A DNA stretch of 63,042 bases, filler included, from 14 parts of 14 records of this genome joined end to end with filler, not necessarily neighbours in it; one strand, 5' to 3'. Shown: positions 1-63,042, counted from the whole stretch's first letter. Translations and numbers: made by a program. The notes: generated from the letters alone by a model not told the origin.

Positions 1-20
1 TTTTTTTGGTCGGTAGCCAT
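1..20 (-). CDS. malI: 5' end of malI repressor gene, truncated at window edge
   Basis: Reverse complement reads ATGGCTACC (MAT...), divergent from malX as in E. coli; only ~6 codons visible. Confidence 0.6.
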
Positions 21-36
21 GCAGATGACCTACTCC

Positions 37-1787
<1,751 letters not shown>

Positions 1788-1796
1788 GGATAAGAT

Positions 1797-2969
1797 ATGT
1801 TCGATTTTTCAAAGGTCGTGGATCGTCATGGCACATGGTGTACACAGTGGGATTATGTCGCTGACCGTTTCGGCACTGCTGACCTGTTACCGTTCACGAT
1901 TTCAGACATGGATTTTGCCACTGCCCCCTGCATTATCGAGGCGCTGAATCAGCGCCTGATGCACGGCGTATTTGGCTACAGCCGCTGGAAAAACGATGAG
2001 TTTCTCGCGGCTATTGCCCACTGGTTTTCCACCCAGCATTACACCGCCATCGATTCTCAGACGGTGGTGTATGGCCCTTCTGTCATCTATATGGTTTCAG
2101 AACTGATTCGTCAGTGGTCTGAAACAGGTGAAGGCGTGGTGATCCACACACCCGCCTATGACGCATTTTACAAGGCCATTGAAGGTAACCAGCGCACAGT
2201 AATGCCCGTTGCTTTAGAGAAGCAGGCTGATGGTTGGTTTTGCGATATGGGCAAGTTGGAAGCCGTGTTGGCGAAACCAGAATGTAAAATTATGCTCCTG
2301 TGTAGCCCACAGAATCCTACCGGGAAAGTGTGGACGTGCGATGAGCTGGAGATCATGGCTGACCTGTGCGAGCGTCATGGTGTGCGGGTTATTTCCGATG
2401 AAATCCATATGGATATGGTTTGGGGCGAGCAGCCGCATATTCCCTGGAGTAATGTGGCTCGCGGAGACTGGGCGTTGCTAACGTCGGGCTCGAAAAGTTT
2501 CAATATTCCCGCCCTGACCGGTGCTTACGGGATTATAGAAAATAGCAGTAGCCGCGATGCCTATTTATCGGCACTGAAAGGCCGTGATGGGCTTTCTTCC
2601 CCTTCGGTACTGGCGTTAACTGCCCATATCGCCGCCTATCAGCAAGGCGCGCCGTGGCTGGATGCCTTACGCATCTATCTGAAAGATAACCTGACGTATA
2701 TCGCAGATAAAATGAACGCCGCGTTTCCTGAACTCAACTGGCAGATCCCACAATCCACTTATCTGGCATGGCTTGATTTACGTCCGTTGAATATTGACGA
2801 CAACGCGTTGCAAAAAGCACTTATCGAACAAGAAAAAGTCGCGATCATGCCGGGGTATACCTACGGTGAAGAAGGTCGTGGTTTTGTCCGTCTCAATGCC
2901 GGCTGCCCACGTTCGAAACTGGAAAAAGGTGTGGCTGGATTAATTAACGCCATCCGCGCTGTTCGTTAA
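1797..2969 (+). CDS. malY: PLP-dependent cystathionine beta-lyase / maltose regulon modulator
   Basis: 390 aa; SDEIH and SGSKSFN PLP motifs; follows malX. Confidence 0.97.
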   Translation: MFDFSKVVDRHGTWCTQWDYVADRFGTADLLPFTISDMDFATAPCIIEALNQRLMHGVFGYSRWKNDEFLAAIAHWFSTQHYTAIDSQTVVYGPSVIYMVSELIRQWSETGEGVVIHTPAYDAFYKAIEGNQRTVMPVALEKQADGWFCDMGKLEAVLAKPECKIMLLCSPQNPTGKVWTCDELEIMADLCERHGVRVISDEIHMDMVWGEQPHIPWSNVARGDWALLTSGSKSFNIPALTGAYGIIENSSSRDAYLSALKGRDGLSSPSVLALTAHIAAYQQGAPWLDALRIYLKDNLTYIADKMNAAFPELNWQIPQSTYLAWLDLRPLNIDDNALQKALIEQEKVAIMPGYTYGEEGRGFVRLNAGCPRSKLEKGVAGLINAIRAVR

Positions 2970-3072
2970 CCCCAATTGCGCAACGTAAAAAATCGTTGCG
3001 CAATCGTGGATTTTTACCCTGCTTTGTTTTTATAATGGTGCGCACTTTTATATCCAGAAAAAGAGTGCGACC

Positions 3073-4072
3073 ATGATTGATACCACCCTGCCATTAACTG
3101 ATATCCATCGCCACCTTGATGGCAACATTCGTCCCCAGACCATTCTTGAACTTGGCCGCCAGTATAATATCTCGCTTCCTGCACAATCCCTGGAAACACT
3201 GATTCCCCACGTTCAGGTCATTGCCAACGAACCCGATCTGGTGAGCTTTCTGACCAAACTTGACTGGGGCGTTAAAGTTCTCGCCTCTCTTGATGCCTGT
3301 CGCCGCGTGGCATTTGAAAACATTGAAGATGCAGCCCGTCACGGCCTGCACTATGTCGAGCTGCGTTTTTCACCAGGCTACATGGCAATGGCACATCAGC
3401 TGCCTGTAGCGGGTGTTGTCGAAGCGGTGATCGATGGCGTACGTGAAGGTTGCCGCACCTTTGGTGTGCAGGCGAAGCTTATCGGCATTATGAGCCGGAC
3501 CTTCGGCGAAGCCGCCTGTCAGCAAGAGCTGGAGGCCTTTTTAGCCCACCGTGACCAGATTACCGCACTTGATTTAGCCGGTGATGAACTTGGTTTCCCG
3601 GGAAGTCTGTTCCTTTCTCACTTCAACCGCGCGCGTGATGCGGGCTGGCATATTACCGTCCATGCAGGCGAAGCTGCCGGGCCGGAAAGCATCTGGCAGG
3701 CGATTCGTGAACTGGGTGCGGAGCGTATTGGACATGGCGTAAAAGCCATTGAAGATCGGGCGCTGATGGATTTTCTCGCCGAGCAACAAATTGGTATTGA
3801 ATCCTGTCTGACCTCCAATATTCAGACCAGCACCGTAGCAGAGCTGGCTGCACATCCGCTGAAAACGTTCCTTGAGCATGGCATTCGTGCCAGCATTAAC
3901 ACTGACGATCCCGGCGTACAGGGAGTGGATATCATTCACGAATATACCGTTGCCGCGCCAGCTGCTGGGTTATCCCGCGAGCAAATCCGCCAGGCACAGA
4001 TTAATGGTCTGGAAATGGCTTTCCTCAGCGCTGAGGAAAACGCGCACTGCGAGAAAAGTCGCCGCGAAGTAA
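3073..4072 (+). CDS. add: Adenosine deaminase, with apparent frameshifts in two poly-A runs near the 3' end
   Basis: [12 protein letters not shown] and NTDD motifs. The native-type ending KVAAK* is in another frame ending at 4072, directly before a terminator hairpin. Confidence 0.93.
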
Positions 4073-4073
4073 C

Positions 4074-4106
4074 AAAATGGATGGTGCAAATGCACCATCC
4101 ATTTTT
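4074..4106. terminator. Bidirectional intrinsic terminator between add and ydgJ
   Basis: AAAATGGATGGTGCA-AA-TGCACCATCCATTTTT hairpin with A and T tracts. Confidence 0.85.
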
Positions 4107-5146
4107 CATGCAAGGCACAAAGTCGCGCGATGTTTGGCGGATTCGATGCCCAGCTCAATCAACTCCATTACCTGGATTGCCTGGCTTGCCGGAACCGGAT
4201 TTTCACCATCGCCATTTAACGCATCACGAATAGCCGCATAGTAAGCCGGATAATTCCCAGGCACCGTCAACAGCGTTTCTTCGACACGTTCCTCACCTTC
4301 CACGCGGGTAAGTACGCCATCACGCATATCGTAGCCCCAGTCTTCCTGCGGTAGACGCTCGCCATTTTTCAGACGTTCTTCCTGTGGATCGAGGCCATAT
4401 TTCACATAACTGCCTCGGGATCCATGCACGATATACCGTGCTGACTCAGCGGCTGCCAGCATGGTACCGTGTAAAATGACTCGCCGCTGTGGATAGGACA
4501 AGATGGCGTGGAAATAATCGGTCGACTGCGCTCCGGGCCGTAACTGTGCCAAATCTACCGTCATGCTGACCGGTAAACCAAAAAGCGTAATGGCCTGATC
4601 AAGAAGATGTGGTGCTAAATCGTACCAGATACCGCTGCCTGGGCCGCCCTGTTCACGCCAACGATCGCGCACCTGCGGACGGAAGCGGTCAAAATGAGAC
4701 TCAAAGTAAGCAACTTCACCCAGCACGCCTTCCGCGAGTAAACCTTTTAGCGTCAAGAAATCGCTATCCCAGCGACGGTTATGGAATACAGACAGCACAC
4801 GCCCCAGGCTTTTTGCCAGCGCATCCAGCTCTCGCGCTTGTGACAGTGTCACGGTAAAGGGTTTATCAACGACCACATGTTTACCCGCCTCAAGCGCCGC
4901 TTTGGCTAACGGGAAATGGGTATCGTTGGGTGTAGGAATGACAATCAGGTCTATGTTGGGATCGTTAAACAGATGCTTCGGCTCAGAGACAACCGTAACC
5001 GTTGGCCAGTCGGCTTTTACTTTTGTTTCATCACTGCTGGAGATTACCGCCAGTTCCTGCCCGGGCGTGCCCGCAATCAGGGGCGCATGGAAGGTTTTGC
5101 TCGCATAACCATACCCAATCAACCCAACACGGATGTTGTCGCTCAT
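4106..5146 (-). CDS. ydgJ: Gfo/Idh/MocA-family oxidoreductase
   Basis: 346 aa from [13 protein letters not shown]; Rossmann motif and DKP motif. Confidence 0.95.
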
Positions 5147-5388
5147 GTCATTGCCTCTCATTGAAGTATGATGGCTATTTGACACTATCCTTTACCCACG
5201 CTCAACAGTTTAATAACCTGCCAGCAATAAGGGATGTTGTTTAACTTAAGTCAAAAAAATAGCGAATTTTCCAACGACAAAAGCTAAATATCGCAAAAAC
5301 CTCAGTAAAAATCTTGCTGGAGCTATTATTGCTAAGTAACATTTACCCCCTGAAGTTAATGGATCAATCAAGAGAGATGTGGGCTGTA

Positions 5389-5514
5389 ATGAATCGTCTT
5401 ATTGAATTAACAGGTTGGATCGTTCTTGTCGTTTCAGTCATTCTTCTTGGCGTGGCGAGTCACATTGACAACTATCAGCCACCTGAACAGAGTGCTTCGG
5501 TACAACACAAGTAA
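5389..5514 (+). CDS. blr: Small membrane protein Blr (beta-lactam resistance, divisome-associated)
   Basis: 41 aa MNRLIELTGWIVLVVSVILLGVASH...QHK with one TM helix; expected gene order. Confidence 0.9.
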   Translation: MNRLIELTGWIVLVVSVILLGVASHIDNYQPPEQSASVQHK

Positions 5515-5786
5515 GCTCTGCACTTGTGGAGCGACATGCTGCCCGTCCGGGTGCATGTTTTCACTTGTCGGATATTAAACCAGGAATTTATTATCTTGTT
5601 CGATGTTGTTGGTGATTGTCAGGGATAGTAAAGCGCGTTACTCTTTTCAGAGCAGTTTTTCATCCCTGAATATTTGCCATCAGCGCATTCTTATTATTGT
5701 AATAACACAAGCGTTCACTTTTGGTGAAATTTTATCATCACTAATAATACCTACCCCTTTGGTATTAATTATTTTATGGACCTTTT

Positions 5787-6002
5787 ATGACTGTTCAGGA
5801 CTACTTATTAAAATTTCGCAAAATCAGTTCACTCGAAAGTCTGGAAAAACTCTACGACCATCTTAATTACACCCTGACGGACGATCAGGAACTGATCAAT
5901 ATGTATCGTGCTGCCGATCACCGTCGCGCAGAGCTGGTTTCTGGCGGGCGTTTGTTTGACCTCGGCCAGGTACCGAAGTCCGTCTGGCACTATGTCCAAT
6001 AA
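5787..6002 (+). CDS. cnu: Hha/YmoA-family H-NS partner Cnu (YdgT)
   Basis: 71 aa with AADHRRAEL motif. Confidence 0.95.
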
Positions 6003-6087
6003 AGAAAGTAGCGATCGGTTATAAAAGCCTTATAATAACGCCCCTAAAATTAGATTTGCCTGTTTGCGTCGCTATTCTGGAGAACCT

Positions 6088-6528
6088 ATGACCACCACAA
6101 CGCCACAACGTATTGGAGGCTGGTTGCTTGGCCCGTTGGCCTGGCTTTTAGTCGCTCTGTTGAGTACGACGCTGGCGTTGTTGCTGTATACCGCTGCGTT
6201 ATCTTCTCCGCAAACATTTCAAACGCTCGGCGGACAAGCACTGACGACACAAATCTTATGGGGCGTTTCTTTTATTACCGCTATCGCCTTGTGGTATTAC
6301 ACACTGTGGTTGACCATCGCTTTCTTTAAACGTCGGCGTTGTGTTCCTAAACACTATATTATCTGGCTGCTTATTTCCGTATTGCTGGCAGTAAAAGCAT
6401 TCGCTTTTTCACCCGTGGAAGATGGCATAGCCGTTCGCCAGTTGCTGTTTACTTTGTTGGCAACCGCATTGATCGTCCCCTATTTCAAACGCTCGTCGCG
6501 GGTAAAAGCGACGTTTGTGAATCCGTAA
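6088..6528 (+). CDS. ydgK: Inner membrane protein YdgK
   Basis: 146 aa from MTTTTPQRIGGWL; hydrophobic; directly upstream of rsxA. Confidence 0.9.
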   Translation: MTTTTPQRIGGWLLGPLAWLLVALLSTTLALLLYTAALSSPQTFQTLGGQALTTQILWGVSFITAIALWYYTLWLTIAFFKRRRCVPKHYIIWLLISVLLAVKAFAFSPVEDGIAVRQLLFTLLATALIVPYFKRSSRVKATFVNP

Positions 6529-6604
6529 TAACCTTACAGTTAACCTGTTGTCGCCTGCTCTGGATTAACGGATAATAGGCGGCTTTTTTATTTCAGGCCG
6601 AAAA

Positions 6605-7185
6605 ATGACTGACTACCTGTTACTGTTTGTCGGAACTGTACTGGTCAATAACTTTGTACTGGTCAAGTTTCTCGGTCTCTGTCCGTTTATGGGGGTTTCC
6701 AAAAAACTGGAAACCGCGATGGGCATGGGGCTGGCAACAACGTTTGTGATGACGCTGGCGTCTATTTGCGCCTGGCTTATCGATACGTGGATTTTGATCC
6801 CACTTAATCTGATTTACCTGCGCACCCTGGCATTTATTCTGGTGATTGCTGTGGTCGTGCAGTTCACCGAGATGGTGGTGCGCAAAACCAGCCCGGTGCT
6901 TTACCGTCTGCTGGGGATTTTTTTGCCGCTTATCACCACCAACTGTGCAGTGCTCGGCGTGGCGTTGCTGAATATCAATCTCGGGCACAATTTCTTGCAG
7001 TCGGCGCTGTACGGTTTTTCCGCCGCTGTCGGTTTCTCGCTGGTGATGGTGCTCTTCGCCGCCATCCGCGAACGCCTTGCTGTGGCTGATGTCCCGGCAC
7101 CTTTTCGCGGTAATGCCATTGCGTTAATTACCGCAGGTCTTATGTCTCTGGCCTTTATGGGCTTTAGTGGTTTGGTGAAGTTGTA

Positions 7186-7186
<1 letters not shown>
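6605..7186 (+). CDS. rsxA: Rsx/Rnf complex subunit A
   Basis: FLGLCP and [10 protein letters not shown] motifs. Confidence 0.97.
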
Positions 7187-9481
<2,295 letters not shown>

Positions 9482-9581
9482 NNNNNNNNNNNNNNNNNNN
9501 NNNNNNNNNNNNNNNNNNNNNNNNNTTAATTAATTAANNNNNNNNNNNNNNNNNNNNNNNNNNNNNNNNNNNNNNNNNNNN
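9482..9581. other. Artificial contig spacer N44-TTAATTAATTAA-N44
   Basis: Same 100-bp design at all 13 junctions. Confidence 0.99.
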
Positions 9582-9606
9582 CACACACACACACATACAC
9601 ACACAG
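9582..9606. repeat. (CA)n microsatellite at eukaryotic contig end
   Basis: Seen directly. Confidence 0.85.
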
Positions 9607-9630
9607 ACACAATCACACAATGGCACATAC

Positions 9631-11583
9631 CAGCAGGCATGAGCGGTCCCACCCCAATCCCCACGCCCCTGTGCACCAGGCCACCACTCAGCGACACAAT
9701 GTCCCCCGCAGCGACTGAGGAGGAGGGTGCCACGGTGCCTGTGTGTGTGAACTGCGAGATGCTGGATGCGACGGAGACAGGGCCCCACGATGCAACACCC
9801 TTCTCGTCGTTGCCACACATCTAACAAAGAGCATCCAACAAAACATCGGCAGTGAGCACACGTGGGCTACGGTGAACAGCAACAGGTATGGCCCGTATAC
9901 ATTTCTATGCACAAAACGATACTCGGTGGTAGTTGGTTACAAGTTGACACTGAACGCACCTGAACTGCGTCGGTAGCTCCTGCGGCCGCAAACACGGGCG
10001 CAACGGTGCCGCGATGCGAGCTATCACACAGCACGGACGAGGGCGAGACACGCACACCGCCGCTCACCACCACCGCTACAGGGACCACAACAACAAGTCA
10101 GCACACTGTTACACAGAGAACCAACAGCCACATTTTATCAGATCGGAAGACGTGCAGCACAATTAATAATGCGCAATCGTACCATCTCCATTGAGTCCAG
10201 CCCCGCTGCCCACCACAACACGACCGCCGGGCACCGTCACGCGTCCGCCCACACCCGCCGCCATGCTTACGGTACCTCCTTGCAACAGCAGCGTATTCCC
10301 ACTGGAAAGAGAGGAAGTTGTGACAAGAGGGGTGGACCAGGATGAAGCTGAGGCACTGCCCGTCACAACGGCGCTTGGGGCCCGCAGGGAACCCGACAAG
10401 GAGACATGGCCCGAGGAGACAACAGGACCGGTGCTTGTCACATAGCCGGCTGACAGGGACAAACCAATTTGAACGTTTTGGGCCGCTGTTACGGATGCGG
10501 ATGAAACAGCGCCATTGATGGAGATGTCAGACTGAAACGTAACGGTTCCCAGAGTATGCAACACAATGCTGCCGCTAGCCGCCACCAACTGCAACGTGTT
10601 CGAGCCTGCAACACCAACACCCCACGAGTGAGCGAAGGACATATGCAGCAATCAAAACTGTGGCCACCATGAAAGACTCAGTTATGTGGAACTACAAAGA
10701 CCGAAACCTGCGTATAACACGTGCGTGCATGTGTATGTGTATGTGTGTGTGCGTACTTCCCGAGACTCCCGCCCGTATCTGTGGTGGGGTGCGCAACACA
10801 GGAATGTCAAGCGGGCCATCCATCCAATCCCAGCTGTCCCAGGTGTCCTACACACACAGAGCAGTAGTTGAGTACAAAAGCACGTAACTTAATCAGCGTG
10901 GAGCATATCACCAATGTCATCGAACGAAAAAAATAACTGAAGTACGGGTAATACGGAGCAGTGAGTCAAGCAGCCCATGAGCCAGCTGAGAATCATCAAC
11001 TAAGGCACATGCACACAGCTACGTACCCCTTCCAGAGACGCTGGTTGCGCCTGCTGGTCATAATGTTCGAATGCGATGAACGTATCCGCGGGCGAGAGTG
11101 TGGTGCCCCCAAAGGACACCCCGTTCATGGAGATCGTGCCTGAGCGCAACACGTAAGGGAACAAATATAAGTGAGAACAAGGTATCAGATCACAAACAAT
11201 ACTCTCAAAAAGCACAAAAGCAGACACAATAACCGCTGTACCTGCAACGCCCGTTGTTAGCTGGAGTGATGAGTTTCCTAATAGGGAAACACCGCCTGCC
11301 CCGCTTAAAACGACATCCCTCCCGTAGTTCGTTACGTCAATCGATGTGTTGGTAAACGTGAAATCGCCGTAGTTGACTGAGTGGTAGGCCAACCGGTTAT
11401 GTGGGGTCCATATTCTACGCCACAAGAATTGCCACGAATAGTCAGACCAAGACCGAAGAAAATCGGTTAAACGGGCATACCCAGGTGCAAAGTTGAACAA
11501 TAGCACGTATACACCGATAACCGCGCCAATCAGCAGCAGATTATTGATCAATACCACAAGTGCCAGGGCGCGACACGTCAGTC
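9631..11583 (-). CDS. Spliced eukaryotic gene (partial): N-terminal TM helix followed by Gly/Ser/Thr/Val beta-rich, fibre-like ectodomain
   Basis: Phase-consistent GT-AG exons 11583-11242, 11139-11027, 10847-10757, 10605-10183, 10075-9960, 9820-9631. TM segment ALALVVLINNLLLIGAVIGVYVLLF; later GGVRVSPSSVLCDSSHRGTV...TDAVQ|MCGNDEKGVASW. Confidence 0.75.
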
Positions 11584-11683
11584 CTACAGACGGCTTAGTA
11601 ACCTCACTGCGTCTGCTTCCCACAAGTTTGTGACGAAGAGCAGCAAAAACACGCGATGAAAACACCACACACACACCCCCCCC

Positions 11684-11783
11684 NNNNNNNNNNNNNNNNN
11701 NNNNNNNNNNNNNNNNNNNNNNNNNNNTTAATTAATTAANNNNNNNNNNNNNNNNNNNNNNNNNNNNNNNNNNNNNNNNNNNN
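11684..11783. other. Artificial contig spacer
   Basis: N44-TTAATTAATTAA-N44. Confidence 0.99.
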
Positions 11784-11811
11784 GTTGCTCTACCTACTGA
11801 GCTAAGTCGGC
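11784..11811 (-). tRNA. thrU: 5' fragment of tRNA-Thr (thrU), truncated by contig end
   Basis: Reverse complement GCCGACTTAGCTCAGTAGGTAGAGCAAC is the 5' acceptor strand plus D-arm; divergent from coaA as in E. coli. Confidence 0.9.
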
Positions 11812-11819
11812 ATCAAGTA

Positions 11820-11854
11820 GCGCGCATTCTATGGAGACATGCGAGTTCATGCAA
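11820..11854 (-). promoter_or_regulatory. thrU-tyrU-glyT-thrT-tufB stable-RNA promoter
   Basis: -35 TTGCAT (11854-11849), 17-bp spacer, -10 TAGAAT (11831-11826), GC-rich discriminator GCGCGC. Confidence 0.85.
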
Positions 11855-12172
11855 CTAAAAAATTGCATAATTTGTTTTATTGGTCACATTTTATGCGACA
11901 CGATGAAGAAACAGCCGAACGGAGGGCAGATTAGCACACTTTTTCAACATCATTGTGCTCAACAATGCGCTCCTGCTAAACCATAATTCTTTTTATCAGA
12001 TGGAATATCTGTCACATTGCTTTTCAACGATAGCTTCCTGGCAGAGATTTTTTCTTATTATTCCTCCCCATCTGGTGTTACCCTCCTGCCCATTAACCCA
12101 TTCAACAGAACTGTGACGCGCCATGGCAAATATCGCTTTGCCGATAGAGCTATGACCGCCAGAAACATGCTT

Positions 12173-13123
12173 ATGAGTATAAAAGAGCAAACGTTAATGA
12201 CGCCTTACCTACAGTTTGACCGCAACCAGTGGGCAGCTCTGCGTGATTCCGTACCTATGACGTTATCGGAAGATGAGATCGCCCGTCTCAAAGGTATTAA
12301 TGAAGATCTCTCGTTAGAAGAAGTTGCCGAGATCTATTTACCTTTGTCACGTTTGCTGAACTTCTATATAAGCTCGAATCTGCGCCGTCAGGCAGTTCTG
12401 GAACAGTTTCTTGGTACCAACGGGCAACGCATTCCTTACATTATCAGTATTGCTGGCAGTGTCGCGGTGGGGAAAAGTACAACCGCCCGTGTATTGCAGG
12501 CGCTATTAAGCCGTTGGCCGGAACATCGTCGTGTTGAACTGATCACTACAGATGGCTTCCTTCACCCTAATCAGGTTCTGAAAGAACGTGGTCTGATGAA
12601 GAAGAAAGGCTTCCCGGAATCGTATGATATGCATCGCCTGGTGAAGTTTGTTTCCGATCTCAAATCCGGCGTGCCAAACGTTACAGCACCTGTTTACTCA
12701 CATCTTATTTATGATGTGATCCCGGATGGAGATAAAACGGTTGTTCAGCCTGATATTTTAATTCTTGAAGGGTTAAATGTCTTACAGAGCGGGATGGATT
12801 ATCCACACGATCCACATCATGTATTTGTTTCTGATTTTGTCGATTTTTCGATATATGTTGATGCACCGGAAGACTTACTTCAGACATGGTATATCAACCG
12901 TTTTCTGAAATTCCGCGAAGGGGCTTTTACCGACCCGGATTCCTATTTTCATAACTACGCGAAATTAACTAAAGAAGAAGCGATTAAGACTGCCATGACA
13001 TTGTGGAAAGAGATCAACTGGCTGAACTTAAAGCAAAATATTCTACCTACTCGTGAGCGCGCCAGTTTAATCCTGACGAAAAGTGCTAATCATGCGGTAG
13101 AAGAGGTCAGACTACGCAAATAA
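12173..13123 (+). CDS. coaA: Type I pantothenate kinase
   Basis: 316 aa from MSIKEQTL; P-loop [17 protein letters not shown]. Confidence 0.97.
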
Positions 13124-13151
13124 TTTGCAGGGGAGCGAATACTCCCCTTTC

Positions 13152-14117
13152 TTATTTTTCTGCACTACGCAGGGATATTTCACCGCCCATCCAGGGTTTT
13201 ATTATTCCATCCTGCTCAAGTAATAAAGCCCCCTGTTTGTCTATTCCGCGTGAAATGCCAAATATTTCTTTATCACCAATGATAAGTTTCACTGGGCGAT
13301 TAATAAAATTATCCAGCTTTTCCCAGCGCGACAGATAAGGTGCCAATCCTTCTTGTTCGAAGAGTTCCAACGCAGCACGTAATTCACGTATTAGCATGGC
13401 CGCCAACGTATTACGATCGAGATTGATCCCCGCTTCCTGCAGCGTGATCCACCCCTGATTAACGACACTCTCTTCAACACGGCGCATTGCCATGTTGATC
13501 CCGGCTCCAATGACTATTTGCGCCGCATCGCCAGTTTTGCCAGTCAGCTCCACCAGAATGCCTGCCAGCTTGCGATCCTGCAGATAGAGGTCATTAGGCC
13601 ATTTAACACGAACTTTATCTGCACCCAGCTTGCGTAATACTTCCGCCATCACGATACCGATAACCAGACTTAAACCAATCGCCGCCGCCGGGCCTTGTTC
13701 CAGACGCCAGAACATCGACAAATATAAGTTTGCGCCAAAAGGCGAAAACCATTTCCGACCCCGGCGACCACGGCCAGCCTGCTGGTATTCTGCAATGCAA
13801 GCATCGCCCGATTTAAGCTCTCCGATACGATCAAGAAGGTACTGATTCGTGGAGTCAATCACTGGCAGCACGGCTACACTACCGCCATCCAGCTGACCCA
13901 ATATCTGTTTAGCATTAAGTAACTGGATAGGCTCAGGCAGGCTGTATCCTTTACCCGGAACGGTAAAGACATCAACGCCCCAGTCACGCAGTGTCTGAAT
14001 GTGTTTATTAATAGCCGCCCGGCTCATTCCCAGCGTTTCACCCAACTGCTCGCCAGAGTGAAATTCACCGTTCGCTAACAGGGCAATCAATTTCAGTGGC
14101 ACGGTGTTATCCTTCAT
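13152..14117 (-). CDS. birA: Biotin-protein ligase / biotin operon repressor
   Basis: N-terminal [12 protein letters not shown] and KWPND motifs. Confidence 0.98.
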
Positions 14118-15142
14118 GAAATTGTCTCCACTGCGCTCACTTCACCTGATGCACCAATAAAGCGGACTTCAGGCTCAAGCCAGACATTAAATTTTTCACC
14201 AACTTTCTGTCTTACATGATGCGCCAGCTGTACAACATCTTCGCTTTTTGCATTGTCTTCATTAATGAGAACTAACGCCTGTTGACGGTGCACCGCAGCC
14301 CCACCTATTTGCATCCCTTTTAGCTGGCACTGATCGATAAGCCAACCTGCTGCCAGTTTTACTGAACCATCCGCCTGGGGGTAATTTGGTGCTGTTGGAA
14401 ATTGTGACAGTAATGCTTTAGCCGTTTCGGCAGATACAACAGGGTTTTTGAAGAAACTACCGGCATTGCCATTCACTTTTGGATCAGGGAGTTTGGTGGT
14501 GCGCATATGACACACCGCATTAAATACTTGCTGTGGCGTTACTGTTGTAGGATCCAGACGAGTTAAGTCACCATACGTTAGTACAGGTTGCCACTCTTTT
14601 GGCAGACGCAGACCTACGGCTACAATAGCGAAGCGGTCCTGGTATTCATGTTTAAAAATACTGTCGCGATAGCCAAAACGGCACTCTTTGGCAGTTAAGC
14701 GCACTTGCTTGCCTGTCGCCAGTTCAACAGAATCAACATAAGCGCAAACTCGCTGTAATTCTACGCCATAAGCACCAATATTCTGGATAGGTGATGAGCC
14801 GACACAACCAGGAATTAATGCCAGATTTTCCAGACCAGGCATACCTTCCTGCAAAGTGTATTTTACCAGACGATGCCAGTTTTCTCCGGCTCCTACATGT
14901 AAATACCACGCATCAGGTTCATCATGAATTTCGATACCTTTGATCCGGTTGATGATCACCGTGCCGCGATAGTCCTCCAGAAAAAGTACATTACTTCCTT
15001 CACCCAGAATAAGAACGGGTTGTCCTTCTGCGGTTGCATACTGCCAGGCATTGAGTAATTGTTGTTCGTCTTCGGCACATACAATGTGCTGAGCATTATG
15101 ATCAATGCCAAATGTGTTCCAGGGTTTTAAGGAGTGGTTCAT
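14114..15142 (-). CDS. murB: UDP-N-acetylenolpyruvoylglucosamine reductase
   Basis: GEGSN, QNIGAYG and GSFFKNP motifs. Confidence 0.98.
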
Positions 15143-15235
15143 AGCTGCTTTCCTGATGCAAAAACGAGGCTAGTTTACCGTATCTGTGGGGGGATGGCTT
15201 GTAGATATGACGACAGGAAGAGTTTGTAGAAACGC

Positions 15236-15263
15236 AAAAAGGCCATCCGTCAGGATGGCCTTC
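15236..15263 (-). terminator. rrnB T2 terminator
   Basis: Reverse complement GAAGGCCATCCTGACGGATGGCCTTTTT, upstream of murB as in E. coli. Confidence 0.93.
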
Positions 15264-15363
15264 NNNNNNNNNNNNNNNNNNNNNNNNNNNNNNNNNNNNN
15301 NNNNNNNTTAATTAATTAANNNNNNNNNNNNNNNNNNNNNNNNNNNNNNNNNNNNNNNNNNNN
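15264..15363. other. Artificial contig spacer
   Basis: N44-TTAATTAATTAA-N44. Confidence 0.99.
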
Positions 15364-15388
15364 GTGTGTGTGTGTGTGTGTGTGTGTG
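15364..15388. repeat. (GT)n microsatellite at contig start
   Basis: Seen directly. Confidence 0.9.
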
Positions 15389-15546
15389 GTGGAGCACGGT
15401 CTCGCTGTTGCTTCTCACGGCTGTGGCGTGTATTCATTTTGATCTCGTGCAAACACTTTTTGTTTATCTCGGCGTTGTACCTGTGTCGCGTCTGTGTGTG
15501 CGTGTGTGAAGAACGCCCCTCTGACTCACTGTAATTCGTACTGTAG

Positions 15547-15996
15547 CGGTGGCACTGTGACAATGTGGCTCGGGTTTCTGCTGATCGCGGCTTGTATGAT
15601 CCCAGGCATTGTGATCGGCATGATCGGTAGTACACGTTACGGACATCCATACACCGTACGTGCGAGTTGTTGTTTAGTATCACACCATCGGTTGAGTCGT
15701 GCATGTGTGTGCGGTGTCTTGTTGTACGTTATAGTTTGATATCTCTGTAAGTGCGTATTTTCAGTTCACATTCACCCATTTCTTGAGCTGACTCTAACGA
15801 TTGTGTGTGTCTGTATGTGCTTGTGTCTGTATAGCCTCTGGATGCGTCGCCCTACGCCGGATACCGCGTCCCAGCCGACATGGTATACGATATGATGTAC
15901 CGCGACGACTCACAGGCAAACATGTTCAGCCAAACCCCGTACCCGAGTGCAGGCAGCGGGGAGGCCGCACCGCCCAAGCCCGTCGCGCTCAGCTAA
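15547..15996 (+). CDS. Last two exons of a spliced eukaryotic membrane-protein gene
   Basis: Exon 15547-15655 (GGTVTMWLGFLLIAACMIPGIVIGMIGSTRYGHPYT, a TM helix) ends at a GTACGT donor; the intron has a CTAAC branch-like motif; exon 15835-15996 reads PLDASPYAGYRVPADMVYDMMY...PVALS*; phase 0 matches. Confidence 0.6.
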
Positions 15997-16998
15997 CACA
16001 AGAACGTGCGTTGTGCTACTCACACGCACCCTGGGTGGGGGATTGGTGGTGTGTGGATGGTGGTGGTGGGTTGGAGGGAATGAACGGGACGTGTTTGTTA
16101 TGTCCGTCCGTGTTTGTTGCGTGGGTTATCGTGGGAAGACGGTAGTGGTAGAGTCGATACGAAGCAATGCACATGCAGAGGAGGAGAGAACCACAACGTC
16201 CGGTGGATATATTTGTACAGTAGGGGAGGGGGGTTATAGGCAGTCATAAGAGTGTTCGCATGGGGCCCGACGTAAAACACATAATGTTGATTTGGTGTGA
16301 TGGGTGACGGGCGCTGCTTGTGTCAAGCTGTGGGCTGTCAGTGTTTGAATGTGTTGACCAGAAGCACCGCGGTTGGTGGTGCTTGGTGAAGTTATGTGCA
16401 TGCGGGATGACTTATCTCGCATGTTTTGTGCGAACAGATGAAACAAGAAGACATTTGTTCGTGTGTGGTGCGGTAAAAGTGCGTACAAAAGTAAACAAAA
16501 CACTGTGAACATCCATCTTGGTCCTTCTTGTATCTTCTTGTGGCCCTCCTGTATCACTCAACGTGCATGTCACGTCTCGGTGACGACTTCGTTTCCTCCG
16601 TGTACTTGGCTGTATATGAGGTTGAACATGAAATAATGCCTCCGGCGAGTGTAGATGCATTCTTCGCTACAACGTCCACGTCTCGTCCGTGTGAGTCGCT
16701 CTCAGGCAGCGGCTAGCTGGTAGCAACGCACACATATGAACACATTACATACACAACTCTATCAGACTACAGTGGCAACTACCGCCAACTTAAATGCGGT
16801 GTCTGTCACCCATGCTAACATGAGTGTACAGGGGAACTCACAGTAGGGCATGACACGGCCGCATCATAAGTATCAATAATACTCGCAGCCACCGAGCCGA
16901 GATTAGTCGGCAGACCAACGATATCTTAACACAAGAAACCGCTAAACGGCATAGCCAGTAGCAATCGTAACACATGCGAATTACGAGAGAGAATGCGC

Positions 16999-17883
16999 TC
17001 ACGATTTTTCGATCACAACCACCTCGTACATGTGTGCTGCACCTGTATCCGGTGGTGGTGCAATTGTTGTTGTTGTAGTGGTTGATGATGGTGGTGGTGG
17101 TGGCGCGATCTCAACCTGTGCTACCATTTCCTGCTCGCGTCTCGTCTGCTCGCGTGAAATAGCGCGGTCGGTCCGCCGTAGACGCACAGAAATAAACACG
17201 CCAAGAACAATAGACCCCAGCACAGAGCCGGCAGAGATAATGGCAGCCCACGCCGCATCAGAGAACGCGGTGAGTCCATAAACACCGCGTACGTCAAAAA
17301 CCGAGATCCAGATCCAAGGGAAGATCACCGGAATTGCGAATTGTATAGCGACGAATAACATGCGAAGGAATAAGCTCTGAGAGCATGTGCGATGCCCTCG
17401 CAGTGTAAATATGCTGCGAACGGTTTCTCGATACCCCCAGATCAAGATGGCGATCGCGATTAGCGGTACGTAGTGCACAAAGAAGTTATTCAGAAACCCG
17501 ATTGCCTGGTTCTGCGGATATGAGTTCCAGAACAGCTCCGGCTGCACGATCCACATGACCGTCACAATTAACACGACCCCCCATACCGCTCCGTTCACCC
17601 AAAACAACATGGTCAGAATGGTCCATTTCATCAACGGGCGGCTCCAGATACCGCCCAGCGTTAGCCCATAAAAGATAATCTGCAACACGATGGCCCACAT
17701 CGAAAAGTAGATGCTGACTGGTACACCGGTTGCAACCACAGCAATGAAGTAGGTCAGAATGGCGGCTTCCCATAGAGTGTGAAGCACTATGGTAATTATC
17801 CGTCTCCTCCGCACAACTTTCGGATCTAATTCCGGCATCGGCGGATCTGACGGTAAAATCACGTTTCCTGTAGATTGCGCCAT
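16999..17883 (-). CDS. Intronless ~6-TM membrane protein, FAR-17a/AIG1/ADTRP-like
   Basis: 294 aa from MAQSTG; about six hydrophobic helices; YFSMW at the position of the (Y/F)LTxW motif and NNFFVHYVP resembling the NxxxHxxP motif. Confidence 0.6.
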   Translation of the reverse strand: MAQSTGNVILPSDPPMPELDPKVVRRRRIITIVLHTLWEAAILTYFIAVVATGVPVSIYFSMWAIVLQIIFYGLTLGGIWSRPLMKWTILTMLFWVNGAVWGVVLIVTVMWIVQPELFWNSYPQNQAIGFLNNFFVHYVPLIAIAILIWGYRETVRSIFTLRGHRTCSQSLFLRMLFVAIQFAIPVIFPWIWISVFDVRGVYGLTAFSDAAWAAIISAGSVLGSIVLGVFISVRLRRTDRAISREQTRREQEMVAQVEIAPPPPPSSTTTTTTIAPPPDTGAAHMYEVVVIEKS

Positions 17884-18407
17884 GCCTCTATATCCTTGCA
17901 GCAGAATCAGCCCGGTAAATGCGAACAAAAGTTCTCTATTGGTTAAAAATCCGTCATTTCAGCGAAACCCCCGGATCATCATTCGATTCGTATCATGATG
18001 TCATCCACGCGCAAGCTTTGGTGTGTGCGCCGGCATTCGCTATGTTTGCGTGTCACTTGCAAGCGAATACGTATGACTAAATGCATGGGCTATGTTCTCT
18101 AGCTGGTGAGTGAACGCCCGACATCGTGACCATAATACGGAGAGCCTAAGCAGACTACCTGCACCTCCGCAGTTTCTCGCAAAATTGACACGAATCACTT
18201 CCACATGTAGGCTTGCCACAGTGCTGTTTTAACTAGAGACACCACGGTGGTATCAGAACTAAAGATAAGAGTTTCGGAGGATAGGGGCGAACCCTGCACA
18301 TCGAGCGAGATTTTTGCCGATTGAGCGGTGATAAAATTTTGCTTCTGATAAACCTTGACACACCAAGACTGTTCAATCTAGGGCACATCTTCTCATAAAG
18401 AATCCTC

Positions 18408-18507
18408 NNNNNNNNNNNNNNNNNNNNNNNNNNNNNNNNNNNNNNNNNNNNTTAATTAATTAANNNNNNNNNNNNNNNNNNNNNNNNNNNNNNNNNNNNN
18501 NNNNNNN
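18408..18507. other. Artificial contig spacer
   Basis: N44-TTAATTAATTAA-N44. Confidence 0.99.
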
Positions 18508-19565
18508 AACTGACTACTCATCGGGAAAACATGGCGCTGACGAATGGTTTCTGCCATCACATAGCGGGTCAGTGGCACAATTAAATGATGTTCTTCCGCG
18601 ATAGGAATAAACACATCCGGTGAAATCCAGCCCTGACGCGGATTGTTCCAGCGCAGCAAAATCTCTACACCAATACATTGCTGGCTGCGCGCATTAAGCA
18701 AAGGCTGACAGAACAATTCGAACTCATGTTGCGCCAGGCCCAGATTGATTTCGCGGGAAAAGCTCATTCGGTAAGCGGTCGCCAGCCAGGCGATGTAGCC
18801 CACCAGTAAACTTAGCAGCACCGCCAGCGGTAATTGTGTTGGAAGATAGTGCCATGCCAGCGCCGTAGCCCCCGGACCATTAACGTTAATGGTAAAAGGA
18901 AAGCGTTGCGAAGAAACCTGATAGTTTTCATTGTCTTCAGGTTGCGGAAGGGAATCTACCAGCCCATTACCATAGAGCAAATGCCGTTTGTCCACCGTCA
19001 GGCTGGCGCTACTGATTTGCGGCAGTTGTGGCTCAAGCAGCATTGCCGTCAGTAAGTCGATGTTAATCATCTCCATGACCCCAGCATTGCTACTGCCCGC
19101 TGCAGGCGTCCATTGAATCAAAACCGGACTGCCTTTAATCAGGGCACGGTCGATCGTCAGGCGTAAAAGTGGTTGCGGTGCAGGAAGTTCAGCCAGAATG
19201 TCCACGACGGGCACATTGCGATAACCAAAAATGCTGGAGCAATAAAGTGTGCCGTCTTGCACCAGGCCAATGGATCGCACAGTTTGGAGTTTTGCCGCCT
19301 GTTTACGTAATGGCAAATGGGCGACAGAGCAGGGCAGACCAATCAGCGGAAGCAAGACTTCGCTACCTGCCTGTAGGGGAAGCAGTACTTTATCTAATTC
19401 CTCTACAGCGTGATTGGCGAATTGTACTACCCGTTGTTGATTTAAGTTACGCTGTGAAATAAATCGCACGCTCAGGGTCGAAGCGAGCGTAACGAGTGCG
19501 CAAATCGTACAAACAATCATTCGATTACGACGATAGGTTTTAATGATCCGTTGTGCTTTTTGCAT
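18508..19565 (-). CDS. pdeD: CSS-EAL c-di-GMP phosphodiesterase PdeD (YoaD), 3'-truncated
   Basis: Starts MQKAQRIIK; YCSS motif; EILLRW and FIPIAE EAL motifs; downstream of sdaA. Confidence 0.93.
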
Positions 19566-19660
19566 GCGGGCCACCCTGTAAGCGTATGGCGACAAACGCC
19601 TGACGCAACAGTGGAAGTGTAGTGGGGAATATTACAGCAGACGAGAAAGCGGGTATAAAT

Positions 19661-19685
19661 TCGCCCATCCGTTGCAGATGGGCGA
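19661..19685 (-). terminator. Hairpin after sdaA (probable terminator)
   Basis: TCGCCCATC-N7-GATGGGCGA inverted repeat. Confidence 0.6.
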
Positions 19686-19695
19686 GTAAGAAGTA

Positions 19696-21060
19696 TTAGT
19701 CACACTGGACTTTGATTGCCAGACCACCGCGTGAGGTTTCGCGGTATTTGGCGTTCATGTCCTTACCGGTTTCGTACATCGTTTCGATGACCTTATCCAG
19801 CGAGACGCGCGGTGCACTGGTGCGGCGCAGAGCCATCCGCGCGGCGTTAATCGCCTTCACAGAGGCAATGGCATTACGCTCAATGCACGGCACCTGAACC
19901 TGCCCTGCAACCGGGTCGCAGGTTAAACCAAGGTTGTGTTCCATGCCAATTTCCGCCGCCACGCAAACCTGTTCCGGGCTACCGCCCAGCAGTTCTGCAA
20001 GACCCGCAGCAGCCATTGAACAGGCAACACCCACTTCGCCCTGGCAACCAACTTCCGCACCGGAAATAGAGGCGTTCATTTTATACAATGCACCAATCGC
20101 GCCCGCTGCCATAAAGTAACGGGTATAGATGTCCGGGCTGACCGATTCAATAAAGTGGTCATAGTAAGCCAGCACTGCCGGAACGATACCGCAGGCACCG
20201 TTGGTTGGCGCAGTTACCACACGACCACCGGCGGCGTTTTCTTCGTTAACTGCCAGCGCAAACATGTTTACCCAGTCAATGACATTCATCGGATCGTTAG
20301 ACAGTTTATCGCTGGAAACCAGCATCCGGCGCAGGGCAGACGCACGACGTGGCACGCGCAGCGGGCCTGGCAGTACACCTTCGGTGTTCATCCCGCGATC
20401 GATACATGCCTGCATGGTTTGCCAGACATGCGCGAAATACTCGTCGATCTCTTTCTTGCTGTGCAGCGCCAGTTCGTTCTGCATAGCGAGACCAGACAGC
20501 GAATAGCCGGTTTCATTACAGTACGCGAGCAGTTCGGTGGCAGATTTGAACGGATACGGCACGCTTACTTCGTTGGCAGCATCCTGACCAAAGTGTTCTT
20601 CATCGACGATAAAACCGCCGCCGATGGAATAATAAGTTTTGCTGTAGACGACTTCATCGCCGTTATAGGCGTGGATTTGCATACCGTTTTCATGCAGCGG
20701 CAGGTTGCCGTTATGAAAACGCATCCCGTTGTCGCGCGGGAAATCCACTTCATGCCGTCCCTGTGCCAGCAGCAGACGTTCGCGCTCTTCTACGTCGCGA
20801 ATAAAACCGGGAATACTGTCGATATCCACGGTGGCAGGTTCGTTACCTGCAAGACCCATAATAATGGCGATATCGGTGTGGTGGCCTTTACCCGTCAGCG
20901 ACAGTGAACCATAAACGTCCACGGCAACGCGAGTAACGCTATCCAGTAAGCCTTTTTCGACCAGATCATCGACGAACTGTTTACCTGCCTTCATAGGCCC
21001 TACGGTATGGGAAGATGAGGGACCAATCCCCACCTTAAACATGTCGAATAGACTAATCAC
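19696..21060 (-). CDS. sdaA: L-serine deaminase I
   Basis: [16 protein letters not shown] and [16 protein letters not shown] motifs; GTG start. Confidence 0.97.
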
Positions 21061-21243
21061 GATAATACTCCTGACAAGGTGACTGGACTTCCAGTAACGA
21101 ACTAATAACAGCGCATAGTGTAAGAGGGAACGCGGCGACTGGCTTAACTATTCACATGAATTAAACTAATCAAAAACCGCGATTTAACTAATATTGCGAT
21201 GATTGTCTCAAGTAGTGTTTTGTAGATGTAAAGATAAGTATAG

Positions 21244-21822
21244 TCAGGGTTTCACACCAATTTGCAGCGCCAGCTCACGAATTATGCCTGCGGTCATTCC
21301 CCATACAAAATACTGTTCGTACCAGGACAGCCATACCCGATGTGAATCACCACGGCGGTAGATATCTAAAGGGTGATAACGACCCAGATGTAATGCCTGG
21401 GCGAGCGGCATTTCAAACACCGCCGAGACTTCATCTTCACTGGCGCGATACGGCAGATCGGGCGGGATAATGCCGACCACTGGGGTTACCTGGTAGCCAG
21501 TGACGCTATCGACGGGCGGCAGCACGCCGATAACTTCAACGGCGGAAGGCGGTATAGCGACCTCTTCTTCAGCTTCGCGCAGCGCGGCGGCGATAGCTGA
21601 TGCGTCCGTGTCATCGACTGCACCTCCAGGGAATGCCACTTGTCCAGCGTGTTTACGCAGATGAATCGAACGCTGAGTCAGCAACAACCCCGGTTGCGGT
21701 CGACGGACGATGGGGATTAACACAGCAGCCTGACGATGATTTAGGGTTTCCCGGTTAATTTGCGGGCGCAAAAGTTGAAAGCGCGATAAAAAATCATCAA
21801 GCGTCAGGCTACGGTATTCCAC
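21244..21822 (-). CDS. nudL: Nudix CoA pyrophosphatase NudL (YeaB)
   Basis: [10 protein letters not shown]...ALREAEEE NuCoA/Nudix motif. Confidence 0.95.
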
Positions 21823-21825
21823 GTC

Positions 21826-23187
21826 TTACTTCTCCAGTTGCTTCAGGATACGATTAACTTTATCAAAAGTTTCCTGATATTCCGCTTCTTCCTGGCTATC
21901 GGCGACAATTCCACCGCCCGCAGAGCAGAAAATTTGTCCGTTAATGGCAGTCAGCGTGCGGATAGTAATACTGGTATCCATGTTGCCGCAAAAGCTCAAA
22001 TAGCCAATGCTGCCGCACCAGGCATTGCGTCGCTGCGGTTCCAGTTCGTCGATAATTTCCATAGCCCGTACTTTCGGAGCCCCGGTTATTGAGCCACCAG
22101 GAAAAGCTGCGCGCAGCAGATCGCTGGCGTGTAACTGTTCTGGTAGTTGCGCCGTTATGGTGCTGACCAGATGATGCACGGCAGGGAAGGGTTCCACCAC
22201 GAACAGCTCTGGTACTTTTACCGAACCTGCTACGGCAACACGACCGATATCATTACGCATTAAATCGACAATCATCAGATTTTCGGCACGATCTTTCGCT
22301 GAGTTCGCCAGTTTTACTGCTTGTTTGCTATCTTCCTGAGGATCGGGCAGGCGTGGTAGCGTGCCTTTAATCGGGCGGGTCTGGATTTCACTATTATCAC
22401 AAAGAATAAACCGCTCTGGCGAAAGGCTTAAAATTGCACCCTGTTCAAGACGTAAAAAAGCGCTAAATGGCGCGCGGTTGGCCTGATTAAGCTGAAGGAA
22501 TGCCTGCCATTCATCGCCAGAATAGGTCGCATGAAAACGTTGGGCGAGATTCACCTGATAGCAATCACCGCTGTGCAGATATTCCTGTACCTGGCGAAAT
22601 TTTTCGCCGTACTGCTCGCGGGTCATATTGGATTGCCAGTCGGAAGTGAGCGTGAAATCTTCCTGCGGCGAGAATTGCTGGCTTTCCAGCCAGGCCCGAC
22701 GGGCATTGACATCATTATGACTCAGCAAAGAAACTGTATGACGCTGGTGGTCGACAATGAGCGCCCAATCGTAGATACCCACTGCCATATCCGGCAGAAC
22801 GATATCTTGTTCCGCAATTTCTGGCAGTGACTCAAAACGGCGGCCCAGATCGTAGCCAAACAACCCCAGTGCGCCGCCCTGAAATGGCAAATCTTCGTTA
22901 TGCGTTGGGCGAATGTCTGCGCGATCCAGCACCTGCTGGAGCACCTGTAGCGGGTCATCAGTGGTCGTTGTGCGTTTTTCGCTTTCACTAACAACGGTTT
23001 CTTTACCGAAAGTGGTTAAAGTGCAAATCGGCTCGGCGACCACAATATCAAAGCGGCTATACGGATGATCGGCATAGCCGGAGTGTAAAAGCATCGCCCA
23101 CGGCAGGTGGCTTAAGCGGGAGAAATAAAATTCAGCGGCGTCCTGACGCCAGGGTAAAGTAATCACAGCGGGAGATAACGTCTTCAT
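21826..23187 (-). CDS. pabB: Aminodeoxychorismate synthase component I
   Basis: SPERF, PIKGT, MIVDLMRND and GSITGAPK motifs. Confidence 0.98.
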   Translation of the reverse strand: MKTLSPAVITLPWRQDAAEFYFSRLSHLPWAMLLHSGYADHPYSRFDIVVAEPICTLTTFGKETVVSESEKRTTTTDDPLQVLQQVLDRADIRPTHNEDLPFQGGALGLFGYDLGRRFESLPEIAEQDIVLPDMAVGIYDWALIVDHQRHTVSLLSHNDVNARRAWLESQQFSPQEDFTLTSDWQSNMTREQYGEKFRQVQEYLHSGDCYQVNLAQRFHATYSGDEWQAFLQLNQANRAPFSAFLRLEQGAILSLSPERFILCDNSEIQTRPIKGTLPRLPDPQEDSKQAVKLANSAKDRAENLMIVDLMRNDIGRVAVAGSVKVPELFVVEPFPAVHHLVSTITAQLPEQLHASDLLRAAFPGGSITGAPKVRAMEIIDELEPQRRNAWCGSIGYLSFCGNMDTSITIRTLTAINGQIFCSAGGGIVADSQEEAEYQETFDKVNRILKQLEK

Positions 23188-23229
23188 CAGTCCTGACTCT
23201 ACTGGCTATGTGCCGGGTAGCATGAAATA

Positions 23230-23329
23230 NNNNNNNNNNNNNNNNNNNNNNNNNNNNNNNNNNNNNNNNNNNNTTAATTAATTAANNNNNNNNNNNNNNN
23301 NNNNNNNNNNNNNNNNNNNNNNNNNNNNN
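23230..23329. other. Artificial contig spacer
   Basis: N44-TTAATTAATTAA-N44. Confidence 0.99.
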
Positions 23330-23404
23330 ACACACAAACACACACACATACACACACACGCACCCGCACATAAACACACACATAAGCACAGCCACCTCGC
23401 ATAC

Positions 23405-25112
23405 CATCCAAGGACAGACGCCGCTGCGCAATAAATGGTGTGTGGGCAGAATGTGGAGTCATAGGGGTTTGCACGAGCGCACTGGGTGCAGGTGATGACG
23501 GCACCACCACTGATAAAGAGGAGGAGTTGTTGTCAGTGGTTAGGGCACGGATTTCTTGTTCGAAGGTGGGAGATAGCAGGTCGGTGGGGGTTGTTTCCTA
23601 GCAACACACACGCGAATGTCAGACGAGCAGCACACTACACGCATAACACACACGAAAACCCGCAAACACATACATGCATACACAAACACTACACAGCATA
23701 ACACACACAACACAACACACACATGCAAACACGCAAACACACGCAACACACAGACATACACATACAAACACACATATACATATGTATACCGCAGGCAAGT
23801 AGCCCCAATTTCTCTGATCCACCGCGGAGAAGTCATAAAACGCACTCCATTTGTTGTTAAATACATTCAGACGCGCTTGCTTGAACTGGTCTATACACAC
23901 AGAGAGAAAGGAGGTGATGAAGATCATGAGAACGATCAGATTATTGACTGTGGAGTTCGCGTACTACTTGAGCGATAACAGATTGACCACTTGTATAAAC
24001 CACGTTTACATACACGCACATTATATAAGCGCACATATACACACACAGTATTACTACACACATAAACGCACGTGCATAAAACACACATATTTATGTATAT
24101 ATGAGAACACAACGACGCAACACTAACATACACACACGTACCAGCCAGCTCTGGGTAGTAGCCCTGAAAGCACCCAAACCGCATATGTTTGGATGTTTCA
24201 ATGATGGGGTCAGTCATGCTGTACAGCAGACAGTCCACATTCTCACAATCCCTTGCTCTACAAACATACAAGAAAAACGCACACACACGCGTACACAAAC
24301 AGACAGGCAGACAGACACAAAGAGAGACACACGCGCGCACACAACGGGGGGTTCTGTTAGGGGAAATCTGATACGGGGAGCAACCCAGAGAACGTATACA
24401 ACGAAACAAATTATACGTAAGTACAGAAATAAACAAAACAGACACAAGCACGCACATAAACACAAAACAGAGATGTAGAAAGCTGCCACAGATACACAGA
24501 CTCATTCACTATCAATCCGACACAGCCATCAAACAACAACTGTACGCTTCGTATATAACACAGACAACCAACAGCACATACCGAAATTGCTGGCATGCCA
24601 TTACAAACTTGCAATTGCTGCAATCGCGAACAAACACGCTACACAAAAAGTGCATGAGCATTGCGGACGTGTGGATTCGCACACGCAAAAAACATTAAGT
24701 CTTACTTCGCTTCACAACTTGTACAGTTGCAGCGTACCTAGAAGATGTAGGACCAATGAAGAACCGGCTATTCTTGCATACATCCACATAGATGGAATCC
24801 GCGTGATCAAACAAATACACATCGCAGTTTTCCAGCTCTTCAATTTGCAAGCTCTGCCCACGGATATACCTGTACACCCAACCACGCGCACGTTAACGAG
24901 AAGTGATCAACGTGCGCAAGTACGATGGCGCCAATTACATACAGAGGCTTTCGAATGATAAGCTCCCCCTGGCGCTTGGATATGAGAAAGTCCTCCGCCT
25001 TCAGCGGTGGCAGCTCCACAGCAGGCTGAGAGGGCTTCTGCGATGCCGATGGCGCAGATGCGGAATCGTCCCGCAAAGCTTGTTTTGAGGGACGCGATAG
25101 AAGACACCCCAT
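23405..25112 (-). CDS. RP2: RP2/XRP2-like ARL3 GTPase-activating protein (TBCC domain), spliced, 3'-truncated
   Basis: Phase-consistent exons 25112-24943, 24869-24738, 24638-24582, 24257-24142, 23890-23790, 23597-23405. Starts MGCLLS; contains FFIGPTSS|SVFVRDCSNCKFVMACQQFR|ARDC...TDPIIETS...GCFQGYYPEL...FNNKWSAFYDF. Confidence 0.9.
23598..23789. repeat. Degenerate CA/TG microsatellite filling an RP2 intron
   Basis: Long imperfect (CA)n; similar tracts in the neighbouring introns. Confidence 0.8.
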
Positions 25113-26179
25113 TGTATTCACGAGCGCACGACACTCGCCACTGTCTCTCTCAGCTAGCACAGGTTTAGCACTGGTGCACAGGTGAAACAGAATCTTCGGG
25201 GAAGTTTCTCGTAACTACATGCATCGCAGAATTTGGATTGATTCGCTCTCGTGATGTTCATACGGTGCCAGATGTTCCTGTAACGTGTTATATTACACGC
25301 CTGTAGTGTTTTTGTACGCACAACGCGCGTTACTGCCCTATTGTTGGCTCGATGAGCCTCAATCTGCAAAACATAAACACAACCATACATATTTCGTCCA
25401 CGGAATTCACTTCCAAGAGCCCCTACGCTGGGCTAGGCCTTTATGCTTCACAATACTGTATGCTGCGACGCACGAAACGCAACACGAGCATGCACGCTCC
25501 AGACGGCGTAGTAACAGTAGGCCTCGTGTCTTTGTGTCGAGAGGCGAACAGTATACAACCTAGGGGACTTCTTACATAATGAATACTCCAGATACGACCG
25601 ATATCGAAGCATAGGGATGCAACACAATCCAGATCCCAAGTTGCCCCGCATAGAAGGTGCTAGCTCTTGTGTCGCCGCTCACCCCATGAAGTCGATGGCA
25701 CCAAGGGGCTCGATCTTGGATGAACGAATTCATGTATCGATACTTGAGTGGGAAAAAAGGCAGACGCACGTCGGTGAGGCTCGAGCGCTAGCCATGCAGG
25801 CTCAAGACCCAGACGTACAGGTGTCTATAGGTGGATGCTGAGACCTGGTGACTACGTACCAATATGTTTCATTATTGTTTGTGTATCGTGTGGCGCACAA
25901 CGTGTTGGGCCCAGCACGCAATATGCCCCGTGCCAGTGCTATATGTGCCATTAGATACGATTTGATACAAAAACTGCTTCCACTGTGTGCATTTCATCTT
26001 GATTCACTTATTACATTCATCTCATGCCCCGGGCCCCTCCTTCGAACGTCCTAATCTCTCTGTGCACATGCACGCCCACAGGAACACTCAACACCCGTGT
26101 GACACCGTTCTGTATCGGCTGTCTGTCTGAGACTGAAGCACGCTCCCGCTACGAGCAGCTCACTGCGAGCGTGACTGCG

Positions 26180-26279
26180 NNNNNNNNNNNNNNNNNNNNN
26201 NNNNNNNNNNNNNNNNNNNNNNNTTAATTAATTAANNNNNNNNNNNNNNNNNNNNNNNNNNNNNNNNNNNNNNNNNNNN
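26180..26279. other. Artificial contig spacer
   Basis: N44-TTAATTAATTAA-N44. Confidence 0.99.
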
Positions 26280-26697
26280 GCGTGCGGTTGTATAGGTGGG
26301 CGGTGAGAAGCAGTTCAAGATGGCCAGAGCTCACAACTGGCGAACGTCGCTCACTTCTGTTACGGTGAGGTTGTGTTCGTAGTGCTGTGTGGTGTGGAGT
26401 GCAGCGACAGGCGTGCGCAAGGAGTATGCGTCCTGTTTGTGTGGGAGAGGGAGTGTGAGTGTGAGTGCGCGAAACGAAATTACTTTTATTACTCTTCTCT
26501 GAAAGATGAAGAACCAACCCACCACCACAAATACAACGGAACAGATATCGATACATGATAATGTGCACGCTACTGTTGATCACGGTGCTTCGACACGAGT
26601 GCTCGGGTACATAAAGCCTGACACACATGCACCGCACGATAGCATTCAGAGCACGACGGTGGCTCGTAATATGCAGTGACTCACGGATGCAGGCATC

Positions 26698-29401
26698 CTA
26701 GACAGCTAAGAACGCTAGGTTGTGGACGTGTGAGATGTGCATTTTCTGGGAGAACTGCACGTGGCCTGAGGAAACATTGATCTGTGCAATCTGCACCGTG
26801 CGCACACAGAAACGGAGCCAACAACACGTGAGTCACTGCGAGCAGTATCAACGACCTGACCGCAACTATCAACACGAACTGTCACTATACACATCAAACA
26901 TTGACCCGACACGCATGAACGCACAGAAAGCGAAAACGTACCAAGTCGACCTCGGCTACATCCGCGCCGTACGCAACGAAGCGATAGAAAAGATGATCAT
27001 GGGCCACGTCCATGTCATACACAGCGCCGCCGTAATATGGCAAAAACACGTTGGCCGGACTCACATTATGCACGTAGGTCTCGTTGCCTACAAGGGTTAG
27101 ATGGGTTGGGATGCACAGTGAAAAGTGGAGCATTCACACGCAGTGCGGCCCGAAATACAGAACGAACGACACATGAACACAGACGTGCGCTGTTCCATAC
27201 CTGTCACCGCGTCCACAGCCAGTAAGTTCCATGTTGCATTACCGTACACCAGACCCGGGGACACAGTCAAAAGTCGCCCCATTCGGTCCAGCTGCACGCT
27301 GGAGAAGGTGTACGTGTGGTAATCGAGCGCTTGCTTGCGCACAATTGCGTGTGCTTTGAGATCCACCGTGTACAGGCTGCGAAATACAGACAGGAAAAGT
27401 GAGACAAAAACAAATCACAAGTGAGCCCGCGTGAACCCAACGTTTCATACATGCGCGCCCCACGGCACGTACACAGAGTCCAGGTCGATGGCGTCGTTTT
27501 CGTCGAAGAACAGCACATACAGCAGCTGGTTCTCAAAGTCCAGCTCCGACCACTACACGCACATCATCGATAACCACTCCGATCACAGCGAGGAAGCGCG
27601 AGAGAGTGCGTATGTACACACACACATACCACTGCGACCACATGACAGAACGATGCGAATTATGCAAATCCGTATATGCGTGCATCACATGACCAACCAT
27701 ACGACGCATATACTGGTTTCGCGGGTGCGCGAACAAACACACACCTGGAAATTGATAAACGTGTCATCCGGATCCGAAATTGCAATCTGTGTCAGCACCC
27801 CCTCTAGGGACAGCTCATAGAACACGGTTTGAAACACGAAGGGCTTGTACTCCTGCAAACTAATCACAACACACCCGACAGATTTGTTAGAGCAGATCTA
27901 CACTGTTCTAACAGAAACGAAAAATACAGGTTACAGTCACTCCAACCGACCGATAACAGGGAGACATGCAAAACGCAGCACTTGCAGGATGACACTTGAT
28001 GCACATAAAGACACACACGGATCTATGGAAACAGAAGGATGTACGTACGCCAGGGCGACCAGGGCCCCCGTGAATGGGTTGTAATTCAAAGCGTTGATTG
28101 GGGCACCGAGGTTGCTGATGTTGGTGAGAGTGTGTGTGTTGTGCCGCACGTCCACAGTCAGAAGATAGGTCGGCACCGATCCTACACGAACAAGAATCAA
28201 CAGATAAGATACATGGACCGAAAAAAAAACATACATGCAGGAACACCTGCGGTACACAACGCATGCGCCCAGCACAAACCAACCATATTATCCCGCGGGT
28301 TCGCCTCACAACTCACTGACATCATCAACAAACGTGTGTGCAGTCCCCATGACATAGCAGCGAACCTCACACGTACCAAGAGGGCCCGTGGACACCATAT
28401 AAAACAGACGCCCGTTATTTTGGTCCACGGCGCAGATCTGATCCAAGATGAAGGGCGTGTTGTCGTTGTGAACGAAGAACGGTGCGGGAAGGCGCGGGCT
28501 GTGTACGATGAAGGGGAGCTTCATGCGCGGCTGCACGCACAATAACATAAGCACACACGCACGCGCACACAGGCATTCACACGGATGCACACACGTACGC
28601 AGACACAACGCATTCACACAATGACGCGTGACGCGGGGATGCCATAAGCAGAACCCAAACATGAACCTGAGAGATGGAACAAAAGAACACGACACCACAC
28701 AACGAGACTGCGCTCATACACTCCAAGTACACAGGGCAGATGAGGGACTGCAGGGATGTGCACGTACTGTGATCGCCCCGCTGGCTGGGTTCACAGAGAC
28801 CAGCTCGCTCATGTCGCTATCCGGGGACGCCCATGACACACCATACAGCAGCGGGTTGTCACTCGCAGAGGCGATTTCCTGCACACCGGCGTACTCCCGA
28901 TCAATGTGGCCCTCGTCGCGGGGATGTGTGGGTGCGAGGGCGCGGTGGGGGTGTGCGGGAATCGAAGCACGCGTGATCGCAACATCCGCACATTGGTAGA
29001 ACGTCTCCTCACCGGGTTCTAAGCAAACACGCACTAATATTGGCACACCGTGGAATGTGGTATGTGATGTTGTCCGCCACAACTACCGACATATTACTGT
29101 GAAGCCCCTAGATATAACGCAGCCCACCATAGAAACATATACGCACACGAATACGTGCAATTATATTCTACAGATACACGACGAGTAAACGAACGCGCAT
29201 GTATCCGTGACATACTCTGAGCGACATATCGCAGACGGAACACACAGTGCGCACACTCTACGTCCGGGGCCGTGAGTGTCAGCGTGAAGTTACGCTGTGC
29301 ACCCTGCCAGTGCGCGTTGTAGTCCGGCACTGCTGCAATGACGTGAAACTGGTCGTCGCTGCTGGGATCCGGGACATCCGTCCACGCAATGTCAAGGTAA
29401 C
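26698..29401 (-). CDS. Spliced gene, 5'-truncated: LPMO-like beta-sandwich C-terminal half followed by a beta-propeller
   Basis: Nine phase-consistent exons: 29401-29216, 29018-28768, 28530-28377, 28181-28049, 27859-27745, 27552-27473, 27376-27201, 27087-26942, 26790-26698 (TAG). Motif PDVECAHCVFRLRYVAQ|KPGEETFYQCADVAI, then blade motifs LVSVNPASG, LLTVDV, LYTVDL, LLAVDAVTG, IAQINVSSG. Confidence 0.8.
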
Positions 29402-29472
29402 CTGCACAAACAGCGCAGCGGCGTCACTCCCGCGATCGCTTTATACACAATTTGTTACGGAAGGCACACAGG

Positions 29473-29572
29473 NNNNNNNNNNNNNNNNNNNNNNNNNNNN
29501 NNNNNNNNNNNNNNNNTTAATTAATTAANNNNNNNNNNNNNNNNNNNNNNNNNNNNNNNNNNNNNNNNNNNN
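29473..29572. other. Artificial contig spacer
   Basis: N44-TTAATTAATTAA-N44. Confidence 0.99.
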
Positions 29573-30215
29573 TTTTTAAGTGTAATAATAATCCATGCGC
29601 AAGCGCCTGCTTAATGGGCGCGTCTGTCTCCGGAATAGACGACATTTCGCGAAGCCATTTTTCCACATGCATACACTCTTTCCCTTTAGGGAAAATTCTC
29701 AGCAAAGGCATATGGTATTCAAGAAGAATACATTTGCAATCTGTTCGCACTGAATCGATAAACTGCACTAATTTCTTAAGCCCGGTAAAGCGTCCAGCCT
29801 GCACGTTTGCTTTAATATCAAGAAACGCATCATCCTGGTCATATACCCAAACTGTCCCTTTTTGATTTTCAAGTATGTGAAAAACAAACTTAACCGGGTG
29901 ATCAGGGTAATCCATCCAGTCATAAAATCCAGGGAAATCATTAAACTGCACATTTATGGTGAGTGCGTTATCGTCTGACCACTCACAGTCTCGTACGGCA
30001 GCCATGAGATGAATGAGTTTGTCGTCATCGACTAAATCATCACGACAATCATAAGGATAATCATAATATTGTTTAATCAAAACCTTGAATATATCGACAC
30101 AGGAAACCAGGGAGCTTTTGATATCCTCTGGTAACTGATTGTTTTTAACCGTATTAAGTATGCTTTGTTGCGTATATGGCATCAAATTATTGTGCGGAGC
30201 TTTTAATGATATCAT
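29573..30215 (-). CDS. yahL: Uncharacterised protein YahL, 3'-truncated
   Basis: Starts MISLKAPHNN; AT-rich; directly downstream of yahK. Confidence 0.85.
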
Positions 30216-30382
30216 CGCGATCTCTCTTAAATAAAAATAAACGTCGCAGATAATAAAGCTCTGATTAAACCAGGCACTATCAGAAATCGCTCATAACTAA
30301 CGTGTGAAGTATTGTGTACTGGAGGGCGTTAATTTAACAATTTAAATTTACGTTATAGGTTTTACTGCTACTTTGATATTAT

Positions 30383-30420
30383 TTCGCTCTCCTTAACTAA
30401 AAAGTTAAGTGGAGAGCGAA
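30383..30420. terminator. Inverted repeat between yahK and yahL
   Basis: TTCGCTCTCC...GGAGAGCGAA stem with inner TTAACT/AGTTAA. Confidence 0.55.
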
Positions 30421-30457
30421 GTTAATATGTTAAACCACAGGGTATTTATTAATTTTT

Positions 30458-31507
30458 TCAGTCTGTTAGTGTGCGATTATCGATAACAAAACGATATTTC
30501 ACATCACCGCGCAGCATTCGCTCATAGGCTTCATTAATTTGATCGGCCCGAATCATCTCTATATCAGCCACGATGCCATGTTCGGCGCAAAAATCGAGCA
30601 TCTCCTGAGTTTCTGGAATGCCGCCAATCATAGAACCGGCTATCGCACGGCGTTTCATGATCAGGTTGAAAACTTCCGGCGATTTATGCGGTGTCGCAGG
30701 CGCACCAACCAGCGTCATGGTGCCATCACGCTTCAGCAAGGTGGTAAAATCGTCGAGATTATGTGGCGCAGCTACTGTATTCAAAATGAAATCGAAACTC
30801 TTCAGATGAGCCGCCATCTCATCGGCATTGCGTGAGTTAACAACTTCATCGGCCCCCAGGGCTTTTGCCGCTTCGCGTTTTGCCTCAGAAGTGGTAAATG
30901 CCACCACATGTGCCCCCATCGCGTGGGCCAGCTTAATCCCCATATGTCCCAGACCGCCGATGCCGACCACGCCCACTTTTTTACCCGGCCCGGCCTGCCA
31001 GTGACGTAGCGGCGAATACGTGGTGATCCCTGCACACAACAAAGGAGCCACCGCCGCCAGCTGCTCTTGCGGGTGACGAATACGCAGAACATATCGCTCA
31101 TGAACGACGATCTGTTGTGAGTAGCCGCCCAGAGTATGGCCCGGTTCGTCCGGCGTCGGCGAGTTATAGGTGCCGGTCATGTGATCACAGTAGTTTTCCA
31201 ACCCGTCTTCACACTCTTCGCAATGTTTACAACTGTCGACAATGCAGCCGACACCGACCAGATCGCCCGGCGCATATTTTTCTACCTGATCACCAACGGC
31301 TACCACACGCCCCACAATTTCATGACCCGGCACGCAGGGGTAAACCGTCCCCGCCCACTCGGAACGGACCTGGTGGAGATCGGAATGGCAAACGCCACAG
31401 TAAGCGATTTCGATTTTGACATCATTCGGTCCCGGTTCACGCCGGGTGATATCCATCGGTTCAAGTGGTTGTTTAGCGGAATATGCACCAACAGCTTTGA
31501 TCTTCAT
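30458..31507 (-). CDS. yahK: Zn-dependent NADPH aldehyde reductase
   Basis: CHSD, GHE and GIGGLG motifs; 349 aa. Confidence 0.96.
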   Translation of the reverse strand: MKIKAVGAYSAKQPLEPMDITRREPGPNDVKIEIAYCGVCHSDLHQVRSEWAGTVYPCVPGHEIVGRVVAVGDQVEKYAPGDLVGVGCIVDSCKHCEECEDGLENYCDHMTGTYNSPTPDEPGHTLGGYSQQIVVHERYVLRIRHPQEQLAAVAPLLCAGITTYSPLRHWQAGPGKKVGVVGIGGLGHMGIKLAHAMGAHVVAFTTSEAKREAAKALGADEVVNSRNADEMAAHLKSFDFILNTVAAPHNLDDFTTLLKRDGTMTLVGAPATPHKSPEVFNLIMKRRAIAGSMIGGIPETQEMLDFCAEHGIVADIEMIRADQINEAYERMLRGDVKYRFVIDNRTLTD

Positions 31508-31741
31508 TGTGTTTACTCCTGATTAGCTATGTGTATTTGGCAACGCCTGATATGTCATCGCGGCAAAACGCGTCCATTGAATATAGCCAATATTTAAACC
31601 ACCCGATCCAGCCCCAACATGCCGCGAGCCTGAATGAAACAGAGCAGCAACGTTCCCCATAAGGCGAGCGCCTGTAAGTGTGATATTTGCTATCTGTAAA
31701 AGACTAAAATCGGCAAAACTGATGATCTTTTCACGTAGACA

Positions 31742-31841
31742 NNNNNNNNNNNNNNNNNNNNNNNNNNNNNNNNNNNNNNNNNNNNTTAATTAATTAANNN
31801 NNNNNNNNNNNNNNNNNNNNNNNNNNNNNNNNNNNNNNNNN
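31742..31841. other. Artificial contig spacer
   Basis: N44-TTAATTAATTAA-N44. Confidence 0.99.
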
Positions 31842-31843
31842 TC

Positions 31844-34075
31844 TCTGTCACGGGCCTGGCCAACGCGGGCTCCGTCAGCACGGGCGGCGCCCTGACAGCC
31901 GGCGCGGTCACGGCCAGCTCGCTGCGTGCGGCAGGCAGCATCACGGCGGCAGGCATGAGCTCGTCGTCCGTGGTGACGGTGGCGGGCCTGACCAACACGG
32001 CCGCCATGACTGCCACCCACGCACTGCTCACAGGCACGCTCAGCGCGGCCGCCCTCAGCTCGGCGGGTGCGGTGAGCGGCGCGTACGTTGCGTCCTCGGG
32101 CCCTGTGACCGCGTCCGGCATGACCACGGCGGGCGCTGTGTCGGTGCTCTCGGTGACCGCCACCAGCACCATCCAGAGCGCGGGCGTTGTTGCGGGCCAG
32201 CACCTGTCCACCGCGGGCACCGTCTCCGCCGCCAATGTGCTGGCCACGGGCGCACTCAGCGGCAACACCGCGCTCGTCACCGGCCTCGCGTCCGCGGGCG
32301 GGCTGTCCACCACGGGCGGCCTGACGGCCAACACGGCGGTGGTGACGGGCCAGCTGCAGGCCGGCTCCATGTCCCTGGGCGCCCTGACCGCGTCCAGCAT
32401 CAGCTCCACGGGCGCGGTCACGGGCGCCTCCATGCAGGTTACCAACCTCATCAGTGCCGGGCAGCTGTCCACGGGCGCCCTCACCGCGGCCTCGCTCAGC
32501 AACGCGGGCAACGTCACCGCCAACTTTGTGTCGGTCACCACCGTCGTGCAGGCCGGCTCGCTGTCGCTGTCCGGCGGCGTGACATCCGCCTTCGAGATCG
32601 TGACCGGCAACCTGCAGGCTGGCTCCCTTAGTGCCAGCGGCGCGCTCATCGCGGGCTCGGCCCAGGCCGCCTCCCTGAGCGCGTCGGGCGCGGTCACTGC
32701 CAACAACGCGGTGGTCACGACACTTCTTGCCACGGCCAGCATCAGCGCGACAGGCACGCTCACGGCGAACGCCGCGTCCGTGACGGGCACGCTGAGCAGC
32801 GGACAGCTGGTGTCGGGCAGCCTGAGCAACTCGGGCGCACTGACAGCCAACAGCACCTCCATCACGTACGGCGTGGTGGCAGGCTCGCTCAGCAGTGCGG
32901 GCGATGTCACCGCTGCCAAGCTGCAGTCCGCCACGCTCACGGCCACCAGTCTGTCGGCAGCATCCATCTCCGCGTCTGGAAGCTTGACAGCCAACCAAAT
33001 CGACGTGACTGGCGTTGCAGTGCTCGGGTCCATCTTCACCGGCGCCCTGACCGCAACCTCCGTGAACTTCACGGGTACTTTGGCGGCATCCTCCGCGACG
33101 TACTCCGGCCACGTGCAGAGTGCATCATTCTCAACAGGACCGCTCACGGCTGGGACGGGCAGCTTCACCGGACAGCTGACGGCCGCGGCTGGCTTCTCCG
33201 CGAGCTTTGCCAACACCGGCGCCTTGAACGCATCGTCCATCATCACGCCCGGAGCGCTCACAGCAAGCAGTGCGCTTGTCAGCAACCTTTTGCAGGCCGC
33301 ATCCCTCTCGTCGTCTGGCATCATCACGGCGGGAACGGGCGCGGTGGCCGGATACTACACCTCGTCCGGGTCGCTGACAGCCAACGCTGTGGTCGCCACC
33401 ACCTCCGTCAGCGGGGCAAGCATCTCCGCCACCGGTGCCCTGACTGCCAACTCCGCCGTGGTGACCAACCTGTTGGTAGCGGGCAGCATGAGCACGACAG
33501 GCACTCTGACCTCCAACACAGCCTCCGTGACAGGCACCATGGTCGCCGGCTCGCTGTCCACGGGCATCGTGACCGCCAGCGGCCTCACCTCCTCGGGCGC
33601 AGTCACGGGCGGGTCGTTCACATCGGCCGGGGCCGTCACGGCAGCCTCGTTCAGCTCCGCGGGCGCCCTGACAGCAGCGGCCGCCACCGCAACCTCGCTG
33701 CGCACAAGCGGCTCCATCACGTCGGCGGGCATGAGCAGCTCGAGCGTGGTGACGGTGGCCGGGCTGACATCCACGGCTGGGCTCACCGGCAGCACCCTCT
33801 CCGTGGCGAACGCTATGACCGCGTCCTCCCTGCAGCTGAGCAACTACATCTATGTGACCAGCATCAGCGCCTCGGGTGCCGTGACAGGGAACTCCGTGGT
33901 CGTTACTACGCTCCTCAACGCGGGATCGCTGACCACAGGTGCACTCACAGCTGGTGCCCTCCAAGCTTCGTCCGTCAGCACCGCGGGAGCGTCCACCGCA
34001 GCCACGGCAGTTGTTACTGGCCTGATGAACGCAGGCTCCGTAACCACTGGCGCCCTGACTGCTGCGGCGTTGCAA
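31844..34075 (+). CDS. Internal fragment (~744 codons, open at both ends) of a large Ala/Ser/Thr/Gly/Val repeat protein, probably a beta-helix or fibre
   Basis: No stop codon across the whole contig; strong GC3 bias; ~11-residue degenerate repeat G(A/S/T)(L/V)TAxSxxxT; almost no charged residues. Confidence 0.8.
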
Positions 34076-34175
34076 NNNNNNNNNNNNNNNNNNNNNNNNN
34101 NNNNNNNNNNNNNNNNNNNTTAATTAATTAANNNNNNNNNNNNNNNNNNNNNNNNNNNNNNNNNNNNNNNNNNNN
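34076..34175. other. Artificial contig spacer
   Basis: N44-TTAATTAATTAA-N44. Confidence 0.99.
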
Positions 34176-34218
34176 GGAAATTTAAAATAATTTTCTGACC
34201 GCGCAACATTCAACCAAA
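34176..34218 (-). promoter_or_regulatory. rrnB P1 UP element and adjacent FIS site I region
   Basis: Reverse complement GGTTGAATGTTGCGCGGTCAGAAAATTATTTTAAATTTCC, downstream of murI. Confidence 0.9.
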
Positions 34219-35076
34219 TCAGCCTAAAACTGCCAGTTTTTCGAGCGTTTCGAAGCCGTAACGCTGTAAAACGGGCAATAATTGTTCAGCTCCTGGCGTC
34301 ATTGCCATACAAAAGGCAATATTCGCATCGGCAGATTTTGCATCCGGGGCTTCATGTTCTAACAACCAGGCCGTTCGGCGAGCAATCGCTGCGCCAGAAT
34401 CCACCAGCCGGGTTCCCTCTGGCAGCACTTGTAACAGTTCTTCTTGTAGTAGAGGGAAATGGGTGCAACCCAATACAACGGTATCTGGCGGCTCTTTCAT
34501 TCTTAACCACGGGCGTAGGATACGTTTTAGTGCATCCAGAGAAACATCTTCGCCATGTAGCTTCGCTTCAGCCAACTCAACCATCTCTGCCGAGCCCAGC
34601 ATTTCTATCTGGCATTCATTAGCGAAACGCGCGATCAGCTCATGAGTATAAGAACGTTTAACTGTTCCGCGGGTTGCCAGTAATCCGACAATGCCATTTG
34701 CCGTCAGACGTGCAGCAGGTTTAATCGCCGGCACGACACCAACAACCGGGAAGTCGAACTTTTCGCGTAATGCAGGAAGTGAAACGGTACTGGCAGTGTT
34801 GCAAGCGACCACAGCCAGCGCAAGGGGATAACGTTCTTGCACCGCGGTGACAATTGCCACCACTCGCTCAACAATAAACGCTTCGCTTTTTTCGCCATAC
34901 GGGAAAGCGACGTTATCGAAAGCATAAATGTAATGGAGATCCGGTAAGAGATGCCGGATCTCGTCATAGACCGACAACCCACCGACGCCGGAGTCAAACA
35001 CCAGCACGGTGGGACGTGGTTCAGAAGGTGTAGCTGCCAGACAAGGTGTATTCCCGTCCTGCAGTTTGGTAGCCAT
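34219..35076 (-). CDS. murI: Glutamate racemase
   Basis: DSGVGG, ACNTAS and LGCTHFP motifs; overlaps the btuB 3' end. Confidence 0.97.
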
Positions 35077-36865
35077 AGACTGTCTCATAATCTTTGTCGA
35101 ACAGGTTGGCTATTTTACCACGAACTGTCAGGTGAGAGGTGACCGGATACGCAACCGCAAGATCCCACAAGCTCACACCGCCCATTTTAACGGTTTGATA
35201 AGGATAAGATGAGTAATCCTTATCATAGCGAGTGCCTAAATACTGATAAGTAATACCCCAGTCGAAGTCATACAACTGCCAGTCGAGCTGGTATTTCACC
35301 TGCTGTTTAGCACGGCGTAACAACGGCGTGTCGGTAATCGCATTGCGCGCATCGACATAATCATAACTCACAGTATGCGTCAGTGGTCCGGTATCAAAAT
35401 TGGCGGTCGCCTCGACGCCCTTAATCCGCGCTTTCCCTTCGTTGTAATATTTCAGGGTGTGATCATCATAATCGATCAAGTCACTGACATCGTTACGATA
35501 TCCGGAAATACGCCAGTTCACCCCAGCGGTTAAGCCTTCAAACGCGCCTTCCCACTGTTTGCTTTTCTCCGGGTCCAGATTCGGATTTCCGTAGAAGCCA
35601 TACAGTTGCCCCAGATTTGGTGCCTTATAAGATGTCCCGTAGGAAGCAATGAAGCGATAACCTTCGATGAATTCCCAACCGGCGCTGGTTTGCCAGGTTC
35701 CATGACGACCAAACTGTGAGTTATCGTCACTGCGTGCTGCGCCTTCAAAGGTAAAATCGCCGACTTGTTGCAGCCCGGTCAGATAGATGCCGGTATTACG
35801 TTGATCATATCCATCCTCAACATAACCTGTACCCGGCGTCGTAGTCTGTTTCTGCCAGTCGACACCCGCACCAATACTACCGTGACCAACGATGACATTG
35901 TTTGCCCACTGGACGGTGTATTGCTTCATCTCATCGAGCGTCGCCGACGAATCATAACGACCATAATGGGGATCGTAGTTGTAATCTTTGCTATGGCTAT
36001 AGCTGGTAATGAGTTGTGATTTAATCAGTTCGCCGTTATAGCGCAGCCCGGCGTCCCAACTTTGGCTATAGAGTTTACGGGTATCGAGCAACGGTGAACC
36101 GGGAGAATAATACGCGTCATAATTGGTACGGTTATCATAGCCATAGCCGCGCACAAAGCCGCTCCAGGCATCAGTAAAGTTATGCTCCAGCGCGCCATAA
36201 AGCGTTTTACTTAAAAAACCATCGTTATCTGTCTGCGCTTGCGTTCCGGTATTACCATAGGCAACAACATCATAACCATGAGTATGGGCATAATCGCCCA
36301 ACAGCGTTACCCGTGTCTTATCCCCCAGTTGTTGCTGCGTAGAGACATCATAGTTCTGATAACTATTGCTTCCCCACCCTGCTGAAATTTCCGTTCCGGG
36401 TTCATCGCGCGTCGTGATGATATTCACCACCCCGCCTATTGCATCGGAACCATAAACAGCGGAGCGCGGCCCACGGATATATTCAACACGCTGGACAAGC
36501 GCAATAGGGAACTGGCTAAGGTCGGCAGAACCACTCACCCCCGCCAGATTCAGGCGTACGCCATCAATTAACACCAACACATGACTGGCATTTGTACCGC
36601 GAATAAAAATAGATGAGAGCTGACCTGAACCGCCGTTTTGGGTGATATCGACGCCCGGAAGACGGCGCAGCACATCATTGACCGAGGTCGACTGCCAGCG
36701 GTCGATATCCTGACGGGTCACAACGGTGGTTGGTGCAAGCACAGTGCTGCGCGGCTGTTCAAAACGGTTAGCAGTAACGACGAGAGTATCCGGGCTGGTA
36801 TCCTGTGCCCAAGCGGAAAATGCCGTGACGGAACACGCCGTCAGCAGCGAAGCTTTTTTAATCAT
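35021..36865 (-). CDS. btuB: TonB-dependent cobalamin receptor
   Basis: 614 aa; signal peptide; TonB box DTLVVTA; C-terminal Phe. Confidence 0.98.
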
Positions 36866-36944
36866 TGTAAAGCATCCACAATAGAAGAAGGATGCCGCAG
36901 GTTTCATCAATATTACGCGATGATGAGAACCAGATGCGACGTTG

Positions 36945-37105
36945 GCCGGCAGGTCTTCGGGCTTGGAGGGGTATCTAAGATACTAAGAGATGATGACTTC
37001 CCACCGAATGGCAGTGTCCGCATAACGCAATCATCGCACCTTTCCTTACCGCTGCGCGTCAGCTCCAGATTCGCACTGGATTCCCTATTAACTCACAGGA
37101 CCGGC
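36945..37105 (-). ncRNA. Adenosylcobalamin riboswitch (btuB leader)
   Basis: GCCGGTCCTGTGAGTTAATAGGGAATCCAGTGCGAATCTGGAGCTG... ending in the B12 box AAGCCCGAAGACCTGCCGGC. Confidence 0.95.
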
Positions 37106-37233
37106 AAGTGGATGCTACAGGTTGTAACAAGTTACTGTCCAGACGTAGCTCACAAATAGGAATTCATCAAGATCTGGACATCTGATGAGCAATCCCTACA
37201 ATCGCCGCGTACTTTAATTTTTCAGGATACATC

Positions 37234-38334
37234 ATGACCCCCGAACACCTTCCAACAGAACAGTATGAAGCGCAGTTAGCCGAAAAAGTGGTACGTTTGC
37301 AAAGTATGATGGCACCGTTTTCTGACCTGGTTCCGGAAGTGTTTCGCTCGCCGGTCAGTCATTACCGGATGCGCGCGGAGTTCCGCATCTGGCACGATGG
37401 CGATGACCTGTATCACATCATTTTCGATCAACAAACCAAAAGCCGCATCCGCGTGGATAGCTTCCCCGCCGCCAGTGAACTTATCAACCAGTTGATGACG
37501 GCGATGATTGCGGGTGTGCGTAATAATCCCGTTCTGCGCCACAAGTTGTTCCAGATTGATTACCTCACTACACTGAGTAATCAGGCGGTGGTTTCCCTGC
37601 TATACCATAAGAAGCTGGATGATGAGTGGCGTCAGGAAGCGGAGGCCCTGCGCGATGCACTGCGCGCGCAGAATCTGAATGTGCATCTGATTGGTCGGGC
37701 AACGAAAACCAAAATCGAGCTGGATCAGGATTACATCGATGAACGTCTGCCGGTCGCAGGGAAAGAGATGATCTACCGTCAGGTAGAAAACAGCTTTACC
37801 CAGCCGAACGCGGCGATGAATATTCAGATGCTGGAATGGGCGCTGGACGTAACCAAAGGCTCAAAAGGCGATTTACTGGAGCTGTACTGCGGCAACGGTA
37901 ACTTTTCATTAGCGCTGGCGCGTAATTTTGATCGGGTATTAGCCACCGAAATCGCTAAGCCGTCGGTTGCTGCTGCGCAATACAACATCGCAGCTAACCA
38001 TATTGATAACGTACAAATTATTCGTATGGCGGCAGAAGAATTTACTCAGGCGATGAATGGTGTGCGCGAGTTTAACCGCCTGCAAGGGATCGACTTAAAG
38101 AGTTATCAGTGCGAAACCATTTTTGTCGACCCTCCGCGCAGCGGTCTGGACAGTGAAACCGAGAAAATGGTGCAGGCGTATCCGCGTATTTTGTACATCT
38201 CCTGTAACCCGGAAACGTTATGCAAGAATCTGGAAACATTAAGCCAGACGCACAAGGTCGAACGTCTGGCTCTGTTTGATCAGTTCCCCTACACGCACCA
38301 TATGGAGTGCGGCGTATTACTGACCGCGAAGTAA
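37234..38334 (+). CDS. trmA: tRNA m5U54 methyltransferase
   Basis: ELYCGNG, VDPPR, YISCN and [10 protein letters not shown] motifs. Confidence 0.98.
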
Positions 38335-38340
38335 AACCCA

Positions 38341-38364
38341 TGCCGGATGCGCCAGCATCCGGCA
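38341..38364. repeat. REP-like palindrome between convergent trmA and yijD
   Basis: TGCCGGATGC-GCCA-GCATCCGGCA. Confidence 0.75.
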
Positions 38365-38373
38365 TAATACCGA

Positions 38374-38733
38374 TTACTCAGCAACTTCCTGCTTACGGTT
38401 ACGCATCTTCGCGCCAATCCAGAACACCATAATGACGGAGAGTACTGCCGGGAAGAAGTTAGAGCCGATATCCGGATATTCCGCACGAACTACCGTGCTG
38501 TACAGCAGTACGCCGAGAATAAAACAGGCAGCTGCCAGACCCGGCAAGCCTACCGGCATAGTGCGATTAAGATAACGTTGATGCAGGCAGTAAACCGTCA
38601 GCACCAGGGAAATAATCGGGAATACAGAAAATGGCACAATGGAGCTAAACAGCGCTGCGAAAGTACCATTAATCGATAAGCCAGCAACTAACGCCAGCAG
38701 CAGCGTACCTCTATCTTGATTTGCTTGTTTCAT
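38374..38733 (-). CDS. yijD: Inner membrane protein YijD
   Basis: 119 aa; PDIGSNFFP motif; translationally coupled to fabR. Confidence 0.93.
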
Positions 38734-39380
38734 TACTCGTCCTTCACATTTCCCGGAATAATTGCGGTTTTCTCTTGTTCACGGCGATACCAGTAATAAG
38801 CCCCTTTCGAAATCATTCGCAGTTGCAGTACCAGTCGCTCTTCTAATTGCCGACGTTGTTCGACGCCGACGTCCAACGCCTCGGCACCCGCACTGAAGAC
38901 AATTGTCACCATTGCTTCGGCTTGCGCTTCAGTAAACGCACGCGGCATATGGTTTTCGAGTTCCAGATAGTCCGCAAGTTCCGCAATGAAGTGCTGAATT
39001 TCACGCGCAACGGCGGCACGAAACGCAGCGGAGGTGCCGGAGCGTTCCCGCAATAATAACCGGAAGGCGTTAGGATTATTACCGATGAACTCCATAAATG
39101 TGGAGACCGAGGTGCGGATCACACTCCCGCCTTTGGCGATACGCTGACGCGCCTGGCGCATGAGTTGGCGTAGCATTAAACCGCTCTCATCAACCATGGT
39201 CAGACCCAGTTCGTCTACGTCGCGGAAATGCCGATAAAAAGAGGTGGGAGCAATGCCCGCTTCACGCGCCACTTCACGCAAACTCAGGCTGGCGAAGCTG
39301 CGTTCAGCACTTAATTGGCTAAATGCGGCTTCCACCAGCGAACGGCGGGTTTTTTCTTTTTGTTGCGCTCTTACGCCCAT
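38733..39380 (-). CDS. fabR: TetR-family fatty acid biosynthesis repressor
   Basis: 215 aa from [10 protein letters not shown]; TetR HTH. Confidence 0.95.
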
Positions 39381-39713
39381 CACGATGTCTGAATCCTTGC
39401 CAAAAGTACTGCTGGCACTATACCAGAGAATGAACATACTGGATTGCTCCAGTATTGTGAATGAACGGTAACGCAATAAAACATATTTACTGCAATTCTT
39501 TGGCCGGTTCTTTTACGTACAGCGGAAACCTGCCGCTTAAACGGAGAGTATCGTCGATAAAAATCCAATAAAACGTCAGGGCAAAAGTAAGAAACAGACA
39601 AAGCAAAGGCCGCTCAGGATATAGCCAGATAAATGACGGGGATCAATTGGCTTACCCGCGATAAAATGTTACCATTCTGTTGCTTTTATGTATAAGAACA
39701 GGTAAGCCCTACC

Positions 39714-41114
39714 ATGCCACATTCCTACGATTACGATGCCATAGTAATAGGTTCCGGCCCCGGCGGCGAAGGCGCTGCAATGGGCCTGGTTAAGCAAGGT
39801 GCGCGCGTCGCAGTTATCGAGCGTTATCAAAATGTTGGCGGCGGTTGCACCCACTGGGGCACCATCCCGTCGAAAGCTCTCCGTCACGCCGTCAGCCGCA
39901 TTATAGAATTCAATCAAAACCCACTTTACAGCGACCATTCCCGACTGCTCCGCTCTTCTTTTGCCGATATCCTTAACCATGCCGATAACGTGATTAATCA
40001 ACAAACGCGCATGCGTCAGGGATTTTACGAACGTAATCACTGTGAAATATTGCAGGGAAACGCTCGCTTTGTTGACGAGCATACGTTGGCGCTGGATTGC
40101 CCGGACGGCAGCGTTGAAACACTAACCGCTGAAAAATTTGTTATTGCCTGCGGCTCTCGTCCATATCATCCAACAGATGTTGATTTCACCCATCCACGCA
40201 TTTACGACAGCGACTCAATTCTCAGCATGCACCACGAACCGCGCCATGTACTTATCTATGGTGCTGGAGTGATCGGCTGTGAATATGCGTCGATCTTCCG
40301 CGGTATGGATGTAAAAGTGGATCTGATCAACACCCGCGATCGCCTGTTGGCATTTCTCGATCAAGAGATGTCAGATTCTCTCTCCTATCACTTCTGGAAC
40401 AGTGGCGTAGTGATTCGTCACAACGAAGAGTACGAGAAGATCGAAGGCTGTGACGATGGTGTGATCATGCATCTGAAGTCGGGTAAAAAACTGAAAGCTG
40501 ACTGCCTGCTCTATGCCAACGGTCGCACCGGTAATACCGATTCGCTGGCGTTACAGAACATTGGGCTAGAAACTGACAGCCGCGGACAGCTGAAGGTCAA
40601 CAGCATGTATCAGACCGCACAGCCACACGTTTACGCGGTGGGCGACGTGATTGGTTATCCGAGCCTGGCGTCGGCGGCCTATGACCAGGGGCGCATTGCC
40701 GCGCAGGCGCTGGTAAAAGGCGAAGCCACCGCACATCTGATTGAAGATATCCCTACCGGTATTTACACCATCCCGGAAATCAGCTCTGTGGGCAAAACCG
40801 AACAGCAGCTGACCGCAATGAAAGTGCCATATGAAGTGGGCCGCGCCCAGTTTAAACATCTGGCACGCGCACAAATCGTCGGCATGAACGTGGGCACGCT
40901 GAAAATTTTGTTCCATCGGGAAACAAAAGAGATTCTGGGTATTCACTGCTTTGGCGAGCGCGCTGCCGAAATTATTCATATCGGTCAGGCGATTATGGAA
41001 CAGAAAGGTGGCGGCAACACTATTGAGTACTTCGTCAACACCACCTTTAACTACCCGACGATGGCGGAAGCCTATCGGGTAGCTGCGTTAAACGGTTTAA
41101 ACCGCCTGTTTTAA
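39714..41114 (+). CDS. sthA: Soluble pyridine nucleotide transhydrogenase
   Basis: GSGPGG and [13 protein letters not shown] motifs. Confidence 0.98.
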
Positions 41115-42014
41115 AACTTTATCGAAATGGCCATCCATTCTTGCGCGGATGGCCTCTGCCAGCTGCTCATAGCGGCTGCGCAGCGGTGAGCCAGGACGAT
41201 AAACCAGGCCAATAGTGCGGCGTGGTTCCGGCTTAATGCACGGCAGATAAACAACCCCATCGCGTTTGCGCTCCGGCGGCACAGCCAGCGCTGGCAGTAA
41301 AGTGATCCCGCTACCTGCCGCCACCATGTTGCGCAGAGTTTCCAGGCTGGTCGCGCGGAAGTGTGTATCTTCATCCGCCCCGGCTTCAAAACAGAAACCC
41401 ATTGCCTGATCGCGCAAACAGTGACCATCTTCCAGCATCAGCAGTTTTTCCCCTGCCAGATCGGCCATCGGTACGCATTCGCGGTTCGCCCACGGGTGAT
41501 CTTCATAGATAGCCAGCAACATTGGCTCATCAAACAACGGCACTTCAATGAATGCTTCGCTCTCTTTCACCAGCGCGAGGATCACGCAATCGAGTTTGCC
41601 GCTGTCCAGTTGCGCCAGTAACTGGTGGGTCTGTGCTTCATGCAGATACATTTCCAGCTTTGGAAAGGTCTGGTGCAGCATAGGGATAATATGCGGTAGC
41701 AGGTACGGTCCAACTGTGGGAATCAAACCAATGTGCAGCGGTCCGGACATCGTCTCGCCCTGCTGGCTTGCCATCTCTTTAAGGACTTTCACCTCACGCA
41801 GCACGGTACGCGCCTGATCCACCAGCAGCATTCCCGCCTGGGTGAACAACACTTTACGGCTGGTCCGCTCCAGCAACATCACGCCCAGCTCATCTTCCAG
41901 CTTACGAATTTGCCCGCTAAGCGTCGGCTGGCTAACGTGGCAGGAATCTGCCGCACGCCGAAAATGGCGGTGTTCAGCCAATGCCACCAGGTACTCAAGA
42001 TCACGAATATTCAT
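41097..42014 (-). CDS. oxyR: LysR-family H2O2 sensor
   Basis: 305 aa from MNIRDL; redox Cys pair in [12 protein letters not shown]. Confidence 0.98.
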
Positions 42015-42046
42015 TATCCATCCTCCATCGCCACGATAGTTCATGG

Positions 42047-42100
42047 CGATAGGTAGAATAGCAATGAACGATTATCCCTATCAAGCATTCTGACTGATAA
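42047..42100. promoter_or_regulatory. OxyR-binding divergent oxyR/oxyS promoter
   Basis: Phased ATAG/CTAT elements (GATAGGTAGAATAGCAATGAACGATTATCCCTATC) and GATAAT -10 upstream of oxyS. Confidence 0.75.
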
Positions 42101-42109
42101 TTGCTCACA

Positions 42110-42219
42110 GAAACGGAGCGGCACCTCTTTTAACCCTTGAAGTCACTGCCCGTTTCGAGAGTTTCTCAACTCGAATAACTAAAGCCAACGTGAACTTTTG
42201 CGGATCTCCAGGATCCGCT
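42110..42219 (+). ncRNA. oxyS: OxyS small RNA
   Basis: GAAACGGAGCGGCACCTC... ending GCGGATCTCCAGGATCCGC plus T-tract. Confidence 0.96.
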
Positions 42220-42231
42220 TTTTTTTGCCAT

Positions 42232-42258
42232 AAAAAAGCCCGGCGATAAGCCAGGCTC
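42232..42258 (-). terminator. argCBH terminator
   Basis: Reverse complement GAGCCTGGCTTATCGCCGGGCTTTTTT. Confidence 0.8.
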
Positions 42259-42280
42259 AAATTTATACATATAAATGTTC

Positions 42281-43654
42281 TTACCCTAACCGAGCCTGCG
42301 CAAAAGCAATCGCCTGCGCCACCTGCTGCGGTGAGACGCCGCCTTTTGCCGCACGCTTGTCGAGGCACGATTGCAGCGACAGAATCGGATAGACATCTTC
42401 GTCAATCACCTGACTGAATTTCTGCAACTCACTGAGCGGCAGATCTTCCAGCGGTTTGCCCTGACGAATGGCTTCCACCACCGCTTCACCAACAATATGG
42501 TGCGCCTCGCGGAACGGTACGCCTTTCGCCACCAGATAATCCGCCAGTTCGGTGGCGTTGGCGTAACCCTGCTGAGCCGCTTCCTGGCAACGTGGACGTT
42601 TCACCTGAATGCCGTCCAGCACCAGCGCCGCCATATGCAGGCAGTCCAGCCAGGTATCGAGCGCGTCGAACAGACCTTCTTTGTCTTCCTGCATATCTTT
42701 GTTGTAAGCCAGCGGCAAACCTTTCAGCGTCATCATCATGCCGGTTAACGCCCCCTGCACCCGGCCGCATTTACCGCGAATCAGCTCCAGCGCATCCGGG
42801 TTTTTCTTCTGCGGCATTAATGATGAACCGGAAGTCACGCGGTCAGAAAGCTCCACAAACCCCGCTTCGCCGGTGTTAAAGAAAATCAGATCTTCAGCAA
42901 AACGCGACAGATGCACCATGCCGATAGCGGCAGCAGAAAGCAGTTCCAACACATGGTCACGGTCAGAAACGCTGTCGAGACTGTTACGGGTCGCCGAAGC
43001 AAAGCCCAGCCAGCCTGCTAACTGTTCACGGTCGATTTCATAGGCCGTTCCCGCCAGCGCGCCACAGCCTAGCGGGCTGACATCCAGACGCTTAAGCGCA
43101 TCCTGCAAACGGCTTTCATCACGCGCCAGCATCTCAACATAGGCCAGGCACCAGTGCGCGAACGTCACCGGCTGGGCGCGTTGCAGGTGAGTGTAACCTG
43201 GCATTACCGCGTCCTGATTGTTTTGTGCGGTTTCCACCAGCGCCGATTGCAGCTGCCGGTTAGCCGTCAGTAACTCGCTAACGGTATCTTTGCACCACAG
43301 TTTCAGGTCAGTCGCTACCTGATCATTACGGCTACGCCCGGTATGCAGCTTTTTGCCTAACTGGCCCACTTTGTCGATCAGTTTGCCTTCCACCCAGCTA
43401 TGGATATCTTCGGCGTCGCTTTCAAGGATTTGTTGTGGCCTGGCGCGAACATCTTCCAGCAACACGTTCAGCGCCTCTTCCAGTTGCGCCTGCTCTTCTG
43501 CGGTTAACACGCCTACCGTGACCAGGGCTTTGGACCAGGCCACAGAGCCAACAATATCCTGCTCCGCCAGACGGTAATCAAAGCGCAGTGAGTCGTTGAA
43601 TTGTTTGAACCGTTGATCTGCTGCCTGGGTAAAACGCCCGCCCCAAAGTGCCAT
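42281..43654 (-). CDS. argH: Argininosuccinate lyase
   Basis: [11 protein letters not shown] signature. Confidence 0.98.
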
Positions 43655-43714
43655 AACTCTGTTTCCTTATTTTGAAATTCAATGCCGGAAAGCTGCGCCT
43701 CCGGCCAACAAAAC

Positions 43715-44491
43715 TTAAGCTAAAATCCGCGTACCCATCGGCATACCGTTAAACAGTGCCGGAAGCTGCTCCGCATGACGCCAGGAGGCGATATCTACCG
43801 GACGGCCCAGCGTGCGGGCCGCATCCAGCGCCGCGTTCACTTTCACTATCATGCCGTCAGTAATAATGCCCTGCTCAATCAGTTGTTCTGCTTTCGCGGC
43901 GGTCATTTCGGCAATGCGTTGCCCTTTGCCGTCGAGAATGCCGCTGACGTCGGAGAGCAAAATCAGATCCGCGCCCAGCGTTGCCGCCAGCGCCGTTGCC
44001 GCCTGGTCGGCATTGACGTTCATCAGTTGCCCTTCGTCTGTTACGCCAATGGAGCTGACCACCGGCAGATAACCGTTCTCCAGCAAGGAGTTGATAAGCT
44101 TAGGCGAACCTGGCTGCGCCAGTCCAACATGACCTAACTCTTCATCAAGCTGGGTCACTTTGACGCTGTCGCCGTCACCGAGAAACAAACCTACGGCCGC
44201 AATCTGATGTTTCTTCGCCCATGCCAACAGGGTTTTATTTGCCGTTCCCGCCAGTGCTCCGGTGATAATGTCTATCTGATCAGCAGGCGTCACCCGCAGG
44301 CCGTTTTTCTTTTTCACCGGCAGATTCAGCCCTTTCATCAGCTCATCCACCACGCAACCGCCGCCGTGCACAATCACCAGCGGACGCTGATGTGACTCAC
44401 GATAATTCACCAGTGCGCTAAACAGACGTTCCAGCGCCTCTTCACTATCCAGCAGTACGCCGCCCAGTTTGATAATTAATGGATTCATCAT
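43715..44491 (-). CDS. argB: Acetylglutamate kinase
   Basis: IKLGG, VHGGG and NVNAD motifs. Confidence 0.97.
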
Positions 44492-44498
44492 TGCACCC

Positions 44499-45503
44499 TT
44501 AAATAAGAGACTGCGTTTCCGCATAGCCGAAACGAATATTGGCGCACTGTACCGCTTGTGCCGCCGCGCCTTTCAGTAAGTTGTCTTCGGTCGCCACAAT
44601 AATCAGATGCTCGCCCTGAACGGCAAACCCGATATCGCAAAATGGCAGCCCAACGACATTTTTCAGCGCCGGAACGCCTTTGTCATACAGCCGCACCAGC
44701 GGTTTATGGGCATACGCCTGCTGTAACACTTGCGCGACTTGCGCCTGGGTCACACCCGATTTCAGGCGGCAGGTAATGGTTTCGAGAATGCCGCGCGGGA
44801 AATTGCCCAGATGTGGGGTGAAGATAACGTCAGCACCGAGGTGTGTGGCGATCTCTGGTTGATGGCGATGAGTAAAGACGCCATACGGTTGCAGGCTAAC
44901 TTCACAAAAGCTGTTTGAAATGGCCGCTTTACGCCCTGCACCGCTCACGCCGCTGGTGGCGTTGATCACCGGCCACTGATTGAGGTCAAGAAGATCGGCA
45001 TCAATCAACGGTTTCAGCGCCAGCTGTGCCGCCGTCGGATAACAGCCCGGCACCGCAATCAAATTCGCTTCTTTTAATTTATTACCGCACCACTCCGCCA
45101 GACCGTAGGCTGCCTGTTCCAACAGTTCCGGGTATTGATGGGTAAAGCCGTAATATTTTTCATAGAAGGTGGCGTCGTTAACACGAAACGCGCCGGAAAG
45201 GTCGAACACCACGCAGCCCGCTTCAAGAAACTGCGGCGCTAAATCGTGGCTAACTTCATGGGCGGTGGCGAGAAACACTACGTCCACCCCTGGGCTAAAC
45301 TCGCTGATATCCGACATCGGCTGCAACGGCAGATCAACGATGCCTTTTAGCTGCGGATGCAAATCGGAGATTAACTTTCCCGCATCATTGCTTTGCGCTG
45401 AAACAGTCAAAGCGGTTATGTTCATATGCGGATGGCGATTTACATAGGTCACTAGCTCTGCGCCAGCGTAGCCGCTGGCACCCACAATCAGCGTATTCAA
45501 CAT
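44499..45503 (-). CDS. argC: N-acetyl-gamma-glutamyl-phosphate reductase
   Basis: GASGYAG, PGCYPT and SGVSGAG motifs. Confidence 0.98.
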
Positions 45504-45591
45504 CGGGGCTATTCACCTTCTTATGTCTGGTTGCCAGGTTAAACGTAAAACATTCACCTTACGGCTGGTGGGTTTTATTACGCTCAACGTT

Positions 45592-45630
45592 AGTGTATTT
45601 TTATTCATAAATACTGCATGAATATTGATA
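45592..45630. promoter_or_regulatory. Tandem ARG boxes (ArgR operator)
   Basis: Two 18-bp imperfect palindromes, AGTGTATTTTTATTCATA and ACTGCATGAATATTGATA, separated by 3 bp between divergent argC and argE. Confidence 0.88.
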
Positions 45631-45656
45631 CTATCATGACCAGAGGTGTGTCAACA

Positions 45657-46808
45657 ATGAAAAACAAATTACCGCCATTTATCGAGATTTACCGCGCTCT
45701 GATTGCCACACCTTCAATAAGCGCCACGGAAGAGGCACTCGATCAAAGCAATGCAGATTTAATCACTCTGCTGGCGGACTGGTTTAAAGATTTGGGCTTC
45801 AATGTGGAAGTGCAGCCTGTTCCAGGAACTCGCAACAAATTCAATATGCTGGCAAGTATCGGACAGGGGGCTGGCGGCTTGTTGCTGGCGGGGCATACCG
45901 ATACGGTGCCATTTGATGACGGTCGCTGGACGCGCGATCCGTTTACACTGACGGAGCATGACGGCAAGCTTTACGGCTTAGGCACCGCCGACATGAAAGG
46001 CTTTTTTGCGTTTATCCTTGATGCGCTACGCGATGTCGACGTCACGAAACTGAAAAAACCGCTCTACATTCTGGCGACTGCTGATGAAGAAACCAGTATG
46101 GCCGGAGCGCGTTATTTTGCCGAAACTACCGCCCTGCGCCCGGATTGCGCCATCATTGGCGAACCGACGTCACTACAACCGGTACGCGCACATAAAGGTC
46201 ATATCTCTAACGCCATCCGTATTCAGGGCCAGTCGGGGCACTCCAGCGATCCAGCACGCGGAGTTAACGCTATCGAACTAATGCACGACGCCATCGGGCA
46301 TATTTTGCAATTGCGCGATAACCTGAAAGAACGTTATCACTACGAAGCGTTTACCGTGCCATACCCTACGCTCAACCTCGGGCATATTCACGGTGGCGAC
46401 GCTTCTAACCGTATTTGCGCTTGCTGTGAGTTGCATATGGATATTCGTCCGCTGCCTGGCATGACACTCAATGAACTTAATGGTTTGCTCAACGATGCAT
46501 TGGCTCCGGTGAGCGAACGCTGGCCGGGTCGTCTGACGGTCGACGAGCTGCATCCGCCGATCCCTGGCTATGAATGCCCACCGAATCATCAACTGGTTGA
46601 AGTGGTTGAGAAATTGCTCGGAGCAAAAACCGAAGTGGTGAACTACTGTACCGAAGCGCCGTTTATTCAAACGTTATGCCCGACGCTGGTGTTGGGGCCT
46701 GGCTCAATTAATCAGGCTCATCAACCTGATGAATATCTGGAAACACGGTTTATCAAGCCCACCCGCGAACTGATAACCCAGGTAATTCACCATTTTTGCT
46801 GGCATTAA
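45657..46808 (+). CDS. argE: Acetylornithine deacetylase
   Basis: GHTDTV, GTADMKG, DEE and AHQPDE M20 motifs. Confidence 0.97.
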
Positions 46809-46811
46809 AAC

Positions 46812-46840
46812 GTAGGCCGGATAAGGCGCTCGCGCCGCAT
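46812..46840. repeat. REP element, truncated at contig end
   Basis: GTAGGCCGGATAAGGCGCTCGCGCCGCAT. Confidence 0.9.
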
Positions 46841-46940
46841 NNNNNNNNNNNNNNNNNNNNNNNNNNNNNNNNNNNNNNNNNNNNTTAATTAATTAANNNN
46901 NNNNNNNNNNNNNNNNNNNNNNNNNNNNNNNNNNNNNNNN
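46841..46940. other. Artificial contig spacer
   Basis: N44-TTAATTAATTAA-N44. Confidence 0.99.
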
Positions 46941-48877
46941 AACAACCCTGCGCACCTTGCAACGACGTCAGCTGCAGCCCGTTCACCACCGCGGCACCGG
47001 ACGCCAGCTCCTCCACCAGCATCATCGACACAGGGGACACGGCTGCGGGGGCACCGTCCGCACCACCAGCACCGCCCACAGGCACAAACAGGCTCGAGGT
47101 TGGCCCGTTGCTGCTGCTCACAGCACTGTGGCTGCTCACGGGCTTGCATGCCGCTGTCAGAATCTCCTCTGCGGCCACAGAGGACGTGTCGTCCCCGCCA
47201 ATCTTGCGCCTTCGGGCCTCCCGCTCTGCATCGGCGGACCGTGTGCGTGTGTGTGTGGCAACGGAGCCCGTGGTGGCGGTCGAGTGCCGCGTGTTGTCGT
47301 TGTCGCTGCCGTCGTCCGACCCGCCCTCAGCGCTCGAGGCCTCACTGGCGCTCTGGTCCTCCTCGCTGTCCTCCGCCCGCCGCTTGCGTTGGAATCCGCT
47401 CCCCCGTGCCCCCGAGCGCACTTTGCTGCCACCGGATCGCCGCCCCTTCAGTTGTGAGGCCGAGCCGCTCTTGCGTCGCGTGCTCTCGCTCTCAGACCCA
47501 TCGTCCTGCTCGGCGTGGCTGGCAACGCCCGCTAATGCAGCAAGTGGGTCGGAGATGGGGGCGGTGTTGTGGGGCAGGGAGGAGGCGGATGCGCTCTGTA
47601 CGTTGATGTCGTCCTCGAGGCGGCCCGCAAGCACCTCATACTGTGGGACGGACATGCGTAAGAGACACAACAACCAACAGAAAACATTTCAGGTAGCTTG
47701 AGATCACACAAACGCAACCTCAGACCACAATATTACACACACAATCCACGTACTCCTTTCTTCGTCACGACCCAGCAGTTGCGTCTCTTGACGTCCTTCT
47801 ACAGAGATCACACAAATTAGACTCTTGCTGTTGGCTCGAAAACGCACGCATCATCCCACCGTCCATTTCACCGAAGAGATAACAAACGGACAAAATCAGC
47901 AATACTGCAAACCATACATGTGACCACTAACCCACATTGGACAAACCTTAAACAGAGCGTGAGCCGCGGGCGCATTGAACAACGTGGCTGAGATCGCGCG
48001 CTTCGAGTCTGTGGCGTACGGAGTGCCATCGCGTTTGTGAAGATGGCCCCAGTGGTGCGACACAAACTCAACCAGGGAATCGAACACGCAGGAACCCCCG
48101 TTGCTGTGAATGGCGCGGCCGATCAACACTGCACACAGAGTGTTAGCGATGTTTTGGTAGCGCGGGTCGTGCGATGTCGGGGAGAACATATTTGGAATGC
48201 GATATGGGTTCTGAATCCTTGCAATGTGGCATACGCATACGACGAGGGACAACGCGTGCTGATGATACACGCTCAATAACATGCAACAGAAATGCAGAGC
48301 AGCAACGCAGAGCATGACAAATACAGTAAGAGGGTAACAAACAAACCTTGCAGATCAGTCGGTGCACCCATATCCTCATTCTCCTCTTCAGACACGTCAT
48401 CCTCCGGCTTCAGGGCGCGGCGTGCGTGATGAGAACCGTCTGCAGAGACACCCAACGCCACAGCCTAACGAGTGCAAAACAAACAACGCGAATGTGAGTA
48501 TGCATACATATGCACGGAACGTGAGATCTTACCACACCCGTTCGACTGCCACACACGGACTGCACAGTTGCAATAGATACAGAAGAACAAGCACGCATGC
48601 GGCGCATGCGGATCACACACGCACACACAGTGGCCACAGAAGTCCTCAAACACAACCACAACGCCCATCAGATATTAGGAAGCATACTGCAACGACCATA
48701 ACGGCGTACACAGCCAAGCTTATCACATATCATGTACCGCGGAACAACGACAATGAGACACATCATGTGGCACAGAGATCGCACCTCTTCCTCATCGCTC
48801 TCCTCACGCACACGGGGTCCAGCGTAGGGCGGTGTGTAGATGCCCGCTAGCTTACGGCGCCGCTTGACAGAATCACG
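46941..48877 (-). CDS. Spliced eukaryotic gene (partial): putative winged-helix nuclear protein with acidic, Ser-rich disordered regions
   Basis: Firm phase-0 joins ...47947|47798-47754|47640... give LIGRAIHSNGGSC...FVSHHW...RDGTPYATDSKRAISATL...LFK|KDVKRRNCWVVTKKG|YEVL. Basic NLS-like QRKRR and RRRK. Exon joins upstream of ~48150 are not resolved. Confidence 0.6.
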
Positions 48878-49018
48878 CTGCACAAAACATCATGCGGGGT
48901 GAGGCATCATGATGCGGTGATAAAAGAATGACAAATGGACAATACTGCGTGTCTTTCTGTTTCTCCGAAAACTCACCACCAAGGCAAACGGGCAACTCAT
49001 ACATGCATCATTGATCAC

Positions 49019-49056
49019 GCACACATACACACACACACACACTCACACTCACACAC
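49019..49056. repeat. (CA)n microsatellite at contig end
   Basis: Seen directly. Confidence 0.85.
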
Positions 49057-49156
49057 NNNNNNNNNNNNNNNNNNNNNNNNNNNNNNNNNNNNNNNNNNNN
49101 TTAATTAATTAANNNNNNNNNNNNNNNNNNNNNNNNNNNNNNNNNNNNNNNNNNNN
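49057..49156. other. Artificial contig spacer
   Basis: N44-TTAATTAATTAA-N44. Confidence 0.99.
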
Positions 49157-49272
49157 GTGTGTGTGTGTGTGTGTGCGCGTGCGTGTACGTAGGTGTGTGC
49201 GTGGGTGCGTGTGTGAGTGAGCTTGACCGTGAGTGTGAGTGTGAGTGCGAGTGTGTGAGTGAGTGTGCGTGT
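49157..49272. repeat. (GT)n/(GAGTGT)n compound microsatellite
   Basis: Seen directly. Confidence 0.85.
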
Positions 49273-49379
49273 GAACGCCTGTGTGAAGGAATGTCGTGGT
49301 GTATGGACGTAACAATGCAGTGCGAACCAACAAGAAGACCACAGTGGGCACCAAGCAGGCAACCCGAAAGAACACATAC

Positions 49380-49795
49380 CTTTCCCACCGGGCCTACAAC
49401 CTCGATACACTGGTCGTCAAGCAGAAGCACCGTGTTGTAGGAGGTGACATTCGTGAGTTTCACCTTGGTGCCGGGCGGGATGCGAGTGCTGCAAAGATTG
49501 AGCACACCAGAAACGTCGATGGAAACAAAACGAACCTGAATTTTGACATGTGCTTGTACTCAAGACCCTTTACGATGCGCACGCCGTCAGTTAACTCCAA
49601 CATGAGAACTCGATGCTTTCCGGACTCGGTGGAAGAATAAGATGGTTGCGTGGAATCCACTATCTTAACAATTTCTAAACATAAAGGGCCCGCTATCTAC
49701 ACAGCAAGTCAGCAATCACATATATGGGTCAAGTCGTGGCGTACGACTTTCTTCGCCGCCTTGAACGCCTCGTCGGGGATTGTTGAAAGATCATC
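49380..49795 (-). CDS. Internal exons of an RMI1/TDRD3 N-terminal OB-fold protein
   Basis: Spliced DDLSTIPDEAFKAAKKV|IAGPLCLEIVKIVDSTQP...HRVLMLELTDGVRIVKGLEYKHMSKFS|TRIPPGTKVKL...VLLLDDQCIEVVG matches the RMI1_N-type pattern RxLxLxLTDG-EY-PPGxK-LLL. Confidence 0.8.
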
Positions 49796-50492
49796 CTGGT
49801 CCACACGTCAGCACAACAAGCGCATTACCAATCAACTTGGAACGCACATGAACTGTTTTGATCACTGGCGACGGCGCGTCAGTAGTAGATGGAGCAGACA
49901 TGTACCACACAATGCCTCTACGAAGAAATAGGACTTTTCAAGCTTTCGCGAGTTTCTTGAGACTTTGCACTTGAAATCTTGTTTGTCTGCTGTCAGAGAG
50001 ACAACGCATATGATATCGATATGTTCTGCTGTGCAGCCCGCGCTTCGGCCGTCATATCTACACCAATCATAGTGTGGTTCGTAGTGGACCACGGTATCGC
50101 GAGTCGCTTTCACCACGTTTGCATTGGTAGTTATACATGTAATGGCGCATCTCACACACGCTTATATATACCTCCTACCGAGAATTAACACACAGCCGAC
50201 AACAACGCTGCGCACATCCGAACACAGGCCGAAATAAGTATGAGACGCCATCACACACCAGCGAGCCCATACCACCACATAACAATATAGATACGATAGC
50301 CAAGGCCTCCACTCCTGGCATTCATAAATACACATAGAGGGTTCAAACGAGGAAACCGGAAAACATATTCACACAGCTGCGGAGCACGCGGCCGACGATG
50401 ACCAGTTCTTTCGCCCGCGATTCCGCAGCGCACGCGCAACATATGAAGCCCCCACCCCCCAAAAAAAGCACAACGAAAGATATATACAAAGA

Positions 50493-50516
50493 ACCACCAC
50501 CACCACCACCACCACC
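50493..50516. repeat. (CCA)n trinucleotide repeat just 3' of WD40 gene A
   Basis: Seen directly. Confidence 0.8.
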
Positions 50517-50573
50517 CCTCCTACCCCACTCACACAGTCTTTCTGCATCAGCACACACCCCCTCCCCGCATAT

Positions 50574-51636
50574 CTACCGCAGCTTGATCGCGGCGTCACG
50601 GTACGCCGCACGCCAGTCCATATGCAAGAACTCATCCGGGTCCACGGGGGCCGGCTCCTCCACACGATACTCCCGCGGCACCGGCAGCAGGTACACCATG
50701 CCGTCCCCGCCCGCCGTGCAGAACAGGTTGGAGTGCGGCGGGTTGTACACGGTGTACACCTCATCACGGTGCACGCGCCACGTCCGCACCACCCGCAGCG
50801 AGTGCAGGTCGAACGCCGTGACCGTGCCGCTGCTGTCCGCGGAGAGGACCAGGCGGCCGTCGCGGGAGAACGTCAGGCAGAAGACGTGGTACTGCAGCTG
50901 GGCGACCTGCCCGATGAGCGACCACGACCCCGCCTCGTACAGCAGCACACGCCCGTCGCTGGAGCTGGTCGCCGCTAACGTGTCGTCGTGGTTGAGCGCG
51001 CAGCAGTACGCGATCGCGCTGCGTGCGGCCGGGTCTCGCAGCACAGCCACACACTCAAACCTGCGCTCCTTGTCCAGCACGCACGCGGCACCGTCCGACC
51101 CGGCCGTGGTCACGTACCGCCCACTACGGGAGAAGAACGCGCAAAACACGTGGCACACGGATTGGGGTCTCCCGCGCGACATCCCACACGATCGCAGTGC
51201 CGTCCGCGCTGGCACTGCACGCCAGCTCCCCACTCGGATTGAAATCGCAGCAGTACACCTCGCGCGTGTGGCCCTCTCGTTCCAGTGAGTGCATGATGGT
51301 GCGCGTGTGCAGGCTCCAGATTTGAAGCGGAGCGGGGCCGCTGGACTCGCCCCGCACTGAAACCATCAGCCGTGTGCAGTCGCAGGAGATACGCACGCAG
51401 AAGGCGATGCGAAACCCAGTGTCCAGCAGCGTCTTCAAAGCGCCGGTGCGCGCATCCCATAATGCCACCTTTCCGTTGCGACACGCAGCAGCCACCATCA
51501 AACCATCCGATGAACCGCACGCACTGCTGACGGGCGAGGGGGATATAAAAGAAAGCGGAGGTATAGTCTCGTCATCCCCATCGTCCAAGTCCAGTAACCC
51601 TTCTTCATCACTACTTGCGTACTCACTATCTGTCAT
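50574..51636 (-). CDS. WD40-repeat protein A, coding region intronless, with one frameshift near 51150-51165
   Basis: ORF MTDSEYASSDEE...GHTREVYCCDF...IVWD continues in another frame as HVFCAFFS...VHRDEVY...HMDWRAAYRDAAIKLR*; about seven WD blades in total. Confidence 0.8.
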
Positions 51637-52757
51637 GTCTCGTCCTGCACCCAAAGAATGCGTTAGAATGCTGAGGTTTCCTAGACTGTTTCGCCGCCGG
51701 GATCGCGAATCGATCGATGCGTTTGACAGTCGCCGCTACGAAAACAGGATTATCAGCAACTGACTGCAAACAAAACACAGTATGACGTACCTTTTGACGG
51801 TGGAGATCATGTACGGTCGGCGGGATTCGATGCAACCTCTCCTGGTCGCTCATCACACCCGTATTGGAGAAGGAACACAACAGCACAATGTATAAGATCA
51901 CTCTGCTACACTTCGACAGCAGAAGCAAACAGTAAAGAGTCCGCATCCACTTGGGCTTCCACGTGTCCAATGCGCCTTGGCGAGATCCTCTCAGATCTGT
52001 CAGAACGGTAAGTCAACGTTGCGACTTCTGTCTACAAGGAATCCTTCAGTTTCTGTATCAAGTACAACGGCATGTAGCGGTGGTGATGAAGACGGAACGT
52101 GCTGTGTGCGGTGCCCGCTGGGTCCACCAAGCACGAACTACGAATGTAAACGTACAAAGACACACTATAACAGTTTATCACCGTGTAATCAGACTACAGT
52201 AATATCCTTATCTACAGCAGCGCCACAAAGAGACACCAAATACGGAACCACATGCTGATTGAACGAGAAATCTATACACTACGGAGCACTTACTTACATT
52301 GCATCCATCCTAATAATATATGCATAAGCAACATCACATCGGATAGAATAACATATGAATCGTGCACGCGCAAGCATCTTCCCCCGAGAAGAAACCGCAC
52401 CATAGTTCCCAATCGCAAACACACAACAAAGCGCCCGCGATCGCAATCAACCGGACTGTCAGAACGCAATGAACGATTGGAAATACAACACAGTCAACCA
52501 TGAAACCCGCACGCTGCAGCGTACGCTAATATCAACACAACCAGTTGAACAAACTCCACGAAGAGTGTCCAACGCATGTACATACATCATGAATTCATGT
52601 CACAAGAACCGGAAGAAACTGACAACAAGCAACTCTGTGGAAAGAGCCACGTGCAAACAGCCAGATCAACGCCACGTGAAGATACACACACATCCACAAC
52701 ACATAAAAACAAACGCACACTCACGACCCAGCGTCCTCTGGTAACAGAAAACATAAA

Positions 52758-53353
52758 TCACACACCATACACACGTTCCTTCGCCTCCCGGTACTGCGCA
52801 CGCCAGTCCACATGCGCCACAACATGCCCCAGCTCTTGATCGTCGATATCACCAACCGCCGGCGTATCGTCACAGAACTCACTGGAGATGGCATACACAC
52901 AGCACACATGATCGGAGCTGGCTGCAATGCGGGTCCCGTCGGGGGAGAAGCATGCAGAAAACACCTCACGATCGTGTCGGAAGGTCCCTGTCATCCGCAA
53001 CGTGCTCATGTCCCACAGGATCAGACGCCGGTCCTCGGAGACCGACGCCAAGAGACGGCCGTTCGGGGAGAACAGCACAGAGTAGATGCTCGAGTTGTGA
53101 CCCAGCAGCACGGTCAGCAGCTCGTAGGTGGTGGGGTCGAACAGCCGCACATTGTCGTCCGCACACGACGTCGCAAGATAGCGCCCGTCGGGGCTGTACC
53201 GTGCCCCAAAGCAGACGGTCGCGTGCTCGAGGGCTTTGATGAGTGTGCGGCCGGCAATGTCAAACACACGCACGAACCGGTCTGTACAGGCCACTGCGAT
53301 GCGCTTGTTGTCGCACGAGACGCTCATTGCGAAGACGTGGCCCCCAAACCCCT
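52758..53353 (-). CDS. WD40-repeat protein B, 5'-truncated
   Basis: GHNSSIYSVLFSPNGRLLASVSEDRRLILWD and related blades; ends HVDWRAQYREAKERVYGV*. Confidence 0.88.
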
Positions 53354-53453
53354 NNNNNNNNNNNNNNNNNNNNNNNNNNNNNNNNNNNNNNNNNNNNTTA
53401 ATTAATTAANNNNNNNNNNNNNNNNNNNNNNNNNNNNNNNNNNNNNNNNNNNN
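53354..53453. other. Artificial contig spacer
   Basis: N44-TTAATTAATTAA-N44. Confidence 0.99.
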
Positions 53454-53585
53454 TTTTTGTCAGCGACAATTTACAGAAGAGAATCGCGGAAACCGCTTCA
53501 GACAAGCCTCCGCAAGGAAAATTAGTCACGACTGAAAGCATTGGCTGGGCGACAAAAAAAGTTCCAGGATTAATCCTAAATTTAC

Positions 53586-54095
53586 TTAATGATACAAATT
53601 AGAGTGAATTTTTAGCCCGGAAAGTTGTCTCGTGGCGTGAGAGGATGCGCTTACCGGACGCATAATAAACCCCATAGCGTTACCTTCATTTGCCGCATCA
53701 ACAAGTTCAGCATGCTCTTCTTCAGTCAAATCATCTGCCAACCAACCGATCACCACACTGTAATTGCCCGTGCGTAAAGCGCGAACCATTGACTCCACAG
53801 TGTGGCAAGGGGAGAGCTGGCTAATCTGCATTACTTTCGTTAAGGGTAGCCCAGATGCCTGAACCCATTCCCGACTCAGTTTTTGTTGCGGTGTTAACCA
53901 GAGTTGCCAGCGCGATTGCTGACCGAGTTGCTGTAACAATGGCAACAGTAGAAGTTGCGTCATCATGGGCTGATCTTCGCGATAGACAACTTCACTGATA
54001 AGCCCGGCTGTAGTGTTTTCCGTAGAGACACGCGCAATTTTACTTGCTGCGGATGAGAACGACGAAGAACGATGTGCATAGCCTGAAGTGTACAT
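53586..54095 (-). CDS. sulA: SOS cell division inhibitor
   Basis: 169 aa MYTSGYAHR...KIHSNLYH (C-terminal Lon degron). Confidence 0.98.
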
Positions 54096-54117
54096 AATCA
54101 ATCCAGCCCCTGTGAGT

Positions 54118-54137
54118 TACTGTATGGATGTACAGTA
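54118..54137. promoter_or_regulatory. LexA SOS box of sulA
   Basis: TACTGTATGGATGTACAGTA (CTG-N10-CAG). Confidence 0.95.
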
Positions 54138-54313
54138 CATCCAGTGACAACAAAGATCAACCCTATTTTCGGAAAGAGCCTCGCAAATTTTGTCGTTGGT
54201 GACGGGAAAACATAAATTAATCTTGCCCCTTAAGAATAAGTTGCCTATTTTCGTAGTTAACGGATCCGTTAATGTGAATCATTCTTTTATGTTATGATTT
54301 TAAAAGGAATTTT

Positions 54314-54943
54314 ATGAAAAGCCTCTCCTATAAGCGGATCTATAAATCACAAGAATACCTGGCAACGTTGGGCACAATTGAATACCGATCATTGTTTGGC
54401 AGTTACAGCCTGACCGTTGACGACACGGTGTTTGCGATGGTTTCTGATGGTGAGTTGTATCTTCGGGCTTGTGAGCAAAGTGCACAGTACTGTGTAAAAC
54501 ATCCGCCTGTCTGGCTGACATATAAAAAGTGTGGCCGATCCGTTACCCTCAATTACTATCGGGTTGATGAAAGTCTATGGCGAAATCAACTGAAGCTGGT
54601 GCGTCTGTCGAAATATTCTCTCGATGCAGCGCTGAAAGAGAAAAGCACGCGCAATACCCGGGAAAGACTGAAAGATTTGCCCAATATGTCTTTTCATCTG
54701 GAAGCGATTCTCGGGGAGGTGGGGATTAAGGATGTACGGGCGTTACGTATACTTGGGGCAAAAATGTGTTGGTTGCGACTGCGGCAGCAAAACAGTCTGG
54801 TGACAGAAAAGATTCTGTTTATGCTTGAAGGTGCCATTATCGGCATTCATGAAGCTGCGCTCCCGGTGGCACGCCGCCAGGAGCTTGCAGAATGGGCTGA
54901 CTCTCTTACGCCGAAACAGGAGTTTCCTGCGGAACTTGAGTAA
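54314..54943 (+). CDS. sxy: TfoX/Sxy competence regulator (CRP-S co-activator)
   Basis: 209 aa; RSLFGSY TfoX_N and LKDLPN TfoX_C motifs; divergent from sulA. Confidence 0.95.
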   Translation: MKSLSYKRIYKSQEYLATLGTIEYRSLFGSYSLTVDDTVFAMVSDGELYLRACEQSAQYCVKHPPVWLTYKKCGRSVTLNYYRVDESLWRNQLKLVRLSKYSLDAALKEKSTRNTRERLKDLPNMSFHLEAILGEVGIKDVRALRILGAKMCWLRLRQQNSLVTEKILFMLEGAIIGIHEAALPVARRQELAEWADSLTPKQEFPAELE

Positions 54944-57059
54944 TCTGGCGTTGCAGACGACCAATCTCAGGCAGTAATGCAATCAATAATCCAACTTGTT
55001 GTACGACCAGAGGTTCTTTGCTGTCTGCCCGTGGTTCAAGTTGCTGCATCCGCTGTTTCAGGCTAGCTAATGCCTCATTGACGCGTTCTTCATCAGCAGG
55101 TTGATGATGTAACGCGTCATCAACATAGCAAACTGCGTCATCAAGAAACGCCAGAATTTCAGGATTAGTTAACTGCTCCCGGTGAGCACCGAGGGCTGAG
55201 ATATAGCTGGTAAACGTATGGTTAAGGCACAGCAACCGAAACGCGGCTTCGCGAATTTGCGGGGTAACGTTCGGCTCGCTGGACATATTTGATACCACCG
55301 ACGCCAGCTCAGCATCACGGTTGTGTGCATCGCGGCGGGCAATACGATACGCCAGACGGTTATCACGCCCCTGATGGTATTGCTCCAGTATGGCATCGAG
55401 ATACCGACAGTTGGCCTCTGTGGCGCGTTCGAGCATGCGCGGCAGATTGCGAAACTGCCAGTCAGGCCAGATGTAGCTCACTGCCGCCCACGCAATGGCA
55501 CAACCAATCAGCGTATCGATTACGCGAGGTAACGCTACTTCAAAACCTTCACCCAGTAAGTTAAAACACAGTAGCACCAAAAGTGTGATGAACATCGTTG
55601 CATGAGCGTATTGCACGTTACGGAAGGCAAAAAAGAGCACGCCGGTAATAACCAGCAGCACCAGCTGCCCTTCCAGTGATGGCACAAACCACAGCACAGG
55701 AATGCCAATGGCGATACCTACCAGCGTACCAATAATCCTTAACTTCAGGCGGTGGCGCGTGGCGTTATAGTTTGGCTGGCAGACAAACAAACTTGTCAGC
55801 AAGATCCAATACCCGTGATGCATTCCGGTTATCTGAATGATGGCGTAGCCGAAGCACAACACCAGCGACATTCTTACCGCATGACGGAAGAGGGCGGATT
55901 CCGGCGTGAAGTGACGGCTAAGACGCAGCCAGATATCACTCAACCCGTGCGGGCTGTCATCAGCGAGCTCATTTTCGTCATTATTATGGGGTAGTGCCTG
56001 GGCCTGTTCTGATTCAATTGTTGCCAGTTGGGCATCAATGGCGCGTAAATTGTTCAGCAAAAATCCCAGTGTTTTGAGTAAATCGGCGGGTGCGCCGTTA
56101 TCGCGCATCCGCTCCAGCGCAGCATCAATATGCGTAAAAGCGCGCTCAAAATGCGGATCATGTTGATAAGGCTGACGCAACAAAATACAGCGTGACAGTT
56201 GCTGGCACGCCTGGCCCTGCATCGACATCAGCCGCTGAAAACGGAACAGCACGTCGCTGTGGCGAAAATGTTCACGCAATGTTTGATACTGAATATGAGA
56301 AGAGCTGGCACGCTCGTGAATATCCTGTGCGACAAAGTAATAATGCAGCGTGCGACGCGTTCCCCGTTGACCACGATCGCCACGTAAGCGGGTCAGCAGC
56401 GAGAGTTTCGTCTGATTCAATGTCGCCATCAGCAGACCGTTGGCGAGAGCCAAATCGTACAGCGGTGCCTGGCTTTGATCTTCAATATCAGGATCAAACA
56501 TGCGCGACTTGAGCTCAAGATAACGCGCCAGTTGTTCATAGCAACGCGCCAGGTTGTCCTGCAGCGGGCGGACCGGGAACAGCAGATGACCAATAAGTGT
56601 CAGGACGTTGTACCAGACGGCACCGGCCAGCAGATACATCGGCTGCTGATACCAGTGCTCATACAGTGATGTTCCCAACATAGTGTAAATGGCGATCAGC
56701 AATGCACCGAAGGCAATTGTTGCATAGCGTTGACCCAGACCGCCGAGCAAAATGAAGCCGCTGGTAGAGAGCGTTAAGCCAATCGCAAATAGCCAGGGCC
56801 AGGGAAACAGCAATTCTACTGAGGCCGAGGCGATAAAAAAGCAGAACAGCGTAATGATGAGGTTACGCAAACGTCCCGCCAGTCGGTCATCGAGATCGGT
56901 CAGCGCCGCTGCCACCATCCCCAGCGTTAGCGGAATCGTCAGTTTTACATCACCCAGCCACCACGGAAACGCTGTGGTTCCACAAAGCGCAATAAAAATA
57001 CGCGCGTAATACAGCCAGGCGCTGTTCCAGGTATAGCGTTTGAGCAAAGGACTTAGCAT
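54906..57059 (-). CDS. yccS: YccS FUSC-family inner membrane protein
   Basis: 717 aa; QDIHERASSSH and YWILLT motifs. Confidence 0.95.
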   Translation of the reverse strand: MLSPLLKRYTWNSAWLYYARIFIALCGTTAFPWWLGDVKLTIPLTLGMVAAALTDLDDRLAGRLRNLIITLFCFFIASASVELLFPWPWLFAIGLTLSTSGFILLGGLGQRYATIAFGALLIAIYTMLGTSLYEHWYQQPMYLLAGAVWYNVLTLIGHLLFPVRPLQDNLARCYEQLARYLELKSRMFDPDIEDQSQAPLYDLALANGLLMATLNQTKLSLLTRLRGDRGQRGTRRTLHYYFVAQDIHERASSSHIQYQTLREHFRHSDVLFRFQRLMSMQGQACQQLSRCILLRQPYQHDPHFERAFTHIDAALERMRDNGAPADLLKTLGFLLNNLRAIDAQLATIESEQAQALPHNNDENELADDSPHGLSDIWLRLSRHFTPESALFRHAVRMSLVLCFGYAIIQITGMHHGYWILLTSLFVCQPNYNATRHRLKLRIIGTLVGIAIGIPVLWFVPSLEGQLVLLVITGVLFFAFRNVQYAHATMFITLLVLLCFNLLGEGFEVALPRVIDTLIGCAIAWAAVSYIWPDWQFRNLPRMLERATEANCRYLDAILEQYHQGRDNRLAYRIARRDAHNRDAELASVVSNMSSEPNVTPQIREAAFRLLCLNHTFTSYISALGAHREQLTNPEILAFLDDAVCYVDDALHHQPADEERVNEALASLKQRMQQLEPRADSKEPLVVQQVGLLIALLPEIGRLQRQITQVPQETPVSA

Positions 57060-57064
57060 AAAGG

Positions 57065-57164
57065 NNNNNNNNNNNNNNNNNNNNNNNNNNNNNNNNNNNN
57101 NNNNNNNNTTAATTAATTAANNNNNNNNNNNNNNNNNNNNNNNNNNNNNNNNNNNNNNNNNNNN
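57065..57164. other. Artificial contig spacer
   Basis: N44-TTAATTAATTAA-N44. Confidence 0.99.
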
Positions 57165-57165
57165 G

Positions 57166-60100
57166 ACTACCGTAGTGGACACGCAGCCACCGGTATTTGC
57201 CCCGTTGGCCAACATCACACGCACTTGTTGGTCAGAGCAGGCGCCGTCTGTGGCCTATGTGCTTCCGACCGTGGGTGATGCGTGTGACCCCGCCCCGTAT
57301 GTGTACATCAACAGCGACACGGTGATCGAGAGTGGTGCCTGCCCGGGTGAGCTCGTGGTCGCACGGTCCTACACGGCGGTACGTCTCCGGCCCCTCTGTG
57401 GTAGCATGCGTGTGATGCGCGTGTCCGTACTCGATACTTCAATGTTGTGTTTGTTGTTACAATAAGGCTTTATGAGTAGCACAAGTATATGAGTGCAAAC
57501 TGCATTCTTGGTTATACATGGCTTTGTAACTAAGTGCTGTAGTTGGACGCGTGCAGCAATGCAGCCTCGGCGGTGCAGTACATCCACTACACATGCAGTA
57601 CGTGTTGTGTTGTGTATTTCGCCGGAGGTGTCTGTTCGTTCGTCTCAATTACATGGCCGTTCTGAAGTCAAGTGTACGTGTGAGATGTGTGTCTGTCTGA
57701 ACGGCTCACCCACGACGGCTGCTGTAGGCTGCATTGAGGCTGTCACGCCGCTGTTTTCGACGCTGCGAGGTGGCACACTCTTGACCGTCACGGGTCATAA
57801 CCTGGGAGCAGGTGCGTTCTCCCACAGGGCCGTATACGTTTCCAACTTGACCGTGTTGTTTGATCTGTGTGCGGGTTTTCCAAGCCTCGTATTGTTGTTG
57901 GCTGCCTTTTTCCTGATCTGGTTTCTGTTTTTTTGTGCTAGATCGGGTAGCGGATGTGCTGGTTGCAGGCACACCGGCGCGGATCGTTGCACAGACGCCG
58001 GTAAAAATCACAGCCCTTCTCAGCCCTGTGTCCCAGCCTGCGTCGGGTGCTGTAACGTTGCGCACCGTGGATGGGCATGAAATCAGTTCGGCAGTCACGT
58101 TCCGATACATGCACGGTATGGTGCTCTGACTCGTCCGCACATCTTGCAGTGTTCAACCATTGGCAAAGTCCTCCCAACACACCACCGACACACTATCACA
58201 TGCCCTATATCGGTCTTCGTCATGTGGAATTATGCGTTGACTGCTGTTCTCCGCTGCAGGCTGTGGGCAGGCCCTCCTTCGTGGCACCAGCGGGCAGTTC
58301 CACCCAGGATTTGCGCCGTTCCCCGTGCCCCCCAACGTGGTGTGCAGCTGGGACATCGACGTGGGCACTCAGTCTGACACGCTGATCACGTTCAATACAC
58401 TCGGGCTCGCACCGGGTGATTCGGTACGTCGCAGTCACGGGCCGTGTGACAAATGACTATGTGTGTATGGGTCGTTTGAAATGCTGTCTGACTCCTGTCG
58501 ACGTTGTGTTGGTGGCGCACCTTGCTGCAGATCACCGTCAGCCATGTGGTGGGCAACGAGCTGCACACGCTGCACACCCTCACATCTGCCTCTCTTCCTG
58601 GCTCTATTTCTGTCCCGGGCCCACATGCGCTCATTATTCTGTCCACGGTCAACGAGGCACCTGGCTTCGATGCGCACTGGACGGCAGTTGGTGTGCAAAC
58701 ACCGGTGAACCTGACCGACATGCAGATCTGGGGCGTTTCTGACGGCGACGTGCTTGGTGTCAGCACCGTCATGTACATCATTGCGTTCTTCGATGCGGAT
58801 GTGGTCGACACCCAGCTGCCCTGCGATCCCGTCCTCTATCTCAACCTCCGCCCCGGCAGTGTCCTGTCGACCGCTCGCCTGTTCAACCGCTCGGAGTTTA
58901 ACGCGTTCGCGTCGTACACACGGGATGGGGTGGTGGAACCCCCGGCACCGGCCAACTCACTGGTTTTCGTTCACACGATGGTGGTGGGTGAGCATGCGCC
59001 GCAAGCCGATTTTGGTACCGTGCTCACGCCAAAGGAACGGGCGATGACCTGTGTGCCCTTTGTTACACCGGCGTCGCTTCGCGCCGTCACACTCAGCCCG
59101 ACTGTTTCTGTGCGAACGGGCGGCCCCAGCATCACCAACGTGTTTGCCAGCTCCCCCAATGGGAACTACTCCACGGGTAACGTGATCGACATTGTGGTGA
59201 CTTTCTCACGCCCGGTGGCGTTCATCCTGCCCGATGGCAGCGGCGCCCCTGTTCTTGGTACGTGGCAAACTCTGCGACTTTGTTTGGTTCTTGCGGTGTG
59301 AATACCCTATTCACTAACGTTTGCTATGTGTATAGTGGGGACGCCTGGTTCAGACAGCGGCGGGGCCGCGAACGAACTCTCCCACGGTCACTACGCCGCT
59401 GTAGGCTTTCCTCCGGTGCGTGCGGGCGTACACGGCATGATTCGCGACGAGCACACCTCGGACCAGGGCGGAACTGCCTCCAACGGGGACGGGCTGGAGA
59501 TTGGGGGCAGTGGGTTCCCCGAGCCCCCGCGCGCGCCCATGTCAGCCCTGCGGATCAGTCTGGAGCTGAATTCGGGCGCGGAGTACGTGCGGTGACGCGG
59601 TGACTGTCAGCCGAGGCGTGTCCTCGCATATCACCTTGTACTGTTTCTCACATATTAGCTCTACCTTGATGTCCTCATCGCGGTTGTTCGGTCCTCTGCA
59701 GAGCGTACCTGTTGGGCTATGCTTCCCCTGTGGACCAGCGCCAGATTCTGTTTCGATACGTGGTGGGGCAAGGGGAGAACGCACCTCTGCTGGATGCTGC
59801 CTCGCGAAACGCATTGAGACTGAACGGAGGAAACATTTACGATCAGGCGACTTGTACGTCTTTGTGGACTGCTCATGATCCTGAATGATGTGCTATGGCC
59901 GTATGCGGCGGAGCGTTATTGTCCAACTCTTTCGAATATCTATCGAAGCCGTGTCAATATAGTCCGTTCCTTCGCGCCCTTTTCTTTCGTATGATTGGTG
60001 ATTGTTCTCTGTTCTCACCCTCGCGCGTCCCGCCACCTGCCACCAGATGCTGTAGCGGACGCCGCAGTCCCTGTGGGTGCCATCCCAAGCAGTCTCGCCA

Positions 60101-62933
60101 GTCGCTCCCGTCTGAGTGTGCGCGCTGCGGGTGTCAAGATGCCCCCGCTTGGATACGATGGCCGTGTGGTATGTCGCCTCGATGCGCGCTATGTAACAAG
60201 AGAGACGTGATCCTGTTGCCCCAGCTGTGCGTTTCGTTGCTGTGGTTCTGTGCGCCGTTGACCAGGTTGCTCATTATGCGTCTGCATAGCTACCGGGTGG
60301 ACAGACACGTGCGGCCGCGGTGATACCCGGCAACTGGTCCTACGACGCGGCCACAAACAACCCGTCGGTGGTTCGGGTGGCTGTCACACCACAGGTACGT
60401 TACAGGCATGCGGACACAGCACGATGAGATTTAGTGCACGTTCTTGCTTCCTCAAGTCTTCTGTCGTCGCCACATTTGATACACAGCTGTGAGCTGACTG
60501 CGATGGTGGTTGCCGTGGTAGGTGCTGAGTCTGTACGAGGTCAACGAGCAGCAGCAGACGTTCTATGCGGACATCATTCTGCGGCAGATGTGGTACGACG
60601 CGCGCCTCGAGTCCGCCAACACGGGCAGTGACGGTGCTGTGAGTCTGGGGCCTAATCTGACTGCGGTGGGGTATGCGCCGGTGTGCTGTAACGTATCAAC
60701 AAGCCGTTAGCGTTTGACATTTGTTTGTTCTTCATGGTACATTCCAGCATTGTTCATATCTGTGCTCATGTGCACGCGTGGTGGTTGAGTGTGGATGTGT
60801 GTGTACTTCTGTGTATTTATGGATTTTCTGCGCTTTGTAGATCTGTGGGCCGGATGTTGTGGACGCCTGGGCTCACGTTTGTGAACAACCGGGATCAGCC
60901 AAAGCCTTTCGAGTCGCGTATGGTCATCTACCCGACTGGCATGGTTGAGGTGTGCATTTGTGCCTGTGAACTGACGGCTGCGAGCCAACACGCGTGTGCT
61001 TATGTGTTTGTGCGGAAGATCATGTATTTGTGTTGCATGTGTGGGCGTGGCCTGGACTGTGGGTTTCGTCTCTGCGGATCGCAACTGTGAGGGCATTGTG
61101 ACTGCTTTGCTGCAATATCTCTAACTGTGTGGTACTTACCCTAGCGACTGGATCGGTACATCACCAAGTTCGCAGCTCCCATCAACGCCCGCAACTTCCC
61201 GTTCGACGATCAGAATTTTGACATTAAGGTGCGACAACCTATTCGCTCTGTGTCATCCTGTACCTGTCTGTCCTCATTGCCTAACGTTGATCAACACAGA
61301 TGAGATCCGCCTTTTACAACTCGTCCTTTGTGGTGTTCGCGCTCAACACCTTCGACACCGAGCAGACGAACAACGTGGCCGCGCTGAACGATGCCATCTG
61401 GAGCTTCGATTCGTACTCACAGGTACGCACCTCTCTGCTGTCGGCTCCGACTTGGGTTGCCGTGCTCTGTGGCGCGCTTCTTTGATGACGAGGGTGACGG
61501 CAGGTGGGTTGTGTCCACGCTTTCGTTGTGCGGCTATCCTTATCTCCCGACTCTTGTGCAGCACTCGGTCGTCCCGCCAGCGGGCCTGCTGGGCGGGTTT
61601 CACATCCTCACCACACGCGTGCACGCCAACCGCATCTTCACCTACAACGTAGCCGTGTTCTTCATCCCGCTCGTGCTCATCTTCGCAGCGTCCTACCTCA
61701 GTTTCTTCGTGGCGTTGCGATCGGACAAGCGCTTGACGGTCCCGCTGACTTCGTTGGCTGCAACACTGGCGTTCACGTTTGTGCTGGTGAACCTGTCCCC
61801 GCCTGTGTCGTATATCACACGCATGGCAGTGGCGCTGCTGGTCACCTATGCATTCGTAACCCTCATGCTCATCATACAGGTGCGCTGGGTCGTTGGTTTT
61901 GTGCATCTGTTGTGTTGCGTGAGTTTGTGTGTGTGCGTGTGGTTGTGTTCGAGCGTGGGTGTGTGTCTCTTCATCCATTTCGTTTGTTGCATCGAGTGTT
62001 GTCTCGGCGGGAACACCAAACGCAAGCACATGTGTTCTTTTGCTGTTCTCTCTGTCACTGAACCGGCTGTCATGGCGTGTGTGTGCAGGGTGCTATCATC
62101 CAGATCGCCCTCATTGCCGAGGAGGGGCTGCCCCCCGAACGTATGCGAGCGCGCGGGATGTACCCCTCAGCCGTGTCGGATACGGGCACCCCCCATCCAC
62201 ACGGCCACAAGCTGCACGGACAGAACGCACCCGGGTCCGGTGCGGACCCCAGTCAGCCCGCGTACCTGCAGCCTCGCGAGTCGGATGCGGACGCTAGGGT
62301 ATGTGATGCCTTGTGTTGATGCTGGGGATGGTGTGTGTGTTATACGCCGCACAACCCACCGTGGTTTGTTGTCATTGGCCCTTCGTTTCCTTTCATCCAA
62401 CCTCGCTTCCCCACCCTCCGCGCTGTGCTGATGTGGTTCTGTAGACCGACCACTCGGAAGGTGTTGCGAGCGGGCCTCGTGTGAACGAACGCGGCTCCCA
62501 GCCACAGACGCAGCAGCCCAGCAAGGTTGAGCTGGTTCCTGGCGAGTCGAGTGACAGCGACGAGCCCACGGAGATGGTGTGCTGCGGGAAGATTACGCCC
62601 ATGATTGACCCCAGACGGCGCAAAGTTTGGGTACGTGGGGTTGCGCCCCGTGGGTTGGTTGCGATTGCGGTGGTGGTGGTGGTGGTGGTTGTTGTTGATG
62701 GTGTTGTCTCCTGTCCGTAACAGTGCTGAAGGCACTTGCATGGTGATCACTGTTATTACAATTCACTGGTACCCCTCCTCTCCTTCTCTATCATGCGTGT
62801 TCTCATACTGAGCTTGTGCTTCATCGTTTCTTCTTAGATTGCTCGTCTCCATGCGGCATCGTTCTTGTGCAAGCTTCTGTTACCCATCGCGTATGTTGCA
62901 ACAGCACTGGCTGTCCTCCTCGCGCGGTTCTGA
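57166..62933 (+). CDS. Cys-less pentameric ligand-gated ion channel subunit with large N-terminal extracellular extension (HYR-like, IPT/TIG, CUB, 2x Ig-like); 18 exons, 5'-truncated
   Basis: Exons 57166-57378, 57543-57597, 57728-57811, 57942-58115, 58260-58423, 58531-59257, 59336-59582, 59702-59853, 60047-60168, 60290-60394, 60522-60670, 60841-60949, 61145-61228, 61300-61422, 61562-61879, 62089-62298, 62445-62630, 62838-62933. All introns are GT-AG and phase-consistent; total 3318 nt. pLGIC motifs YEVNEQQQTF, WYDARL, LWTPGLTFVN, FPFDDQ, pre-M1 Arg, M1 Pro, PPVSY and M4. Confidence 0.88.
62669..62696. repeat. (GGT)n/(GTT)n repeat in the last pLGIC intron
   Basis: Seen directly. Confidence 0.8.
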
Positions 62934-63042
62934 GCCGTTGGTGCTGGTGCGTTCCTGTGTATGTCTCGTGGGCGTATATGAGTAAACGTGGCGTCCAGTA
63001 TGTTGATGCACGTTGTCTGCATCAAATGGGCGGCGTTTTTTT

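Follow-up and report, generated by a model that had tools for sequence, protein, structure and literature searches.

Does the gene at the end of this stretch of DNA encode a single ion channel subunit with a long extracellular extension, or does it join parts that do not belong together? The window, i.e. the whole stretch of 63,042 nucleotides that was analysed, consists of 14 contigs stitched together via spacers of the form N44-TTAATTAATTAA-N44, and the gene is situated on the last of the 14 pieces (57165-63042). Our preferred reading, in which we have considerable confidence, is that an 18-exon gene of a microbial eukaryote encodes a product of at least 1105 amino acids that combines a Cys-less pLGIC subunit (pentameric ligand-gated ion channel) with about 640 extracellular residues. 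The channel would be opened through its ligand-binding domain, and the extensions, referred to here as arms, would modulate or anchor it.

All features described in the following are encoded on the plus strand. The reading frame opens at position 57166 in the middle of an exon, which shows that the gene is 5'-truncated and that its start codon and signal peptide are missing from the contig. An independently built splice chain reproduced the gene structure given in a preliminary description of this DNA, namely 18 exons with compatible phases in one frame of 3318 nt, corresponding to 1105 codons plus a TGA stop codon at 62931-62933, with zero internal stops. All 17 introns start with GT and end with AG (71-209 nt), and the donor GTACGT occurs in eight of them. 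The base composition supports the coding nature of the exons, as the GC content over the whole spliced model is 0.61 in exons (GC3 0.73) compared to 0.51 in introns. Exon by exon, GC3 ranges from 0.56 to 0.85, and the GC content of individual introns from 0.44 to 0.60.

When four relatives were compared with the unspliced contig by tblastn, a search that is independent of the splice model, this revealed collinear plus-strand matches on exons 6, 8, 9 and 11-15, the ends of which coincide with the modelled exon borders. Only two minus-strand matches were detected, and both were weak (E 0.16 and 0.44). Furthermore, 13 exon junctions were compared with 13 relatives, and a junction was counted as supported if the alignment was free of gaps over residues -4 to +5. 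Eight junctions passed, each in 8 to 13 of the relatives (exons 7/8, 9/10, 10/11, 12/13, 13/14, 14/15, 15/16 and 17/18). Junctions 6/7 and 11/12 were supported by none of the 13 relatives and junction 16/17 by four, while junction 5/6 was covered by no relative. The count of 0/13 for junction 8/9 was obtained with an earlier acceptor choice; with the acceptor at 60047, a gap of three residues disappeared and the blastp E-values improved. Two joins stay uncertain. One is the join of exons 11 and 12, where the model contains an insertion of eight residues compared to the relatives, and the other concerns the length of exon 7, for which a long (59336-59582) and a short form (59546-59582) are both in phase. 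The additional 210 nt of the long form (59336-59545) belong to an exon-like surrounding (59336-59551; GC 0.70, GC3 0.76).

The C-terminal part of about 460 amino acids represents a Cys-less (Pro-loop) pLGIC subunit, comprising a ligand-binding domain, the helices M1-M3, a loop of about 120 residues and M4. The preliminary description had likewise recognised a complete subunit here, and the channel motifs quoted in it (GYDGRVLP, LWTPGLTFVN and others) were all found in the spliced model. The ligand-binding domain (60290-61624, residues ~647-857) is encoded by exons 10 (60290-60394), 11 (60522-60670), 12 (60841-60949), 13 (61145-61228) and 14 (61300-61422) and the start of exon 15 (61562-61879). 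Pieces of Neur_chan_LBD (PF02931) were detected in the correct order on exons 11 (36-64, 19.3 bits), 12 (81-114, 12.9 bits) and 13 (119-143, 14.4 bits). Each of them alone is below the cut-off of 26 bits, whereas all 16 relatives scanned exceed it. M1-M3 (61625-62130, residues ~858-956) are encoded by the remainder of exon 15 (to 61879) and the first part of exon 16 (from 62089). In a phmmer search of exon 15 against the PDB, 108 different sequences were matched at E <= 1, and the best 60 of these 108 are all pLGICs; the top match is of the ELIC type (E 6e-5; the alignment extends from pre-M1 to M3), and GABA-A and GluCl chains were matched as well. PF02932 on exon 15 alone did not reach its cut-off (E 0.064), and the NCBIfam model LIC stayed far below its own (E 4e-4). 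The anticipated matches to Neur_chan_LBD and Neur_chan_memb were obtained as pieces on the exons, none of which passes the Pfam cut-off singly. Four hydropathy peaks are present at the expected sites of M1, M2, M3 and M4. M4 is encoded by exon 18 (62838-62933) from 62853 onward and could be aligned in 11 of 13 relatives. The cytoplasmic M3-M4 loop (62131-62852), encoded by exons 16 (62089-62298) and 17 (62445-62630) and the first codons of exon 18, gave no family matches, and its equivalent in the relative P0001 was modelled with a pLDDT below 50. The residues that are invariant in the family are conserved in the window protein.

The loop between beta6 and beta7, the Pro-loop, is encoded by exon 13 (61145-61228) and contains an FPFD motif, which aligns with its counterpart in the same loop in GLIC, a proton-gated channel, and is near-invariant across the relatives. 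Direct reading and alignments confirmed that the Cys-loop positions, 13 residues apart around this motif, are occupied by Ala and Phe. The relatives contain Ser/Thr/Ala and Phe/Leu at these positions, and the pair of cysteines is absent there too. Strict Cys-loop receptors are characterised, in the definition given in PMC11085791, by two cysteines bounding a 13-residue loop; with both positions replaced, the window protein falls outside this class. The motif before M2 is Asp-Lys-Arg, and the Asp is kept in most relatives. In the scheme given by Tasneem et al. 2004 (PMC549065), an acidic-[R/K] motif is found in cation channels and Ala-[R/K] in anion channels. The pore is therefore probably cation-selective, given the conserved acidic residue two positions ahead of the M2 arginine. 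In a register anchored on ELIC, position 9' of M2 is Ala here and variable across the relatives. This position is normally a conserved leucine in pLGICs, and its replacement by Ala may indicate unusual pore properties.

The M1-M3 exon served as query in an exhaustive search, which revealed 59 relatives. In 17 of the 59, the M1 match begins at residue 350 or later, compared to ~180-260 in solved channels; these include a complete Colponema transcript ORF (P0001), an MMETSP transcript ORF (P0030) and five Cyanophora proteins. P0001 and P0030 are flagged as 'complete' by their sources, and some further relatives are encoded by single ORFs that run uninterrupted on metagenome contigs. With the spliced model as blastp query, P0001 (E 2e-77) and P0028 (E 3e-67) aligned through the channel and two further domains ahead of it, termed X and Y. 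Domain X (58696-59085, residues ~286-415) is encoded in the middle of exon 6 and has significant blastp matches in nine of the 59 relatives, namely P0001 (model residues 278-472, E 4e-13), P0028, P0029, P0005, P0018, P0014, P0032, P0003 and P0041. An AlphaFold model of exon 6 reached pLDDT values of 85-97 over this domain, and its Foldseek matches were Ig-like but weak (Fab chains and the C-terminal domain of sulfite oxidase; E ~1e-3, TM ~0.25). Domain Y (59086-60168, residues ~416-646) extends over the 3' end of exon 6, exon 7 and exons 8 (59702-59853) and 9 (60047-60168), and its equivalent in P0001 was modelled as a beta-sandwich with a pLDDT of ~90. In the window protein it holds a Gly-rich insert of ~75 residues at exon 7; inserts at this position are also present in P0005 and P0029, and P0001 has none. 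The domain ends in a PP-x-GYD linker motif that is conserved in the alignment with the relatives. Of the Ig-Ig pair that had been proposed, the beta-sandwiches were thus recovered in the models, which point weakly to two Ig-like folds for X and Y.

As judged by these alignments, the core of X, Y and channel is a conserved architecture found in several protist lineages and common to Colponema, Cyanophora, the MMETSP transcript and environmental contigs; its sequences are already public yet appear to be undescribed. In P0001, P0030, P0029 and P0028, short hydrophobic N-termini directly precede domain X, and the N-terminal stretch before the core in several relatives looks like a signal peptide. 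As the 5' end of the window gene is missing, its signal peptide and topology were deduced from the relatives. On this basis, we infer that the ~640 residues ahead of the channel, i.e. a Cys-containing module, a TIG domain, a probable CUB domain, X and Y, are on the extracellular side.

The Cys-containing N-terminal module (residues 1-90; exons 1, 57166-57378, and 2, 57543-57597) is open at the contig start. A HYR domain (PF02494), which had been suggested for this module, was not supported, as searches with exon 1 returned zero families in Pfam (E <= 1), zero sequences in the PDB (E <= 10) and zero families in NCBIfam. A HYR-like motif in exons 1 and 2, if any, is visible by eye only; exon 2 is short. 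The TIG/IPT domain (residues 90-176) is split by an intron between exons 3 (57728-57811) and 4 (57942-58115), and its assignment was borne out. PF01833 passes marginally on exon 3 alone (profile positions 2-26, E 2.5e-4, 21.4 bits compared to a cut-off of 20.9), and exon 4 matches the remaining profile in order (34-84, E 0.16). Exon 5 (58260-58423) and some 55 codons at the start of exon 6 (58531-~58695), separated by a phase-0 intron of 107 nt, encode residues ~177-285, a probable CUB domain. Its first half was matched by PF00431 on exon 5 (profile positions 1-48 of 110, E 0.014, 16.1 bits compared to a cut-off of 21.4), and in the PDB the region is best matched by CUB domains, those of procollagen C-endopeptidase enhancer 1 (E 7.6e-4) and of enteropeptidase. 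Profile and sequence searches gave no match to the second half in exon 6, and the earlier CUB assignment is probable. No counterpart of the TIG/CUB front end was found among the 59 relatives retrieved, and by this comparison it is unique to the window gene. The preliminary description had regarded the architecture as unrecognised, which holds for the front end; the Ig-like pair plus channel is shared and not a singleton.

Under the preferred reading, five subunits would assemble as a plasma-membrane channel with the five N-terminal arms pointing outward. A small ligand or ion that acts on the canonical ligand-binding domain would probably open it. The arms are attached through the PP-x-GYD motif and a linker of variable sequence; as tethered modulators or as anchors, they would bind matrix, cell-surface or macromolecular partners, thereby tuning gating or placement, comparable to the role of the N-terminal domain in the bacterial channel DeCLIC. 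In P0001, the linker that connects the arms to the ligand-binding domain (residues 336-387) has a pLDDT below 50 and its sequence varies across the relatives. Being variable and disordered in this model, it argues for loose tethering over tight allosteric coupling.

It may be speculated, although we consider it rather unlikely, that the relatives form an ancient, previously unrecognised clade of eukaryotic pLGICs with an Ig-like pair and a cytoplasmic loop, to which TIG and CUB were recruited here, and that direct contact with a macromolecular or cell-surface partner gates or positions the channel. LEV-10, NETO and SOL-1 are CUB-containing auxiliary proteins of animals that control clustering or gating of ligand-gated channels. 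They are separate proteins acting in trans, whereas the CUB-like module here would be built into the channel subunit. If the contact reading was true, the window protein would be a protist ionotropic 'contact receptor' that incorporates this trans function. A contact- or tether-gated channel, along the lines proposed in the preliminary description, seems unlikely to us. In such a channel, the long ectodomain would be the primary sensor, the pore would open when the five arms bind a macromolecule or the surface of a prey or mate or are pulled mechanically, and the canonical ligand pocket would be vestigial. This reading would be in line with TIG and CUB as typical extracellular protein- or glycan-binding modules, with the conservation of X, Y and PP-x-GYD adjoining the ligand-binding domain, and with the origin of the closest relative found, as Colponema is a predatory flagellate. 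However, the variable and putatively disordered linker of P0001 speaks against it, as does the absence of the TIG/CUB part from the relatives, and the core motifs of the ligand-binding domain are kept family-wide, which suggests that selection continues to act on the canonical domain.

Compared to known systems, a Cys-less subunit with arms and a putatively ligand-operated pore has several partial counterparts. The Cys-less pLGICs of unicellular eukaryotes, as far as they are described by Jaiteh, Taly and Henin 2016 (PMC4795631), are similar in their eukaryotic origin, the missing Cys pair, the retained loop proline and the ligand-binding domain with four transmembrane segments; the main feature of the window protein in comparison is its N-terminal extension, which is conserved across lineages. 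In the accounts given in PMC4795631 and bioRxiv 10.1101/2025.02.27.640520, N-terminal accessory domains are prokaryotic and absent from eukaryotic pLGICs, and cytoplasmic loops are eukaryotic. DeCLIC and other prokaryotic pLGICs are described as Cys-less with beta-rich extra domains between signal peptide and ligand-binding domain, as here (PMC9897478, bioRxiv 10.1101/2025.02.27.640520, PMC549065). Unlike DeCLIC, the window protein also carries a long cytoplasmic M3-M4 loop, which is presented as a eukaryotic trait (bioRxiv 10.1101/2025.02.27.640520). DeCLIC was the top Foldseek match of the P0001 model (pLDDT 81.9), which also matched chains of GABA-A and glycine receptors (TM 0.7, rmsd 2.1-2.8 Å). 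With the family profile, DeCLIC is matched at 1.6e-57, and this match is limited to residues 329-606 of the DeCLIC chain, i.e. the channel part, and does not extend to NTD1/NTD2; the 50 listed Foldseek matches of the exon 6 model include no DeCLIC chain. Profile and Foldseek searches thus did not place the extension with the DeCLIC-type N-terminal domain, and a remote fold similarity may still exist. The closest solved channels are sTeLIC and ELIC (PDB 6fl9, 2vl0 and others), both by the family profile (1e-62 and ~1e-57, followed by DeCLIC and glycine receptors) and by the M1-M3 exon. These are bacterial proteins of ~320 residues that, unlike the window protein, have neither an N-terminal extension nor a cytoplasmic loop. 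Together with its relatives (Colponema, Cyanophora, marine transcriptomes), the window gene represents eukaryotic subunits with both N-terminal domains and a cytoplasmic loop, and thereby a natural system for how a large ectodomain couples to conserved gating machinery. This bears on what pLGICs sense in cells without nervous systems and raises the question whether the extension was inherited along with the channel or is a later addition.

That more than 600 residues precede the channel within a single gene, as claimed before, agrees with our model, in which exon 6 bridges the modules of the ~640 residues. TIG spans exons 3 and 4, CUB spans exons 5 and 6, and exon 6, a single uninterrupted exon of 727 nt, runs from the last part of CUB through the whole of X into the beginning of Y, which argues for one gene instead of two. 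The same applies to domain Y, which continues over exons 7-9, and to the 3' end of exon 9, which encodes the linker motif adjoining the ligand-binding domain. The join of exons 5 and 6 and the earlier exons are backed by their phase, their composition and the continuity of the domains, with no homolog support among the 59 relatives. The missing counterpart of exons 1-5, and the errors to which splice prediction over 5.9 kb without a trained model is prone, would fit a misjoining of two adjacent genes, one for an adhesion protein that is secreted or anchored (exons 1-5 or 1-9) and one for an ordinary-sized channel. We regard this as very unlikely, as the open exon 6 ties the end of CUB to X and Y, and X, Y and channel are encoded together, by one transcript ORF each in Colponema and MMETSP and by single ORFs on metagenome contigs. 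Moreover, there is no stop, no start context and no gap above 209 nt between the exons, and the 107-nt intron would divide a CUB domain across two genes. Highly improbable, too, is a decaying pseudogene or assembly chimera whose protein is not made: the contig is short, lacks the 5' end and belongs to a mixed assembly including E. coli pieces, and the insertions at exons 11/12 and in exon 7 deviate from the relatives, but the 18 exons contain 1105 stop-free codons with a GC3 well above the intron GC content, the family-invariant residues are conserved, and P0005 and P0029 likewise have inserts at the exon 7 site.

The channel gene is confined to the last piece of the window (57165-63042; 5.9 kb, GC 0.57), where it lies on the plus strand and lacks its 5' end. 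We rebuilt it independently of the exon list of the preliminary description, by an automatic splice search followed by curation based on reading frame, GT/AG sites and domain continuity, which resulted in 18 exons (E1-E18). The automatic search alone returned a partial chain that lacked the exons for TIG and loop A and a portion of M4. The final spliced model comprises 3318 nt, corresponding to 1105 codons plus TGA without internal stops, and hence reproduces exactly the uninterrupted frame of at least 1105 amino acids that had been proposed. All 17 introns are of the GT..AG type with lengths of 71-209 nt, eight of them carrying the donor GTACGT, and the GC content is 0.61 in exons (GC3 0.73) and 0.51 in introns. 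A tblastn search with four relatives against the raw contig, which is independent of the gene model, gave collinear plus-strand matches on E6, E8, E9 and E11-E15 with ends coinciding with the modelled exon borders; the minus strand showed two weak matches only. Judged by its sequence, the gene is real.

Parts of the Pfam family Neur_chan_LBD were detected in the expected order in E11 (profile positions 36-64), E12 (81-114) and E13 (119-143), each alone below the cut-off, while E10 and E14 matched no Pfam family at E <= 10. Compared with the PDB, E15 (61562-61879) aligned from pre-M1 to M3 with ELIC, GABA-A and GluCl chains, and the best 60 of the 108 sequences recovered at E <= 1 were all ion channels of the pentameric ligand-gated type (pLGICs). 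Hydropathy revealed four peaks, representing M1-M3 and M4. The two Cys-loop cysteine positions, 13 residues apart, are occupied by Ala and Phe, which on sequence grounds makes this a Pro-loop (Cys-less) subunit, as initially claimed; FPFD is retained in the beta6-beta7 loop, which can be aligned with the corresponding loop of GLIC. Cys-less pLGICs are already known from protists (PMC4795631). M3 and M4 are separated by approximately 120 residues, and this loop (E16-E18) matched no Pfam family even at E <= 10; a cytoplasmic M3-M4 loop has been described as a eukaryotic trait (bioRxiv 10.1101/2025.02.27.640520). In an M2 register derived from an ungapped ELIC alignment, with the arginine of M2 and the proline and tyrosine of M2-M3 as anchors, Ala occupies the 9' position instead of the usual conserved leucine. 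Among the relatives this position is A, G, I, L, F or T, and 8' Leu and 6' Thr are conserved. The 9' Ala may indicate an unusual gate, or a register shifted by one residue.

An exhaustive HMMER search with E15 against 1.84 billion representatives (E <= 1e-3) yielded 59 relatives. The M1 match starts near residue 180-260 in solved channels, and at residue 350 or beyond (up to 2299) in 17 of the 59. P0001, an 806-aa protein of Colponema vietnamica, stems from a transcript ORF flagged complete at source, and P0030 is a 748-aa MMETSP transcript, likewise flagged complete. Five further relatives of 1019-2611 aa (P0032, P0002, P0003, P0006 and P0026) belong to Cyanophora paradoxa; these are gene models rather than transcripts and may include fusion artefacts. 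The remaining relatives are on unnamed contigs. All 16 relatives scanned passed the Neur_chan_LBD cut-off, and no Pfam domain was detected in their N-terminal extensions.

The conservation extends well upstream of the channel. In blastp, the spliced model had two matches to P0001, at model residues 548-1093 (E 2e-77) and 278-472 (E 4e-13), and the matches of eight other relatives also reach below model residue 420. The alignment resolves two modules, domain X (residues ~286-415) and domain Y (~416-640), the latter closed by a conserved PP-x-GYD motif immediately ahead of the ligand-binding domain. Model residues 1-300 were unmatched in all 59 relatives. Four of these, P0001, P0030, P0029 and P0028, carry short hydrophobic N-termini immediately before domain X, which is consistent with an extension that lies outside the cell and is preceded by a signal peptide. 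P0032 has two distinct regions that each match E6 and E8, which suggests a tandem duplication of domain Y. Additional searches added no members: a word-based search with E15 and E6, confined to longer proteins, had no match at E <= 1e-3, which is weak evidence, a metagenome scan with exon 6 produced 127 pattern matches with zero relatives confirmed by tblastn, and the top ESM Atlas scores for exon 6 (0.76 and 0.75) were under lead level.

The AlphaFold model of P0001 (39 relatives aligned, mean pLDDT 81.9) comprises N-terminal beta domains at ~25-175 and 181-314, a low-confidence linker at 336-387 and, beyond it, the ligand-binding domain followed by helices. Foldseek ranked a DeCLIC chain first for this model, and GABA-A and glycine receptors aligned with TM ~0.7 and rmsd 2.1-2.8 A. 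Exon 6 of the window gene, modelled with 11 relatives, reached a pLDDT of 75.5 overall and 85-97 across domain X. Its Foldseek matches were weak and generically Ig-like (E ~1e-3, TM ~0.25), with Fab chains and the C-terminal domain of sulfite oxidase among them. Exon 6, whole or in parts, as well as E7, E8 and E9 matched no Pfam family even at E <= 10, and a PDB sequence search with exon 6 found no match. The predicted fold of the extension is a beta-sandwich, Ig-like, in agreement with the two Ig domains of the preliminary description.

Exon joins were evaluated by aligning 13 relatives across them, with a gap-free alignment taken as support. The joins E7/E8, E9/E10, E10/E11, E12/E13, E13/E14, E14/E15, E15/E16 and E17/E18 were gap-free in 8 to 13 of the 13. 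E16/E17, inside the variable cytoplasmic loop, was gap-free in only 4/13 and was counted as unsupported; E6/E7 and E11/E12 were gap-free in 0/13 each, and E5/E6 was covered by none. The E9 acceptor was moved from 60056 to 60047, because the former left a 3-residue gap relative to the relatives, with E8/E9 gap-free in 0/13; blastp scores improved with 60047. At E11/E12 the model has an 8-residue insertion compared to the relatives. Two alternative E11 donors were rejected on inspection of the sequence: GTGAGT is out of phase with the one acceptor available, and a splice at GTCCGC, itself a poor match, would remove 20 residues. Exon 7 can be read on the plus strand in a long (59336-59582) or a short form (59546-59582), both in phase, 59546 being the start that the phase-compatible AG acceptor gives. 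The extra part (59336-59545, 210 nt) is open and in phase and adds 70 Gly-rich residues within domain Y, and the stretch that holds it (59336-59551) has an exon-like composition (GC 0.70, GC3 0.76). Inserts at this site are also present in P0005 and P0029, both relatives found with E15, and absent from P0001, the closest relative. The segment could be a lineage-specific loop or alternatively spliced.

Upstream of domain X, the proposed order of HYR, TIG and CUB modules was largely recovered, apart from the HYR label. E3 scored 21.4 bits for TIG, passing the Pfam cut-off of 20.9, and E4 covers the rest of the profile. CUB is probable, with matches to its first half: E5 corresponds to Pfam profile positions 1-48 (E 0.014), and in the PDB it came closest to CUB domains, those of procollagen C-endopeptidase enhancer 1 (E 7.6e-4) and of enteropeptidase. 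Neither Pfam nor PDB sequence search picked up the second half, expected in the first part of exon 6. HYR had zero matches in Pfam, PDB and NCBIfam, and exon 1 had none in a PDB sequence search. The front modules probably belong to the channel gene, since introns interrupt both TIG (E3/E4) and the probable CUB (E5/E6) and exon 6, a single exon of 727 nt, runs from the end of CUB into the conserved domains X and Y.

N-terminal domains are known in prokaryotic pLGICs (PMC9897478, PMC549065), and homology of the extension to that of DeCLIC was considered but is not supported. The family profile matched sTeLIC (1e-62), ELIC and DeCLIC, the last over residues 329-606 only, i.e. its channel part, and no DeCLIC chain was among the 50 Foldseek matches listed for the exon 6 model. 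No kinship was detected between the N-terminal lobes of DeCLIC and the Ig-like extension. A 2026 preprint assigns N-terminal domains to prokaryotes and cytoplasmic loops to eukaryotes (bioRxiv 10.1101/2025.02.27.640520), and Jaiteh et al. trimmed 'extraneous domains' and urged the study of architectures (PMC4795631); their supplementary alignment, outside our literature scope, may include related long sequences. Within that scope, which excluded subscription journals and supplements, we found no report of a eukaryotic pLGIC clade bearing X and Y, nor any linking pLGICs to Cyanophora, glaucophytes, Colponema or algal Ig-like N-terminal extensions, and queries on CUB or the ectodomain of pLGICs returned unrelated papers apart from Jaiteh et al. 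The architecture, as aligned here, is conserved across relatives, and the novelty lies in a conserved eukaryotic clade more than in a single gene.

Regarding function, we infer that five subunits would form a channel with five arms pointing outward. A cation-selective pore is favoured, because Asp-Lys-Arg precedes M2, with the Asp kept in most relatives, and according to Tasneem et al. an acidic residue before [R/K] denotes cation channels and Ala before [R/K] anion channels (PMC549065). Gating would most likely still proceed via the canonical ligand-binding domain, as its core motifs are conserved. By analogy with DeCLIC, in which the N-terminal domain influences gating kinetics (PMC9897478), the arms would probably serve to modulate the channel or to anchor it; the linker, disordered and variable, speaks against a rigid coupling between arm and channel.

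The window consists of 14 pieces separated by N44-TTAATTAATTAA-N44 spacers and is not a single locus. The piece directly upstream of the channel piece (53454-57064) is E. coli yccS-sxy-sulA at 100% identity and was found in all E. coli genomes searched (n=5426). The nearest genome among those compared has 48% of the window's words in common with it. Together with a multi-exon WD40 piece (49157-53353) alongside the channel contig, this shows that the assembly is a mixture of organisms. The WD40 piece and the channel contig may derive from the same organism. Another piece (31842-34075) has a GC content of 0.69 and several frames open across its full length; its 707-aa plus-strand reading gave no Pfam match at E <= 0.001. 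The eukaryote-like WD40 repeats lie on the minus strand in three separate open stretches (Pfam E 1e-14 to 1e-29), as if a single gene had been split into these exons. The ends of the same piece carry CA/GT microsatellite runs.
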